Positions 1-64,000 of a stretch of 64,000 bases of DNA are shown one piece after another. A program made the position numbers and the translations under genes. A model generated the notes under the pieces. It was not told the DNA's origin. It saw only the letters and a list, made by a program, of their open reading frames with translations, and did not search any database. This DNA comes from a virus (Duplodnaviria > Caudoviricetes): positions 96,001-160,000 of IMG/VR virus record IMGVR_UViG_3300020576_006124, one strand, 5' to 3'. The stretch's first letter is position 1, and each line of letters begins with the position of its first letter.

Positions 1-1641
1 CCTAAATGATCCAGAATCTGAAGTAAAGGACCTAAAAATGTTATAGTCTTCATGAACCGGGTAAATAGTAGTATTTACGGCACCTTGCCCTAAATTCTCC
101 CCCTCAATTTTAAATGCGATAGATCTTATCTCTTTATCCGGTCTAATTTCAGAAGTGTAAAAACCACACTCTGGTAGGTACTGATCATACAGAAAATCTA
201 TCTCCTGCAATGAAAACTTGTACTCTAGGTAAGATCCTTCTTGTATTTTATTTTTTACGTCGTTCAAGAAGAAAGAGGGGAGGGAGCCTGAAGGGTTAGT
301 TATTTGAGGGGGGGTATAATAGCTTATTTCCCCAAACTCTTTTGATAGTATTACACTTATTCGATCCGTAGTTATTGTGTGAGGCAAGCTTACAGTTTTT
401 GACCCCTCTATATTGACCGAGACTTCATATGAAGACTCCCCTATATAGGCTTCAAAACTAGATATTTCTAAGGACTCAGTCGATGAGACGGACGGATCAT
501 AGGTTATTGAAAGATCTAGATCTTCAGCCCCTTCTGGAACAAAGTCTATAATAGTTGAGTCACTCCATCCCCCAGTAGCTGTTATTTTCTCTGAGTGTTC
601 TCTTATGGTTATCCCACTAGAATCTTTCCAATTAAAATTAACTTTAAACGGGGAAAGAAGAGATCCTTTTGTATTGATTATAACCTCAACTCTGGAAGAA
701 GTAAGATCAACAGGGTTTGCTGAGAAGGCTCCTTGTACTGCAGAGGATAAAAGGTCTACTGTTTGGGTAAGAGATGCACTACCTCCTGTTAGGGTGGCCT
801 TACCCCCAGAGATAGTAAAATTAGTGGCTGTCCATGACCCTGAAGCAGCTAAATCACTATTAGTGAGACATTGTGGTGTCTGAGAATTTCTCCAGCTTAT
901 CTTCTCTAGAGAAACAGGTAGAAGTGAGTTTATCAGAACCGCGTTGAAGGACGTAGGACGGCTTAAATCAAAGGTTAATAAGACCGTTGCCTTATTATCA
1001 AAATATTCTCTAACCCATGGGTCTCCAGAGGTTGAGGTTTTTATGGGAGACTTACTTAAGATACTAGTACTCCAAGATGTTGAAAGATTAGAATCAACAA
1101 TAGCCTCGGGGCTTTTTTCTGTGAGATTACCTGTCCATCTTTCAACTTTAACTTTCCCCCCAAAATACCCCTCGTTCTTATTTAAGGAAAAAGAACCAGC
1201 CTTAGACCCAGATATTGCTTTCTCCCTTGAATCATAGACGGCTTTAGGATAGAGAGGAATCTTTTCAAAATTTGGAAGGTCTAAGGGGGTATAAACCTTA
1301 TTATATACTGTACTTCTTTCTGAGAAGAAAGATTCTGAATCTTTATTTAGATGAACAAGAGCGCCTTCCAGTAAGTCCAGTTTGCTAAACAGAGTATTTC
1401 TTGTTTGGATTAGTAGATTCTGGCTGTGGTCAATCTGCTTAAATATCCCAAAAAGAGACGCGGTTAGATTTTGGGTTCTCTTATTCCAGTTATTTGGGTC
1501 ATTAAGGTCTTCCGTTTGAATAGAAATCAGTGGAATCTTAGTCGGGAACAATTCTTTATCAAGGAAGATAGTCCCGTCATTATCCGGGCTTTCTATTGCC
1601 TTAGCTAAAGAAAATACTGTAGTGAAGTCTTTTATTAACAT
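1..1641 (-). CDS. Virion structural/baseplate-associated protein, 3'-truncated by the window edge
   Basis: Not in the ORF track. ATG at 1641 overlaps the upstream stop (TAATG), and by hand translation the frame (MLIKDFTTVFSLAK...) stays open to base 1. Beta-rich central segment. Confidence 0.7.
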   Translation of the reverse strand, partial: MLIKDFTTVFSLAKAIESPDNDGTIFLDKELFPTKIPLISIQTEDLNDPNNWNKRTQNLTASLFGIFKQIDHSQNLLIQTRNTLFSKLDLLEGALVHLNKDSESFFSERSTVYNKVYTPLDLPNFEKIPLYPKAVYDSREKAISGSKAGSFSLNKNEGYFGGKVKVERWTGNLTEKSPEAIVDSNLSTSWSTSILSKSPIKTSTSGDPWVREYFDNKATVLLTFDLSRPTSFNAVLINSLLPVSLEKISWRNSQTPQCLTNSDLAASGSWTATNFTISGGKATLTGGSASLTQTVDLLSSAVQGAFSANPVDLTSSRVEVIINTKGSLLSPFKVNFNWKDSSGITIREHSEKITATGGWSDSTIIDFVPEGAEDLDLSITYDPSVSSTESLEISSFEAYIGESSYEVSVNIEGSKTVSLPHTITTDRISVILSKEFGEISYYTPPQITNPSGSLPSFFLNDVKNKIQEGSYLEYKFSLQEIDFLYDQYLPECGFYTSEIRPDKEIRSIAFKIEGENLGQGAVNTTIYPVHEDYNIFRSFTSDSGSFR

Positions 1642-3080
1642 TAGTTGTCAATTCCACTTTTTACCATTAATATCTCTAATTCTACATCAATAGATGTGCT
1701 CTTTTTCTCCTGGAAATAGAAGTTATTGAAGCACATTATCCTATCAGTATTATCTCCAGTTGAGAAGGGTTTTACAAAGAATCCTCCTGTGCCTGTAGTG
1801 ATAGAGCTATCTGTAACGCTCAAAATGTTAGTAAACGTTGCACCGCCAGCACTCTCATCCAAACTGAGAGTGTTTCCAACGATAGAAAATTTGTAAAAGT
1901 ATTTTACTCCCCCCTGGTTATTTACCTTTACTGTAGAAGTGGAGCTTAGTGAGGTAACTCCTGTGTCGGTTAAAAAGTTACTACCAGAACCCCCGGCATC
2001 CGCTGTCATATCATGGCCAGACAATTTTATAATCCTTACATTTTGAGCTGTTTGTCTGTTTGTAATGTTGCTTGCAGAAGCGCCAGAAAAGAGAAGTGCG
2101 TATCCAGACATATTAGTACTGGTGCCGCTTGTTCTCAGAAGAAATCCACAGAGTGAGTTTAAAGATCCGTCCGAGGGTAGACGCTCTGCGTGGAGGGAGA
2201 AACCTATCTCTTGATCCGCTGTGGTTCCAGGCACATTAGTCAGAGTTACGTATCCCCCTCCCTTCCTATCCGCAGGTAGGTTGGCCAAATATAAAGAGGA
2301 TTCCAGGTATGTATTTGTCCCAAATTGAATAGAACCCCCGTATATTTGAACACATCCAATTGCCCAGTTAGAAGTACCGGATACAGTATTAAAGACTTCT
2401 GTATACCCAGTGCCTAATCTATAAATAGTCAGAGCAGGGGAGTACCCTGGTAAGGAGTAGTTATAGATAGTTCCACTTCCTCTGTAAAAAGGATCAACCC
2501 AGTTTAGCTCATTATTGGACGCAACCACTCCAATACTTACAGTATACCCAGACCCTGCCCTGCTAGATAAAGTTGGAGTAATACAAGTAAAATAGTTATT
2601 GTTATTTACTACCCAAGGAGTAAATCCATAGTTATTTTGGGCCGTATACTGCCCCACAAGTCCACTTTCGTAACAGCTCTCGGATCCTCCAGTTCTGATC
2701 TCTTTCACTGTCCCAGACACAGAGAAATTAGAGTTTAAGAAAGGATCTGTACCAAAAATGGCAGGCACTGTACCAGTAGTAGTTGTTACTCCTGTGGAAC
2801 TGATGCTAAAAGTTAGTGGTACAGTTTCCTTATACACTACAGTACTTGCATCAGTATTAACGGGATCACCGTTACTGTCATAAGTCTGGCTAGATGAAGT
2901 ACTTATATTTTTCTGAAGACGGATAGCAGCATCAAACATGTGGTTCCAGTCGTTAGCCTGCTCCAGAGTGCTTACGTCTGTTAGGGTGCCTGCGAAAGGC
3001 TTCTTGATCTTAAAATCATCTAGTGTTTGGGTACTTTTGTCGAAAGTACTCAGTGGGCCAGTATTAGGTCTATTAGGCAT
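1641..3080 (-). CDS. Putative tail fibre/spike protein with a C-terminal lectin-like beta-sandwich
   Basis: 479 aa, S/T/G-rich. N-terminal motif (DDF...ANDWNHMFDAAIRLQ) is shared with the two neighbouring genes. Confidence 0.55.
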   Translation of the reverse strand: MPNRPNTGPLSTFDKSTQTLDDFKIKKPFAGTLTDVSTLEQANDWNHMFDAAIRLQKNISTSSSQTYDSNGDPVNTDASTVVYKETVPLTFSISSTGVTTTTGTVPAIFGTDPFLNSNFSVSGTVKEIRTGGSESCYESGLVGQYTAQNNYGFTPWVVNNNNYFTCITPTLSSRAGSGYTVSIGVVASNNELNWVDPFYRGSGTIYNYSLPGYSPALTIYRLGTGYTEVFNTVSGTSNWAIGCVQIYGGSIQFGTNTYLESSLYLANLPADRKGGGYVTLTNVPGTTADQEIGFSLHAERLPSDGSLNSLCGFLLRTSGTSTNMSGYALLFSGASASNITNRQTAQNVRIIKLSGHDMTADAGGSGSNFLTDTGVTSLSSTSTVKVNNQGGVKYFYKFSIVGNTLSLDESAGGATFTNILSVTDSSITTGTGGFFVKPFSTGDNTDRIMCFNNFYFQEKKSTSIDVELEILMVKSGIDN

Positions 3081-4158
3081 TCTTTACCCCTAAAAGTTGA
3101 ATTTGAGCGTATATTGTACCCGCCCCTATTGTTGTAAATTGCAAATGTTTTTGTATATTAATACCCGGGGTTACTTTTAAAACTCTGGTTGGGGCTGAAG
3201 CAAGGGAGACAAAAGACAGACCAAGATGGTAAGATTCTTGATTACCGGTCCTAACTTTCACAATAGACCCAGATGCAGATAAAGGAACTATTGTAGGGCC
3301 TGCAATAACTTGGTACGCGTTCACCTTTACAAAAGTAAAATCTATATTGTCGTTAGGAAACGAAGATAGTGTATGGGAAGACGGGGCCAGACTAAAGTCT
3401 GAGGTTTCATACACACTTCCCCCCGCAGGAAATCCGTGGAAGTAACAATCAAAGGAGGAACCCACCGAGGTTCCAAATGTAGCCTCGAAACTCATGTTAT
3501 GAACTACAAGTGTTTTACCATTGTTATCTATAGCAGGACCACCCGTTCCGAATATAGCGGCTCTTTCTAAGTTGAAAAGGGCATCGCCTAGAAGATTTAC
3601 ATCTTCTGATTTTACCTGATGAGTCAGACCTCTACCATTTGTTATTGAGGGAAATGTATCTACCGATACAGGGAACTTAGATCTAGTTCCTCTCAACCCT
3701 GTAGTTGTACTGGTATAATAAATCCTTAGACTAATGTAGTCAACGTTAACGTCTGTAGTACCCTCCCTGGCAACTTTGACCCCCCATGACGAGTTCCCTA
3801 CTATATAGCTTGAGGGAAAGGGCGTAATAGCCCACAGATCCGTACTGGTTCCTACAGAGTAAACTGTTGGGGTAGTAGTTATTCCTGTTATAGACTTAGA
3901 CTCTCCAAGATTAGACCCCCCATCAGAGGTCAAGTTAACTACTAGTTCTCCAGTACCACTCGCTGTATGTGCTTTTACCTTAGCAATTACACCATCAATT
4001 TCGCAGTCGTCAGGAAGGATATTTTCGAATCCTGTAACTGTTAAGGATCTCCTATCAGAGCTAGTTGAAAGATAGCCATCATCTAAAAGAGAATAGGAGG
4101 GGGTAGACCAAGTAGGGCCGTAAGCGGATGTTGGTATAACCAGGTCAATAAAAGCCAT
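3073..4158 (-). CDS. Putative tail fibre/baseplate appendage protein
   Basis: 361 aa, beta-rich; internal motif SKFPVSVDTF...SEDVNLLGDALFNLE. Confidence 0.5.
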   Translation of the reverse strand: MAFIDLVIPTSAYGPTWSTPSYSLLDDGYLSTSSDRRSLTVTGFENILPDDCEIDGVIAKVKAHTASGTGELVVNLTSDGGSNLGESKSITGITTTPTVYSVGTSTDLWAITPFPSSYIVGNSSWGVKVAREGTTDVNVDYISLRIYYTSTTTGLRGTRSKFPVSVDTFPSITNGRGLTHQVKSEDVNLLGDALFNLERAAIFGTGGPAIDNNGKTLVVHNMSFEATFGTSVGSSFDCYFHGFPAGGSVYETSDFSLAPSSHTLSSFPNDNIDFTFVKVNAYQVIAGPTIVPLSASGSIVKVRTGNQESYHLGLSFVSLASAPTRVLKVTPGINIQKHLQFTTIGAGTIYAQIQLLGVKNA

Positions 4159-4832
4159 TATTTTAAGAAGAGAATGTCCAAACCCACTAATAAAGAGTTT
4201 GCTGAAGAGGTAGTAGCAAAAATATTGTTGCTTCGATGACTTAGAATACTACAGTTAATTGTTAATGCCGAGTACCCAGAACTAAAAGAAAGAGTATTGG
4301 CGTTACAGGAAAAAAGAGATGTATTAAAAGGGGCTTGTATTTTTTGTAAGTTGGTTTTAGGAATCGACTCTACACTAGAATTTGGTGTTAGACTTAAAGA
4401 GGGAATAATTGAAGATGTTGCTAGGTCAAAATCTTCTAAAACAGAACTATCAAGAACTAGTTTCAAAGAGGAGTTACTCAGGTCATATGTTTTGAAATAA
4501 GCGGGAATATCGTCCGCTAAAACTACATCAAACTCAAAAAGATTTCCCGGCCATGAGGATACCGTATTTGACTGTATAATATGTTTGTACAGGCTGGTGA
4601 AAGGAATAGTTAAATTAAACTTTATGCCTATCCTATCTAGCGACCCATCAGAATTAAGCTTACTATTAGAATAAAGATTCTCTGCTTTTAAGATGAAGTC
4701 CTTAAGCTTATTGTAATGTTCCGCATAAACAATTGTAGCCTCTGTGTCATTAACTTGGCCCTGGTTGTATAGAGTAGGCCAAGTATCCTTTGAGGCTGGC
4801 CACTGGCTTTTACTTGGGTATATAAATGGCAT
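4158..4832 (-). CDS. Putative fibre-associated structural protein
   Basis: 224 aa; N-terminal motif SQWPASKDTW...AEHYNKLKDFILKAE. Confidence 0.45.
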   Translation of the reverse strand: MPFIYPSKSQWPASKDTWPTLYNQGQVNDTEATIVYAEHYNKLKDFILKAENLYSNSKLNSDGSLDRIGIKFNLTIPFTSLYKHIIQSNTVSSWPGNLFEFDVVLADDIPAYFKTYDLSNSSLKLVLDSSVLEDFDLATSSIIPSLSLTPNSSVESIPKTNLQKIQAPFNTSLFSCNANTLSFSSGYSALTINCSILSHRSNNIFATTSSANSLLVGLDILFLK

Positions 4833-4834
4833 AA

Positions 4835-6367
4835 TTAGATGTACTTAATTGTAAAGACAACATCCGGAGGCATATGTTGTTTAACTACCTTATAAATCTC
4901 CTCCTCAGTGCAATTGTTTAGTGCTGTAGCACTTACCTTAACAACAACTTCTCCACCTAAGCTATAAGCCCCACCACCCCAAGTTCCAACATTCAAAAGG
5001 GATTTAAGAATTGGAAGATCTTCCTCTGGGATGTAGTCTTCATCCTTAGGCATTAGGATACCTCCTCCGTAATTATCCGCCTTAATTAAGGTAGATTCCA
5101 TTCCATTAACAGTTGATAAGAATATCTTAGAAATAGGAACGCAGAAAGGAAGATCTGAGTCGAAGGTGAAGCTGGATGTATTCTCATCATAATAGTTAAC
5201 CCCCAGTGTTGCAAAACCCCAACTATTCGCGGAGTTAAAATTACCTCGGCTTAGGGTAAATTCAACCCCCGCGTCATATACTTTATGTTTTAAACAAGAT
5301 TTAGCATATGGGGATGCAGTTGCAGGTCTTATATCAAAACAACTCCAACACTTTATGTCTAAAGAGCCTACAACATCCCCAATTACATCTGTATAGGGGG
5401 TAAAACGAACCCTCATTACTGCTGAAGGTTCTAGATATAAAGCTATCTGTTTATCTATAAGATCAGAAGTAGTGTAACTGGCCCATAAGTCCTTTATCTT
5501 GTGACTATATTCTGGATTACAATCAAATCCGTACCAAGAAGACCCGCTGCCGAATCCTGTGTACACAAACGATTGTGGGTGAGAGTAATACTCTAATATT
5601 ACAGAATCCTGTGGGCTGAGGTTTTGAGAAATTCTTATGGACTTCTGATTGTAGTCTAGGTTTAAAATCTCATTTGTAGGGGTATCATCGTATACTCCAG
5701 AATAGAAGTCTACGTTATTTATTTTTATTTTCTTTAGGGTTCTAAGATCTCCACTATACCCTATGGTGTTTATATTTTGGATAATACCAATCTCTCGCTC
5801 AGTGTCTACCCTTCCATTACCAGGAAACTTAGTATCAGTTACTGTGGTATTTTCCTTGTAGTAAAGCTCTGGTAAAGAATAAATAAAAACTAAAGTATCA
5901 TCCGCTTGGATATTGGTACCAAACTCATCATCCAATAAAAGAGAAGCCCAACTATAGTTAGATGGGGTTTCATCCCCACTGACAACATATGAGTCTACCA
6001 TGAAACCATTATCTACCCTTATACCCCACGTATTTCCTGGTAGAATTTCTACAGCCCGGCTCTCAATTTTTTTAGTATTGAATTTGAGGTTGAGTTTTTC
6101 TGTTACTGATTTAATCCTTCCAGTTTGAACTGAAGTTATAGAAGCAAGAGCACTATCTGTAAAGGAGAGATCCACCTGAAAAGAGGATAAGCTGTATTGG
6201 GCTGCAAGGATGCTTTTCTGCTCTCCCCGGTAATAAGAGCTACCTTCTACTAAGTTCAGTATAATAGGTTGGAAAAAGTTTTCACTTGACCCCCCATGAA
6301 TATACCCAAGTAGAACGTGGTCCTCCTCTGGCCTAGTAGGCACTACTTGAACATTTAGTCTATTCAT
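4835..6367 (-). CDS. Putative baseplate wedge/structural protein
   Basis: 510 aa. C-terminus (EIYKVVKQHMPPDVVFTIKYI) resembles the ends of baseplate wedge proteins; lies in the baseplate cluster. Confidence 0.5.
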   Translation of the reverse strand: MNRLNVQVVPTRPEEDHVLLGYIHGGSSENFFQPIILNLVEGSSYYRGEQKSILAAQYSLSSFQVDLSFTDSALASITSVQTGRIKSVTEKLNLKFNTKKIESRAVEILPGNTWGIRVDNGFMVDSYVVSGDETPSNYSWASLLLDDEFGTNIQADDTLVFIYSLPELYYKENTTVTDTKFPGNGRVDTEREIGIIQNINTIGYSGDLRTLKKIKINNVDFYSGVYDDTPTNEILNLDYNQKSIRISQNLSPQDSVILEYYSHPQSFVYTGFGSGSSWYGFDCNPEYSHKIKDLWASYTTSDLIDKQIALYLEPSAVMRVRFTPYTDVIGDVVGSLDIKCWSCFDIRPATASPYAKSCLKHKVYDAGVEFTLSRGNFNSANSWGFATLGVNYYDENTSSFTFDSDLPFCVPISKIFLSTVNGMESTLIKADNYGGGILMPKDEDYIPEEDLPILKSLLNVGTWGGGAYSLGGEVVVKVSATALNNCTEEEIYKVVKQHMPPDVVFTIKYI

Positions 6368-7935
6368 AGGTTTATGTCGTAAAGGCCTTCGTTATCAGAG
6401 TCTGTCACAGCTAAATAGGCGCCAGTTTCTATTAATATAGCATTATTATAGTAAGGATCAAATATAGTAGACGGAGGGAGTTCAAAGGACCCCTTATACA
6501 CTATACCTTGATAGGACATTTCTTGATCATCTTTTGGTTTAACTGTCAAAGATTTGTTCAGCCTTGGAAGCCCATCTAGTCTAGACTGTTGACAATATAT
6601 ATTACCTTCTTTTTGGGTTACAAAGGAGTATCCCTTTTCGTAGTCGGTACTTGTATATATATTAGAGGTGGCTGTACCTGATATAGTATTTGAATTTATA
6701 GCTGAACAGGTAAAAAAGATACTCCAAGCCCCTGCCGCTGTAGCCTTAACATAAAAACTAATTTTGCCTGTGCTATCCACCGCTGTGGGAAAAGAAGTAA
6801 TAGCTGTAAGATTGGAAGAGGTTTTACTAATAGTTGCTAGGGGCACAGGTATATTGGATCTATCCAGGACTATCACAGTAATAAGGGTCTCCTCTGCTAC
6901 ACCTGTGTGCAGATAATCCTTATCTGAGTAAGCGACCACCCTATGAGGCGTGTTAAGAGAAGAAATAGGGGTGTCAGTAGATATCACAAAACCCTGACCC
7001 TTGTAGCCCAAGGTTAGTGGAGATAAATTAACAGCGGTTAGAGAATCCAGTCCTTCTTTTTTATGGGTAGTTTCATAATGAATGATAATCGCATCTGCGG
7101 AAGCATACCCTGCGTAAACCTCAAAACTAGTAGTTGTTTTCTGGATATAGGAATACTTAATATAGTACTCCAAAATTACCCACTTCCCCTCTTCTATTGT
7201 TGTCTCTAGATAATCTCCAAAAAATGGGGCTCCACTGTTATATAACGTGTCTCCACCCCTCCGTATAGTTATACCTTCTATATATTTATATGTCGGCCTT
7301 ATTCCTTCTTTTTCAACTATCACAGCCTCTCTAAACTTAAGAAGGGGTTGAGAGTAGATCAGATCTAAATAATAATTATTATTTGGAGAGGTTGTAGTTT
7401 TTATGTATACGTAGCTCGTAGCTGTATCAAAAAAGTACTGATCTTCACTCTTAACTTCCGTCAAGGATTTAACCTCTAACAAAGTTTCTTCCTCTAGGCT
7501 TCTTACATTAATAAGCTTTGTTCCCGCTGGAATTTGAACTCTATAGTAGGAACCAGAGGCAGTCCATGTAGCAACATACCCTGGGTACAGGCAGTTGTTA
7601 ATAGGAAGGTAATGAACCTGGCCACTTCCTCCAGCCCCCTCAGTGTCTGAGTAAATAAGGACTGGTCCTTTATTTGGATTGGCCGATCCCGTTAAGGTTA
7701 TTGTGTTGACACCCGCTGCTAAAGTAAAAGTTTCCTCTGCCCTATCATTGTAGTTATACTGAAGCCTACCATCAAAATAATAGAAGCCACTACCTGCGTC
7801 CAATAACCATAGATACTCCGTCTTTTCTTCTGTTGAAAGGCTTGTGTCTACTGTTCCTGATCGAGGGTACCCGTATTTTTCTAAGGTTGCGGCGACCTCC
7901 CCCAGTCTATATTTTGTAAAATTAGGTATACTCAT
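6364..7935 (-). CDS. Virion structural protein with an Ig-like (Big_1/invasin-type) domain
   Basis: 523 aa; segment ETLITVIVLDRSNIPVPLATI...DSTGKISFYV fits the Big_1 pattern. Confidence 0.5.
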   Translation of the reverse strand: MSIPNFTKYRLGEVAATLEKYGYPRSGTVDTSLSTEEKTEYLWLLDAGSGFYYFDGRLQYNYNDRAEETFTLAAGVNTITLTGSANPNKGPVLIYSDTEGAGGSGQVHYLPINNCLYPGYVATWTASGSYYRVQIPAGTKLINVRSLEEETLLEVKSLTEVKSEDQYFFDTATSYVYIKTTTSPNNNYYLDLIYSQPLLKFREAVIVEKEGIRPTYKYIEGITIRRGGDTLYNSGAPFFGDYLETTIEEGKWVILEYYIKYSYIQKTTTSFEVYAGYASADAIIIHYETTHKKEGLDSLTAVNLSPLTLGYKGQGFVISTDTPISSLNTPHRVVAYSDKDYLHTGVAEETLITVIVLDRSNIPVPLATISKTSSNLTAITSFPTAVDSTGKISFYVKATAAGAWSIFFTCSAINSNTISGTATSNIYTSTDYEKGYSFVTQKEGNIYCQQSRLDGLPRLNKSLTVKPKDDQEMSYQGIVYKGSFELPPSTIFDPYYNNAILIETGAYLAVTDSDNEGLYDINL

Positions 7936-9115
7936 AAGTCTGTTCTCCAGATAGGATAGGATTCCCCCACCTTATCTTTTTTGTTCTAGTCACTTTTTCA
8001 ATTTGAACTGATGTCTGTGTTAAGCCAATATAAGATCTGGGATAACCAGAATCTCTTCTAACTCCTATAATTTTATCGTAAGAGTCTTTCAATAAAACTA
8101 TATTTCTAGACCAAATTCTTCTGGCTCCGATTCTGTCTGTATCTGCCTCATCATAGTCAAGAATATTTTTATCTTTAGTTTCCCAATAACCAAATCCCTG
8201 GGCTGTATAATAACTTCCCCCACTTTCTATGGGGGATATTCTACTTTGGGTAAAGAGTGAGTTATTCGGAAACTCAATAGAATTGTACTCAGTACTAAAA
8301 TTAAGTGGATTGGAAGTGTGAGAGTTCCAGGCCAGAACCAATCCCAGCCCTAAAACAATAGCTATTTGGTTCTCAGTTTTTCGGCTTAGACAATACTTCT
8401 TGTGGATCAAAGAAAGATCAGTATTAGAAAAATTTTTACATCTTAAGTATCCGAAAACTTTAACATTGGTATCCCATATGTTACTTATTAAATGAACTTC
8501 CGGAGTTGTATTGACTGAGTTAAGTTGGAGGTTGCTAGTGTGAGCTAGAATTTCCGCTCGTAGATCCTCAGAAAGATACTTTAAATTAAAAGTTCCTGCT
8601 TTGTAGCTAAACAAGCCATTTTGATCTGGATATACCCTTACCCATGGCTGATTGCCGGAACCTTCTATAAGAAAATAAGAGTCTTCTGTGGGTGGGGTAG
8701 ACAGGAGTTGAGAAGAAATATCAAAGGTTCCTGTTGTAGTAGATGTTATTTCTACGGTTATTTCTTCTGAATTGGATACAAAGTACCCTTCCCTTGCTTT
8801 AAAGTAGTAAGAAGGCTCTTTTGAGTATTTGAGGTCTTCAAGACTTTTTGCTCTTTTAAACCCTAAATTGAGGGCTGTGGACTCAGCTATAGTAGTAGAG
8901 AGCGTAATTCCCTCTTCCATAGTTGCTGTATCCCTTAGAAAAAGAAAAGAGGTCGGCTCAGATACGTCCCAATACCTTAGAGGGCCACAAAAGTATGCGG
9001 ACTGCTCCACCTCTTTAAGAGGATAGAACAATCCGCGAATTGGCAGCTTGTAACTAAGACTACTGGTATTTAAATATGCAGCTCCCCATCTAGGTTGCTG
9101 GGAGAGGTCTAACAT
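7922..9115 (-). CDS. Putative baseplate protein, distant paralogue of 11209..12546
   Basis: 397 aa; N-terminal PRW and C-terminal EK...RWGN motifs shared with 11209..12546. Confidence 0.4.
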   Translation of the reverse strand: MLDLSQQPRWGAAYLNTSSLSYKLPIRGLFYPLKEVEQSAYFCGPLRYWDVSEPTSFLFLRDTATMEEGITLSTTIAESTALNLGFKRAKSLEDLKYSKEPSYYFKAREGYFVSNSEEITVEITSTTTGTFDISSQLLSTPPTEDSYFLIEGSGNQPWVRVYPDQNGLFSYKAGTFNLKYLSEDLRAEILAHTSNLQLNSVNTTPEVHLISNIWDTNVKVFGYLRCKNFSNTDLSLIHKKYCLSRKTENQIAIVLGLGLVLAWNSHTSNPLNFSTEYNSIEFPNNSLFTQSRISPIESGGSYYTAQGFGYWETKDKNILDYDEADTDRIGARRIWSRNIVLLKDSYDKIIGVRRDSGYPRSYIGLTQTSVQIEKVTRTKKIRWGNPILSGEQTYEYT

Positions 9116-9123
9116 TCTTCATT

Positions 9124-9135
9124 TAAAATAGAGTC
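9124..9135 (-). promoter_or_regulatory. Putative late promoter motif GACTCTATTTTA
   Basis: Copy of the recurrent intergenic motif, just upstream of the ATG at 9115. Confidence 0.6.
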
Positions 9136-10692
9136 CTACTCTGCCTTTTTATCTATGATTATTGAGTTTGTTTGAGTATAATGTTTAGCTATATTGATTG
9201 CATTCACAACGGCAGCTTGAACTGTTCTTGCGGAATCAATTATACCCAACTCGAACATATCTTTTCCTTCTTCTTTAGTGGCCATGTTAAAGCCGCCTAC
9301 AAGAAGTTTATTCTGATAATCCTTCTCAGGCATTTCAGCATTTAAACTAATTTGGGATGAAGGGGCTAGTAAACATTTAAAAGCCTCTCTATACTTAGTG
9401 TCTAGACTATTCTTTTCGAAAATCTGTAGAAGGAATTTACCTCCACCCTCAACAACTCCGTATTTAATTCCATTCCTAGTCGCGTTGATAGCATCCTCAA
9501 ACCTATCTCTTTTCTCAGCAGCGTCGGAAGCATTCTCTCCTCTTAAAAAGATAGTAGCAGTTTTACCGGTAAGTTGTGCTATTCTTTTTTCAAACTTTTC
9601 TTTGTCTTCCTTAGAAAAGTTCTTAACCTCTTCTAGTAATTTAGCTGTGTGTTTAGCTATATTCTCCTCATTCTCCTCATTGGTCTGAATGAGGGTTTGG
9701 CCTCTAGCAATGCTCACTTTTCTAAAATCTCCTAGATCAGTGGGCTCAACCTTACTGAGAAGAACCCCCTTATTTTTATAGAACATTGTAGCCCCGCTTG
9801 CTGCGGCTAAGTCCTCAAGGAGTTGGAGTCTTCCCTCCCCAAAAGAGGGGGCTCTAATAACACAAATATTCAAGCTATTCTTGTTAATATTAGAAATTAG
9901 TGTTCCTAGGCACCTATCTGACATTTCATCGACAACAAGAAGCAGGGGAATCTCAGCCCCTATGTTGCTCTTAATCATTTTTTGAAGGAAGGGTACAAGT
10001 TCGTTTTCATTAGTTATCCCACTCTCCCAAATAAGAACTTTGGGATCCTCCCTTATCCAGAAACCTCCAGGGGCCATGTCAGGATGATACCACCCCTTGT
10101 CTAGGGTAATTCCTGAGCTGATCTTAACATGGGTGTTTTCGTCACTGACATAATCCAGGGTAATGATTCCTTCTGGCCCAATATTGTAAAATGCCTCTGC
10201 GACAGCATTACCAACCTCTTCTGAGTTACCCGAGATAGTAGCAAGGTTTCTTAAGGTCTTTAAATCAGAAGCAGAGATCTCTTTCCTAGAATTTTCTAGT
10301 GTGGATAAAACTACCCCCTGGACATATTCTAGTTTCTCTACAATTTCTCTGGAGTTATCCCCTGTCAACTCTCGGTCAACAAAATCACAAAAAGCTCTGG
10401 CTAGAACGCAGGCTCCGCTCGTTCCGTCTCCTGAAATGTTATTAGTACTTAGGGCCACCTGTAAGAAGAATTCTATAGCTGCTTGAATAAAAGGATCTTG
10501 TGATTTGACCTGTGAGGCAACTGTAACTCCATCTTTAGTAACATAAGGAACTCTTCCTTTCATAAAAAGGCAAGTCTTCCCATGAGGCCCCATAGTAGCA
10601 CCAACGGCACTAGCTACCAAATTGATGCCCTCCTTAAGCTTTACTTTTGCGTCAGAACCTAATAGAACTAGCGTCTTATTCTCTTCAATCAT
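9136..10692 (-). CDS. groEL: Phage-encoded GroEL-like chaperonin
   Basis: Motifs TMGPHGK, TKDGVTVA, GDGT, RAPSFGEGR..LEDLA, EKRDRFEDAINATR, GVVEGGG and GIID. Start placed at the ATG at 10692, which overlaps the RuvC stop, instead of 10719. Confidence 0.93.
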   Translation of the reverse strand: MIEENKTLVLLGSDAKVKLKEGINLVASAVGATMGPHGKTCLFMKGRVPYVTKDGVTVASQVKSQDPFIQAAIEFFLQVALSTNNISGDGTSGACVLARAFCDFVDRELTGDNSREIVEKLEYVQGVVLSTLENSRKEISASDLKTLRNLATISGNSEEVGNAVAEAFYNIGPEGIITLDYVSDENTHVKISSGITLDKGWYHPDMAPGGFWIREDPKVLIWESGITNENELVPFLQKMIKSNIGAEIPLLLVVDEMSDRCLGTLISNINKNSLNICVIRAPSFGEGRLQLLEDLAAASGATMFYKNKGVLLSKVEPTDLGDFRKVSIARGQTLIQTNEENEENIAKHTAKLLEEVKNFSKEDKEKFEKRIAQLTGKTATIFLRGENASDAAEKRDRFEDAINATRNGIKYGVVEGGGKFLLQIFEKNSLDTKYREAFKCLLAPSSQISLNAEMPEKDYQNKLLVGGFNMATKEEGKDMFELGIIDSARTVQAAVVNAINIAKHYTQTNSIIIDKKAE

Positions 10693-11212
10693 AGTTTTTG
10701 TTATATGCAAGATATACACCCAAACAGTCGCTAAAGGTGTACTTTACTTGTTTTGATTTTACCTTATACTTCTCCAGTATTTGCTCAAAATCAGGGAAAG
10801 ATTCTAAAACTTTTTGAAAAACTTTTTCTTTTACTTCCTCCGTATTCTTTATTGTACGGGGTATCCCTAGAAGTTTCTTAATAGCTCTAGCTTCGACATA
10901 TTCCGGTTTTATTCCAGATGTGTACTCTAAAGAAACGCAGAGAGTCCTAACTGTAGCTAGGGCAAGTAAGGCTTTACTAGACTGAGATCCTTGTGGATTT
11001 TCAAATACTATCTTGTCTGGTTTTAAAGCTTTGATCAAGTTGGTCAATTTTCCCAAGATCTCCCTAGTTCTTAGTATTATAGACTCTGCTTCTGTTAGCT
11101 TAGAATTAGGAAGAGTCTGAATAACAGACATCTCTAAAATTTCCTTAGTTGTGGTTTCCACAACTACAACCCCAAAGAATCTTAAGGAGGGGTCTAAAAG
11201 CATTATTTTCAT
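10685..11212 (-). CDS. ruvC: RuvC-like Holliday junction resolvase
   Basis: RNase H-fold catalytic pattern: LLDPSLRFFGVVVV, VFENP, SDCLG. Confidence 0.8.
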   Translation of the reverse strand: MKIMLLDPSLRFFGVVVVETTTKEILEMSVIQTLPNSKLTEAESIILRTREILGKLTNLIKALKPDKIVFENPQGSQSSKALLALATVRTLCVSLEYTSGIKPEYVEARAIKKLLGIPRTIKNTEEVKEKVFQKVLESFPDFEQILEKYKVKSKQVKYTFSDCLGVYLAYNKNYD

Positions 11213-12546
11213 GTATTGATATAAAGGTTATTAAAAGAGTATTCTCCTCTATTACCCCATTTAGCCCTTTCTCTGTTAAACACAATTTTTTCTACTTTGT
11301 GTACTGAGTCTGCTATTTGGAATATAGTTCTTTCTCCTACGTAGTTATCATTGACGGGTCTAATATGCCCTATTTCCGGAATCAGAGTAGGGTTATAAGA
11401 TTGGCAATATACTATTGATCCGTCTACTAGTGTAGTCGTATACTCATTCCCACTTTTAGTAAAGGATACAGGGCCTTCTGGTGTAAATAGTGTACCCCAT
11501 TCCCCGGTAAACCTGGAATAAGTTTTACCCCCTTTAATCTCAAGTTTTTCTACAAACATATTCCAGTCTGAGTATGTTTTTTCTTGAAAATAGTTATAGG
11601 AGTCTTGGTTAAAGTAGCCCCCTAAGCTTGTTTCCTGGTAGATGTTAGAATTTGTAATTTCTCCCAGAACATACAAAAGATAGTTGCCCTGGTTTAGAAT
11701 TTGAGCTTTGGGTAACAGTAAAGCCCTTTCTTTGTTATAGCTTAAAGCCCTTATATCTAAAACTCCTTGCTTAAAAAGGAACTTGTCTGGTTGAGAGTAG
11801 ATCTTTTTTATACTTGCGCTTGTACTGCTACCCCCATTTATTTTAATGTTCAGTGAAGTCAGGCTGTTGTACGTTTCTTTATATAAAGTTAAAACAACCA
11901 ATTCTTCGTCTGTTTTAACCCCTAAATACCTATCAGACCTGTTTTCTGATTTAACAAAAAATCTATTGGAAGAGGGGAGGCTGAAATAAACTATAGAATC
12001 CAAGTGATCAAAGCATGGATCTGTGCTAAAGGCAAATCCGTCTGTAGTTGTAGACAAAGACCTTGAGAATTCTACCCCTGAGATCAAAACACAGACCTCA
12101 GATTGATAATACATTGGAGTAGTACAAGATAATAACTCCTCTTCACTATTGGCTTTATCTATGGGAATCCACGTATTATCTGAGTACTGAATTTCCAGCT
12201 GGGTGACGTTTAAGTCTGTTTCTTTAATCCACAGGTACTCTTTAAATCCTCCTCTAAGTGTAAATTCAGACAGTGCTTTATCTTTAATTAAAGATAAGCA
12301 CCCAGCTAACTCACAAAGAATGCTCTCTTTCACACTTTGAGACGATATGGAGGGGAAAGATACTTTCCAGGCACTAGGGACTTTCCCTGCAGAAAAAGTA
12401 GGAACCGACCCTACTAGTGCTGGTGCAGTAGGTATCTCTTCAACTACATCATCCTCAACCAGAAAGTTGATAGATTCCCATCTGGGGAGCTTAAGCCCCA
12501 TTAAAGTTGCTTTCCTGATTAAATTGATGGGATACAGACTAGACAC
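11209..12546 (-). CDS. Putative baseplate protein
   Basis: 445 aa; directly follows baseplate J with a TAATG overlap. Confidence 0.45.
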   Translation of the reverse strand: MSSLYPINLIRKATLMGLKLPRWESINFLVEDDVVEEIPTAPALVGSVPTFSAGKVPSAWKVSFPSISSQSVKESILCELAGCLSLIKDKALSEFTLRGGFKEYLWIKETDLNVTQLEIQYSDNTWIPIDKANSEEELLSCTTPMYYQSEVCVLISGVEFSRSLSTTTDGFAFSTDPCFDHLDSIVYFSLPSSNRFFVKSENRSDRYLGVKTDEELVVLTLYKETYNSLTSLNIKINGGSSTSASIKKIYSQPDKFLFKQGVLDIRALSYNKERALLLPKAQILNQGNYLLYVLGEITNSNIYQETSLGGYFNQDSYNYFQEKTYSDWNMFVEKLEIKGGKTYSRFTGEWGTLFTPEGPVSFTKSGNEYTTTLVDGSIVYCQSYNPTLIPEIGHIRPVNDNYVGERTIFQIADSVHKVEKIVFNRERAKWGNRGEYSFNNLYINT

Positions 12547-13640
12547 TAAGATATGGTTATTGAACTAAGCTCGAATTTTTCATCTACTTTACCAGCATAA
12601 AACCCGTTATTAGAAAGAATAGATCCCCCAATCTTCACAATAACAGCAGCATTTTTAATTTCCTGTGCTGAGTCGATTACAAACCGGGTAATCTGATTTG
12701 GGTAGAGGACAGCTGGGTTGGAAGAATCTAAAGATGAAATATAATTGTTAACGGCATTTGTGACTCTTTGAGATAGGTCCGAAGAAGTTCCAGAGCTAAG
12801 AGTAAGAAATATTTCTACATTAACCGGTATCCTTTCGGGGATTAGAAGTTTATAGTCAGTCCAAACTGGAACTGCCTCAGCAGCCATAGTAGATGCAAGA
12901 CTTAAAATAGTATTTTTATCTTGAAAAGCGGAAGGGAATAGTACGACATCTACTGTACCTGGGCCTCTCCTAGCCCTGTAGACACTTACATTCTTTACTC
13001 CAGGTATGGCCATAAACATACTTCTAAAGTTCTCTTCATTAAGGACGAATCTTCTTTGGAACTCTTGAAGAAGCCTAAATCTATATGAATCGTCCCCCTC
13101 CTCATCGCTACCGTTATCAATAGGGAGAGTGTTTGTAACAGAAACGGAAATGTTTACTGAGTTGTGGGAGTCTATGTCCCCTACTTTGGCTGAATAGTAA
13201 GAACCAGTGTCCGCAGCAATAACGTGTACAAAATCTGATTGAGCTACATCTAAGGATAGATTTTCTGTAGTAAAAAATGAAACACTAGGATTACCCGAGC
13301 TGTATACCCGAGTTCCTGCAATAATTGTCACGGTCCCCGAATCTAAATTGGTAAATTTGACAGCCCTACTCAAACCAACTGTAGTTGACTTGGTTGTCCT
13401 CTTCCTAGAAACACCTAAATAGTCACCCCAGCGATCTAGATAGGTACCAGTTGCCTGAAACAAATCAGAATTAGCCTCTATTTCTTGTAGAAAGGACCAT
13501 AGACCTTCAACCTCTTCCACAAAAATTGAGACTATTCTGCCCAAGGTACTATTAGTGGCAGACACATTCAAATCTGTATCAGAGTTAATTCTGCTGATTA
13601 TTCTTTCTATAGTGGTAGTTTTATCCGGCTTAGCAATCAT
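12546..13640 (-). CDS. Baseplate wedge protein, gpJ/gp47/gp6-like
   Basis: ATGTYLDRWG...GVSRK, GSDEEGDDSYRFR, IPGV, GPGTVDV. Confidence 0.9.
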   Translation of the reverse strand: MIAKPDKTTTIERIISRINSDTDLNVSATNSTLGRIVSIFVEEVEGLWSFLQEIEANSDLFQATGTYLDRWGDYLGVSRKRTTKSTTVGLSRAVKFTNLDSGTVTIIAGTRVYSSGNPSVSFFTTENLSLDVAQSDFVHVIAADTGSYYSAKVGDIDSHNSVNISVSVTNTLPIDNGSDEEGDDSYRFRLLQEFQRRFVLNEENFRSMFMAIPGVKNVSVYRARRGPGTVDVVLFPSAFQDKNTILSLASTMAAEAVPVWTDYKLLIPERIPVNVEIFLTLSSGTSSDLSQRVTNAVNNYISSLDSSNPAVLYPNQITRFVIDSAQEIKNAAVIVKIGGSILSNNGFYAGKVDEKFELSSITIS

Positions 13641-14028
13641 TAATTTTTACCCTAATCCTAAAGTCTTTTTTCTCATTTGAAAGAATCTCAATTATAGTGA
13701 AAGGTATTTCGTACCTTTCTTCATTGTTCCTAAAAAGGATGGAATCGCCTATTTTAAGTAGAGTAGGAATACTTATCAAACTATGTCCACAAGCTTGACA
13801 TTTTATTTTTGAATAAAATGATACTGATGTGCAGGAAGGGTTAGAACAAATCTTTATAAATCTATTGTTTTTACATTCAAGAAGAATATTAGATTTGTCT
13901 GTTATCTTTTCTTTCACCTCCGAAGATTTACAAAAAATGAAGTTATAGGTGTTATTTTCCCCCTGCTTATTTACGATCTTCTTAGCAGTATAAAAGAAAA
14001 ACTTATCTCGGTTTAATTTTCCCATCAT
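13630..14028 (-). CDS. Small AT-rich protein with a Cys4 zinc ribbon
   Basis: CSNPSC...CQACG; overlaps both neighbouring genes. Confidence 0.55.
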   Translation of the reverse strand: MMGKLNRDKFFFYTAKKIVNKQGENNTYNFIFCKSSEVKEKITDKSNILLECKNNRFIKICSNPSCTSVSFYSKIKCQACGHSLISIPTLLKIGDSILFRNNEERYEIPFTIIEILSNEKKDFRIRVKINDC

Positions 14029-14401
14029 TAAGGTTTAGTGACGCAGACCATTGAATTCTGTTTAACGTTGCGTCTAAGTATTCTACCACAATTAAAACGC
14101 TATTGTCTCCGGTTTTTAATACCCTTACGTTTCTTAGCGTAACAAAGTCGTCCCTAGAAAGTTCACGGATTACAGCATCAAGAATGTCGTTTCTTACTTT
14201 TTCTGTGTTAGGGAGACCAATAAATTTTTCAAGATCTGCCCCAACGTTAGGGTCTATTGTATAGTCACCTTTAGATGTCTTTAACCTAAAGAGGATCTCT
14301 TGTGCTACTTGTCTCTGACCTGTTACCTTTAGGACATCCCCATTAGGTCCCACTAATAGTTCTCCATCCTCATCAACAGCCCAATCAACTAAATAGCTCA
14401 T
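14003..14401 (-). CDS. Baseplate wedge gp25/gpW-like protein
   Basis: GDVLKVTG..QVAQEILFRLKT.KG....P..GADL. Confidence 0.85.
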   Translation of the reverse strand: MSYLVDWAVDEDGELLVGPNGDVLKVTGQRQVAQEILFRLKTSKGDYTIDPNVGADLEKFIGLPNTEKVRNDILDAVIRELSRDDFVTLRNVRVLKTGDNSVLIVVEYLDATLNRIQWSASLNLNDGKIKPR

Positions 14402-14904
14402 AAGAACTTAGACACCTCGTTAAATATATAATTTTTTTTCTCATCCTTCTCTTTGTGATCAAGGAGAAGGGGTATAACTTCAAATAAATCTATAATAGGG
14501 ACTGGATTGACTATCTCCCCTATGCCTGTTCCGGGATCTACTTGAACGTAGGATTGTGGGCCAATTACTTTAAAGCCATTTAGGTCTACTTTTGGTCTTA
14601 AGACGAAGGAGTTCTTCTCTAAAGAAGAGTTTAGGCCTTTGTTGTTAATTTTGAAGCTCTCTAAGTCTGGAACCTTTATTCTAATAGAAGATGATCTAAT
14701 CCCAAGAAAATCAGATAGAACCCCTACAGCCCCGGAAGCATCCAGAACCACTTTAGAGATTCCTGAGTACAACTCAGACTGACCAGTTTCTCGGAAAACA
14801 ACTCCACTTGGGCAATAAGGAGATCTAAGTCCTATGGATCCCCTACTATAACACATTAAGGTTTTATATGTCTTTTGTCCGCTTATGGAGATTTTATCAA
14901 ACAT
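14398..14904 (-). CDS. Hypothetical baseplate-centre protein
   Basis: 168 aa; translationally coupled within the baseplate cluster. Confidence 0.4.
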   Translation of the reverse strand: MFDKISISGQKTYKTLMCYSRGSIGLRSPYCPSGVVFRETGQSELYSGISKVVLDASGAVGVLSDFLGIRSSSIRIKVPDLESFKINNKGLNSSLEKNSFVLRPKVDLNGFKVIGPQSYVQVDPGTGIGEIVNPVPIIDLFEVIPLLLDHKEKDEKKNYIFNEVSKFL

Positions 14905-15578
14905 TATTTAAAATATCCCATAAACATTCCCGTGGGCACGTATGTGGTACCTGTCAGAGCGTTTGTTCCTTGTGATGTTTTTAGTGATTGTGGATTAACA
15001 GGTTTATTCTTTCCTGTTTTTGGATCAAATAGTTTGGGAGCTACAGGGTCTTTGGCGGCAGTGTTGGTTATATCTTTGGATGATGGGTGATCCATCTTTA
15101 ATGGGCTCTTGGAATTCATTTGATCCCAAGGTAGATTCCCTGCCAGTGGAGTATTTAGGCCACTTTGATCGTTTAGGGGGTTGGTTACAGTAGAGTTTAC
15201 CGGTTGTCTTTTATCAAAATATCCAGTAACAGTTGGTGTGGCATTACCACCTCCAAAAAAAGTAATATGTGCAAACATACCCTCAGCATTAGCCCCACCT
15301 AATTGACCGGAAGAGGATGAGGACACAAGAGAATCCTGTTTGGGGTCTACAAACTTATCAGGCACCGAACCAGAAGTACTTCTTGTTACAAGGGTGACAC
15401 TATCCCCAAAAGGGGCTCCTTTTATTTGAGCCATATTAAACTCAATTAAAGAAAACCCCTCGTATTGTTGGGCTGTTTGTTCCGCCAGGCTTTGAGTTTT
15501 TACGAAGAATCCTACTGTACTAAACGGTCTTTGTACAGAATCTAGTCTTGATAATCCTTTAACCTTGTCAGAGAACAT
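14904..15578 (-). CDS. Hypothetical baseplate-region protein (possibly spike-related)
   Basis: 224 aa; call rests on position only. Confidence 0.35.
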   Translation of the reverse strand: MFSDKVKGLSRLDSVQRPFSTVGFFVKTQSLAEQTAQQYEGFSLIEFNMAQIKGAPFGDSVTLVTRSTSGSVPDKFVDPKQDSLVSSSSSGQLGGANAEGMFAHITFFGGGNATPTVTGYFDKRQPVNSTVTNPLNDQSGLNTPLAGNLPWDQMNSKSPLKMDHPSSKDITNTAAKDPVAPKLFDPKTGKNKPVNPQSLKTSQGTNALTGTTYVPTGMFMGYFK

Positions 15579-17002
15579 TAAATAAAGTAGCCGTCAAAAG
15601 TTACAACATGACCTAAAACGCCTGCTGTGGCCACTGTACCAATATATTTGCACACAGTCTGAACAAACTCTCCAGGGTAGACAGGAATTGGGTTTTGGAA
15701 AGTCTTAGCAACTGTAGAACATGTGGTAAGTGCAGGGGCGGTTGCAGCTAGTGTTTGAACCCCCAGTGGAACTCTGACAGGAGCTTTAGCGGTCGCTGAG
15801 GTTGTAGTTGCGAGCGATACTGCGTTATGCCCGAAGGCTAGAGACCATTGAATATTAAACCCACCACCCGTTAAAGTTGTTTGAACGTAGGTGTCTATAG
15901 ATACCCCTGTGATCATTAGCACCTTACCAGAGATAGCCGCTGTACCCGCAGGGTTCTGGTAGCTTGAGATAATACCATCAGTATTAAGGGCTAGGGTGGC
16001 TGTTGCCCAGAACTGTCCACCAAGACCAGAACCCAAAGCAGCAGTAGTATTAGTGGGGACTGCGGCTGTAGGGTTTGCAGAGTTGGCATAGTTTGCAGTA
16101 GATCCAAGAGTGTGCCCTGTTTGGCCCTGATAACTATGACGACCCATCAAACTTTGGGCGTGATGTATAGGGAAACTAGCCCCTGAGTTATCTCTCAAAC
16201 CTACATAGACGTTCCCAACTTTAGTCTGCTGAGAAACAGTAGGGGCTACAGCTGCGTTATATTCCCTAACAGTGAAGGGTTGACTTTCACTAAGGCAAAC
16301 AGCTGCCGTAGCTGACGGCACAGGGATCTTAGCTACAATTACACCATCTATAGAGAACCTAACAGCATCATCATCAATGACAGCTCGATAGGAGTGTCTT
16401 ACCCCCGCAGATGGTGCGGTTAAAGCCCCAGAAGTTATCTCAGTACTGTTGTTAACTATAACAGCTTTGAGAACCCCAGTAGCGTCATAGCGAAATAGAA
16501 TTCCGTCTGTAGGGGCAGTTGTTCCTGTTGCTTGGAACATTCCTATTTCAACAACGTTATTTGTTTGTGGTGCTTGAGTTAGGATTATGTCTGACTCAAA
16601 AAACAGAGCGGCATCTACTGGCTTAGAGAAGAAAGGATAGGTGGCTATTCTGGCTACGGCATTGGCGGTAGTTACGTTACCAGAGTTAAGAACACAGAAA
16701 CCGCCAGTTACAGCGGTAGCAAAGGTTGTTACAGGAGATGTAAAAATAGAAGTATTTAGGGCAGTACCATTAAAGGTCTCATATAGAAGAGGCGCATCCT
16801 GACTCGCGATAAGTCTTCCTTGAGGACTGACCCTAATAGCTTGAATTTCTCTCGTACCTGTAGAGGCTCCATCATCTAGTTGCCCACTGAGCACACTAAA
16901 GCCTGCTAAATCTTCATCTGTGGGTGTAACAACGCATAGGTTGTAATTACTATCAACATTGGCTTTACCAGCGTTGTTTGATCCAGAATCTATTACTGCC
17001 AT
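15578..17002 (-). CDS. Putative fibre/receptor-binding virion protein
   Basis: 474 aa, A/T/V/G-rich; concanavalin-like strand pattern (RHSYRAVIDDDAVRFSIDG). Confidence 0.5.
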   Translation of the reverse strand: MAVIDSGSNNAGKANVDSNYNLCVVTPTDEDLAGFSVLSGQLDDGASTGTREIQAIRVSPQGRLIASQDAPLLYETFNGTALNTSIFTSPVTTFATAVTGGFCVLNSGNVTTANAVARIATYPFFSKPVDAALFFESDIILTQAPQTNNVVEIGMFQATGTTAPTDGILFRYDATGVLKAVIVNNSTEITSGALTAPSAGVRHSYRAVIDDDAVRFSIDGVIVAKIPVPSATAAVCLSESQPFTVREYNAAVAPTVSQQTKVGNVYVGLRDNSGASFPIHHAQSLMGRHSYQGQTGHTLGSTANYANSANPTAAVPTNTTAALGSGLGGQFWATATLALNTDGIISSYQNPAGTAAISGKVLMITGVSIDTYVQTTLTGGGFNIQWSLAFGHNAVSLATTTSATAKAPVRVPLGVQTLAATAPALTTCSTVAKTFQNPIPVYPGEFVQTVCKYIGTVATAGVLGHVVTFDGYFI

Positions 17003-17007
17003 AATTT

Positions 17008-17343
17008 TTAACTTAGTGTTCCTATACTATAATATATACCCCTTTTCCCAACAATAGGTCCAGGAAAAGCTGTTGCGTTTAACCAAAAAGATCCGTCCTC
17101 TTCCACCCAGGCTGAGTATATGGGCATATCCCAAAGATCATCATCTTCTGCGTGTCTACCTGTAGCTGTTCTGCCTGTGGAAAAGACATTAATTATACTT
17201 GCAGAGGTTACTGCTGGGTCTGTGATAAGAAATAACTTGGAATAAACAGGAGTGGTGCCAAAGTCTATTTCAGTAGTGCTTATACTATTTCCTGCAGGAA
17301 CTGAAGCGTTGCTTCCCCCCGCTTTAATTATAGTTGTTCCCAT
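17008..17343 (-). CDS. Small fibre-associated protein
   Basis: 111 aa; coupled to the fibre gene by TAATG. Confidence 0.5.
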   Translation of the reverse strand: MGTTIIKAGGSNASVPAGNSISTTEIDFGTTPVYSKLFLITDPAVTSASIINVFSTGRTATGRHAEDDDLWDMPIYSAWVEEDGSFWLNATAFPGPIVGKRGIYYSIGTLS

Positions 17344-19892
17344 TATTCAGAGGTCTCCGATACCATAGCAGATCCAGAAGTACTTGCCCAAACACCTGTC
17401 AAAACTCCTGTGTAATCCGTTACGATTAACGTGTCGTATTGAGACAATCTATAGGTGTAACTACTCCCTGTTACACCTGTCCCCTCCTTTATATATAGAG
17501 TATTGGTAGAGGAGCTAGCATCGTTAACAATAACAGCCTTAACTCTTAAACTATTTGAAGATAATAGTGTAGTGGAGGATGTTGCTGCGGCTATTTGTGT
17601 TACAGATGTTGAAGAGCCTCTAAACTGCTTAGCGGTAACACTTCCACTGGTTCCAATATCAACTTTGTTTGTAGTTCCGGGAGTAGATTGGTCTATAGAA
17701 ACTTTTCCTATAACATTTGATCCAGCAGGAAGAGTTGAGATACTAACTGGTTGAGTGGTAGCTGTCCCGTCTACTAAGAGTGGGGTCATCCCGGCAATGC
17801 CCTGAACTGTTATTACATCTGATGACGCTGAACCAGAAGTTCCTAGGCTAGGTTGCTTAGCGGAGGTTGATGCCCCTGTTGGAAGAGGGAGACTGGCCGC
17901 CGACATAGCAAAAGTTCCTGTTCCCGCATTAGCCGTAACCGTACCACTTATAGGCTGAGTAGTGGTTCCAGTCGGGTCAGTTCTAAAAGGATTAGAAGAG
18001 ACTCCGATCTGATTCCCAGAAGAATCGTATATAGCTACATCTAGTGCTTGGTGATTAGCCCCTGACGGTGTATGGGTGATGTCTTCGTTGGTGTTAGTTG
18101 AACCCTTCTGACCCCCTCTTAAAACTGATTTAGCAGAACCCCCTGTCAAAGTAGAATCTAGTGCTAGTCCATTTGTAGTTCCTATATTTGATGTAACGGT
18201 TCCACTTATAGGTTGGGTTACAGCACTTCCATCAACTTTAACTGCTCCTGCAGCTGATACAGTAGCAACATTGGTTCCACCAGAGTCAACTATCTTACTG
18301 ACTTGCTCACCGTTACTTAGCCTACTGTACACACTATTTACAACATCTACTAGTTTTCTTAGCCATCCTAAAATTCCAGATGCTGACGAGGACAACGCTG
18401 GTGGAGAATCCCCCGCAGCACCAACCGCAGTATTAATGTTAGAATCAGTGGCTGCCCCCGATGGTAAAGGGAGAGAGGAAATACTTACAGGCTGTGTAGA
18501 GGCAGAGCCATCAACCTTAAGAGCTCCGGTACCAGTTACTACCGCAACATTTGAGCCCGCTGAATCAACTAATTTTGTTTTTTGGCTGCCCCCAGTAAGG
18601 GTCGCATCTAGTGCAACTCCGTTGGTTGTGCCTATATTCGCAGTAACAGTTCCATCAGACCCTATACTTACTTTATTAGTAGTTCCGGGGGTGGTCTGAT
18701 CTATTCCTACCTTACCTAATAAATTAGTACCTGATGGTAAAGGAGAAGTTATCTTAACATCTTGAGTCTGCTCTACTATATTTGCGGAGGAAGGGGGTGT
18801 TCCTAGAATTGCCCCTGTTGTGAGATTTAACCAACTACTAACAACTACTGTTGGAGGAGAGGTTTTGGCATTTAGTGTTACTATTCTAGCAATTAAATCC
18901 CCTGAACTATACCCTGTTCCTCCCGATGTAGCATCAAAGAAACTATTTATAACTTGGAGGTCTTGGGATGTACTGGCAGGCCTTAGCCCCGCACCAGGAG
19001 TGGCTGTAGTTCCAGATGGATCTGTAAACGCCACAGATATACTTCCTGTCCCCTGATCTACAACATCTCTTCTTAGATAGAAACTGCCGCTGTCATCAGT
19101 CCAAAGCGTAGCTGCTAAATCAAGCTGGGCTTGAATAGCTGTCTTTACCGCCAGCAGGGTTGTCTCTGTGGCGGCCCCAGTGGGAAGTGGCAGAGAGGAG
19201 GCTGAGATAGGCTGAGTGACGGAACTTCCATCTACCCTTAATTCTCCCCCAGTGGTAAGAGATAAGGGATTAGTAGTACCGTTAGTATAAGTTGGGGCTG
19301 AAGTTGTTGTTGCCGCCTGGGCCAACCCCCCAGTTTGCCCTGAAGTAGAAGACCCCTGTGCAACAGCCCCACTAGACGCCCCGGATTTTATATTAACATC
19401 AATAGCGTTGGATGTAGACGTAATAGAGTTGCCTGTGCCATCCTTTAGATTGACGTCTACGGTACCACTTACAGGCTGGGCTGTAGCCCCAGTAGGATTT
19501 ACTCTAATTGGGTTTGAGCTAGTGCCTAGATGATTACCAGAGGCATCGTAAATAGCTACGTCTAATGCCTCGTGGTTGGATCCAGAGGCTGTATGTGTGA
19601 TGTCTGCATTAGTATTGGTGGTCCCTTTTTGTCCACCCCTAACAACAGTTTTTGCTGTACCCCCTGTTAAGGTTGAATCTTGTGCCACTCCAGAAATAGT
19701 CGTGGAAACAGATCCTGAGACGGTAACGGTACCACTAATTCCTACTGTTCCGTCAACAGTTACTGACCCCCCTCCATCAGAGATTGGAACTGCAGTTCCT
19801 CCGGAGACTCCCTGAACTGTAACTACGCCGGTGTCCGGTGTTCCAGCAGTGCCCAGGCCCTTAATATCAATTTGTTCAAAAGAGGATGGCAT
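17343..19892 (-). CDS. Repeat-built fibre protein
   Basis: 849 aa, T/S/G-rich, with several internally repeated modules. Confidence 0.65.
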   Translation of the reverse strand: MPSSFEQIDIKGLGTAGTPDTGVVTVQGVSGGTAVPISDGGGSVTVDGTVGISGTVTVSGSVSTTISGVAQDSTLTGGTAKTVVRGGQKGTTNTNADITHTASGSNHEALDVAIYDASGNHLGTSSNPIRVNPTGATAQPVSGTVDVNLKDGTGNSITSTSNAIDVNIKSGASSGAVAQGSSTSGQTGGLAQAATTTSAPTYTNGTTNPLSLTTGGELRVDGSSVTQPISASSLPLPTGAATETTLLAVKTAIQAQLDLAATLWTDDSGSFYLRRDVVDQGTGSISVAFTDPSGTTATPGAGLRPASTSQDLQVINSFFDATSGGTGYSSGDLIARIVTLNAKTSPPTVVVSSWLNLTTGAILGTPPSSANIVEQTQDVKITSPLPSGTNLLGKVGIDQTTPGTTNKVSIGSDGTVTANIGTTNGVALDATLTGGSQKTKLVDSAGSNVAVVTGTGALKVDGSASTQPVSISSLPLPSGAATDSNINTAVGAAGDSPPALSSSASGILGWLRKLVDVVNSVYSRLSNGEQVSKIVDSGGTNVATVSAAGAVKVDGSAVTQPISGTVTSNIGTTNGLALDSTLTGGSAKSVLRGGQKGSTNTNEDITHTPSGANHQALDVAIYDSSGNQIGVSSNPFRTDPTGTTTQPISGTVTANAGTGTFAMSAASLPLPTGASTSAKQPSLGTSGSASSDVITVQGIAGMTPLLVDGTATTQPVSISTLPAGSNVIGKVSIDQSTPGTTNKVDIGTSGSVTAKQFRGSSTSVTQIAAATSSTTLLSSNSLRVKAVIVNDASSSTNTLYIKEGTGVTGSSYTYRLSQYDTLIVTDYTGVLTGVWASTSGSAMVSETSE

Positions 19893-19896
19893 AAGA

Positions 19897-20580
19897 TTAT
19901 ATTAGTTCCCAATAAGTTTTATCGTAGGAGGGAGCAAGATCCATGGAAGACTTGTATTTCATTTCCCAAGAGTTAACCCCCGATATTAATTGACCAGAAG
20001 CTCCTTGAATAGTAACTTTATTCCCGTTATAAGTGTTTACTTTTTTTATAGTGTACCTTTTAGAGGTGCAAGTAGTAACATCTTGCAGTGTTATAGTTAC
20101 TGGTGCTGAGGTGGAATCTACCTGCAACACATCATCCGAATTCAACATAGACCCAGAAGATGTTATCATCCGAACACTAATAGAGGGGTGATAGCTATTG
20201 CTATCCAGAATCATTTGAAGAAGTTGATTTAACAAATCTGAGTCTACGTCTCCTACACCGCTACCAGAGTTAAGAACTGTCCAACCGTTAATGCCCCCAA
20301 ATAAAATAGCAGAACCTAGTGGGCTAGTAATCTCAAAAGAAGTATTTCCATTGATCTTTTCTGCTCCATGGGGGGTTAAAATAATTTTTTTGGTTGAACT
20401 ACATTCCCCACTAATATCTTGAACTGCAAGACCAAGGGTGGGAACAGATGGAGCAGGGGGAAGCTTAACAGTTATTGAAGAGGATAGAGCAGTTACCACT
20501 AAACTTTTGTCTACCGCTTTAACAGAATAATTACTAGATATTCTTTTTACATTCTTTGGTAGAGAAGAAGTTAGGCTCAA
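19897..20580 (-). CDS. Tail-fibre-type protein with two tandem small beta domains
   Basis: Two copies of V(D/T)xxSxxxT(I/V)xL...VTI/IIL...I.G; TTG start. Confidence 0.5.
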   Translation of the reverse strand: MSLTSSLPKNVKRISSNYSVKAVDKSLVVTALSSSITVKLPPAPSVPTLGLAVQDISGECSSTKKIILTPHGAEKINGNTSFEITSPLGSAILFGGINGWTVLNSGSGVGDVDSDLLNQLLQMILDSNSYHPSISVRMITSSGSMLNSDDVLQVDSTSAPVTITLQDVTTCTSKRYTIKKVNTYNGNKVTIQGASGQLISGVNSWEMKYKSSMDLAPSYDKTYWELI

Positions 20581-20583
20581 TTT

Positions 20584-21201
20584 TTATACTCCTGCTCGCT
20601 TCTGGAGGGCATCCATTCTATTCAACCACCCTTTAAGAAACTTGCCTTGTGAGGAACTCTGTTTAACTAGTGAGTAATAGTAATTTCTTCTTACCTCTAT
20701 TAGGGTTCTTGCAATGTTTGCCGTCGAGTTACTATATTGTGGAGATTGTTCCAAGGCTTTTTTGTAAAGCTGCCTTGCCTTACCATGCTGTACTGCTGTA
20801 TCAAAAAGTACTAGGTTTAATGGCTCAGGGGTGGAACCACAATCAAAAGCATCCCAATATTGCTCTTTGTAGATCTGGGAGGCCTCCTGTTTAGTAATAT
20901 CCCTAATATCTTTGTGGGGTAATCCCTTTCTCTTTAGCCACTTGTAATATTCTTCATGAGTTATTCCAAAATTAGTGGCCCCACCCCTATCCGCAGCATC
21001 GTTAGAAAAACCACCCTCCATTTCAAAAACGAAGTCAAGGCAAGCTTCAAAAGAAAAATCTTTATTCTTTCCTAATGTGTTATTGCCTGACGACATATTG
21101 ACCCTTCCTGGCAGACCTGTAGATGGGACTCCCGCTGAACTGGATTTATTAAGGATTCCAACCGAGTATAGTTGGCCATCTTTTTTGTTTAAAAAATCCA
21201 A
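20584..21201 (-). CDS. Glycoside hydrolase family 108 lysozyme with a C-terminal peptidoglycan-binding motif
   Basis: EGGFSNDAADRGGATNFGIT, YKEQYW, LFDTAVQHG, KFLKGWLNR. The true start may be the ATG at 21096, preceded by AGGAAGG. Confidence 0.9.
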   Translation of the reverse strand: MDFLNKKDGQLYSVGILNKSSSAGVPSTGLPGRVNMSSGNNTLGKNKDFSFEACLDFVFEMEGGFSNDAADRGGATNFGITHEEYYKWLKRKGLPHKDIRDITKQEASQIYKEQYWDAFDCGSTPEPLNLVLFDTAVQHGKARQLYKKALEQSPQYSNSTANIARTLIEVRRNYYYSLVKQSSSQGKFLKGWLNRMDALQKRAGV

Positions 21202-24200
21202 TTAATCTCCCAAACTTGAATCAGAACCTGGTTGAACTTTCCTTTCCAAAGCAAAGAATCTTTCTTCTTCATTCTTTAAAAAGTCTCTCATCTTTTGGTT
21301 AGCAGGATTATCGTCTGAGGGGTATTCTAGGCCGGTTAGAACACTTAGCGCTGTTCCTGCCAAAGTCTTATTAAACCACTCATCTAAAATAGAGTTTACT
21401 AACCCCGGCTTTTCTCCTAAAACGGAACCTTGATGCCCTTTAATTCCTGCCACATAAGGAACACCCTTATATTTTCTCAGGGGAATTATCTTAACACACT
21501 GCATTCCGGAGAAGGCTGCATTAATGCCATCAAAAACAGAGTTTCCTATTATTTGTATAGTGACATTTAGGGCTAAGGTTATAGGGGTAGATGATAGTGC
21601 CATTTTTGTCATCTTTATAGTCTTCAAAGTGTTCTTAAACTCAGAAGCCCCTGAAATGATAGACTTTATTCTGACAGAATCTTTGACAATATTATAAGCA
21701 GATTTAGAGTCTTTGACTACTTGTTTTCCTATTTCTGTAACGGCCAACCTTGTCCTTAGGGTCCAAGGGGTTAGTTTCAAGGTCCCTTTAACATCCTTGA
21801 TTTTCGACGCTGAGCTAATAGAGGTGTAAATTTTCTCTATAGTCTCAGGGGTTAGCTTTCCTTTATTGAACTCTTTAATAAGCTCTTTATTTTCTCCCAG
21901 GATTCTAGTCCAAAACTCAATTGTTTCTTTGGAGAAATTCTTCTTACTTAAAGACCTAAGAGTTCTAGAATCAACCCTGTTAAGGATATTTCTATGCATC
22001 TCATCTAAGATCTGAGAATACAGCTCATGTTCTCTTAAGATAAATTCAGATTCCGTTAGTCCTTTTGATTTAATTAAGAAATCAAATTCATCTACTATAT
22101 CTTTCACTGCTGGGTTAGACATGTTTTTTCTAACCTCTTTCATTAGCCTGGAATAAGTTTCTGGGTCGGACTCTTTCAGAATAAGGAAATCTTTGGCCGA
22201 TATCTCATCAGCACCTGAGGCTAACCTTAGAATATTAGAAATTTTAGACTTTAAAATAGCGTAGGGGAGAAGTCCCGCTAACTGATTTCCAATTATTGAT
22301 GTGAGTCCTGTATATGCATGTAAGATTAATTCTTGTCCAATTACAGAAGATTTTGGAAGAACCACTAAATCAGGTGAAATATAGGTTATAAAACCGGATT
22401 CTGGATCTAAGCTATGAATAACTTCTTTAACGTGTAAGGGGCCTTGAAGTCTAGTTTCGGCATCGTTGTAGAGAATAAAATCTCTAGGTTTCAGTGACGA
22501 ATAGCCATCAATTATAAGCCAGCCGTCGTACATGTTCTTTACTGTGTCACACAGACTTTGTATAACAGAGTTTTGCACAGCAGGAGTTGTTGGCTTCTGG
22601 GCTATATCTCCGACTGGCCCTGGAAGCCAGCTAAGAACTTTATCAGTAAATCCTTTTAAAGGGGCTTGTAATGAGGTAGTTACTAGACCTACTTCTACCA
22701 TCATTGTTCTTCTGTCTGAGGGTTCAATGTTGTTGTCCACAGACCAGACGTTGGTTTTGGTAACAGATTCCGAACTGAACCACCCATTATGGGTTTGAAT
22801 CCCTATAGCGTCAGTCGCAATATTCCTTCCTTCAAGTTTTACTCTTCCTTGAAAAAGGTTCACACCAGACATAGCAATATGAAATTGGCTATATGGTTTG
22901 GATTTCAGAAAAGAAACATACTCCTCATCAGAAAGATCATGTATAGCAATATTTTCTACCCTAGATATTGGTAGTACACCTGCCTCTTGTTTAGATGCTT
23001 GCACTCCGGTACTCTCAGACATTCCATAACCTGTGGGGACGAAAATACTAGGGTCCACTTTTATATTTGAGTTACCCGGATAAGGCACTTTTACCGGTTT
23101 GTTTACTATACTCCAATCAATTTTTCCCACACCCTTATTCTTTATTTTCTCAGGTACTTGAGGGGCTAAAGGTTTAACAGAGAGTGTTTCCGAAAATCTA
23201 GAAAGAACTCTATCATCATACTCATAATGATAAGGCCACCACCACTTTCCAAAGAAAAGACTAGATCTAAATCCAAAAGTTTCTGGGGCAGCTACAAAAT
23301 CTAAACAAGCTCTACGACATGTTTCTATAATTTTCCAAGTAGTGGGTTCTTTTACTGAAATTGAGAAGTAGTTTACATCATCCCAGTTATAAAGAGCATT
23401 CCTAGTCATAAAGTTAGTAACAGGGCTGATGACCTGTTCTAATTTTGTGTTAGAAGAGTTATAGATATTTATCTGGAAATCTACAGTACTTGTTCTTGGG
23501 TTAGCCCCGGAGCCTGTATAAACTACATCTCCAAAATGCTGAGTGCTGGCCTTACTCCAATCCCTAAAGAATCCATGAGTAATGGCCCCAAGAAGGTTAG
23601 GCCCAACCAAGGCTTCTGTTATGATATTAGCAGGGGATTTACCCATACCCCAGTAACCCCCATCGGTATAAGTATAAGAGTTTGAAGAGGATACTGATGC
23701 CTCTGCCGGTTGCTTCTCTAGTTCGGCCCCATCACCTTGAGCTACTATTTGGAAATAATTTCCATCTGTGCTCTCAGCAGAAATAACTTGGCCTGTAAAG
23801 GTTACGGGGAGAGACGCTGCATTTGAGCCGTAGCCCATTCTGATTTGGATTCTACTTCCAGGACCTAGGAGTAGTCTCTTCTTCATCTGTTCCGCCCACA
23901 GGTTAGCTATATCCTCTGGAACATTTTTTAGTAAAAATCCATCTACTAGTGTTTTTAAGGTAGAGGCTGCCTCATCCTTTGCAAGTCCGGGGTTAAAAAC
24001 TATATTTTGTAGAAGTTCTCTTCTTTCAATAATATTCTCATGAAGAATATTTTCTAGATAAGAAGTGCTGATAGACCTTCTAAATATGTCTGAGAAAGTG
24101 ATAGTGGCTTCCCATGTAGGGGTTAGCCTAGATTTAAAAACCTCCACCTTAGCAGCATTTCCTCGGGTATAAAATTGGTCCCAAAGCTTCTTGTTGCCAT

Positions 24201-27200
24201 TCATCCAGTAGCTCCCCTCATTGATAACTAAAATGCTATACGAGGGAAAAGCTCTTACAAGTCTGTTAAACTTTCCGTACTTTCTTAAGTCTTGAATACA
24301 GCCGTAGATAGAGTCCTCTGTAGTTGGGCTCATGGCAGATCTTATCTTTCCTAAAGTGGACGCAAGAGTGTCGATTCCGGTTTGAATCTCCCCATTAACC
24401 ATAAGATCGTTTACGTCAACATCCCCAATAACAGTGGAACTAGTCTGAATAGACTCAGGATTCCTAGTTTCTTCTACATTTATTTTTTGACCATTAGGGG
24501 TGTGATCTGTTTTTATAAAAGTTTGTTCTTTGGTACCTGAAGCACTCAAGTAAATCAAGGGGTTGAAGGGGGTAAAGAAAGGATCTTGAACCCCCGCGTG
24601 ATGCATGTGCGCCCCGTTTAGTTTAGTAAATTTCAAATACTGTTGGTAGTAAAGGGTTATTACATCTCCCAAGCCATATTTATTTAATAATTGTCTTACA
24701 ATAAGTACAACTTCTGAGTAGGACTTACTGGCATAAGCTTTATTAATATTTTCCTGAGCTTCTAAAAACTTATCCAGAGTTTCCTTGTTAGCCATGGAAA
24801 CTTTATCTACCTCTCTGTATCGAGCCCAACTTTTTGTGAGAGAAATATGGGTCAGACCTAGGGCTAAAGATGGGCAAAGTTTGTAATAATCCTTATAAGA
24901 AGAAAAGTAACTTTGAAAGAGAGACCCAAATCCTAATTTGTCCTCAGCCCCCTCTGGTAAGTCAAAATCATGGTTTTCTCTTAACCCTCTAATAGAAAGG
25001 AAGCCGCAAGCTAGGTTGAAATCTATGTTAGAGCGATGCCAGTACGCCGGATCATCTAAAAGGAACTTATCCCCGAACCAGAAAAGACCATTATTAATAG
25101 ATTCATCTTTGTTTTTGGTTTGGATTTCCCCCAAAACACTTGTACACCCCAAGAATGAAGTTCCACCCAATCTAAACGTGTCATTCAAAAATAAATCAAA
25201 CTTTTGAATAATGTCGTCTTCAGATCCGTTTGACAATATTTTTTTATTGGATTCTGAATCGTTCTGGGTGACATCCTCTATGAATCTTATTACTAGCCTA
25301 TAAGGCACAGGGTTGGAAAATTTCCAATTCAACAGATATTGATTTTTAGCAGCAGCTATGGCGACGTTAAAGAGAGAAACATTGCACCCGAAGGCCTTGT
25401 TAATTTCTGACCTAAGTTTTTTAAGCCCTTCAAGGTCTCTAGTATTGGAGCTAAGATTTTCCGCCCCAGAATAAAGAGGTCCACAGAAATTTCCGTTAGA
25501 TTGAACTTCTGGTGTGGGATCTAACGTACCAGATGCCCAAGCGGATAGAGTCATTGCTCTTCTCCAATCTAAGCTGTAGAAGAAGGATTCATCATCTTTA
25601 CTTAATTCTTTAATTGCCTGTGCTGAAATAATATCAACGCTAAAAGGTTTATTCAGAATATCCTCTGATGCTTTTAGATTAAAGTATTCTTTGTCTCCTG
25701 ACGAGAAGCCTGGGGAAAGACTCCACCACCTTTCGGGATGGGAATCTAGCTCTTTAAGGGCTGTTTTGTAATTCTGGGAGACTATCTCAGCTTTTCCTTT
25801 AGGGAAGGCCCCTACTCCTGGTTCCTCCATCCTAGTCCAGTAATCCCCTATAATTTTACCATTAACACTTGAAGCCTCAGGCCCTAATATGTGGTAAGTT
25901 TCGGCACTTTCGTCAAAGAAAACCGTAGTGTAATCATCCTTATCAGCATCATCTGGAAGTTTTGCCCGCTTGTCCTCAGTAGGCAATCCAAAAGAAAGGG
26001 TAGATGCTTTAGTAAGAATTGATTCCCAAGTTTGTTGTGAATTGTAGAATATAAAGAAATCCGGGTCTGCAAAGGTTAGATCATTCTCCCCTAATCCTTT
26101 TAAGTTGACCTCAGACAGAGTTTTTATACCTTTTCTACTAGACTCACAATTGAAGAACTCCTTACAATATTCTTGAACATCGTAATCAATTCTAGGTACT
26201 AGGGGTTTATTTTCAAGGATTCTTCGAAGGGAATCTACCCAACCATAAACTTCTGATTTATAGGGTAGTTTCATATCCTGGTAAAGATTTTCTTTTGAAA
26301 GATTTGCCTGAACATTAAACCACTCTGCTGCCTTGTAAAGCAATGGGTCATCCTCTCCACCATTATTTGAATGGTAGTCAAAAGTTTTCTTCATGTTTTG
26401 CCAAGTGGTCTCTAGGGGCTTTAAAGCCTCTTGACTAGAATTTAGTGGTTGGTATTCGAGGAACTCTAGAGTAAACTCAAATAAATCAGGATGCCCCTCT
26501 ACTGAGGTCTTTGTTAAACCCATGGGGATAACAAAGTTAACTCCATACATGTTTATTAACCCATTCTTGACTCGGTAGCAGTAATCAGGGTAAGAGTTCT
26601 TTTTTATATCTTTCTCTCGTAGTTGATTATAGAACTCTTTTTGAATCTCTTCTAACGTTCTTGTGGCATCTACCCCTATACATTTTCCTTTAACTATGAT
26701 GGAAGTTGAGGAGGACCCCAAAAATTGGTGGATTGGTAGGTCTAAAGTGGAGGCGTAGTTCGTCGGGGCGTTATGGGATTTCACACAGACTATCTGATCA
26801 ATGATAATATCTTTATTTTTGCCTCCAACTGTTTTTACACTAATAACAGGCTCAGCAGGTTCCCATCTACTTTCTTTTTTCTCTTCTTCTTTAGGTTCTT
26901 TGTGGTCTTCTTGTAGATCCTTATTCTTTTTTAACTCTTCTTGATATTTCTTCTCCGGGACTATATTTCCTCTATGATCCCTGTGTACTACCTTATCTTC
27001 CTTATAAAGCAGGGCTCGATCCTTATTAGAAGTGTTTATCCTATCAGATTCTAAGTGAATAGAAATCTTAGCTCTGAGAGTAGTTAGGGCTTTTTGATCC
27101 TCTAAAGAAATAACTACTGCATACTTTTCCCAAGGAAAATCCGAAGTTGTAGGTACGGCTGCGGCAGAATACACATCTAGAAACCCTAGGCTCTTTGTGT

Positions 27201-28455
27201 TATTATCCTCTTCTGGGAATACATTTGAGATGTTGTTAGCCAAAAAATTCTCAGGCACAGAGAAGGTCTCAGATGAGAATTCCCCATCTCCATTTACAAA
27301 GTTCCATTCTTTAACCTTATTCCACTCGATAAGGCCCAGGTATCCTGGAAACTTGGTGTTGTCCTCCCCAAAAAAGTCCTGCCACTCTAGCTGAGAGTTT
27401 AATTTAATTAAAAAGGATTTGGGGATTCCTGTTATTTTTTTTATTCTTGTGACTCTAGACCTTTCTCCATCTATCACATCTAACAGGTTCTCATAAACTA
27501 TTGTCCTTTCTCCTATGTTTCTAGGAGCGGACTCAGAGGCTAAGAATTTATTATAATCTTTTTCTGTAGAGGGAAACAATTCAAAGATGTCTTTTCCATC
27601 TTCGTAAGAGAAAGCATTTGGAGAAGATTTCTCACACCAAATTTTGAACAGAGGCCAGCAAATAAGGTCCTCCATGTCAACTAGTCTTCCAAGCTCACCA
27701 ACCTCTGGTGAAAGGTACCAGTCCCAAACGAAAGGCTCTACCACTAGGGTAGTTTCTAGAAGATCGGGACTTCCAGGTACTGTGGTGGTTGTAAAAGACT
27801 TAACTACTACTTCATGATTGGGTATAAATCCCGTTTCGTTCTTATTTCCAAATGGTCCCCCATAGCCCCAAGTTATAGGAAATAGGCTTAGCTGCCGGAT
27901 GACCTGAGACAGCTCATTTTGTATTTGTTCCCCGCTGGATCGAAAAGATATGTTGTAGGAGGCAGCTCTCTGATGGGTCTTCTTAATAACTTTTTGAGAA
28001 GACCTAATCAAATCCACGGTTGGGGCTGGGGAGACAGAGCTTGTACTTACCCCTGTGATAGGACCATGAATATTCGTATACCCAAGTCTTAGAGTTCTAG
28101 ATGCATCGTGTGGAAATGGGATTGGGACAGCTAAGTCGGCCAGATCAATATTTTTTATAGATTCTGTAGATAAATTAAGAATAAGACTGGAGATTCTCTT
28201 TTTATACTTTGTATTAGAATAGGAGGTATCTTCCGTATATTCGACCTCTGTTTTATACAGCCTAGACGTCAGAAAAGAGACATTAGTGATATTGCTCTCT
28301 AAAAGTTTAGGAGCATTCATTACCCTAAGAGCTTTCGCTAAAACCGTTTGTGGGCACTCTAGTGTAAGTCTTTCTTTGTTTGAATCAACAACAAAAATAA
28401 TAACAAAGCCCCTAGAGCTGTCTTGTTCAAACGATTCAATAGTTGCTTTGGGCAT
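21202..28455 (-). CDS. Very large virion protein, probable baseplate hub
   Basis: 2417 aa; GSRIQIRMGYG...FTGQV...IVAQGDG resembles gpD/gp27-type hub segments. Confidence 0.55.
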   Translation of the reverse strand: MPKATIESFEQDSSRGFVIIFVVDSNKERLTLECPQTVLAKALRVMNAPKLLESNITNVSFLTSRLYKTEVEYTEDTSYSNTKYKKRISSLILNLSTESIKNIDLADLAVPIPFPHDASRTLRLGYTNIHGPITGVSTSSVSPAPTVDLIRSSQKVIKKTHQRAASYNISFRSSGEQIQNELSQVIRQLSLFPITWGYGGPFGNKNETGFIPNHEVVVKSFTTTTVPGSPDLLETTLVVEPFVWDWYLSPEVGELGRLVDMEDLICWPLFKIWCEKSSPNAFSYEDGKDIFELFPSTEKDYNKFLASESAPRNIGERTIVYENLLDVIDGERSRVTRIKKITGIPKSFLIKLNSQLEWQDFFGEDNTKFPGYLGLIEWNKVKEWNFVNGDGEFSSETFSVPENFLANNISNVFPEEDNNTKSLGFLDVYSAAAVPTTSDFPWEKYAVVISLEDQKALTTLRAKISIHLESDRINTSNKDRALLYKEDKVVHRDHRGNIVPEKKYQEELKKNKDLQEDHKEPKEEEKKESRWEPAEPVISVKTVGGKNKDIIIDQIVCVKSHNAPTNYASTLDLPIHQFLGSSSTSIIVKGKCIGVDATRTLEEIQKEFYNQLREKDIKKNSYPDYCYRVKNGLINMYGVNFVIPMGLTKTSVEGHPDLFEFTLEFLEYQPLNSSQEALKPLETTWQNMKKTFDYHSNNGGEDDPLLYKAAEWFNVQANLSKENLYQDMKLPYKSEVYGWVDSLRRILENKPLVPRIDYDVQEYCKEFFNCESSRKGIKTLSEVNLKGLGENDLTFADPDFFIFYNSQQTWESILTKASTLSFGLPTEDKRAKLPDDADKDDYTTVFFDESAETYHILGPEASSVNGKIIGDYWTRMEEPGVGAFPKGKAEIVSQNYKTALKELDSHPERWWSLSPGFSSGDKEYFNLKASEDILNKPFSVDIISAQAIKELSKDDESFFYSLDWRRAMTLSAWASGTLDPTPEVQSNGNFCGPLYSGAENLSSNTRDLEGLKKLRSEINKAFGCNVSLFNVAIAAAKNQYLLNWKFSNPVPYRLVIRFIEDVTQNDSESNKKILSNGSEDDIIQKFDLFLNDTFRLGGTSFLGCTSVLGEIQTKNKDESINNGLFWFGDKFLLDDPAYWHRSNIDFNLACGFLSIRGLRENHDFDLPEGAEDKLGFGSLFQSYFSSYKDYYKLCPSLALGLTHISLTKSWARYREVDKVSMANKETLDKFLEAQENINKAYASKSYSEVVLIVRQLLNKYGLGDVITLYYQQYLKFTKLNGAHMHHAGVQDPFFTPFNPLIYLSASGTKEQTFIKTDHTPNGQKINVEETRNPESIQTSSTVIGDVDVNDLMVNGEIQTGIDTLASTLGKIRSAMSPTTEDSIYGCIQDLRKYGKFNRLVRAFPSYSILVINEGSYWMNGNKKLWDQFYTRGNAAKVEVFKSRLTPTWEATITFSDIFRRSISTSYLENILHENIIERRELLQNIVFNPGLAKDEAASTLKTLVDGFLLKNVPEDIANLWAEQMKKRLLLGPGSRIQIRMGYGSNAASLPVTFTGQVISAESTDGNYFQIVAQGDGAELEKQPAEASVSSSNSYTYTDGGYWGMGKSPANIITEALVGPNLLGAITHGFFRDWSKASTQHFGDVVYTGSGANPRTSTVDFQINIYNSSNTKLEQVISPVTNFMTRNALYNWDDVNYFSISVKEPTTWKIIETCRRACLDFVAAPETFGFRSSLFFGKWWWPYHYEYDDRVLSRFSETLSVKPLAPQVPEKIKNKGVGKIDWSIVNKPVKVPYPGNSNIKVDPSIFVPTGYGMSESTGVQASKQEAGVLPISRVENIAIHDLSDEEYVSFLKSKPYSQFHIAMSGVNLFQGRVKLEGRNIATDAIGIQTHNGWFSSESVTKTNVWSVDNNIEPSDRRTMMVEVGLVTTSLQAPLKGFTDKVLSWLPGPVGDIAQKPTTPAVQNSVIQSLCDTVKNMYDGWLIIDGYSSLKPRDFILYNDAETRLQGPLHVKEVIHSLDPESGFITYISPDLVVLPKSSVIGQELILHAYTGLTSIIGNQLAGLLPYAILKSKISNILRLASGADEISAKDFLILKESDPETYSRLMKEVRKNMSNPAVKDIVDEFDFLIKSKGLTESEFILREHELYSQILDEMHRNILNRVDSRTLRSLSKKNFSKETIEFWTRILGENKELIKEFNKGKLTPETIEKIYTSISSASKIKDVKGTLKLTPWTLRTRLAVTEIGKQVVKDSKSAYNIVKDSVRIKSIISGASEFKNTLKTIKMTKMALSSTPITLALNVTIQIIGNSVFDGINAAFSGMQCVKIIPLRKYKGVPYVAGIKGHQGSVLGEKPGLVNSILDEWFNKTLAGTALSVLTGLEYPSDDNPANQKMRDFLKNEEERFFALERKVQPGSDSSLGD

Positions 28456-29099
28456 TAATACCTCTTTTCCTTTTTGTCAGGTCTGTCCTCAAATTTGTGA
28501 GAACCCTTAAACCTTAAATGGATACCCCTTTGCTTTGTTTTGTCTTTACGATCCGGGATATCGTGTAAGTCGTTTATTTTATTCCCAATAGCTGGGATAG
28601 ATAGTCCCGCTATGGAAATACTCAACCCACTAATAATAGAGTCTTCCCCAAAACTCTCATGGAACTTGGGAGGAACTATTTCATACATTGCGTCTATTCC
28701 TTCTTTTAAAATTCCCTTAGAGAGTATACCACTACTCTTTATAGAAGAGGCTACCACCTTCCCTATATTAGTGGAATACTTTAGCAACAAAGCCGCAGAC
28801 GCTGTTGTAAGTGCGGTGGAACTGCTGGCTCGAAGAATAGAATCTGTCTTGTGGAGGTTATAGTTTAGCAAACTTCCCCCCAGCAACCCGAGGAAGACGT
28901 GGCTCTTGTTAAGAGAAATACCAAATCTCCCACTAGCGAACTCGGCAACACCTGCCACGGTTGCTGCCCAGGCTACCTGTCCATGTATGCTAGGTTTTTT
29001 CTTAGACAGACTGTCCGTGAGCCAAAATAACCCTATGCCCCCTACAAAAAATCCTACTGGAGCATATCTAGATTTCAGCGCGGAAGACAGATCAAACAT
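28455..29099 (-). CDS. Multi-pass membrane or virion protein
   Basis: 214 aa with several hydrophobic Gly/Ala-rich helices and a basic C-terminus. Confidence 0.5.
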   Translation of the reverse strand: MFDLSSALKSRYAPVGFFVGGIGLFWLTDSLSKKKPSIHGQVAWAATVAGVAEFASGRFGISLNKSHVFLGLLGGSLLNYNLHKTDSILRASSSTALTTASAALLLKYSTNIGKVVASSIKSSGILSKGILKEGIDAMYEIVPPKFHESFGEDSIISGLSISIAGLSIPAIGNKINDLHDIPDRKDKTKQRGIHLRFKGSHKFEDRPDKKEKRY

Positions 29100-32000
29100 T
29101 AGTTATATAGGTTCTGTCTCTGTTCTAGAGCATTCTCCTGCTCCACAGTCAGCTGGTTAATATAGTTAGAAATGACGTATGAGTTGCTTATAGTATCATA
29201 AATTGAATTTTTTAAGCCATTCAAATTTTCTCTTGATAGAGTTCCTGATATCTTAAAGTGTACACTAGTGTGTCTGACTTGGGGCACATTATCTCCGTGA
29301 ACATTTTCCTCTCCGTTTCTGGGAGTATAAGGGATCATTACTGATGGGGTTATAGATTGAGAGAGAGTAACTACAGCCGCAAGAGCCGCAGCTTTGGCCA
29401 TGTTTGACTTCTTACCCCCCTGTGCTCCAACACTCTCAATTAAATTATTGATGTCATGAGCTATATCTTCAGCGTTTGTCTCTCTGCTGGCTATTTTATA
29501 ATCTTGAGTTTTTGCTGTAAGATCCAATAATCTCTTAGCTTCTGATGCTTGGGGTGGGATCCCAGCCTCTCTTAAAGATCTTATCTCCTCAAGTCTATCT
29601 CTAACTAATTGACCTAACTTATCTGGAGAGTTTCTACCCCTATTATCCCTAGCATAAATAAGGGCTTCTTCTATCTCCTCTTTTGTGTGCAGCCCTTTGA
29701 TGGAATGGATTTCTTTTTCTATTCCGGCTAGATCAGTTTTTGAGTCTAAATTAGATAGGATAGATAAGGTATCATTACCTTCTTTAGACCTTAGTAAAGA
29801 GCTATAAGAGGAATGGCCTGATAGGCTGTGCAGGATGGTTGGGAGGTCATTCAGCCCCCCTTCAGCGTTATTTAGAGAATCTAACAGCCTCTCGTAAAAA
29901 TCAGTCTCACTGGCTGTTCTCGGGGAAGAGTCTTTTTTCTCTAATAACCCCCCTATAAAAGAGTTGAATAAAGATCCTTCCCCTTTATCCGCGAATGCCT
30001 GCTCTCTAGCACGTACCAGATCAGGAGACTGGTCCACAACTCCTCTAGCTTTAATTAACGACTCAGCTCTTTGGGATGTGTAGTCTGTGGTAGACGTATA
30101 TCTTAACTCAGTTCTCAAGCCTGCTATATCAGAAAAACCATACTTCTCTAGAAATTTAGAGCTGGCAACCCTGTCGAAATCGCCCTCTACTCGGGATCCT
30201 GTAGAGCTAACTATTGAAGCAAATAAAGTCTCCAGAGAAGTCTCTGCAGACACTCCACTTTCCATGTTAATGGACACCCTTTTTTTAGTCTTTCCTAAAG
30301 CTTTGGGTAGACCAGCCTCTTCTAGCGAAGGGTTGAGATCAACGGTAACGCCTAGACCTGGCTGATGGTAGTATCTTCTATCTGGGTTGGCATATGCTTG
30401 TTCCATCATAAAGGCATAAGCAAGACCATATGAGCTAGAGTCAGAAGATTTATATTTTAAATAGTTCATACTCTTACTGCTAAGCACCTCATTAGCAAGA
30501 TCGTATGTAGCCTTTTTACTAGGATCTCTCCAGGAATCCACTAACATATTTCTAGCCATCTCTTCTGCGTGAGAGTCCCCCGGAAAAAGTCTTAAAGCCT
30601 CTTCATTCGAAAGCTCTATATTATCTTTTACTTTTTCTATGACACTAGGCATGTACAAGAGTCCCCTAGTTGCATCATTGTATCCAGAGAAAGAACTAAA
30701 AACAGTATCTACTTTATTTATTTCTCCATCCAGGTTGGCTTTAAAGATAGGAAGAGCGGTAGTGTCTAAATTAAAGGGGTTTATATTGTTTACAATGCGA
30801 AGGGCTCTTTCTGAAACTATGTCGTCCATAGGCCTAGATGTACTGGTCTCTAGAGACTTTAAAAAGGATTGAGTCCCTGCCGGAGTTAAATCTAAATGGA
30901 ACCCGTGACCTCCATCAGACGGAGACATCAAAATTCTATGGTGTCCGCCCATATCTTGAATTCCATTAATCTTAAACCCTCTCCCAGCAAAAGTCCCCCC
31001 AATAATGGAATCATTAAGGAAAAACTCAGTGTTCGAAATGTTTTCTCCCCTAATCAATCCTAATGGATTTTCTTTAATGAAGGATCTTTCTGAGAGGATT
31101 CTTCTAAGGCCAACAGATTCTTCTGGAAGTAAGTGATCTAAAACGTTGGCTGTCTCCGTTGACATAGACAGCGGGTAGCTGTTGTTTGATACAGCTTTTG
31201 TAATTTCTTCTAATTGGGATGAGATGGATGAGCTTTGTCCTGTAACTAGGACTTTCTTGGTGCCTGATGATAGAGTAAATGTTGAGGAGTTTGCATCAAA
31301 AGACAAATTTAACGAGCCTCCCTTTTTAAAGTTCTTTCTTTGAGTCTCAACAGAATTGAACTTCTCATCTGCAAGAAACAATCCTTTATTTGTGGGGTAG
31401 ATGTTGCCTCTTACCTGCGGATATTCTATTTTTGTGGGAGTAAAGGTCCCAGTAGCTTCATTTTTAACAACAGTTGCTCTTGGATCTGAGGGGTCTACAA
31501 TAATCTTCGGATTAGAGTCAGCTACTTCCTTGCTCTTGGATATTAAAGCTTTTATTTCGGAGCCTTCTAAGTCTAAGGTTTTTAGGTCTTCTAGCTGAGA
31601 GGCTTTTAGGAAGATTCTTTCCTGCCCTGCAAAAAGAGATCTAAGATCATTGTTCCTATTGTAGTTTGTGTGGGCAAAGGCTAAGACCAGATTAGTGTCT
31701 ACACCTAATATGGCTTCCGGAGAGTCTATAGAGAACCTTTCAAGTTCTGATACTCTCCCTAAACTGTATCTGCTAACTGATCCCGTTTTGGTAGATCCTA
31801 CTACTCTTCCTGCTATCATCCACCCCAGCTCATTCTTTGCTCTACTTAGTTGTTCGTAGACCTTCGAGGAGGAGCCCAAAGCCCCTGTAGGATCATAGGC
31901 TGTGAACATATATTTTAGTTGCGCGTAAGATACTTTAGAGTTACCAAGAAAATGGGTTGTTAGATTGTCCCTTTCTTGGGCTGTCAGATCCCCCATTACT

Positions 32001-32845
32001 CCGAATCTTTCTAAGACTCTTTGTGATATAGCCCTTAGCCTATCATTAGGCTTCATACTCTCAAACTTATCCCCAAAATTTATTCCAAGTATCTCGCCAG
32101 CTTTCTTTGGGTTAGTGATGATACTGGATACAAAAAGGTCTAACTCTTTTTCTTGAAAGTTGTTAGGCTTCCTTGCTACTTTTAAAAAGCCCCCAAATAC
32201 TGGGGATTCTGGAGTTGATTTATTTGAGAAGAAGGCTTTCTTTAGGGTGGTTATTCTAAAATCTAAGGTCTTGTCCAGATCCCCTATATAGTTTTTATTA
32301 GAAGCCTTGAATTTATAAGATTCTTTAGAGATGTTAGAACTTAGAACTCTAAGGTAGTCATCAGTAATTAAGCTTCTGGAGATATTGTTTCTTAAAACAT
32401 CGTAGATTTCCTGAGTTGTAGGTACTACTCCCGACACTGAGTAGATCTTGTGAATTATCTCCTTAACGCCTTCTCCAACGGAGGACCCATCAGTATCTAC
32501 TTCGGTTAGTGCAAAAAGAAAGGATCTTACTACTTTGCCTTCTTTAGAATTAAAAAGGTGTTTGAGCTCTCCCTCTTCCCCTGCCAATATTGCCATACGC
32601 GACTGTATGGTATTATAAACGTGTTCTGGTGGAACTTCAAGCTTATTGGCTCTAACTAGAAAGTGATCTTCTATTTCTCGGTACTTTGAGTCTACAATTT
32701 TTAGCTTCTTATCCCACAGGTTCATTAAATACAGGGAAACTAGCCCTGTAGTTGTTCCGAGCACAATTTCGGAAACTATAAATTCTGATTCTTCCCTCTC
32801 GCTGTAAACAATGTCCCCAGGGGAGGTGCTATCTAATGACAGCAT
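29099..32845 (-). CDS. Large virion protein of unknown function
   Basis: 1248 aa, mostly helical; hydrophobic AKAAALAAVV segment near the C-terminus. Confidence 0.5.
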   Translation of the reverse strand: MLSLDSTSPGDIVYSEREESEFIVSEIVLGTTTGLVSLYLMNLWDKKLKIVDSKYREIEDHFLVRANKLEVPPEHVYNTIQSRMAILAGEEGELKHLFNSKEGKVVRSFLFALTEVDTDGSSVGEGVKEIIHKIYSVSGVVPTTQEIYDVLRNNISRSLITDDYLRVLSSNISKESYKFKASNKNYIGDLDKTLDFRITTLKKAFFSNKSTPESPVFGGFLKVARKPNNFQEKELDLFVSSIITNPKKAGEILGINFGDKFESMKPNDRLRAISQRVLERFGVMGDLTAQERDNLTTHFLGNSKVSYAQLKYMFTAYDPTGALGSSSKVYEQLSRAKNELGWMIAGRVVGSTKTGSVSRYSLGRVSELERFSIDSPEAILGVDTNLVLAFAHTNYNRNNDLRSLFAGQERIFLKASQLEDLKTLDLEGSEIKALISKSKEVADSNPKIIVDPSDPRATVVKNEATGTFTPTKIEYPQVRGNIYPTNKGLFLADEKFNSVETQRKNFKKGGSLNLSFDANSSTFTLSSGTKKVLVTGQSSSISSQLEEITKAVSNNSYPLSMSTETANVLDHLLPEESVGLRRILSERSFIKENPLGLIRGENISNTEFFLNDSIIGGTFAGRGFKINGIQDMGGHHRILMSPSDGGHGFHLDLTPAGTQSFLKSLETSTSRPMDDIVSERALRIVNNINPFNLDTTALPIFKANLDGEINKVDTVFSSFSGYNDATRGLLYMPSVIEKVKDNIELSNEEALRLFPGDSHAEEMARNMLVDSWRDPSKKATYDLANEVLSSKSMNYLKYKSSDSSSYGLAYAFMMEQAYANPDRRYYHQPGLGVTVDLNPSLEEAGLPKALGKTKKRVSINMESGVSAETSLETLFASIVSSTGSRVEGDFDRVASSKFLEKYGFSDIAGLRTELRYTSTTDYTSQRAESLIKARGVVDQSPDLVRAREQAFADKGEGSLFNSFIGGLLEKKDSSPRTASETDFYERLLDSLNNAEGGLNDLPTILHSLSGHSSYSSLLRSKEGNDTLSILSNLDSKTDLAGIEKEIHSIKGLHTKEEIEEALIYARDNRGRNSPDKLGQLVRDRLEEIRSLREAGIPPQASEAKRLLDLTAKTQDYKIASRETNAEDIAHDINNLIESVGAQGGKKSNMAKAAALAAVVTLSQSITPSVMIPYTPRNGEENVHGDNVPQVRHTSVHFKISGTLSRENLNGLKNSIYDTISNSYVISNYINQLTVEQENALEQRQNLYN

Positions 32846-32855
32846 ATATTTCTAC

Positions 32856-32867
32856 TAAAATAGAGTT
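32856..32867 (-). promoter_or_regulatory. Putative late promoter motif AACTCTATTTTA
   Basis: Recurrent motif between a terminator and the ATG at 32845. Confidence 0.6.
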
Positions 32868-32868
32868 C

Positions 32869-32903
32869 AAAATAAAAAGGAGCCAAGAAACCCTGGCTCC
32901 TTT
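32869..32903 (-). terminator. Intrinsic terminator
   Basis: AAAGGAGCCA-GGGTTTCT-TGGCTCCTTT followed by TTATTTT. Confidence 0.85.
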
Positions 32904-32923
32904 GGAGTTTTTTTTATTCTAAA

Positions 32924-33997
32924 CTAGACGGTGATTAATCTAGTTTTATTGTGATCTACTAGACCTGTTGGACCTTTTTCTAATATCACAAAACCTTTCG
33001 TTGTTCTAAACATGGTTCCCTGCTCTAATTGATAGGGCATAGTTTGGCATAGGCAGCCTGTTAGGAGTAATTGCACACCATTAAGGTAGGTGCAGCTTAA
33101 TCTATGAGTATGGGCTTGAGCTACAACTCTAACCTTTTCTTTAACCCCAAGAACATCTTTAAACCCTTCAACAAATTTAAGAACGTCTTCTGCCGCACCT
33201 GCCCCAGCAAATTTCTCATGGTGAGATACTACTAGATCTTTCTCAATATGAATCGTGTTTAGAAATTCTTGGTGAGATGGTAGATTACTAAAAGCTAATC
33301 CCTCAGAGGTGTGTCTAAGAACCTCAACATTTTTTAATCCGGCAGAAATGATCTCAAGAGGGTCAATAAGAAGGGGGAGTAGTTGGGGGTAGTTGCTGGC
33401 TAGAATCTTAGTTGGTCGAAGATCATGGTTTCCAGTCAGCATTTTTATGTTTTTAGCACAGGAACTAAGTTCTTCAAGGAAAGATCTAGTGAAGGCTAAT
33501 TCCTCTCTAACAGTTAGGTGGTCTACGTTTTTATTAAATCTGGATACTGAGTAAAAGTCTAATAAGTCCCCCGCCAGATAAACAGTTTCTGCGTATTTAG
33601 CCGCATCAAGGAAAGCTGCTACAGCATCTTTATCTGCCCATACAGAGTGCAAATCGCCTCCTACGAGGATAAACTCATCACTCTTATGTTTAGATGTCCC
33701 AGAGAAGTCCTTATACTCCCCAATTATTTTGGTGAGAGAGTCTCTGGCGTAGGTAATAGGACTGTTGTCCTTCGGGGCTTCTGATGGTAAGGATAAGTTT
33801 TTAACAAAATCCTTATATAAACCAAGAAGAAGATCTCTTGCCTCATACTCAGGGAGCTCCATCTCTTCAGCTAAAACAGAGTAAATATTGGCTACCCCAG
33901 TCTTAGCTTTCTTAGCTTCCCAGTACATATGTCCAATTGCCTGACTAATTCCGGCATCGGAACATTTCTTCAAAAACATTTCTCTAGTATTACTCAT
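32924..33997 (-). CDS. Calcineurin-like metallophosphoesterase
   Basis: All five motifs present: GDLH, GDLLD, GNHD, HH, AHTH. Confidence 0.88.
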   Translation of the reverse strand: MSNTREMFLKKCSDAGISQAIGHMYWEAKKAKTGVANIYSVLAEEMELPEYEARDLLLGLYKDFVKNLSLPSEAPKDNSPITYARDSLTKIIGEYKDFSGTSKHKSDEFILVGGDLHSVWADKDAVAAFLDAAKYAETVYLAGDLLDFYSVSRFNKNVDHLTVREELAFTRSFLEELSSCAKNIKMLTGNHDLRPTKILASNYPQLLPLLIDPLEIISAGLKNVEVLRHTSEGLAFSNLPSHQEFLNTIHIEKDLVVSHHEKFAGAGAAEDVLKFVEGFKDVLGVKEKVRVVAQAHTHRLSCTYLNGVQLLLTGCLCQTMPYQLEQGTMFRTTKGFVILEKGPTGLVDHNKTRLITV

Positions 33998-36900
33998 TAG
34001 AAATTAGGTCCTTTTATTTGCTCTAAAACTTTATCCCGATAATACTGAGCCACTTCTTCTTTGGTATCAAAATCCAAAGTCATCTCAGGCCTATCAGATG
34101 TTAATCGTTGTATCTCGTATGTTATATTAGGGGTGGATCTAAGAATAGCCTCAACACTGGACACTCCATTCTCCATGTAAGGAACTCTAAAATTATCCCC
34201 TAAAATCTGTTTGGCTTTATCTACAGTAGATCTTCCAGGTCTTCCCGCAAGCACATTTTCATTTGCCCTGACTAGGGTTTCTATCTGCTTATCTTCTACT
34301 AGAGCTGACCATCCCTCCCAGTCCTCTCCGGGTAGATCAAATTTTTTAGATGCATTTTCGATTCCTGTATTTTTGGGGGAGTCAAAGCCAAGATATGATG
34401 CTAGCACTCTTTTTTGTGGATCAGGCAGTAGGTCATAGAAATCTTCTTTCTCTGCCTTGTTAGCGTACAAAATAATTTCCTTTGCTATTTGTTGTTGCCT
34501 TCTAGGGAGAGATCTGATTGCATCATCTAAAGAATTTATTTCCTCATCATACCCAATCATTGTCTGAGAAATCTTCTTTTCTGCAAATTTCTTTAATTTT
34601 TGTAGAGATTCTATAGTGGCTGAGCTGGCCGACTTTTTAAGCTCTTCATCAACAGCGGAGTTGATTCTTGAGTACTTCACATATTTTATGGTATCAAGAT
34701 ACTCGTCCACCTCAGAATCCCTATAATAGGACTCTGGTAAAGGATTACCATCTAGACCATTAAGAAATGCTAGGCCCGCCACAATTGCCCCAGCCACTTT
34801 ACCTGCCTTGACCTTATCTTCAGATCGTCTAAGGAAGAAGCTTGTTGTGAGCATAGCCCCTAGAGCAGCCCCGACCATATCCCTATGAATGTAGCTTGTA
34901 ATTGTAGGATAAAGACCTGTTTTCAAAGGATGCATCCAATCGAACTTGTCTGTGCCATAAACTTCTCCCCTCTCAAATTGTTCTAGCGGGGATCTAGCCC
35001 TTAGAAGTTTATTATTTATAGGAGTGTCTAGATGTGAAAACTCTTCGAACCAACTAGTTCCATACATCATTTTATAGGCTAGAGGGGATTTGTCTTTTCT
35101 ATCATAGGAGGCATAATGGGATTTAACGATTTCTTGGTTGACGCCATTAATAATAGCAGGAATAACAGTTTCCCCTAGAATTCCTTCTTGGCCCTCAACT
35201 ATTTTAACTTGGACATTAGCTCCTACTGCTATTCCAAACGTCTCTAGAACCCTCTCGTAGCCCTCAGAATAGGCATCGTAGGAGAACTTTACCCCGGCCA
35301 ATCTAAATACTCCTCTATCTGTATAAATTTCTCCGTCTAATCCGATGTTTTCCACTCTAGCTGAGAAGCTGTCTGTACCAACATTTCTCCTTGGATACAG
35401 ATGATACATCTCCTCTTTATCCTCTGCATCTTCTCTTGCAAGCTGCACTCGCTTGAACCCTTGAGGTGTAAGACTCTGAGACATGGCTCTTCTTAGTTGT
35501 TCGGAGTACTTATAACTATTTGGGGCTACTCTAGCTAATATCTCTAGTTTAGAGACTTCATCGTAAGACTGATATCTGTTTCTGCCAGACAACTTCTGAT
35601 CTAAGGCAAGTGCTGGATGTGATCTTTCATAAGCCTCTCCAGGTAACTCTAATTCTCCTATAGGTCCCGATCTTGAATTATGGGTTGCGATACTAGGGGT
35701 GCAAAATGATGCGTCGTTTTCTACGCTAAACCCATAAACTTTTGTAACAGAAGGATCTAGCCCTATTTTTACCACTTTAACGTGCAGAAAATCTTTAGTT
35801 AAATAGTAGTTAGAGTAACGATAAGGTTTTGGTGGTTTAATGTTCGAGGCTCCAAGAATCTCGCGCATAAACCTATAGGCATGGGATGACCCAAGCTTTA
35901 TTGTGTAAGACCTACTGGACCTTATCTGTTTTTGCCCTATCTGAGACACCCTTGGAGAATTGGTAATAATGCTAGAAACATACCCCCGCAGAAGTAACAG
36001 CTCCCATATTTGGTATGATAGATTTCGATTGCAGGTTTTGGCGGATACTACATATCGGCCTTTTGAGATAAAACTGCAACCATCTCCTAAAAAGTAGCCC
36101 TCTAACAAAGCGTCTATACAAGAGTTTTTAAGATTAAAAAAGATGTCTGAGAGCTTTTTATGGTGAGATATTTTACCCACTAAAGATTCGAATAGTCTCT
36201 GTACTGGTAGGGAATATAAATGTAAGCTTGCCCCCTCTGTGTTTCCTAGCCTTTTCCATGATGAAGATGTCTTTGGGAATTTATTTTTTATTATCTTTAT
36301 AATTTTCTCTGCGTAATTACTTTCTGAAATATTCATCGAAAGATCCACTTGGGCATTTTGGAAGGTACCTTCAGCTAAAACCCAACCTAGAACATAACAA
36401 AGATCTTCATCTACCTCCACAAACCTGTTTTGACTGTGGAGCTCGCATCTTCTTTTCGCCGCTTTTATCTCACTGTTCCTAGCACTATTATTAGACTTTT
36501 TGTACCAAGAAGTGTCTCTGCCCTCAATAACATCTCCTAATAACCTCTTGTAATCATCGCTAGGTTTTGTAGCAGAAGATGGGATATAAATATTATCGTT
36601 AAAGTAGTCGCAGGAAACGTAGTTTAGGAGGTCAATAATCACTGCTTGTTGGGTTGATTTTTTCCTAGGGTAGGCTAGAGTATCTCCAATTTTGATATCT
36701 TTCACCTCGGTCCAGACATAATCCCCATCTTTATACTGGTATAAAGGATGGCCCGGGCTAGCGGTAAGAGGGAACGAGGGCATTCCAAATACGGTTATCT
36801 TTTTTGCTACTTCCATTTTCTCCAGGCTTCTTAAGAAAATGGAGAATACTTTCTCAAAATTACCTTGATGAGTCAAAACTTTTTCCCCAACCTCAATATT

Positions 36901-39900
36901 CTCAGCCTTCTTCAAGCCCTCCCTGGTAATCAGTAAAGTTTCTGGTGAGACACAGTAGGGGTCTCCCTTGAGCATATCATCCGGCAACCATTCGGGCATT
37001 GTATTTGGTAGTGGGTTTATAGCATCAGTAGCTTGTATATCCCCAGATACAAATCTTCTAGTGAATTCACCAACAGGGCCTGTTAGCTCTCCGTATCTTC
37101 CTAGGAACATCATACGGCCTATTCCTGTGGCGAAGTCTGGGTCTTGAACTTGTAAATCTATTTTATCAGGTTGAAAAGCAAAATTATATCTTAGAAACGC
37201 ACCATAAAATCCAGAGACAGCCCTATACCTTCTGGTTAGATCTGTGATACTTGGGATCTCTGATGGTCCTTGAAGAATTTGATCCATGGATCCGCTGTGA
37301 CCGCCCCCTTCCCCTAATATTAGTCCGTGTCCTTGAGAACCACTTCCCCCACCAGAACCCCCCGTCCCATACCCATTTTCTGCCCCAGATCCTTCTTCCC
37401 CCCCACCTCTTGGGGATGATTTAGAAAGTTTGTAGGGTCGATCTTGTACCTTGTCAACCCAATCAATAAAGGGGTTAAAAGCCAGGACGTTTGAGGCGTT
37501 AGTCCAATTACTTCTCCATCTATTATAAAAATTTGGTCTAAATCCCTCAATAGAGGATCCCGAGACTGGGGATCTATTCCCTAATATCCAAAGTCTATTG
37601 GTTCTAATAGGATCTTCTCCAAAAGCTAGATAGTCCTGTTGTTCCTCAAAACTTCGTGGGGTAAAATATTGATCTAGACCTGGTACAGCGTCTACTATTC
37701 TCTTAGATATGTCATTTAGACCTGTAACTTCTTGAATAAGGCTCTTACCCAGAGAAAGAGGCCCCAGAACTCCTGCTGCAACCTCTGGAAGGGAGGGTAG
37801 GCCACTAGAGTCTAAAGAGTTGTTAAGTGCTCCCCAGGCATAGAATCCTGCCACTACTGGTAATACCCTTGTGAGCCCAAAGGCTGTCATTGTAGAGCCT
37901 ACAGAACCCAGAGAGGCATTATTAACCCCCAGGCCTACCTCACCAAGGACATTATTAGCAGAGCGGGCCATGACTGTAGCTCTGTAAGAGAATTCATTAA
38001 GGGCAGTAGAGGGAGATATAAGACCCTTTAATCCCTCAAACAAGTTAAACCCTGCAGCTATAGCGTAGTTTGGGATATCATCAAATTGGTTATCCCCCAG
38101 TATAAAAGGAGAAAAGCTCTTTCCTGTTACCTGAGATGTGACGCTGCTTCCAGTAGATCCAGCGAGGGTTGATAGGAATTTTAGAGATTGTCTCTCTAAG
38201 AAATCTTTTGATCCAGTTAAAGATGTTGCATCTTCCATCGCATTCTTAAAGATGGGTAAATCTAAAGCCGTTCCACCCAGAACTTCTTGAGGATCAAGGA
38301 AAGCGGTGGTGAATCTTCTAAACGAGGATACATTTAGTTCGGGAGTACCTGTTTTAACAGACCCGGGCCTCAACAAAGAAAAACTCATACTCATGATTTC
38401 TTCTGCTGTATTGACCCCTATTTTTTTATACTCTTCTACTAGGGCGTCCTCTAGCATAGGGTCCTCCAAATAAGAGGTACCTAAAGAAACGTGTTTAGAA
38501 GCTAGCTCTAATACCCTACTACGAGTTAGTTTAGAATTTTCTACGAACTGAGATTCTGATATATCTCTGATGATTTCTTTTTGGACTGCTTTCTCGGCCT
38601 CCAGGTGTAAGGCAGAATGAGATGGGTCTCCTATTAGTCCTTTTTTAATGCCAGTAATAGTGCCTGTAAAATCAGAGATCCCCCCAGAGTCCTGCTCGGA
38701 GACGCTCAGGTTGAGTTCGTGTGGGTGTGATTTAACTCTTTGAGCTACCCGATAAATATCTGTGGAGCCGGATTCCAATAAGAAATTCTCTAGAGTTTCC
38801 GCAGTACCTAAAGCCTTTTCTGGACTTTGTTCTATTGCGCTTAGAAGCTCTGTTGCGGCCTGAAGAGTGTCAGATCCCCCATTTAATTTAGAAGAGATAA
38901 AACTTTTAATAAGGGAGGAGTGGGACTTTGAGGTGTCCTGTGAAGAGTGAAGAATATGGAATAGAGCTTCGTTCAAATGTTGTGGATCTATCTTCTTGAT
39001 TTCTTCTGGGTTGTTCAAGATAAAGTTTAACAACTGTTTAGGGTTAATAGCTTTGTAATCATAGTCCCCCTGCTTCCTTAAGTAGTCAAAAACTAACGCT
39101 ACCTTATCATTTTTTGGCTGTAGTGTAAAGCCTGTGTTAGGATGATAACCTATCTCAAAAAACTTATCAGGGTGGTTTACAGCTGCTTCATATATCTTTG
39201 AAACTCTTCCCCTATCTCCCCCCTTAAAGAACTCTTTAAATGAGGTAAATATACTCTCCATACCTCTAGATTCCACTAGTGATCTTGCTTTTGTATTATG
39301 AGATAGGCCTATAACCCCTATGTTTGCCTCTTCTGTTAATGAAGCTCTCAGAGTTTTTGGGTTTAGCTCTAAGAGGGATTCCCCTACAGCTATACCATAA
39401 TTAGATCTTTCAAGATTTGGCATTATTCTAAGAAGATCAGCTTGTTTTGAGATTTTCCCCAGACCTCTCACTACTTTTGAGTCGCTAGAGTTAAAATTAA
39501 GTATGGTTAGTGGGACATTCATAACCCCAGGAAACAAGGGGACTTGTAGCCTATTAAGAGTTTTGAAAAGGGATTCCTTTCCTCTTTTTTCAAGCATAGA
39601 CATAGGAACGATACCATGCTTGGTTCTAACAAATCCAGTTTGGGCATTTAGGGCTCTTTCTTTCCTTTTTATTACCTCTCTTATCATTTCTGAGTCAGAA
39701 ATCTTTTTACCTTTTAAGGTTTTTTGAGTCATCTGGGCTATATGATCAGAAATAGACTTCTCATTTATATTTTGGTCTATGTCTGAGAAGAACCCCAGAT
39801 CTTTTAAGAATTTACTTCCGTCTGGGCTATCTAAAAGATCTTTCAGGGTGAGAGCCTCGGCGTCCTTCCCGAATAGTTTTTTTGCGTGAGCTACTACCCT

Positions 39901-40581
39901 TTCATTTTCTTTTGCTATGGTTTTTTCAAGAGCCCGATCTATATCTTTAAAATTAAGTCTTTGAGATACTGCATCCCTGTTAACAGAAAAGTGTCCTCTT
40001 TCTATCCCAGAGTGAAGACTATTCAATACATCAATAGGAGAGTTAAAACCTGACTTAAAATTATCCTTGCCTATAATAGTTATAAGCTTGTTAACCAAGT
40101 CAGATGTCACCGACTTTTTAGCTTCCGAAGGGGTATTAGCTCTTGTATATTCCCTAAAGATAGATGTAATCTGATTTTTAGAGGTAGCTGAATTAAGTGG
40201 ATTTGAGTCCGTCAACATGGACCCAACCATATTGAAAAGACGTTGCTCCCTTCCGGCATGATTGACTGAGGAAACTATCTGAGACAAAATATCAGACTCT
40301 CCATTTAGACTTAGACTCATGGAAGAGCTTCCACTGTGTATTAGTGTTTCTGCAAGACCAAGAGAGGTTAGTCCGCCATAAACCTTTTTTGGGTCAATTA
40401 ATCTAAGAGTTGAAGAAAGGAAGTCTTGAATGGGCTCTGCCAAGGCTGTGTCAGAAAAAGATAGACCAAGTTTTTTCTTAGCCCCATATGCAGCAATAGC
40501 AATTCCAGCAGCGTACTTGGAGTATTTGAAGATAGGGTTTTCCCCAACATCTTTAGCCTCTCTGTAGCTTCCCTTGAACAT
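33997..40581 (-). CDS. Tape-measure-like protein precursor containing an intein
   Basis: 2194 aa (about 1768 after splicing), helical with hydrophobic segments; directly follows the tube and chaperone genes. Confidence 0.65.
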   Translation of the reverse strand: MFKGSYREAKDVGENPIFKYSKYAAGIAIAAYGAKKKLGLSFSDTALAEPIQDFLSSTLRLIDPKKVYGGLTSLGLAETLIHSGSSSMSLSLNGESDILSQIVSSVNHAGREQRLFNMVGSMLTDSNPLNSATSKNQITSIFREYTRANTPSEAKKSVTSDLVNKLITIIGKDNFKSGFNSPIDVLNSLHSGIERGHFSVNRDAVSQRLNFKDIDRALEKTIAKENERVVAHAKKLFGKDAEALTLKDLLDSPDGSKFLKDLGFFSDIDQNINEKSISDHIAQMTQKTLKGKKISDSEMIREVIKRKERALNAQTGFVRTKHGIVPMSMLEKRGKESLFKTLNRLQVPLFPGVMNVPLTILNFNSSDSKVVRGLGKISKQADLLRIMPNLERSNYGIAVGESLLELNPKTLRASLTEEANIGVIGLSHNTKARSLVESRGMESIFTSFKEFFKGGDRGRVSKIYEAAVNHPDKFFEIGYHPNTGFTLQPKNDKVALVFDYLRKQGDYDYKAINPKQLLNFILNNPEEIKKIDPQHLNEALFHILHSSQDTSKSHSSLIKSFISSKLNGGSDTLQAATELLSAIEQSPEKALGTAETLENFLLESGSTDIYRVAQRVKSHPHELNLSVSEQDSGGISDFTGTITGIKKGLIGDPSHSALHLEAEKAVQKEIIRDISESQFVENSKLTRSRVLELASKHVSLGTSYLEDPMLEDALVEEYKKIGVNTAEEIMSMSFSLLRPGSVKTGTPELNVSSFRRFTTAFLDPQEVLGGTALDLPIFKNAMEDATSLTGSKDFLERQSLKFLSTLAGSTGSSVTSQVTGKSFSPFILGDNQFDDIPNYAIAAGFNLFEGLKGLISPSTALNEFSYRATVMARSANNVLGEVGLGVNNASLGSVGSTMTAFGLTRVLPVVAGFYAWGALNNSLDSSGLPSLPEVAAGVLGPLSLGKSLIQEVTGLNDISKRIVDAVPGLDQYFTPRSFEEQQDYLAFGEDPIRTNRLWILGNRSPVSGSSIEGFRPNFYNRWRSNWTNASNVLAFNPFIDWVDKVQDRPYKLSKSSPRGGGEEGSGAENGYGTGGSGGGSGSQGHGLILGEGGGHSGSMDQILQGPSEIPSITDLTRRYRAVSGFYGAFLRYNFAFQPDKIDLQVQDPDFATGIGRMMFLGRYGELTGPVGEFTRRFVSGDIQATDAINPLPNTMPEWLPDDMLKGDPYCVSPETLLITREGLKKAENIEVGEKVLTHQGNFEKVFSIFLRSLEKMEVAKKITVFGMPSFPLTASPGHPLYQYKDGDYVWTEVKDIKIGDTLAYPRKKSTQQAVIIDLLNYVSCDYFNDNIYIPSSATKPSDDYKRLLGDVIEGRDTSWYKKSNNSARNSEIKAAKRRCELHSQNRFVEVDEDLCYVLGWVLAEGTFQNAQVDLSMNISESNYAEKIIKIIKNKFPKTSSSWKRLGNTEGASLHLYSLPVQRLFESLVGKISHHKKLSDIFFNLKNSCIDALLEGYFLGDGCSFISKGRYVVSAKTCNRNLSYQIWELLLLRGYVSSIITNSPRVSQIGQKQIRSSRSYTIKLGSSHAYRFMREILGASNIKPPKPYRYSNYYLTKDFLHVKVVKIGLDPSVTKVYGFSVENDASFCTPSIATHNSRSGPIGELELPGEAYERSHPALALDQKLSGRNRYQSYDEVSKLEILARVAPNSYKYSEQLRRAMSQSLTPQGFKRVQLAREDAEDKEEMYHLYPRRNVGTDSFSARVENIGLDGEIYTDRGVFRLAGVKFSYDAYSEGYERVLETFGIAVGANVQVKIVEGQEGILGETVIPAIINGVNQEIVKSHYASYDRKDKSPLAYKMMYGTSWFEEFSHLDTPINNKLLRARSPLEQFERGEVYGTDKFDWMHPLKTGLYPTITSYIHRDMVGAALGAMLTTSFFLRRSEDKVKAGKVAGAIVAGLAFLNGLDGNPLPESYYRDSEVDEYLDTIKYVKYSRINSAVDEELKKSASSATIESLQKLKKFAEKKISQTMIGYDEEINSLDDAIRSLPRRQQQIAKEIILYANKAEKEDFYDLLPDPQKRVLASYLGFDSPKNTGIENASKKFDLPGEDWEGWSALVEDKQIETLVRANENVLAGRPGRSTVDKAKQILGDNFRVPYMENGVSSVEAILRSTPNITYEIQRLTSDRPEMTLDFDTKEEVAQYYRDKVLEQIKGPNF
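35677..36954 (-). mobile_element. Class 1 intein with LAGLIDADG homing endonuclease (426 aa, residues 1210-1635)
   Basis: GDPY|CVSPETLLIT (block A), TASPGHP (B), VLGWVLAEG (C), LLEGYFLGDG (E), IATHN|S (G). Confidence 0.95.
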
Positions 40582-40585
40582 AGTA

Positions 40586-41140
40586 TTACTTAAACTTCAT
40601 GTTTTTGAGCATAGAAGATCTTTCCTCTTCCGTGATCTCTCTTGGTTTTCGCTCAGCTATTGCTCGATCCTGAGCTGACTTTTCTCCCTTTTCAATTCCA
40701 AAATACTCTTCAAGGTCTATGCCAGCGGAAGGGGCTGATGCCATTGCACAAATTTTATACTTTTCATAAATAAGAGGGTCACAGTTGTCTAAGTATTCTA
40801 GGCTGACAGTGGGGAACATCCTAATAATAAGAAACTCAAGTTTACCTTTTAGGGATTCAATCCACTCATTTGCTTTCTTCCTAACAGGGGAATCTTCCCC
40901 TAAAGCAGAGGCCTTAATAACTGCTATCGTCAAGGCCTCCTTTACTCCGTCAGGAATATTAGCAATTAGGTCTTGCTCAAATACCGCCTTGCTTATTATG
41001 AAATCTTGCCTTTTTATCTCCCCCTCGATAGAGTACAGGCGAGTAGTTTCAGAGGATGTAAGCCCCCTATAGGTAAAAGTCCAGGACTTACCGTCGGGGG
41101 TCTTAAATTCTCTTTTGTAAGTTCTGTAGTTATAGCTCAA
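40586..41140 (-). CDS. Putative tail assembly chaperone 2
   Basis: FTYRGLTSSE motif; between tube and tape-measure genes; TTG start. Confidence 0.6.
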   Translation of the reverse strand: MSYNYRTYKREFKTPDGKSWTFTYRGLTSSETTRLYSIEGEIKRQDFIISKAVFEQDLIANIPDGVKEALTIAVIKASALGEDSPVRKKANEWIESLKGKLEFLIIRMFPTVSLEYLDNCDPLIYEKYKICAMASAPSAGIDLEEYFGIEKGEKSAQDRAIAERKPREITEEERSSMLKNMKFK

Positions 41141-41846
41141 TTTCTTCTGTGTCTACTAAATCGTACCCACCAAGCTTACTGATCTTAGCGGATAAAGCTA
41201 AGTCTAGACCTGCTACTGAACTGTTCCAATCGTAATCCTTAGGGTATACAACACAAGATTTAAGAATACTTAAAACCTCATCATCCTCCTCTCTTGCAGT
41301 TCTCAATTCTTGTCTGGTTAGGGGCTTGCAAATAAAATACTTCAATCCACATCTCATTAACCAAAGCCTGATGCCCGAGTACTCTTTAGTAATTTTATCT
41401 ATAACATCTTGGTCTGGGTAGGGTGCTATTTGTTCTGCGTTTAGAAGGGTGGTTTGTGGATCAATCCCTCCCACTCTAAATCCTCTAAAATCAATACCAT
41501 CAAACCCCGACTTCTCTGTTATTTTAGCTATCATAGATGGAAGGTCTCCGACATCCAGAGACATCATATCTTCTGGTTCTAGCTTAGGGAATAGTACACA
41601 TTCCTGATAGATATAGATTTGTGCCTTATCGTAGGGGTCTTCTAATGAAACTACCGAGTGGTCTTGATTGCCATTGGCAATTGCTTTAGCCACTTTGGAG
41701 ATCTCCCTAGTCATAGCTGTATAGACTATCTCGTGAGTTTTTTGTGTTTTAGGGTCTACTTTTGTTATCTTAAACAAAGACCTGTTTGGAAACTCTTTCT
41801 TGAAATTACTTATAATTTCTTTTGGACAAATTCCTTTCTTAATCAT
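41130..41846 (-). CDS. Putative tail assembly chaperone 1 (tandem duplicated domain)
   Basis: IVYTAMTRE...CVLFP...KSGF and FICKPLTRQE...CVVYP...LGGY. Confidence 0.6.
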   Translation of the reverse strand: MIKKGICPKEIISNFKKEFPNRSLFKITKVDPKTQKTHEIVYTAMTREISKVAKAIANGNQDHSVVSLEDPYDKAQIYIYQECVLFPKLEPEDMMSLDVGDLPSMIAKITEKSGFDGIDFRGFRVGGIDPQTTLLNAEQIAPYPDQDVIDKITKEYSGIRLWLMRCGLKYFICKPLTRQELRTAREEDDEVLSILKSCVVYPKDYDWNSSVAGLDLALSAKISKLGGYDLVDTEEIEL

Positions 41847-41848
41847 AA

Positions 41849-42571
41849 TTAGTCAATTGGTCTAGTACCTTTAGCAATAAAAGAGAAAAGGGAGACAATA
41901 GGCTTACCGCTATCATCTACTCCGTAACTCTCCTCATTAAACTTAACTCCCACTATTTTAACACCTTTTGGGTTAGGATAGGGGTGGATTTTATGCTTAG
42001 TTATAGAAAAATCTTGAAATTCATTCTCCGGGCTATAGAGGGCTTTTTTAACTCCATCATCTTCTCCGAAGATTACGGTTATAGTGTGTTCTTTTTCTGG
42101 AGAGTAAACAGGGTGGGTTGCTTCCGGTATTCGGGCGTAGAACCTATTGTAAATATTATCTAGAGGACGAGTGGAGCTTTTTTCTGTGGTGTTAATGTTG
42201 GAGGGGGAAGATCTGCCTAATTGGGAACTAAATTCTTTACTCTTATCCTTAGGAACACTTGGGTTTTCTCTAGTCTCGAAACTAGCAAGCCCGCTTAAAA
42301 GGTTTTTTAAGTAGTGAGGACTCTTCAGGTTAACAGCTACTCTTCCAGCCACTATTCTAGCCCCGGAGTGAATTAAAGTAGCCTCATAGGAGTTCCAATT
42401 AGTAAGTGGTGTTTCCTGTTGGCTTTCCTGCCAGCTGATTTGAAGAAACTCCTCTACAAAAATGTCGTCTACATAGAGGCTTGTATCTAGCCCAGTATAA
42501 TAGGTAGAGTCCATGTTGTCAAAAACAACATAGGGGGTCTTATTAAACAGTTGCGTGATAGGTTTTCTCAT
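41849..42571 (-). CDS. Tail tube paralogue (tube initiator-like)
   Basis: YYTGLD.SLYVD...ISW...GARIVAG aligns by eye with the tube's YSGGD.NVFFN...ISC...GKRQIAG. Confidence 0.6.
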   Translation of the reverse strand: MRKPITQLFNKTPYVVFDNMDSTYYTGLDTSLYVDDIFVEEFLQISWQESQQETPLTNWNSYEATLIHSGARIVAGRVAVNLKSPHYLKNLLSGLASFETRENPSVPKDKSKEFSSQLGRSSPSNINTTEKSSTRPLDNIYNRFYARIPEATHPVYSPEKEHTITVIFGEDDGVKKALYSPENEFQDFSITKHKIHPYPNPKGVKIVGVKFNEESYGVDDSGKPIVSLFSFIAKGTRPID

Positions 42572-43900
42572 TTAAGCCTCAAAGACTTGCACGTTGATAT
42601 TAAAAGTTCCAGTGTTATCACCATATTCTCCGGACTTATCATTAAACTGGAGCCAAAGCTTACCTACTGCACCTGTTTCTTCATATGCTCTGTTTATTTG
42701 CCTACCATCTAAAATAGATCGGCCTGGAGTGGTTAAAGATATTGCCCCAACAACAGACCATGGCCTACAGTTGCTTGAAGCTAATGTTCCTGTGCCTCCT
42801 GAGTAAACTTGAATACAAGAAGCGGGGTTATAAGTAGAATAAGAAGCATACTTCCCTTCTGGATAACAATTATCTGTTCCGTCTTGGACTGGGGTTGGGC
42901 TAACGGTAATGGATATTCTCTCAGCACCTGTTAATAGCACCCCTGTATCATACCAAGAAGCATCTGTAGAATCTAGTGTAACAGATGTTTCTAATAACAT
43001 ATCTCCAGTTAAAGGAAGACCATCTGGTCCTATAGAACTTACTATCGGGGGTGAATGAGAGGTTCCTGCTGTTGTAGAGGTTACTGTGGTGGCAGTGGTA
43101 GAAGAGGACGCTGTAGTGACCACTAATGTAGCTGTGGTGGCTGTAGTGGTCACAGTGGCTGTAGTGGCAGTAGTAGTGGAGGTAGTAGACGCTGTGGAGC
43201 TTCCTGTGGTAGATGTTTCTGCCCCTCCTCCCTGCACTGGAGAGAGTCTAATCCTATTGGGGTGAGATAGAGACGGTAAAGACTTTCTCTTATCTTCTAG
43301 ACTCCCTACACTTTTTACCTTTTTACATATAAAGGAGACTGTGCTCATTGTGGGTCTGGATTCCATAGTAATATTAATATTACTATCCACAATCTTCATC
43401 CCAGCTACTTGAATACCATATAACTGACCTGTTCTAGAGGTAAAGACTAAAACAGCATCAAGTGGCGGTAGATTTTGGGGCTTATATATTCTATCCTTAT
43501 TTTCAAGAGCTAAGAACTTATTGTATCTATTCATTACTTCTGAGAAGGGATGCTCGTCAATAATGTTAAAAATTAGAGATCCTGCCTCAGTTAGGTGCCC
43601 CTCTGTAAAGCTCTTAAAGGATAATTGAGAATTGGCAAAAACAGGGTATACGTCTTTATGGTCGGAGAGATTCATCTCCACCAGTCCAGGCAGTCTAACC
43701 ATGGGCGCTTGACTATCGTCTTTTATAAAGAAGGGGAGGATAATACTGCACACGGCCTGCACCCCAGAGATACTACCGGGCAACATAGACAGGCCATGCC
43801 TCTCCTCTTTATTCAAGTTAGAGGTAGAGTATGGAAGACCCTCTTCTGGATCCAGATAAACCCCAAGGTTTGGAAGATTAGTCCTGTTTATGCTAGACAT
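42572..43900 (-). CDS. Tail tube paralogue fused through a Thr-rich linker to a LecA/PA-IL-like lectin domain
   Basis: AGSLIF and PQNLPPLD tube motifs, a poly-Thr linker, then WYDTG...GKLWLQFND...YGDNTGTF. Start revised to the ATG at 43900 because 43901-43945 is terminator/promoter. Confidence 0.6.
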   Translation of the reverse strand: MSSINRTNLPNLGVYLDPEEGLPYSTSNLNKEERHGLSMLPGSISGVQAVCSIILPFFIKDDSQAPMVRLPGLVEMNLSDHKDVYPVFANSQLSFKSFTEGHLTEAGSLIFNIIDEHPFSEVMNRYNKFLALENKDRIYKPQNLPPLDAVLVFTSRTGQLYGIQVAGMKIVDSNINITMESRPTMSTVSFICKKVKSVGSLEDKRKSLPSLSHPNRIRLSPVQGGGAETSTTGSSTASTTSTTTATTATVTTTATTATLVVTTASSSTTATTVTSTTAGTSHSPPIVSSIGPDGLPLTGDMLLETSVTLDSTDASWYDTGVLLTGAERISITVSPTPVQDGTDNCYPEGKYASYSTYNPASCIQVYSGGTGTLASSNCRPWSVVGAISLTTPGRSILDGRQINRAYEETGAVGKLWLQFNDKSGEYGDNTGTFNINVQVFEA

Positions 43901-43934
43901 AACAAAAAATTGTGGGAGAAAGCCTCCCACAATT
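43901..43934 (-). terminator. Intrinsic terminator after the tail tube gene
   Basis: AATTGTGGGAG-GCTTT-CTCCCACAATT followed by TTTT. Confidence 0.85.
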
Positions 43935-43943
43935 AATAGAGTC
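43932..43943 (-). promoter_or_regulatory. Putative late promoter motif GACTCTATTAAT
   Basis: Recurrent motif overlapping the 5' arm of the terminator. Confidence 0.55.
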
Positions 43944-43960
43944 AAACTATGGGCAACAGG

Positions 43961-44749
43961 TTATGATTTACCGTTCAGAACAGCAGGGGTTACACCATCA
44001 ATGTCGATCTTCTTCCAGTGTCTGCGATGCTTACACACGAAGTTTACTGCTTGGGAAGAGGACATATCCGCAAGGGTCATCGAAAAGGCTTCCTGCAAGA
44101 ACTCAACCCCAAACAAGACCATAGCAGAGACATTTCCATCCTTAACAGCTACAATTGTAACATCAATTGGGGGAAGCTGATCTAAGTATTCGATCTTTCT
44201 GGATCCAATAAGTCGAGCAGCCACAATCATGTTGTTTTGAACCTGATCTTCAAATGCCGTAGAAGTAATTGTAGTAGGAACAAGGTCTACTGTAGTGGTG
44301 ATAGATTGGTTTGATGTGGTAGAAGAGTTTACCCAGGAAGCTGTGACAACCTTCTTCGCAGCATAGGATGCAGCAGCGGAGTTAGGGTCCCAGAGATCCT
44401 TCTGAGTTATAGTGCCTCTCTTAGACAGACTAAGGTACTCTTCAAGAATGGCGTCCTTATCAGCCATAGAAAACATCATAGAACCCGCGATCTGTCTCTT
44501 GCCCTTTACTAGGCCCTGGCTGTCCTGCTGACCCATTTCCCAAATCTGGGCTCCATCTGTGGCAATACTGCACGAGATGGACTCAAGACGTGGCATACGC
44601 TTATGATTAAAGAATACATTAATATCGCCACCAGAGTAAAAAATTCTCTGGCCGGAATCAGATCCCAGATCCACATCCCCCAAGACCGTCTTGTCAAGGG
44701 GGCTATAAGAAGCGTGGGAGAACAGGTTTACTTGATCTTTATTTGCCAT
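43961..44749 (-). CDS. Major tail tube protein
   Basis: Directly after the sheath; YSGGDI, KGKRQIAGSMMF, YLDQLPPIDVTI; followed by a terminator. Confidence 0.75.
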   Translation of the reverse strand: MANKDQVNLFSHASYSPLDKTVLGDVDLGSDSGQRIFYSGGDINVFFNHKRMPRLESISCSIATDGAQIWEMGQQDSQGLVKGKRQIAGSMMFSMADKDAILEEYLSLSKRGTITQKDLWDPNSAAASYAAKKVVTASWVNSSTTSNQSITTTVDLVPTTITSTAFEDQVQNNMIVAARLIGSRKIEYLDQLPPIDVTIVAVKDGNVSAMVLFGVEFLQEAFSMTLADMSSSQAVNFVCKHRRHWKKIDIDGVTPAVLNGKS

Positions 44750-44760
44750 TTCTTAATTCC

Positions 44761-46479
44761 TTACTGCTGAATGAACAGAGTGGATATAATATCCTTAATT
44801 GCATAAGCGGGCCAGATCCTCAAGTCTACCCGAACTCTTCCTACCTGAGAATCACCAGCAATCTGATAGATGTTCTGCAGGTATCCTACTCCCTCTCCCC
44901 CTCTCAGGGCTCCCATGTTTGCAAAGGCATCCATGACGTTAATAAGGGATGCAGTCATAGCTACCTTAGTAACCTCATCGTAGGGCTGACTTAAGAACGC
45001 ATATAAACGATACTTAATAGTCTGCTGAATGGTGTTGCACAAGTGAACTGTACTTTGATCCTTCAGGGAGTAGTCCCGAGCCGCACAGGTGGGATCGCTA
45101 TAGATAACAGGGGATCCATTAGGGCTAATCTCATTATTCTGCAAGCAGACAATGCCACCACCACCAGACAATTCATCTGTAGCGGAAGCTCCGATGCCTA
45201 GATGCAGAAGCTTAGCGTATTTCCCTGAGGGAATTGGGCCATAAGCCTTAATACCACTAAGAGAGGTTTTAGCGATGGACTTCTGGGGAGGGGTAGACGC
45301 ATATTTAGCCGCCACCGAAGCCGCCAAGTCCCAAACGTAATCTCCGATTTCTGGATGGCTAAAGAGAGCCTCTCCAACCACAGCAGTCACATATGAACCC
45401 AGATCAACCGTACCACCCAGACTAGAATCAGTAAGACTCATAGCATCCTTTCGAAGGAACCAACCTCCTTTATTCCATCTCAGGGTTGCATTATAGGCTC
45501 CTGAGGATGTAGACATAACGTTGTCCGTTAAGTATGTAAGGTAAGAGGAATAATCCTTGATTCCAGAAGGGCGAAAAGCCATAACACCATGGGCAGGCTG
45601 AACCTCCTTAGCATACTTATACAGGAAGACTGCAAAGTCTGTCAAGGCCGATTGGGTGGTAGTTGATCCAATCTTGTCGTCAATATGAAGCCCATCAACC
45701 AAAGCAACACTAAACAACTTCTTACGACCGATAAGCATGTCGTAGATACCTGTATCTGCTGTAGTTAAGGCTGTATTAAAGTTGGACAAATCGGATGCGT
45801 AATCCTCACCAGTGGCAATACATCCATCAGTACCTGCAGTGCTGACTGTCCCAGATCCTAGGGTGATAGTAGCCGGGGCACTTAAAGCAGAGAGCAAAGT
45901 ACCCTCTTGTCCAGAGACTGCCGTAAAGGTAACTAGGTTCTGCCCTGCGTTCATGTAGTCACAAAGTTGTGAAACCGTAGTGGTTCCCGCATAAGAGCCA
46001 AAAGTGAATACTCCACCTTTAATGGCCGGTGTGGTCATTGTGACGGTGTAGTTTCCTGTAGACACAGCGAGTGCAAAGGTGATCTGGTTATAAATTCTAC
46101 CGGGATTAAGGGCCGTAGCCACAATAGTGTTTACAGGGCTACCCCCCGAGGTAGCAAAACTGGTTGTAGATGCTTTGGTTCCCCCACCACGTACAGCCAA
46201 AATATTTGTAGCACCACCATCTATAAGTCGTTGGATACTCTTTACCAGAGTTGCACCAGCATCGGAACCATCCGAGGTACTGGTCACAGGACTTTTGTAT
46301 CCATTTCGATAATCAGCCGGTCCAAAGATTCTAGATGCCTGAGCAGGAGAATCAATCTCAATAGGCTCCCCACTAGGACCGTCCTGAGCAGTACCGATAA
46401 CTAAAACAGTTTCTGTTTGATTTTGTGGAGTGACTGCAACGAGTCTATCTCCTTTAATTTCTAAAGTTACTCCAGGCAT
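44761..46479 (-). CDS. Tail sheath protein
   Basis: MPGV...VLVIGTAQDGP..EP.......A..IFG; C-terminal VRVDLRIWPAYAIKDI. Confidence 0.88.
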   Translation of the reverse strand: MPGVTLEIKGDRLVAVTPQNQTETVLVIGTAQDGPSGEPIEIDSPAQASRIFGPADYRNGYKSPVTSTSDGSDAGATLVKSIQRLIDGGATNILAVRGGGTKASTTSFATSGGSPVNTIVATALNPGRIYNQITFALAVSTGNYTVTMTTPAIKGGVFTFGSYAGTTTVSQLCDYMNAGQNLVTFTAVSGQEGTLLSALSAPATITLGSGTVSTAGTDGCIATGEDYASDLSNFNTALTTADTGIYDMLIGRKKLFSVALVDGLHIDDKIGSTTTQSALTDFAVFLYKYAKEVQPAHGVMAFRPSGIKDYSSYLTYLTDNVMSTSSGAYNATLRWNKGGWFLRKDAMSLTDSSLGGTVDLGSYVTAVVGEALFSHPEIGDYVWDLAASVAAKYASTPPQKSIAKTSLSGIKAYGPIPSGKYAKLLHLGIGASATDELSGGGGIVCLQNNEISPNGSPVIYSDPTCAARDYSLKDQSTVHLCNTIQQTIKYRLYAFLSQPYDEVTKVAMTASLINVMDAFANMGALRGGEGVGYLQNIYQIAGDSQVGRVRVDLRIWPAYAIKDIISTLFIQQ

Positions 46480-46511
46480 TTTTGTTTGTTTTTCCTAATT
46501 TGTAGGTCTAA

Positions 46512-46523
46512 TATAATAGAGTC
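46512..46523 (-). promoter_or_regulatory. Putative late promoter motif GACTCTATTATA
   Basis: Recurrent motif upstream of the sheath gene. Confidence 0.65.
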
Positions 46524-46533
46524 CTAAAAAATC

Positions 46534-47370
46534 CTAAGCTGTATCAAAACTACTATTTACTAGAGGTATTAAAGTATGGGTAATTACTAATTTTCCTCCC
46601 ACTGCGGGAAGAAAAGAGTTAGACCAAGTTAAAAGACCATTGTTATTTTCGTAAGTGGGAGTATAATCCTCCGTGGTTAGATGTGATCCTACATATGATC
46701 CTGGGGCTTGATATTTTACTTCGTCTATGGAATCCACTTTAAATCCCACCTCAGGGGAGATTTCAAACGGATTCGTGTCGGATAAAGTATAGGTATTAGT
46801 TTTATACCTCCTCATTAGATTAATCTTGGTTGTTATTCTTTGGATCTTCATGCTAGTTACAAGCATTTGAACAGGGAGAATAACTTTAAACTTTAAGGTA
46901 ACATATCTTAAATTGGAATTTCCGTATGAGTTTCGCAATTTAGGGTCGGATTGGGCTAGAAAGGATGTGACTATATCGCCATACCCATCCGATGTCATTG
47001 CGTCAGTTACAGATTCAAAGGCTTTTTCAAACTCCCAGGCCATATCGTGTAACTGGTCTACTGAGTCTGAGAAAAGCTCGAATCTGTAGACTATGGTATA
47101 GGTTTGAGTATATAGATCTTTTACTTCACCATTCTCATCCACCAACCTTTTATCAAAGGCTGGACGAATAGCTCCACCCCCACCGTGTCCTTTGTCGTCC
47201 CCGGGAGATCTGGATTCTATGGTCCAAACTATAGCATTTTCTAGCAATTGATCGTCAGGAGTCGCTGGAGCAAATCTAGCATTAAACCTCCTGAGTGATG
47301 GTTGCATTTTTTCCCACAGATATTTAGGAAAACTGTAGGGAGTTATTGACTCGTATCCATCAAAAGGCAT
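46534..47370 (-). CDS. Putative tail terminator/neck protein
   Basis: Position before the sheath; YTIVYRFELFS..D....MAWEFE pattern. Confidence 0.5.
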   Translation of the reverse strand: MPFDGYESITPYSFPKYLWEKMQPSLRRFNARFAPATPDDQLLENAIVWTIESRSPGDDKGHGGGGAIRPAFDKRLVDENGEVKDLYTQTYTIVYRFELFSDSVDQLHDMAWEFEKAFESVTDAMTSDGYGDIVTSFLAQSDPKLRNSYGNSNLRYVTLKFKVILPVQMLVTSMKIQRITTKINLMRRYKTNTYTLSDTNPFEISPEVGFKVDSIDEVKYQAPGSYVGSHLTTEDYTPTYENNNGLLTWSNSFLPAVGGKLVITHTLIPLVNSSFDTA

Positions 47371-47372
47371 GA

Positions 47373-48779
47373 TTAAAAATTCACTCCAAACTTAATCTCT
47401 AGTATTTCGTCATATACTGTGACTCGCATTTCAACTGAAAGGGTGGATTCAGCTACTATCGCAGAGCTGTTTATGTAGGTGATATCCTCTGGTAGATTGG
47501 ATTTTAACAAATCTCTTAGGCCCTCTTCTACAATTAAGTTTCTCCCAGAAGGTAGAGGGTTTCCTATGAAGCTATAGAGATAAGGTCCCGTTATTTGAGC
47601 AATCCTAGAGGCCGCCAACCTCTTAGTGGCATCTATGTTTCCACCATTTACCGTTTTGTACAAACAAGATCCTGAGTAGATCCTTCTTGTAGATGCATTT
47701 ACCCCGGCCTGATATAGTATATCGAGTTCCTCTTGAGAGAGATCTCTAACTAGTTCTGAATTTTTGAGGGGTAAGTTAGAAAGGCTTATCTGTCTATTTT
47801 GGGACAGATAAGAGAGAGAGGCCGCTTCTGCTAACGATCTTTCTATTTTAGCTTCATCTGTAGAGTAGATGTTGTTTCCAAAAAAGAACAGGGAGTCAGA
47901 CTTTACAGAATCTGAGTAGAATGTACCGGCCCAGGCAGAAACGTCAGTACCTATCTCACCCGCATTTAAGAAGAATGTAAGGGAGGGGTTCTCCTCTGCA
48001 AAAGTATCTACGACACTCTGGGCTGCCGCATTGGTTGCTCCTAGTATAACTACAACTTCCACATCAGGGGGAAAAGTAGATTCATTAAAACAGGTTGATA
48101 AAAGAGATGACGAAAAATCTCCATCAGTACCTCCCGACAAAGAGCCTGTAGCGTTGCTTAAACTGTTAGGAACCTCTGTACAATAGCATGGTATTACACC
48201 AATTTCTGCCAACTCGTTAGTCTCAGCCAAGAATTGTTGTTTTGAAGAATACGTTACTACAGTACTTGGGTAGTCTGGATCCATTCCATAAAAAGTAACG
48301 TTACTCCCTACAATGCTAATTTTAGAGTTATTGTATTTAACACCTGATGTTCTTGCAACAAAGGAGAATCCCCCAACAGTCAGTGTTGCAGGAACTCCTC
48401 CAAGACGAATACCGTAGGTTTTTATGCCTAGTCTTATACTTCTTTTTAGCGCAACGGCTAAATCTTCAACCCCATAATACGGAGTATAGCTTAACTCAAC
48501 TAGTTGGTCTTCCTGGTCCCCCCCAATCCATACAAAGGATAGAGTGTCCCCACTAGCATTTAGACTTTTAAAAAGAAGAACCCTCTCATACCCATTAACC
48601 TTATCATCTGGGGTAGCTAATGCTTTGGGGCTTAAAGTAACTGTAGTTGCTCCAGGAGAAAGGTACTTCTGAAAAGAATATTTAGTGTGTAAGAAGTCTT
48701 CTACATCTTCAATTGTGGAATATTCCCTTACTTGGTTATCCACACCGTCAGATGCAAGGCCTATAAAAAGAACAGACAT
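47373..48779 (-). CDS. Second, divergent sheath-like protein
   Basis: VLFIGLASDG, YGIRLGG, ARTSGVKYN, LSGGTDG and a sheath-type C-terminus parallel the main sheath. Confidence 0.7.
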   Translation of the reverse strand: MSVLFIGLASDGVDNQVREYSTIEDVEDFLHTKYSFQKYLSPGATTVTLSPKALATPDDKVNGYERVLLFKSLNASGDTLSFVWIGGDQEDQLVELSYTPYYGVEDLAVALKRSIRLGIKTYGIRLGGVPATLTVGGFSFVARTSGVKYNNSKISIVGSNVTFYGMDPDYPSTVVTYSSKQQFLAETNELAEIGVIPCYCTEVPNSLSNATGSLSGGTDGDFSSSLLSTCFNESTFPPDVEVVVILGATNAAAQSVVDTFAEENPSLTFFLNAGEIGTDVSAWAGTFYSDSVKSDSLFFFGNNIYSTDEAKIERSLAEAASLSYLSQNRQISLSNLPLKNSELVRDLSQEELDILYQAGVNASTRRIYSGSCLYKTVNGGNIDATKRLAASRIAQITGPYLYSFIGNPLPSGRNLIVEEGLRDLLKSNLPEDITYINSSAIVAESTLSVEMRVTVYDEILEIKFGVNF

Positions 48780-49316
48780 TTAAACCCCTTTGTAGCTTAC
48801 TATTTTGTAGTTCCTGGTAATAGCTTTTCTTGCTGTAAGATTATCTCCATCTAGAGCCTTGATATTATACTTACCCAAAGTATCGTCTCTCATTTGAGGA
48901 CCTTGAGAGTCTATTACCTCAAAAACTTCTCTAATAGGTCCCACTTCGTATTTTCCATTTCTCAAGGAAATCACGCAATCCACAATTAAATCCCCACCCT
49001 TTATCCCCGCTGATAAAGGAAAGTGTGCCATTATATTGTAGTTTAGTAGATTACCTGGGGTTTCGTTATTTAGGTATTGAGAGGGATTAGTGAAATCATC
49101 TATCCTACCTTTTGAGGCGTAAGCAGAGTTCCTAACCCCTAAACCCTTGCAAAGCTCACATTGCAAGTCCTGGAATTTCTTGGACCTACTGTAACTGTCA
49201 AAATGCTTTGGACAAGCAAAATTGGAATCCATACTTACTATTAGAAATACTTTTGCCCACTTGTCTATTTCTCTTTCTAAAATTTCTTTCGGGTTCATTA
49301 GAATCCTGTATTCCAT
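48780..49316 (-). CDS. Putative head closure/neck protein with a Zn motif
   Basis: CPKH...CELCKGLG; follows the adaptor gene. Confidence 0.55.
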   Translation of the reverse strand: MEYRILMNPKEILEREIDKWAKVFLIVSMDSNFACPKHFDSYSRSKKFQDLQCELCKGLGVRNSAYASKGRIDDFTNPSQYLNNETPGNLLNYNIMAHFPLSAGIKGGDLIVDCVISLRNGKYEVGPIREVFEVIDSQGPQMRDDTLGKYNIKALDGDNLTARKAITRNYKIVSYKGV

Positions 49317-50842
49317 CCTTGACCATAGTAGGTCTGATTTTCTGTACTATATGGAAGCTTTGTAGTAAATGGGAACCACTCTCTAACACCGTAATCGGAG
49401 GGTTTGAAGTTCCCATATAGGCTCCCCACAGTAGCACCTAGTTGGGGGGGAGAAAGGTTATTTAGAATTGAGTTCGTAGCCACTATTCTTTCCTCATCTG
49501 CCCTAGCTTTTAGGTCCTGTAGAGCCTTTAAGAGGTCATCTGTGACCTCTACACTATATTGCCCTACCTTAATAGAGGTCCCTATACTGAGGACGCTTTT
49601 ATAGATTAAAGAATCCACATAAAAACACTTAGCAAAGGCATGAGCCAGCCTAAAGAAATCAAAACTAGTTGGGTCGGTTGCAGCTACTACGTCTGATAGA
49701 CTGGCAGTGTAGTCAATATTTTCATTAGCTACCAACCAGAATTGCTTAGCTAAAAGAGATCCTTTGTAAGATGTTTTTATTAGATCTGAGTTGGTGAAGT
49801 TGACCCCTGTTGGGAACTCAGACTTCATGGTTTCTATGTCTACATAGAAGGGATTAGGTTTTGTGAAGAAGTTATACGTGGAGGTCTCCCCTAGTGTGTA
49901 AGAGTCTCCAGTTACTGGTAGGCTAGAAGAGACGGTAATTGAATATTCTGTGGTGTCAGAGATAGCAGTATTAAAAGTAATTGTTATTGTATTTGTTGAG
50001 GCTACAATAGTTACGTCTGCTGCCGTAAAAAACGGGGCCGTAGAGTACAGCTGATAACTCTTTTGTTTAACGGTAACATAATCCTCAGCAGAGGTCCCTA
50101 AGTTCTTACTAAAAGTAAGGGTCATCTCTGTCGGGTACTCTGAAAGAATCTCGTCTGTATCTGGAATGGTGGTAGATTCTATATAAAAAAGGGAGTCTAG
50201 AGTGTTATACTCGGACCCTCCACCTGCGGCTGTATAGTTAAACTGGAAAACTTCCGACCAGCCCCCAACACCCGAACCGTCTTTAGCTCTCACCCTCCAG
50301 CAATAGGTTTTGTTTAAAACGGGGGTAAATGTTGGGGTGTAAGTTTCTGTGGTCGGGGAGCTAGAAGAGACAACGGAACTAAAGTCCAAAGTGTCAGACA
50401 GCTCAAAATCGTATGCTGTAGCTCCTACAACATCTTCCCAATTGAAAGTAATAGGGGTATCTACTACATAGGTTGCGTCCGGGGGAACTAGTAGTGTGGG
50501 TGAAGTAAGGCTAGCAGGACTCGTTTTAAAATAGAATGCGTAAGTCTTAGTAGTTTTTCTTCCAATAGTGTCTTGGACCCCTGATAAAATACTTACTAAG
50601 TAGTTGTTGTCTGGTAATAGGCTGGCAGTGGGAGTAAGAATGGTATTCTTTAGATCCGTCGCATCTATAGTTACAGCAATAGGGGTGTTTGTCTGGGCAT
50701 CAAAAAGCTTTACAAGTCCTACAACAGTAGAAAACTGAGTTTCTTCCATATCCTGAGACCAGGATATTGTTATGTTAGGAAGAAGAGTAGAACTTAGCTC
50801 CGATGGGCTAAAATCTATGACTTTGGGAATGTTGTTAGCCAT
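49298..50842 (-). CDS. Head-tail adaptor-like protein with N-terminal Ig-like (Big_5) and Fn3-like domains
   Basis: PKVIDFSP...ITISWS...LTPTASLLPDNNY; FNWEDV.GATAY...YCWRVRA; helical C-terminus; follows the major capsid gene. Confidence 0.6.
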   Translation of the reverse strand: MANNIPKVIDFSPSELSSTLLPNITISWSQDMEETQFSTVVGLVKLFDAQTNTPIAVTIDATDLKNTILTPTASLLPDNNYLVSILSGVQDTIGRKTTKTYAFYFKTSPASLTSPTLLVPPDATYVVDTPITFNWEDVVGATAYDFELSDTLDFSSVVSSSSPTTETYTPTFTPVLNKTYCWRVRAKDGSGVGGWSEVFQFNYTAAGGGSEYNTLDSLFYIESTTIPDTDEILSEYPTEMTLTFSKNLGTSAEDYVTVKQKSYQLYSTAPFFTAADVTIVASTNTITITFNTAISDTTEYSITVSSSLPVTGDSYTLGETSTYNFFTKPNPFYVDIETMKSEFPTGVNFTNSDLIKTSYKGSLLAKQFWLVANENIDYTASLSDVVAATDPTSFDFFRLAHAFAKCFYVDSLIYKSVLSIGTSIKVGQYSVEVTDDLLKALQDLKARADEERIVATNSILNNLSPPQLGATVGSLYGNFKPSDYGVREWFPFTTKLPYSTENQTYYGQGWNTGF

Positions 50843-50846
50843 CTAT

Positions 50847-50858
50847 ATAAATAGAGTC
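50847..50858 (-). promoter_or_regulatory. Putative late promoter motif GACTCTATTTAT (possibly giving a leaderless transcript)
   Basis: GACTCTAT lies only 8 nt from the ATG at 50842, with no SD between them. Confidence 0.6.
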
Positions 50859-50860
50859 AC

Positions 50861-50890
50861 AAAAAGAAGGGGACCCCTTTCGGAGTCCCC
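50861..50890 (-). terminator. Intrinsic terminator after the major capsid gene
   Basis: GGGGACTCC-GAAA-GGGGTCCCC followed by TTCTTTTT (GNRA loop). Confidence 0.9.
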
Positions 50891-50917
50891 GACCACAGAA
50901 TGAGCAACCAAATAATC

Positions 50918-52111
50918 TTAGGCAGGCATTGATCGAACAGAGTAGACAGGGGCTCGGTTGGGGGCAATAACCACTCCAACAGTCTTAGCAACACCAGCAC
51001 CCTTGTCCTTCAAGATAGCCTTGGTCTCTCGCTTAACCTTAAGACCTCGACCGTCTCGCCAGAATTCAGCTTCCTCAGCCATTTCCAGTGATCCCTTCTC
51101 AGCCAATGCAATGGAATCTTCCTTGCTAAGTGCGTAGATATCAGTATAACTAGCACCAGAGAAGTCTCCACCCTTGCTGTATCGCATGGGAGCATAGGGG
51201 ACGTATTGAATGCCAAAAGGCATGTTCATCGACTGGTCGAATCCGGGAGCCGCACTCCAGATACTATTACCAATCTGTCCACCGTGCATGAAGGTAGCTC
51301 TCATAAACGGATCAGATGCAAAGATCGCCCAACCCATCGGATGAGTTAGAACGTGAGTCACGTTCTTCTCAAACGACATGGGGATAGCAACCAGGTCCAC
51401 CAAGTCCTCATAGCTAAACGTTCCATTAGCCGTATCCGAGCTGTCAACACCCTTGGTGGCGTAGCCGGAACCAGTGCTGTTTCCAGTGGAGTTGTCAGCC
51501 GCAACGTTATAAGTGCCTGTAAGGGCCGTATAGCAGTTGCTTTCAACAAGTCGGTTAACAGCGTTAGCACACTTCTTCATCAGAAGAGCAGCCGTATTGA
51601 GGTTTCTATTGTCAAGAGCCTCATCAGGAAGGATGTAGCCGATTCCCTGCTTTCCAACTCGAATAGCACCCGTTCCTTCCATGAGAGCCATATTAGCCAT
51701 CTGGTACTCTTGACCAGGAGCCATCTCAGTAGCAACGAATGCTGACGAGTCAAGCAACTCAAGGGTCTGGGTGTTTGACACCATAGGAACCTTCTCAGCA
51801 ATGTTCTCAGAAAGGAACAGTGCAGGCTCCTTCTCAGTAACGAGAACCCGAGTAACTACTTCTCGGATAATTCCGTCCAGCTGAGAAGCTGAAACCATGT
51901 CCTTGATAGACAGGTCAAGACTTCCCTTCCCAGAGAAGGCATCAAAAATCTTGTTGGAAAGGAGCTTTCGTTCCGAAGAATACGCTTCTAAATCGGAAAG
52001 AGTTGCGTCCTCTGCTGACTTACCCGCTCTTGTTAAGAATTCGGAGAAGTCAGGATTCTTCTGCATTCTCTCTCGGGCTTTATCTTTAATTGTATCGAGT
52101 AATGATTTCAT
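50918..52111 (-). CDS. Major capsid protein (HK97 fold inferred)
   Basis: 397 aa; follows protease and decoration genes; has its own motif, RBS and terminator; strong codon bias; EMAPGQEY...VGKQG and VLTHPMGW patterns. Confidence 0.82.
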   Translation of the reverse strand: MKSLLDTIKDKARERMQKNPDFSEFLTRAGKSAEDATLSDLEAYSSERKLLSNKIFDAFSGKGSLDLSIKDMVSASQLDGIIREVVTRVLVTEKEPALFLSENIAEKVPMVSNTQTLELLDSSAFVATEMAPGQEYQMANMALMEGTGAIRVGKQGIGYILPDEALDNRNLNTAALLMKKCANAVNRLVESNCYTALTGTYNVAADNSTGNSTGSGYATKGVDSSDTANGTFSYEDLVDLVAIPMSFEKNVTHVLTHPMGWAIFASDPFMRATFMHGGQIGNSIWSAAPGFDQSMNMPFGIQYVPYAPMRYSKGGDFSGASYTDIYALSKEDSIALAEKGSLEMAEEAEFWRDGRGLKVKRETKAILKDKGAGVAKTVGVVIAPNRAPVYSVRSMPA

Positions 52112-52123
52112 TTCTTCCTATTC

Positions 52124-52135
52124 TTATATAGAGTC
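52124..52135 (-). promoter_or_regulatory. Putative late promoter motif GACTCTATATAA
   Basis: Upstream of the capsid RBS (AGGAAG) and ATG. Confidence 0.65.
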
Positions 52136-52140
52136 AGGCT

Positions 52141-52171
52141 TGAGAGGAGGAGTGTTTAGTTCCTCCTCTCA
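52141..52171. other. Perfect 11-bp hairpin between the decoration and capsid genes
   Basis: TGAGAGGAGGA-N9-TCCTCCTCTCA; no U-tract on the coding strand. Confidence 0.75.
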
Positions 52172-52178
52172 CTTTTCC

Positions 52179-53534
52179 TTAGTTAGCCCAGAAGATCAGT
52201 TCTCCTGAGACCCCAGAAGCGTTCAGGTGAGCGGGGGTACCTGCACCTGTTCCAGAAATTGCACCATCGGTCAAACCAATCTGACCGGGAGCAAAGTTGG
52301 GAGTGAATGGACTCGTGATCTGCTTGTAGGTGATTCGAGCAGCAGTAATCGTCAGAGCAGACGAGAACTGAACTCGACCTTCAACCCAGTCAACACTGTG
52401 ATACTTGCCGATCAATCCGCTGTGGACCGTCTGATATCGAGTATCGTTAGCATTCGGCAGGGTGTACCAATCCGAGGCAGAGTACGAAGTAACCGTACCA
52501 CCATCGTTCACAGTACCCTGAATCTCAATCGTAACGGCTGAACGAGGATCAATGACAACGTTCTTGCTTGACTGAAGAACGTAACCGGCGCCACCAGAAA
52601 CCGTAAAGGTCACAGCAGAGCGATCGGCCGTAGTCATAGCAACCATGTCCCCGAACAACTCAGAGAGAGGCCCCTCGTAAGAACCTGTCTTCACATAGGG
52701 GAATAGCTTATCATATTCCCTAACGTTGGACAACGGATTGATTCGGACTAGCTCTCCGCCAATCTGATCGGCATCCTGGCCGTAAGTGAACCAGACCTCC
52801 TGGGCGGTTGTACCACTGTACTTCCAAAGGTTGGTCGAAGTATTCCAAACCAGGTTCGAAGCGTTGGTCGCAGATACTGCGGAACCCGCGTTGTTCTTAA
52901 CACCAACGATCTGAGGAAGAACACCAGCGAGGTTAGCACCAGTCAGGTCAATGTTAGTGGAGTTAGAACCGTTATTGACGTAGTAGGTCGCTTGCGGCTT
53001 AAACTTAACCTGAGCACCTCGAAGAGCAAACTGCTGATTCGAGAGAGAAGCAGTGTAAGCCGTGTCTGCGGTCAGTCGAGTAACGGCACCAGCGTGAGCC
53101 GTAAGTCGATCACCAGCAGCAAGAGTACCATAAGCATCGCTGATAGCTGCAACATATGCGACAGAGCACTGTGCATTCTTAACAACAACAGCATCGGGCA
53201 TCGTGTGAGCGCCAGAACTGTCTTGGGCAGGCTTCGCCATATTCTGATGAGCAACACCCATAGGCTTAACGGTAAGACCGTTTGCCGTAGTAATAGGAGT
53301 TCCTCTGTCGGTTGCCGAGTTTGCGAGGGCAGTGTTGCCCTTTCCAATTCCGACAAATCGACCACTCAGGATTGCGAGAGCACCAGTCGGGCCGTAGGTT
53401 GCCTGAGCAACCTGGGGCAGTGTGGGATCTACGAAATAGTGTCCGACAAGTGTCTGAGCAGAGGGGTTAACTGCAGCAGTACCCGTCCACACGACTTCTC
53501 GTAACTTTTCACCTGTGATAATGTAACTACTCAT
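52179..53534 (-). CDS. Putative capsid decoration/cement protein
   Basis: 451 aa; between protease and capsid genes; same codon bias as the capsid gene. Confidence 0.6.
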   Translation of the reverse strand: MSSYIITGEKLREVVWTGTAAVNPSAQTLVGHYFVDPTLPQVAQATYGPTGALAILSGRFVGIGKGNTALANSATDRGTPITTANGLTVKPMGVAHQNMAKPAQDSSGAHTMPDAVVVKNAQCSVAYVAAISDAYGTLAAGDRLTAHAGAVTRLTADTAYTASLSNQQFALRGAQVKFKPQATYYVNNGSNSTNIDLTGANLAGVLPQIVGVKNNAGSAVSATNASNLVWNTSTNLWKYSGTTAQEVWFTYGQDADQIGGELVRINPLSNVREYDKLFPYVKTGSYEGPLSELFGDMVAMTTADRSAVTFTVSGGAGYVLQSSKNVVIDPRSAVTIEIQGTVNDGGTVTSYSASDWYTLPNANDTRYQTVHSGLIGKYHSVDWVEGRVQFSSALTITAARITYKQITSPFTPNFAPGQIGLTDGAISGTGAGTPAHLNASGVSGELIFWAN

Positions 53535-53586
53535 TTTTTATTATTTTCTCGGCAACTATATCTACTAGAGGTTAATTACTGTCAAA

Positions 53587-53598
53587 TATAATAGAGTT
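53587..53598 (-). promoter_or_regulatory. Putative late promoter motif AACTCTATTATA
   Basis: Recurrent motif upstream of the decoration gene. Confidence 0.6.
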
Positions 53599-53602
53599 CT
53601 GT

Positions 53603-54442
53603 TTAAAACCCTAAAACTTTAAAAGCATCCTCCTGAGATAGCTCGTGGTTTGCAGACGTTCCGCCAGTATCTGAGTCCTCAACAGAGGATACGGAAGTTG
53701 GGGAGGTTACGGTCTGGGTACTGTCCTCACTCTCTACCTTTTTATGGTTTCGAATAAGCTTTGATAGGGTGGAGCTAGAGAGTATTGAGTATCTCTTTGC
53801 GTCCTCCTCAAAATCCGACACGTCTAAGTTAACACTTTTAACTACAGAGTAAAGCGAAGCTAGAAGAGTTCTTGTGTCTTTGGGATCTAGATTAACGAAA
53901 TTGTCTACCAAATCAAAGACCGAAAGAGAAAGAGTTTTACTATTTTCCAAATCTTCGATTGAAAGAGTAGACTTATCTTTTGTATCTCGGGCTTGAATTA
54001 GGGAGCTAACAGTAGAGTCAAGGGTCTTAATCTGATCTTCTGACAGAAGGGGTTTCAAGGATTCCACTTTAGCGAGACCCTCTTCATCCAGTTTAATGGT
54101 CATGTCTGCGATTTGCAAGAAGCTATCAGTAGTGATTGATACTAATGCCAGCTTCTTGTCAAGGGCCTCTAGGTGCTCTCCCATAGTTTCGGTCAGAGAG
54201 AGTAAGGTATCCACTGTGAGAGTGCCCTCTTCTAGAAGCAAATGGACAGCCTCTCTCTCAGCGTCTGAGAGACTTGATTCTAGCAGTTTAGAGAGACCCA
54301 CTACTCTGGTCCCGTCTAAAAGAACCAAAGATTTATACGGAAAGTCCACATGTGCAGTATCCTCAGCACCGGTCTCTGTGCCTTCAGGTGCATTATCCTC
54401 TGGAGTTGTATTTAAAATGTCTTCTGGTTTCTGTTTGGCCAT
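53603..54442 (-). CDS. Predicted nested in-frame scaffold protein (279 aa, from Met321)
   Basis: Internal GACTCTATTA at 54484-54493, then AGGA-7nt-ATG (MAKQKPED...). Confidence 0.6.
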   Translation of the reverse strand: MAKQKPEDILNTTPEDNAPEGTETGAEDTAHVDFPYKSLVLLDGTRVVGLSKLLESSLSDAEREAVHLLLEEGTLTVDTLLSLTETMGEHLEALDKKLALVSITTDSFLQIADMTIKLDEEGLAKVESLKPLLSEDQIKTLDSTVSSLIQARDTKDKSTLSIEDLENSKTLSLSVFDLVDNFVNLDPKDTRTLLASLYSVVKSVNLDVSDFEEDAKRYSILSSSTLSKLIRNHKKVESEDSTQTVTSPTSVSSVEDSDTGGTSANHELSQEDAFKVLGF

Positions 54443-55402
54443 ATTTCTGTCCTGAAGAATTACAAAACTCTGTTTCGTGCTTTTAATAGAGTCGGTAATT
54501 CCGATTAATCCACAAACTTCTTTTACTTTTTCTTTAGTAGCAATGTCAAAAAAGCCATAAGAATCTTTAGACCCTGTAATTTTCTCCGCTACTAACAATC
54601 TTGAGTCAACCTCTTCTCTCCCTATATCCCCACTAAGGGTATACGCGGAAGTGTCTGCGGGGGTGTTTACGTAAGATAGCTCCTTGAATTGAATCCCACT
54701 ATAGATTAAATAGGACAAGTGTTCTTTTTTGTCTACGGTGTATGTTTTACCTGTTTCATATGGAGGAAATTCATCCCACATCTCTTTTTTGTAGAGATCT
54801 ACTAAGTCCAGCCCACTGATACTCTCAAAAACTTGAGCGGAACGAGCCCCTATAGATACGGTATGATATCTTCCTCCAAGGACCTTTTCTATCTCTGCAT
54901 CACCAGTAATAGCAGCAACTACCGATATATGCCCAGACCCATTAGCAAAACCTGGGTACAAGGAATCTTTACAAGGTATTCTTTCGCTTTTTGGCCTTTT
55001 AATGAAGGACGAAGAGATTATTCTCCCACAGGGCTCATCGGCACTAGTCCCGAACCAGCTATCACCGGAACGATGCTCGGTAATAACTGGGCAATTGTAG
55101 GGATAAATAAAGGACTGATGGCCCGTAGTGTCTTCAGGGTAAGAAGGATCATAAGAACCTTCCAACTCGCTGGCCGGGTAGTATCTGTAATTTAAGTTTA
55201 GTTTGTCACTATGACAAACTCTGATTTCAGGGTAGACAGCTTTGACGTCTTTCTCTGAAATCTCTGATAATATACTATCTTTGACTAGAGCATTTTCACT
55301 ATCCCGAGAGTTATTAATCATTACTGAGTAGGAGTCAAAAATTGCTCCACCCGAACTCCCAGCCTGAAACCCTAGTATTTCTTGGATTTTCTTCTTATCC
55401 AT
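53603..55402 (-). CDS. Prohead protease with a C-terminal scaffold region
   Basis: NLNYRYYP, PVITEH, GRI, YHTVSIG, ELSYVNTPAD; acidic helical C-terminal half. Confidence 0.82.
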   Translation of the reverse strand: MDKKKIQEILGFQAGSSGGAIFDSYSVMINNSRDSENALVKDSILSEISEKDVKAVYPEIRVCHSDKLNLNYRYYPASELEGSYDPSYPEDTTGHQSFIYPYNCPVITEHRSGDSWFGTSADEPCGRIISSSFIKRPKSERIPCKDSLYPGFANGSGHISVVAAITGDAEIEKVLGGRYHTVSIGARSAQVFESISGLDLVDLYKKEMWDEFPPYETGKTYTVDKKEHLSYLIYSGIQFKELSYVNTPADTSAYTLSGDIGREEVDSRLLVAEKITGSKDSYGFFDIATKEKVKEVCGLIGITDSIKSTKQSFVILQDRNMAKQKPEDILNTTPEDNAPEGTETGAEDTAHVDFPYKSLVLLDGTRVVGLSKLLESSLSDAEREAVHLLLEEGTLTVDTLLSLTETMGEHLEALDKKLALVSITTDSFLQIADMTIKLDEEGLAKVESLKPLLSEDQIKTLDSTVSSLIQARDTKDKSTLSIEDLENSKTLSLSVFDLVDNFVNLDPKDTRTLLASLYSVVKSVNLDVSDFEEDAKRYSILSSSTLSKLIRNHKKVESEDSTQTVTSPTSVSSVEDSDTGGTSANHELSQEDAFKVLGF

Positions 55403-56984
55403 TAATGTTATCCTTAAAATGCTCTAATAGAACTTCTCTCTCTGATAATAGAGCCTGAATTTCCTTAGGATCTATCCCAATCCCTGCTTCCTCAAAGATA
55501 TAATAGAGTTCTTGTAGAGATGTAGAAGAGTCTAGTAACTTACTTTCAACACTGTCTTTCTGGTCTTTTTTCTTAGGGCGTCCACCTTCTTTTTTCTCAA
55601 GTGACTTTGGTTCTTCTGGTCCGGCGCCCCCGTACAGGTGTTGGAAGGTCTTAGAAAGATTAATTGGGGAATCTATATCAATTCTTTGTCTCGCCTCAAC
55701 AATATCAATGATTCCCTTTGTAAACAGATCAGCTACATGGGACTCATGTTTAGAAAGAATGTCACCATCTGCTTGATGGAATCTGATAGATACCTGATGA
55801 TTGGGGTTAGTGTATGGGTCATACCCCATTTCCCACAAAAGCTCAAAGAATAGCTCTTGGGTAAAGAAGCTCTCTAGATTTTTTTGAGTAGATGCCAGAT
55901 TTTGGATGAACCCTAATAAGCTTTTATCTGCAGCTAGGGTAGAAGTATTATCCATCCCCATGAGGTAGGCTGGAATTCCCATCCCAGTAATTACCCTCCT
56001 GGTCAGGTAGTTTAAATATTCATTAACCCTTAGAGCGTGGGACTCTGATCCTTTTTGCTCTATGTTGTGCCAGGCTGGTGTAATCAAAATTGAATCATGT
56101 CTCGCAGCCTCTACAACATTGACTCTAGCTCTAGATATCTCTTGCTCTATAGTCAGCCCACTTCTTGCCTGTATGGGATCTTTAGGCCTGTCAATAGTAT
56201 AGTGTGTCAAGGGAAGCGCATGCTTCTTTAACATAGTTACCATTAAATTTTCTGCTATCTTTAGATTAGTCAGATCATCAAGTACAGGCATCACAAGGCC
56301 AATTCCAAAAACAGTTCCTGGATCTTTTTTATAAGTTGCAACAGATACATCCAACTTATTAATTAGGGTTTTGGAATCCGGCTTCCAGGAGCCAAAGTCC
56401 ATTTTAAATTTGTACTCTTTCTTTTGTCCTCTTCCTTGCTCCTTACCCAAATAAGCCTGGACTTCTTCAAAAGTAATACCTTTTAAGGTCCAACCTATGT
56501 GTTTCTGCTTATGCTTCAGGGGGTAGAACTGAAGAGGGGAGATAACAGCTAACCTAGAGATAGAATCAGGTCTATCCTTATACAGACCTCGATAACTCTT
56601 TGATGCATCGGTGGCAGAAGATGTACCCCTTATTTTTACTAAAGGGGCGGTCCCAGTCTTAAAGAGTTCGTGAATAAGTTCAAACTTGAGTGTATCCCAT
56701 GTAGTACCTGAGGCAAAACAAATTTCCTGTAGTCTCTTTGTTAAGACATCTACAATCTTTTTTTCTCCAACAATGTCGAACCTAGAACAGTGATCTGTGT
56801 ATACATCCACACCTTGTCGGGCGATTCCGTCTTTAATGTAGGCATCTACACACCTCATTATTGATCTGGAGATGAGAGCATCATTTACGTGCCTAGTCAG
56901 GGTGGCTGAAGGTTTTTCTTCAAGGCCTAGAACCTGACTTTCGGCTTTAGAGCTCTTAGGTAAAGAGGCGTCTGTAAATTCCAT
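55395..56984 (-). CDS. Portal protein
   Basis: 529 aa; between terminase and protease; FGIGLVMPVLDDL..L...E and GMGIPAYLMG portal-like segments. Confidence 0.8.
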   Translation of the reverse strand: MEFTDASLPKSSKAESQVLGLEEKPSATLTRHVNDALISRSIMRCVDAYIKDGIARQGVDVYTDHCSRFDIVGEKKIVDVLTKRLQEICFASGTTWDTLKFELIHELFKTGTAPLVKIRGTSSATDASKSYRGLYKDRPDSISRLAVISPLQFYPLKHKQKHIGWTLKGITFEEVQAYLGKEQGRGQKKEYKFKMDFGSWKPDSKTLINKLDVSVATYKKDPGTVFGIGLVMPVLDDLTNLKIAENLMVTMLKKHALPLTHYTIDRPKDPIQARSGLTIEQEISRARVNVVEAARHDSILITPAWHNIEQKGSESHALRVNEYLNYLTRRVITGMGIPAYLMGMDNTSTLAADKSLLGFIQNLASTQKNLESFFTQELFFELLWEMGYDPYTNPNHQVSIRFHQADGDILSKHESHVADLFTKGIIDIVEARQRIDIDSPINLSKTFQHLYGGAGPEEPKSLEKKEGGRPKKKDQKDSVESKLLDSSTSLQELYYIFEEAGIGIDPKEIQALLSEREVLLEHFKDNING

Positions 56985-56993
56985 TTTATTCTA

Positions 56994-57428
56994 TTAAATT
57001 AGAGCCCCGAATACTCTATCGACAGAAGTATCATTGGGCTCCAAAAAGTAATCTACGATCAGAATCTGATATTCTGCGTCGCGTGGGAAGCTTTTTACCT
57101 TCTCTAACATCCCTATATTATTGGACCAATCTTCCAGAGACACACCAGTCATACTGTTAGCAACTTCAAAATTTGTTGAGTGTTCTGGTCCGTGGATGCA
57201 GATTATCCAACCAAGTAGGGGTATAAATATATCAAAATGAAGGGGTTTACCTTTATAAGTAACAATATTTGTATCCCCATCTAGAAATACAAGGGGAGAA
57301 CTTAAAGAAAGTTTCTTCTCCAGGAAATTAAGAATGCATTCAACCCATTCTTTTCTAAAAGATTCTTGGCTTTCTTTTAGAACTTGAAGGGAAGTTTTAT
57401 TAAATTTGAACATATCGAGAAATTTCAT
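56994..57428 (-). CDS. PD-(D/E)XK/Vsr-like fold protein, possibly inactive
   Basis: PLHFDIFIP....ICIHGPEH resembles FDFYxP...IExDGxxH. Confidence 0.45.
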   Translation of the reverse strand: MKFLDMFKFNKTSLQVLKESQESFRKEWVECILNFLEKKLSLSSPLVFLDGDTNIVTYKGKPLHFDIFIPLLGWIICIHGPEHSTNFEVANSMTGVSLEDWSNNIGMLEKVKSFPRDAEYQILIVDYFLEPNDTSVDRVFGALI

Positions 57429-58458
57429 CTAAAATATCCTTTGTAGAGTTTTTATTAAGGATAAGTGGAAGATTATACCTTCTAATCTCATTAAGCTGTT
57501 GGATCTCAGAATATCTCTCTAATAACGACCCCTCAACTTCTGAAAGAACGGACAAAAGACTTGCCTCCATCTGCATTGAAAGAGCTTGTAACCCAGAGTT
57601 TCTTAAGGCGTCATCAGACAAAATGGAAAGTGTTGTCATAGCTGATCTCAGATTCTTATCCAGGTATATCGCATAGTTATTCCTGCCTATCAAATCAGAC
57701 AATCTCTTATTCATGTCATAGTAAGGGAGAACAGCCACTGCAAGGTACTGATCTGTTATATGTTTAGTAGTATTTCTCCAAAGACCTAAGACAGACGAGA
57801 TGGAGGCGTATACATCTGTATCTTTCGACCCCTGCTCCACTAAGGACTGCTGTCTTACTAGATTTGAAAATATTCTTATTTCATCTTTGAGACTAATACC
57901 CCTCTTCTCTGAGAAGGAGCTAATGAAATCTTTCAATGAAAAATAATAGCTTTGGAAACTAGCTAGATAGTGTTTGGTGACTACCTCTAAAGAGTTCGGA
58001 TTTTTTTGGGTGTATCTAAGCCATTGATTCTCTAGGGAGTACTTTATAATCCTAATATTGGACTCCGATACGGTTAAATCCGCCAAGGCAATTACCCTAT
58101 AATCTCCTTCCGAAGCGGCTTTGGCGATCAAATCTTGTAGGGTTGAGTAGGAGATTGGATTGTACTTTTCTGGATGATAGGGATCAAAAGATAGATTCGA
58201 AAATTTATCTACTATCTCACCAGAAATAGTGCCAGTAAAGGAGTTTTTTGTATCAGTTTTTTTTTCTTGAATAAGATCAAGCAAAAGTTGAGACTCCCCG
58301 ATCAAAGTTTCTACCAGAATTTTACTAGAGACTTGGGAATTTGTCTGGGATGAATAGACAAGAGAGTTAGAAATATCTTTCGTTAAAGTAAGGCTTTGAT
58401 CAATAATCTGGTCTACAACCCTTGGAATATCTGGTTTTTGGAATAGGCTTTTACTCAT
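57400..58458 (-). CDS. Hypothetical helical protein
   Basis: 352 aa; coupled to terL by TAATG. Confidence 0.5.
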   Translation of the reverse strand: MSKSLFQKPDIPRVVDQIIDQSLTLTKDISNSLVYSSQTNSQVSSKILVETLIGESQLLLDLIQEKKTDTKNSFTGTISGEIVDKFSNLSFDPYHPEKYNPISYSTLQDLIAKAASEGDYRVIALADLTVSESNIRIIKYSLENQWLRYTQKNPNSLEVVTKHYLASFQSYYFSLKDFISSFSEKRGISLKDEIRIFSNLVRQQSLVEQGSKDTDVYASISSVLGLWRNTTKHITDQYLAVAVLPYYDMNKRLSDLIGRNNYAIYLDKNLRSAMTTLSILSDDALRNSGLQALSMQMEASLLSVLSEVEGSLLERYSEIQQLNEIRRYNLPLILNKNSTKDILDEISRYVQI

Positions 58459-61400
58459 TAGAAGTCCGGTAAAAATTTCTCAAATTGATATAAGTCTGAG
58501 CTAGTATAAGGGTCTACTTGTAAAATGTCTTTGGATGTGATTACCTGGGTCTCATAAGGTCCTATCTCTGTTTGGCCCAACCCTACATCAGAAAGAAAGT
58601 CCCCAATCTTCTTCCAAGAAGTATAGAGAGCAAAGAAAAGACAGTCTATCATATGTTCATCTTTTCTGCTAAACTTAATAGTAGAGGTGGAAGTATTTAG
58701 AATTTTGTATTTATAATACTGCTCCTTCATCTCTAGATCATTAGCGTTTAAGATAACTTCATCGTTCTCAAACTTCATTCTAGCTAACTGATAGGCAAAC
58801 TCTTTAATTCTCTTCTTCTCCACCTCTCCAGTTTCCTCATTTATCACCTCTTCTTTTCCTTGCATTGCTATCCTAACAAGGACATCTGAGAGATCAATCC
58901 CTTTCTCTAAACCTAATCTAAGAATGATCTCAGCATTAGCATCAATTCCGGATGAGTCAACGGCCACATGGGAAACTTTGTACCTCTGGTAGAAATCTAT
59001 TATATGCTCTGCAGCATCATGGAACCCCATAACGTCCTTTTTCATGGACTCATATCTGTCTAGGCACTTAATTTTTCTGGTTGTAGGATTATACCCCCAC
59101 ACAACCACATTAGACCCTGCCTGAACTTTATCAAAGTCAACTGTAATGAGGTTTATGCAACTAGTATCTAGGTTATGTTCACCATATTGGTAGTCATGTC
59201 TAAAGGCCTGGTCTATGTGAGGGCGATAGAATGCGTCCGTACTACCTGTCTGACGAATGTCTAGAACATATTCTGTCCTCCAACGATCCATGTCTGATTT
59301 CTCAGCCTCAAACATGGCGTTCTTTTGTTCAAGGGTTAGAGATGTATTATCCCAAATTCCGCATTTAACCAATCTTGAACTGGGGGGAAGATTTTTAAGA
59401 CAAACTCTGTTATAGAATTCCCCTTCAGGGTCCTTTACCGTCCCCGCTATGTAGCCTTTAATCCTACTAAGGTGCTCTGGTGGGCAGGCAAAGTACATAG
59501 GGTTAAGCACAGAGAACCCCTCACTAGGAATTGCCCCCGCCTCATCAATTATGATAATATCGGGCTGTTTGACGCCCCTGAGCGTGTCTATCTGCTTTTT
59601 ATTAGCAGAGACAATATGTCCTAAGATTTGAGATCCCTGTAAGAAGGTTCTTATGGGGGGAGAGTTTAATTGGACGCCATAAGGATCTACGAAAGCCTGA
59701 ACAAAAGGTGAACCTTCTATTAGAGTATCGAGGTCTGTAAAGAAAGCGTTTCTATTGGGGTCAGATTGACAGAAAAACTGGATGGTTCTTCCTGGGTCGA
59801 ATATAAGATGCCACAAAGCGATAGCTGCCAGCCCGAAAGAGTTGTGGACTACGATGTCATTTGCTATAAAGTTGTGGTCGTCGTGGTCTACTGTCAGGTC
59901 ATAAACCTTCTTTATACCCACATTTTGAACCTGAATTATAGAGAGCCATTTGCGGGCAGAATGTACGTCTTTTACTAATGGAATTAAACCCGCCTGATGA
60001 AGAAAAAGATCAGTGCTAGTGGGGTCTTGAATTATAATTTCACTAGCGGGACCCTTAAATGACCAAATACCTAATCTTAAAAGCAAATGGGCAAAGTCAT
60101 TCGAGGAAGCTTTTGGTACATTGAATTCAATCTGTCGGAAAAGGTCATTAAATTTTCCGTACTTTTTAAAAACTGACAAGACAAAGTTCATCAAAAACTC
60201 GTCAGCTAGTTTAAAAACTGGGTCTGGGATTATTCCTGTAGAAGTCATTTCTGTAACCCAGGAATCTATTTCACCCCCCGTAGAAGACCCCTTAAAGCCT
60301 GTGTTGATCTTCCCTGGGGCCAGAACTCTATCCCCTATTTGAAGGTGACCCGCTTGTATCCATCCATGAGATCTGCTGAAGACCTGATGATCCCTGCTCA
60401 ATGTTATGTCAAATCCATTATCAAAGATAAGCTTGATACAATGCTTCTCCCCCGATTCAACCCACTCTGTGGGGGAGGAGAGGGTTTTATTTAAGGAGAA
60501 ATCAAAAACTAGAGTTTTTTTAGTTTTACTCAAGTCTTTAATTGGTGTAGGCCTCCCTGTGAAGGAGTCTATAACTCGACTACTGCCATCAATACAATTG
60601 TGGGTTGTGATGTAGTAATCTGTGAGATAGAGTTGGTCCTTAGAGTCAAGGGTGATGCACTGACATGTAGCATACTCTTCATCCATCTCCACATTAATTA
60701 CTTTTCTCCTGAGGTCCTTTTGGAGACTACCCTCCCAGCTCTCTGAGAACTTGTCACTAAATAAAAGTCCAAGCTCAACTGGTAAATAGATCTCCATCAA
60801 AGATTGTCTATTTATCGTCTTTAAATGGGCTACACCTCCAAGACCAAAAACAAGTTGCTGTACATGTCTGGCAAAGGATTCTGATGGGGCTCTGTACTCG
60901 TAGTATTTATTTGTGGGGTGGAAATAACTTTCCGTTAGTACTTTTTCAAGATAACGGGCTCTGAGTTTTGAGCTGCCGTAGATAACTTCGTTGGGGATAT
61001 CCCTTGAGGCAGGAGTAATTGGCTCTTCCAAATAATGAAGGGATGATGATAAAGAGTTATTTATCTTTGACGAAGTAAATTTCATCAAAGAGCAAGCCTT
61101 AATAAATACTTCTTTACCAGAGTCTACCAGCTTAGATAGTGCTAGTGTGTCTACCATCCACTCCTTTCCACCAGAGATAACAACCCAGAGATGGTCTTCT
61201 GTGGCCCTAGTATAGGTCCCGTCTTCCATAAAAACAGTCATCACAGGGACATAGCCGTAAGGGTGAATGTCTTTAATTGTGGCAGAATCACCAGAAGGGG
61301 TTAGAACTTTATCCCCAACAGACAAATCTCCCATTCTTCGGAAACCTAAGGGGGTTAGTACCCTGGCTGATTGAGGTTGAGCTTTACCACCCCTTCTATG

Positions 61401-61607
61401 GACCCAGATGTATATGTACTTCTCAGGAGCGTCCATAAATTCAGCCTGGAAACCTCTAGGATTGAAAGGAGTCCAATCCATCCCGTCTTTCACTCGCAGG
61501 AAGTTTCTAGCAAAGGCGGCCTTTGATAGTCGGGCTTCATCAATTTTGGCTTTGAACCCTGGGTTGGTTTTTGCTTGATTTAAGATTTCTTCTAGTAGTT
61601 TCGACAT
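58458..61607 (-). CDS. terL: Terminase large subunit precursor with two tandem inteins (about 535 aa spliced)
   Basis: Q-motif PRGFQ, Walker A HRRGGK|S (interrupted), Walker B IIIIDEAG, coupling AGT, nuclease VDFD and DEHMID. Confidence 0.93.
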   Translation of the reverse strand: MSKLLEEILNQAKTNPGFKAKIDEARLSKAAFARNFLRVKDGMDWTPFNPRGFQAEFMDAPEKYIYIWVHRRGGKAQPQSARVLTPLGFRRMGDLSVGDKVLTPSGDSATIKDIHPYGYVPVMTVFMEDGTYTRATEDHLWVVISGGKEWMVDTLALSKLVDSGKEVFIKACSLMKFTSSKINNSLSSSLHYLEEPITPASRDIPNEVIYGSSKLRARYLEKVLTESYFHPTNKYYEYRAPSESFARHVQQLVFGLGGVAHLKTINRQSLMEIYLPVELGLLFSDKFSESWEGSLQKDLRRKVINVEMDEEYATCQCITLDSKDQLYLTDYYITTHNCIDGSSRVIDSFTGRPTPIKDLSKTKKTLVFDFSLNKTLSSPTEWVESGEKHCIKLIFDNGFDITLSRDHQVFSRSHGWIQAGHLQIGDRVLAPGKINTGFKGSSTGGEIDSWVTEMTSTGIIPDPVFKLADEFLMNFVLSVFKKYGKFNDLFRQIEFNVPKASSNDFAHLLLRLGIWSFKGPASEIIIQDPTSTDLFLHQAGLIPLVKDVHSARKWLSIIQVQNVGIKKVYDLTVDHDDHNFIANDIVVHNSFGLAAIALWHLIFDPGRTIQFFCQSDPNRNAFFTDLDTLIEGSPFVQAFVDPYGVQLNSPPIRTFLQGSQILGHIVSANKKQIDTLRGVKQPDIIIIDEAGAIPSEGFSVLNPMYFACPPEHLSRIKGYIAGTVKDPEGEFYNRVCLKNLPPSSRLVKCGIWDNTSLTLEQKNAMFEAEKSDMDRWRTEYVLDIRQTGSTDAFYRPHIDQAFRHDYQYGEHNLDTSCINLITVDFDKVQAGSNVVVWGYNPTTRKIKCLDRYESMKKDVMGFHDAAEHIIDFYQRYKVSHVAVDSSGIDANAEIILRLGLEKGIDLSDVLVRIAMQGKEEVINEETGEVEKKRIKEFAYQLARMKFENDEVILNANDLEMKEQYYKYKILNTSTSTIKFSRKDEHMIDCLFFALYTSWKKIGDFLSDVGLGQTEIGPYETQVITSKDILQVDPYTSSDLYQFEKFLPDF
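59841..60596 (-). mobile_element. TerL intein 2: class 1, 252 aa (residues 338-589), degenerate endonuclease
   Basis: CIDGSSRV, TLSRDHQVF, VYDLTVD..HNFIANDIVVHN|S. Confidence 0.95.
60597..61382 (-). mobile_element. TerL intein 1: Ala-start class 3 (WCT), 262 aa (residues 76-337), degenerate endonuclease
   Basis: AQPQSARVLTP, ATEDHLW (Trp B12), CQCITL (Cys F4), ITTHN (Thr G5). Confidence 0.92.
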
Positions 61608-61673
61608 AAATTAAAAAGCCCCTTTAGGGCAGGGGAGTGCTATGAGCACAATTCCATTACTCTATTCTTATAT

Positions 61674-61686
61674 TATAATAGAGGTC
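61674..61686 (-). promoter_or_regulatory. Variant promoter motif GACCTCTATTATA upstream of terL
   Basis: One-mismatch copy of the motif in the intergenic gap. Confidence 0.45.
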
Positions 61687-61693
61687 TAGCTTC

Positions 61694-62107
61694 TTATCTA
61701 TTGGTGTATCTTGCAGCATATGCCGCTGCTTCTTGCCTAAAGATTGCAGCACTCTGAAACCTTGTTGAGGCATAGTTAAGACTGCTCATTGCAACGTCCA
61801 TTGGTGCTCTAGAGAGGGAGTATGGGGAACCTTTTATATTATACTTTATATCATTATAGGTTCTGTACCCTGAAACTGTTCCGTGAAGTGCTGCTCCAGC
61901 TAAAGCTGTTCCCGTTATTCCTACGAATTGTGCTGTGGGGGATAGGCCAGAAACGGCCCAAGCAGACCCAAGCCCTAAAGCTGCCCCCCTTAATCTATGA
62001 TCCGGGCTGGTCATAAAACCAATGGCAGCACTAGTTGCTGCTGTGGTGGTAAACCATTTTCTATTTGTAGACGCAAAGGCCTTTAGAAAATCAAAGGTGG
62101 CAGACAT
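61694..62107 (-). CDS. Small Gly/Ala-rich membrane-type protein
   Basis: 137 aa; hydrophobic helices with GxxxG. Confidence 0.55.
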   Translation of the reverse strand: MSATFDFLKAFASTNRKWFTTTAATSAAIGFMTSPDHRLRGAALGLGSAWAVSGLSPTAQFVGITGTALAGAALHGTVSGYRTYNDIKYNIKGSPYSLSRAPMDVAMSSLNYASTRFQSAAIFRQEAAAYAARYTNR

Positions 62108-62424
62108 TATTTAAAGAAATTTCTTCCGGAGATCTTACTGAAGCCTCTTAATCCTGCACCTTTAAAAAAGCTGCTCCCATTTCCCCTAAAGGAGTGGAAG
62201 GAAGCCATTCCGAGGCCAATACCTGCTGCTCCGTAAAGACCAGCAGTAATAGGAGCCCTACGCCGAGCTGACTTCCTAGACATACCGAGGGAATACATTC
62301 CGGCTAACCCCATTCCAGCAGCCCCCCATCTTTGTTGTGCGGGAGTTAATTTTTTATAAAATCTTCCTACTTTATTACCAGCATAAAGGAGGTTTTTAAA
62401 CATAGAACTCGATCTAATAGCCAT
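62107..62424 (-). CDS. Small basic Gly-rich membrane-type protein
   Basis: 105 aa; two hydrophobic segments; no acidic residues. Confidence 0.55.
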   Translation of the reverse strand: MAIRSSSMFKNLLYAGNKVGRFYKKLTPAQQRWGAAGMGLAGMYSLGMSRKSARRRAPITAGLYGAAGIGLGMASFHSFRGNGSSFFKGAGLRGFSKISGRNFFK

Positions 62425-62427
62425 TTC

Positions 62428-63105
62428 TTATCTCCTTAGTGAATTTCCTAGGTTTTGAGCTGATGTAATCTCTCTCATCAAATTATCATAAGTGGTTGTA
62501 GGGTCTGGGGCACGATTGTTATTTAACACCATATTCCCAAACTCTTTGGCTGGACCAAAAACAGCCTTTCCTATTGACAGGCCTACAGCTAATCCTGCAT
62601 GCGGGGCATAACGTCTTATATCATTTTTGGGGAGATTTTTATAGGGGAATAATCTCATTCCCATAACTCTAAAGTTTTTCTTCTGAAGGTTGTCTATGCC
62701 TTCCATTCCGTACTTTAGCTCTTCTTGTATAACTTTTCCTGCGGGAGTTCTATAGAATTTCCCTAATAATTCATTTTTTGACTCTGTAATTCCGTGGAAG
62801 AACCCAGTACCTGAATCCCCAGTCCCCATAAAAGCTCTACTCCATTTTCTCATGGATTTAGCTCCTAAGCTGAAACCTATTCCTGCGCCTAAAGCAGCCC
62901 CTACAGCTCCGGCCCCAGGACCAAAAGTAGAACCCATCCATAGACCCACCCCTGCACCCAGAAGAGGGCCCACTCCATAGCCAAGAGTCCCAGCTACTAG
63001 GTGTGATCCACCCTCTACGCCTTTGGTAAAAAATCCTAAGCCGGGAGTTCCGACGTGTCCGACACCTGCTTTAAAAATATTGAATGAACTCTTATTAAAT
63101 CTCAT
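62428..63105 (-). CDS. Glycine-zipper membrane-type protein
   Basis: GTLGYGVGPLLGAGVGLWMGSTFGPGAGAVGAALGAGIG. Confidence 0.6.
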   Translation of the reverse strand: MRFNKSSFNIFKAGVGHVGTPGLGFFTKGVEGGSHLVAGTLGYGVGPLLGAGVGLWMGSTFGPGAGAVGAALGAGIGFSLGAKSMRKWSRAFMGTGDSGTGFFHGITESKNELLGKFYRTPAGKVIQEELKYGMEGIDNLQKKNFRVMGMRLFPYKNLPKNDIRRYAPHAGLAVGLSIGKAVFGPAKEFGNMVLNNNRAPDPTTTYDNLMREITSAQNLGNSLRR

Positions 63106-63110
63106 TTAGA

Positions 63111-63815
63111 TTAACCACTAAGCTCTCCCTCAATTATGTCCTCGATAACTGCCCCGCCAGAGTCTTTAGTAAACCCACTAATAAGATTTTTAAGTTCATC
63201 CATAGAGTCTTTTCTAAAGGTTCCTTTTACCTTATCTTTTCTAGAGGCGTTTAGCTTGTTTATGGCGTCGTCCATACCTTTTTCGAATTGTGATCTAAAC
63301 TTCAGAAGCTCATTCACTTCCTTTCTATGATAAACAGTGGAGTTTCTACTATCTATCAGTCCAGGATTAGTCTGCCACATGCCATTTACCCCCAGATCCA
63401 TGCCTATTCTGTCAAGGATCATCTTGTTCATGGCAATTTGGGCTACATACCCGAGATCAACTAGATTGTCATCTTCTATTTCAAGCTTCTTTATTAGACC
63501 TGTGACTAGCCTAGCTGCATTAAGCATCTCAAAGCGGCACTCAGAATGCCTCAGCTTTTCCTGCTCCTCCGGTTTCCCGGCTAAAGATCTCATGATAGGA
63601 CAGGCTTCTGCATAAGGACAGTCGGAGGCTCTGCATACCATGTATCCTTTTAAAAAGAGACCAAGCTTAGAGAAGGCTGTTTCGCCCTCTACCATGCTAA
63701 AATGTGGTAGAGCGCCTAATTGATCATTAATGTATCGCTCTACCGCTTCCTGAAATTCCTTCTCGGTTCTTACTATCTTCCCTGTAAGACTGAGGCTGTT
63801 GTCTTTTTCTTCCAT
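63111..63815 (-). CDS. Putative terminase small subunit with a Cys cluster
   Basis: C-x4-CPY-x3-CP...C; helical C-terminus ending LNASRK, like small terminases; upstream of terL. Confidence 0.45.
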   Translation of the reverse strand: MEEKDNSLSLTGKIVRTEKEFQEAVERYINDQLGALPHFSMVEGETAFSKLGLFLKGYMVCRASDCPYAEACPIMRSLAGKPEEQEKLRHSECRFEMLNAARLVTGLIKKLEIEDDNLVDLGYVAQIAMNKMILDRIGMDLGVNGMWQTNPGLIDSRNSTVYHRKEVNELLKFRSQFEKGMDDAINKLNASRKDKVKGTFRKDSMDELKNLISGFTKDSGGAVIEDIIEGELSG

Positions 63816-64000
63816 TAGTCTAGTTCTTTGACCATAATTTGATTCAGGTCTTTAAGGTTGGGTTTAACTCTTCTGAGGCAATAATAATGAACCAAGGTAT
63901 CTGGACCAACTTCTACTGGGTTTTCTGGATTCCAGTCAGCTATTAGATGCTCAAAGGTTTGAGTACCATAGGTCTGAACTAAGGTTTCCATATCTCCAAA
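63815..64000 (-). CDS. Hypothetical protein, 5'-truncated by the window edge
   Basis: Frame open from 64000 to a TAA overlapping the next ATG (...NQIMVKELD*). Confidence 0.55.
   Translation of the reverse strand, partial: FGDMETLVQTYGTQTFEHLIADWNPENPVEVGPDTLVHYYCLRRVKPNLKDLNQIMVKELD

Follow-up and report, generated by a model that had tools for sequence, protein, structure and literature searches.

Two inteins of different sequence-defined classes share one junction at the P-loop of a phage large terminase

The window analysed here, a 64,000-nucleotide stretch of a phage record in IMG/VR, carries on its minus strand a single uninterrupted ORF (58458–61607) encoding the precursor of the large terminase, TerL, with 1049 aa followed by a stop codon. 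Translation of the ORF and mapping of its motifs divide this precursor into four pieces that follow each other directly. The N-extein (aa 1–75; 61383–61607, minus strand) ends with the Walker A residues RRGGK (aa 71–75; window 61383–61397). Then come intein 1 (aa 76–337, 262 aa; 60597–61382, minus strand), intein 2 (aa 338–589, 252 aa; 59841–60596, minus strand) and the C-extein (aa 590–1049; 58461–59840, minus strand), which begins with Ser590, the P-loop Ser and final +1 nucleophile, and contains the Walker B residues Asp688-Glu689. Removal of both inteins joins the N-extein of 75 aa to the C-extein of 460 aa, which rebuilds the P-loop RRGGK-S (RRGGK-SFG) and gives a predicted spliced TerL of 535 aa. 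An earlier note on this DNA had called two inteins with these residues and coordinates and a P-loop restored by their removal, and it was correct in each respect, its coordinates being those of the minus strand.

The exteins belong to a TerL, with Walker A/B ATPase and nuclease domains homologous to those of known TerL proteins and a place in a packaging and morphogenesis module. The precursor matches phrog_2, the terminase large subunit family, with E = 2e-11. We also built a TerL profile from 18 intein-less relatives, whose P-loop consensus is RRxGK-S. This profile matched T4 gp17 with E = 6e-15, and HSV and thermophilic phage terminases were matched too. On the phage genome it gave two matches, at the abutting profile positions 7–70 and 70–482, which lie approximately 1.54 kb apart in the DNA. 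A profile search of the genome located terL at a single locus within the 197-kb record. The portal gene, two genes away, and the genes for the major head and tail sheath proteins all lie downstream of terL. The source contig is metagenome-derived and approximately 85% complete.

Intein 1 fits class 3 by sequence criteria. Tori et al. 2010 (PMC2807308) define class 3 inteins by two features, the WCT triplet and the lack of a nucleophile at the N-terminus, and describe for them a mechanism with two branches that is initiated by the block F Cys. In intein 1, the first residue is Ala76, and the corresponding position holds A, E or M, never Cys, Ser or Thr, in all 16 relatives. The triplet consists of Trp141 (B12), Cys317 (F4) and Thr335 (G5), and alignment shows that 16/16 relatives carry it. 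The H-x-W of block B (His139 and Trp141 here), the block F Cys and the THN end (Thr335-His336-Asn337) are likewise found throughout the family (16/16). Cys317, whose codon occupies 60657–60659 on the minus strand, is the predicted class-3 initiating nucleophile and is unchanged in 16 of 16 family members, while its neighbour Cys315 is not conserved and is missing from the closest relative, P0151.

Similarity searches agree with this assignment. Intein 1 was matched by phmmer to the gp41-1 intein and to the class 3 intein of Msm DnaB, 6BS8 (E = 5e-4), and by tblastn, over its full length, to phage P-loop inteins with E values down to 2e-18, the hosts being helicases and terminases of many jumbo phages. 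Its score against Pfam Hint_2 was 13.7 bits, against a cut-off of 28.4. The beta-rich halves of intein 1 were predicted by AF2 with a pLDDT of 80–91. Across the family its length ranges from 143 to 354 aa. Full-length relatives (approximately 350 aa) match Pfam LAGLIDADG_3 and Hom_end and retain the Asp of both LAGLIDADG motifs, so that judged by sequence their endonuclease is apparently intact. In the window copy, motif 1 is deleted and motif 2 is without its Asp (acidic residues) and Gly, leaving a truncated LAGLIDADG relic. The same truncated size is found in P0151, which indicates that the decay of the endonuclease is old.

Intein 2, in turn, carries the residues of class 1: Cys338 at its first position, Ser404-x-x-His407 in block B, Asp570 at block F4 and His588-Asn589 at its end, with Ser590 at +1. 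Cys1, the block B Ser and His, the C-terminal HN and the +1 Ser are conserved in 39 family members. Pfam PF14890 (Intein_splicing) was matched at 47.2 bits by the intein alone and at 51.9 bits within the whole protein, both above the cut-off of 35.8. PDB structures of the Ssp DnaB and Mtu RecA inteins were matched as well, and AF2 modelled most of the length of intein 2 with pLDDT >90. Weak matches to DARPin/ankyrin proteins were dismissed as spurious. At the -1 position, relatives of intein 2 tolerate K, N, F, A, V, I and Y. The length is constant at about 252 aa, and the insert holds one LAGLIDADG-like helix with an acidic residue at the critical position in 0 of 39 members; by these marks the endonuclease domain of intein 2 is a dead relic. 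Two LAGLIDADG motifs, each with an acidic residue, as a homing endonuclease of this type possesses, are found in neither of the two window inteins. The short plus-strand ORFs within the inteins (69–73 aa), considered as a possible antisense endonuclease, had no Pfam match.

The two inteins meet at Asn337-Cys338 (60594–60599, minus strand), the last residue of intein 1 and the first of intein 2, with the break between 60597 and 60596 and with 0 extein residues in between. Cys338 has two roles, as residue 1 of intein 2 and as the +1 residue of intein 1, and the Asn337-Cys338 bond is both the C-terminal scissile bond of the former and the N-terminal scissile bond of the latter. The earlier claim of two inteins of different classes, fused without extein and sharing Cys338, is thereby borne out, with the classes assigned by sequence as class-3 type and class 1. 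The similarities are far beyond chance and confirm, at this level, two inteins of different sequence-defined classes at the TerL GK-S site. For the double insert, AlphaFold predicts a pair of HINT halves that are rich in beta strands and carry helical inserts (mean pLDDT 78.7, pTM 0.54). Confidence is low in the linker left by the deleted endonuclease of intein 1, and pLDDT is <50 in the four residues TTHN that end this intein, so the geometry modelled at the shared junction is unreliable. Foldseek with the same model retrieved 6bs8 at E = 5e-4, and inteins were the sole matches returned.

The junction, THN followed directly by C, recurs in other phages. A pattern search found it in 13 complete TerL clusters, and 2 fragments bring the number to at least 15 clusters; these come from jgi, ena and Logan sources. 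The precursor itself, identical over 1049 aa, is encoded on 3 contigs, one of which stems from the Logan assembly of another run. P0151, with 1050 aa and 48% identity, has the same layout and intein sizes as the window protein. Between P0001 and P0151, identity is 40% in intein 1, 48% in intein 2, 60% in the N-extein and 51% in the C-extein, so the inteins have diverged slightly more than the exteins. The earlier note had named a chimeric assembly of two alleles as what would undo its reading. Given the identical protein on 3 contigs from more than one assembly and the same junction in 14 other clusters, this is excluded, even though the window comes from an incomplete metagenome contig. A non-functional relic gene fits no better: the reading frame is unbroken, the record has no second TerL, and conservation extends to the catalytic positions of each intein and to the Walker A/B residues of TerL. 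Overall, an artefact or a dead gene is barely credible.

We aligned 11 tandem alleles, which have a mean column identity of 43% and are 27–48% identical to the window protein. Against this divergence, H139, W141, C317, T335, H336, N337, C338, H407, D570, H588, N589 and S590 are invariant in 11/11 alleles. In the exteins, R71, R72, G74 and K75 are unchanged, and Walker A and Walker B are invariant. This pattern suggests that both inteins have been kept functional. It also bears on a model in which the pair leaves as one 514-aa block through its outer junctions, with Cys317 attacking Lys75-Ala76, the acyl group passing to Ser590 and Asn589 cyclising. One point in its favour is that in the HINT fold the first and last residues are adjacent, so Ser590 should lie near Cys338 and hence near the active site of intein 1. 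Yet block excision would have no use for Asn337, Cys338 or His407, and all three are invariant in the 11 tandem alleles, while Asn337 and Cys338 are present in all 15 junctions. Their conservation implies that the inner junction is used, and we consider excision as a single block very improbable.

To place the tandem among its relatives, an exhaustive HMMER search with the C-extein was carried out, and the 187 relatives recovered were dissected with the four pieces of the window protein. Tandem junctions and single-intein alleles, both of which the earlier note had suggested looking for among TerL homologues, were found. Besides intein-less alleles, there are alleles with only intein 2 at GK-S (17 clusters), alleles with only intein 1 (3 clusters) and the THN-C tandem (13 complete clusters and 2 fragmentary ones). 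Where intein 1 is alone, its +1 residue is S or T. Full-length copies of intein 1 sit at empty sites, at sites occupied by intein 2, and at a GK-S/T eight residues after an upstream intein 2. Among the 382 proteins retrieved, a pattern scan found the tandem in this TerL family only. A profile search with the tandem alignment was dominated by class 3 inteins of PhoH, SNF2 and DnaB and did not improve the census. Searched by tblastn against 50,697 deposited phage genomes, the C-extein gave no match, and the double intein gave intein-1-like matches only, covering about half of the query; as no match spans both inteins, the tandem is missing from that collection of deposited phage genomes. A search for related loci in viral contigs found no relative.

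When the C-exteins were placed on a maximum-likelihood tree, intein-2-only alleles repeatedly paired as sisters with tandem ones, and well-supported branches force at least 8 changes between states. A tree constrained to hold the 13 tandem alleles together, as a single origin of the tandem would require, was rejected by the AU test (p = 2.6e-85), for which the tandem group was defined after the tree had been inspected. Within sister pairs, the divergence of intein 2 is close to that of the C-extein, with identities (intein 2/C-extein) of 66/66, 55/56, 48/54 and 45/51%, so that intein 2 seems to be largely inherited with the gene. Several sister pairs recur in the intein 2 tree; the close extein pair P0010/P0022 is not recovered there. 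Over the whole set, a Mantel comparison of intein 2 with C-extein identity was not significant (r = 0.15, p = 0.12), which means that co-divergence of intein 2 with its host is carried by a few close pairs.

Intein 1 behaves in another way. Full-length copies have a median identity of 51% (up to 60%) in hosts whose C-exteins are 37% identical, and the one identity does not correlate with the other; this higher conservation could in part be constraint instead of transfer. The tree of intein 1 did not resolve, and its decayed copies lie on long branches. These sequences are most simply read as the trace of a mobile class 3 intein which, on repeated occasions, enters or leaves a site where a fixed class 1 intein already resides, and which decays afterwards. 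With an apparently intact LAGLIDADG endonuclease in intein 1 relatives, and with a dead relic in intein 2, which tracks its host in the closest pairs, the class-3 intein probably invaded an occupied site. The earlier note had read the locus as the record of such a second invasion, and the interleaved tandem and single alleles together with the mobile-looking intein 1 lend this probable support. It has been proposed that P-loop similarity lets such inteins switch targets (Gosselin et al., bioRxiv 10.1101/2025.01.02.630785). A point against invasion is that in the occupied allele the 3' half-site is replaced by intein 2, which leaves LAGLIDADG cutting of that allele without a ready explanation. 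That the homing endonuclease may target intein-2-occupied alleles, using Cys1 as the +1 residue, and that a thioester relay may perform the first step of intein 2, is a tentative combination that we think somewhat doubtful.

The explanation we favour, and regard as quite probable on these comparisons, is that two separate splicing-competent inteins occupy the P-loop GK-S of the sole TerL, that the class-3 intein 1 invaded the site of a resident intein 2, and that each excises itself. Intein 2, class 1 with a dead endonuclease, would have resided in this TerL lineage for longer. Intein 1 would derive from the mobile class-3 P-loop inteins with LAGLIDADG endonucleases; its point of entry would be the boundary between the Walker A Lys and the Cys1 of intein 2, where GK-C would be taken for an ordinary P-loop GK-S/T site. 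Its endonuclease would have decayed in this phage after entry. With both endonucleases eroded, the dependence of TerL function on splicing would be all that keeps the inserts in place.

Under this favoured explanation, and following established intein mechanisms, both excisions would pass through Cys338. They could do so by two routes. In one, intein 2 would splice first, from Cys338 to Ser590, carrying the N-extein and intein 1 onto Ser590. The +1 residue of intein 1, Cys338 in the precursor, would then be Ser590, and intein 1 would be left in the ancestral class-3 context THN-S and splice via Cys317. In the other, intein 1 would go first, and the N-extein would be moved from Cys317 to the thiol of Cys338. 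After cyclisation of Asn337, the resulting species would be the linear thioester of intein 2's own step 1, from which the N-extein would be handed on. Both routes would end in RRGGK-SFG and the 535-aa TerL.

Three considerations make us lean towards intein 2 first: the +1 residue of class 3 inteins is nearly always Ser or Thr, relatives of intein 2 are tolerant at -1, and of the two Msm DnaB inteins the class 1 element is the first to splice (PMC6195587). Ser or Thr at +1 favours the transfer step, and Cys was found there in 1 of 34 class-3 candidates (Tori et al., PMC2807308), which is the situation intein 1 would face in the precursor until intein 2 leaves. From sequence and by analogy, we give this order about an even chance, slightly more than the order with intein 1 first, which is a real though lesser possibility. 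Since both routes lead to the same ligated product, a fixed order would not be needed. The earlier note had argued for an obligatory order or competition in splicing; on paper this does not follow, as either order gives the same product and the sole competition would be over transient use of the Cys338 thiol.

An obligate version of the relay makes a stronger claim, namely that intein 1 always splices first and passes its thioester onto Cys338. Splicing of intein 2, and through it DNA packaging, would then depend on the redox state of Cys317 and Cys338; the earlier note had raised a two-step, for example redox-sensitive, gate of this sort. Some observations are in keeping with it. The product of Asn337 cyclisation would be chemically identical to the first intermediate of intein 2 (from the mechanisms in PMC2807308), intein 1 is translated before intein 2, and a disulfide at the block F Cys is known to inactivate one class 3 P-loop intein (PMC6195587). 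Intein 2, however, retains its block B His407 and is found alone in many single-intein alleles, where it would splice by itself. Frequent gain and loss of the tandem and decay of the endonuclease also fit selfish turnover better than a selected regulator. As for the redox switch, no partner Cys is conserved for it, Cys315 being the residue absent from P0151. Msm DnaBi1 offers an analogy that makes a redox gate conceivable, but the turnover looks selfish and not regulatory, and we judge an ordered gate of this kind unlikely. Self-excision of two independent inteins is the reading we retain.

Each half of the pair has known counterparts. Like the class 3 P-loop inteins of mycobacteriophage Bethlehem DnaB (PMC2807308), Msm DnaBi1 (6BS8, PMC6195587) and mycobacteriophage TerL1-a (PMC5050341), intein 1 sits between the Walker A Lys and a Ser/Thr of the host protein, and it shares with them the non-nucleophilic first residue, the WCT triplet, the THN end and, in its full-length relatives, the LAGLIDADG endonuclease. 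It differs from them in that the residue after its terminal Asn is Cys1 of another intein instead of an extein Ser/Thr, and in that the window copy has lost most of its endonuclease. Intein 2 resembles class 1 inteins with a reduced or relic endonuclease, such as the Ssp DnaB and Mtu RecA mini-inteins and TliVMA, in its Cys1, block B [S/T]xxH, block F Asp and HN end, and its sequence and fold match structures of this group. Unlike in those inteins, the residue that precedes it is the catalytic Asn at the end of another intein and not an extein residue.

Several inteins in one ATPase gene are also known, as in Haloferax MCM-a/MCM-d (PMC10643990), Msm DnaB i1/i2 (PMC6195587) and the TerL1-a and TerL1-b sites one residue apart (PMC5050341). 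Such neighbouring inteins affect each other's homing or splice at different rates (PMC10643990, PMC6195587, PMC5050341), and the mycobacteriophage TerL a and b sites have not been reported occupied together (PMC5050341). In all of these pairs the inteins are kept apart by extein sequence, and neither shares its -1 or +1 residue with the other, whereas here the spacing is 0 and one residue and one bond are shared. The earlier note knew of no characterised example, and our full-text search of open-access papers and bioRxiv agrees, as it found multi-intein and neighbouring-intein genes but no published natural zero-spacing intein pair. To this locus the present analysis adds the allele phylogeny, the reading of resident and invader, and the relay argument.

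The pair could offer protein engineers a scarless, two-step and possibly orthogonal splicing module. The allele series, comprising empty, intein 1 only, intein 2 only, tandem, and two inteins eight residues apart, provides ready controls. With these, several questions are opened to test: whether one residue can serve two HINT active sites, whether Cys at +1 is acceptable to a class 3 intein, whether inteins can pass a thioester to each other, and how a homing endonuclease enters an occupied site. Inteins are usually studied singly, each with its own flanking extein residues. In this TerL family, a single residue acts as acceptor for one intein and as initiator for the intein that follows, and both would cleave the same peptide bond, all within an essential gene family.

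Among relatives of the window's large terminase (TerL), two clusters, P0004 and P0020, display a second type of double-intein arrangement. At the P-loop GK|S/T site, both carry an intein of the type of intein 1, the class-3-type member of the window's tandem. An intein of the type of the class 1 intein 2 lies eight residues upstream, with the Cys of C[IV]HRRAGK as its +1 residue, and the two inteins are separated by an 8-residue micro-extein. The upstream site is also occupied by the intein-2 type in five further TerL clusters, in each case with no intein-1-type intein.

A further relative, P0152 (1512 aa), harbors three inteins within one TerL. Two of them form the same tandem at the P-loop as in the window's TerL, while the third ends with HN|C and immediately precedes the DE of Walker B. 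In P0005, a TerL allele bearing only intein 2, we noticed that the Walker A motif before the intein reads RRAGN, not RRAGK, and this allele may be an inactive copy or contain a sequencing error.

Immediately upstream of terL, three small Gly/Ala-rich ORFs of 137, 105 and 225 aa (window 61694-63105, minus strand) occupy the position at which one might expect a small terminase. Their sole match is a weak one to a tape-measure-like PHROG.

Inteins of this phage are also found outside the window. The large subunit of ribonucleotide reductase (locus L005, about 75.2-78.0 kb in the numbering of the phage contig, G000:C1) is encoded by two ORFs, with an intein half at the end of the first, another at the start of the second and a 168-aa ORF in between, which is the "fractured gene" layout of a split intein. 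The small subunit (locus L006, 677 aa, about 80.0-82.1 kb on G000:C1) bears an intein as well. Within the window, a giant structural ORF of 2194 aa (33997-40581, minus strand) includes a weak Intein_splicing match (E = 0.004) at about 36613-36765, and the sequence alone suggests that a putative 426-aa LAGLIDADG intein may span 35677-36954. With this intein, if it is real, the number of inteins in the phage would rise to at least five.
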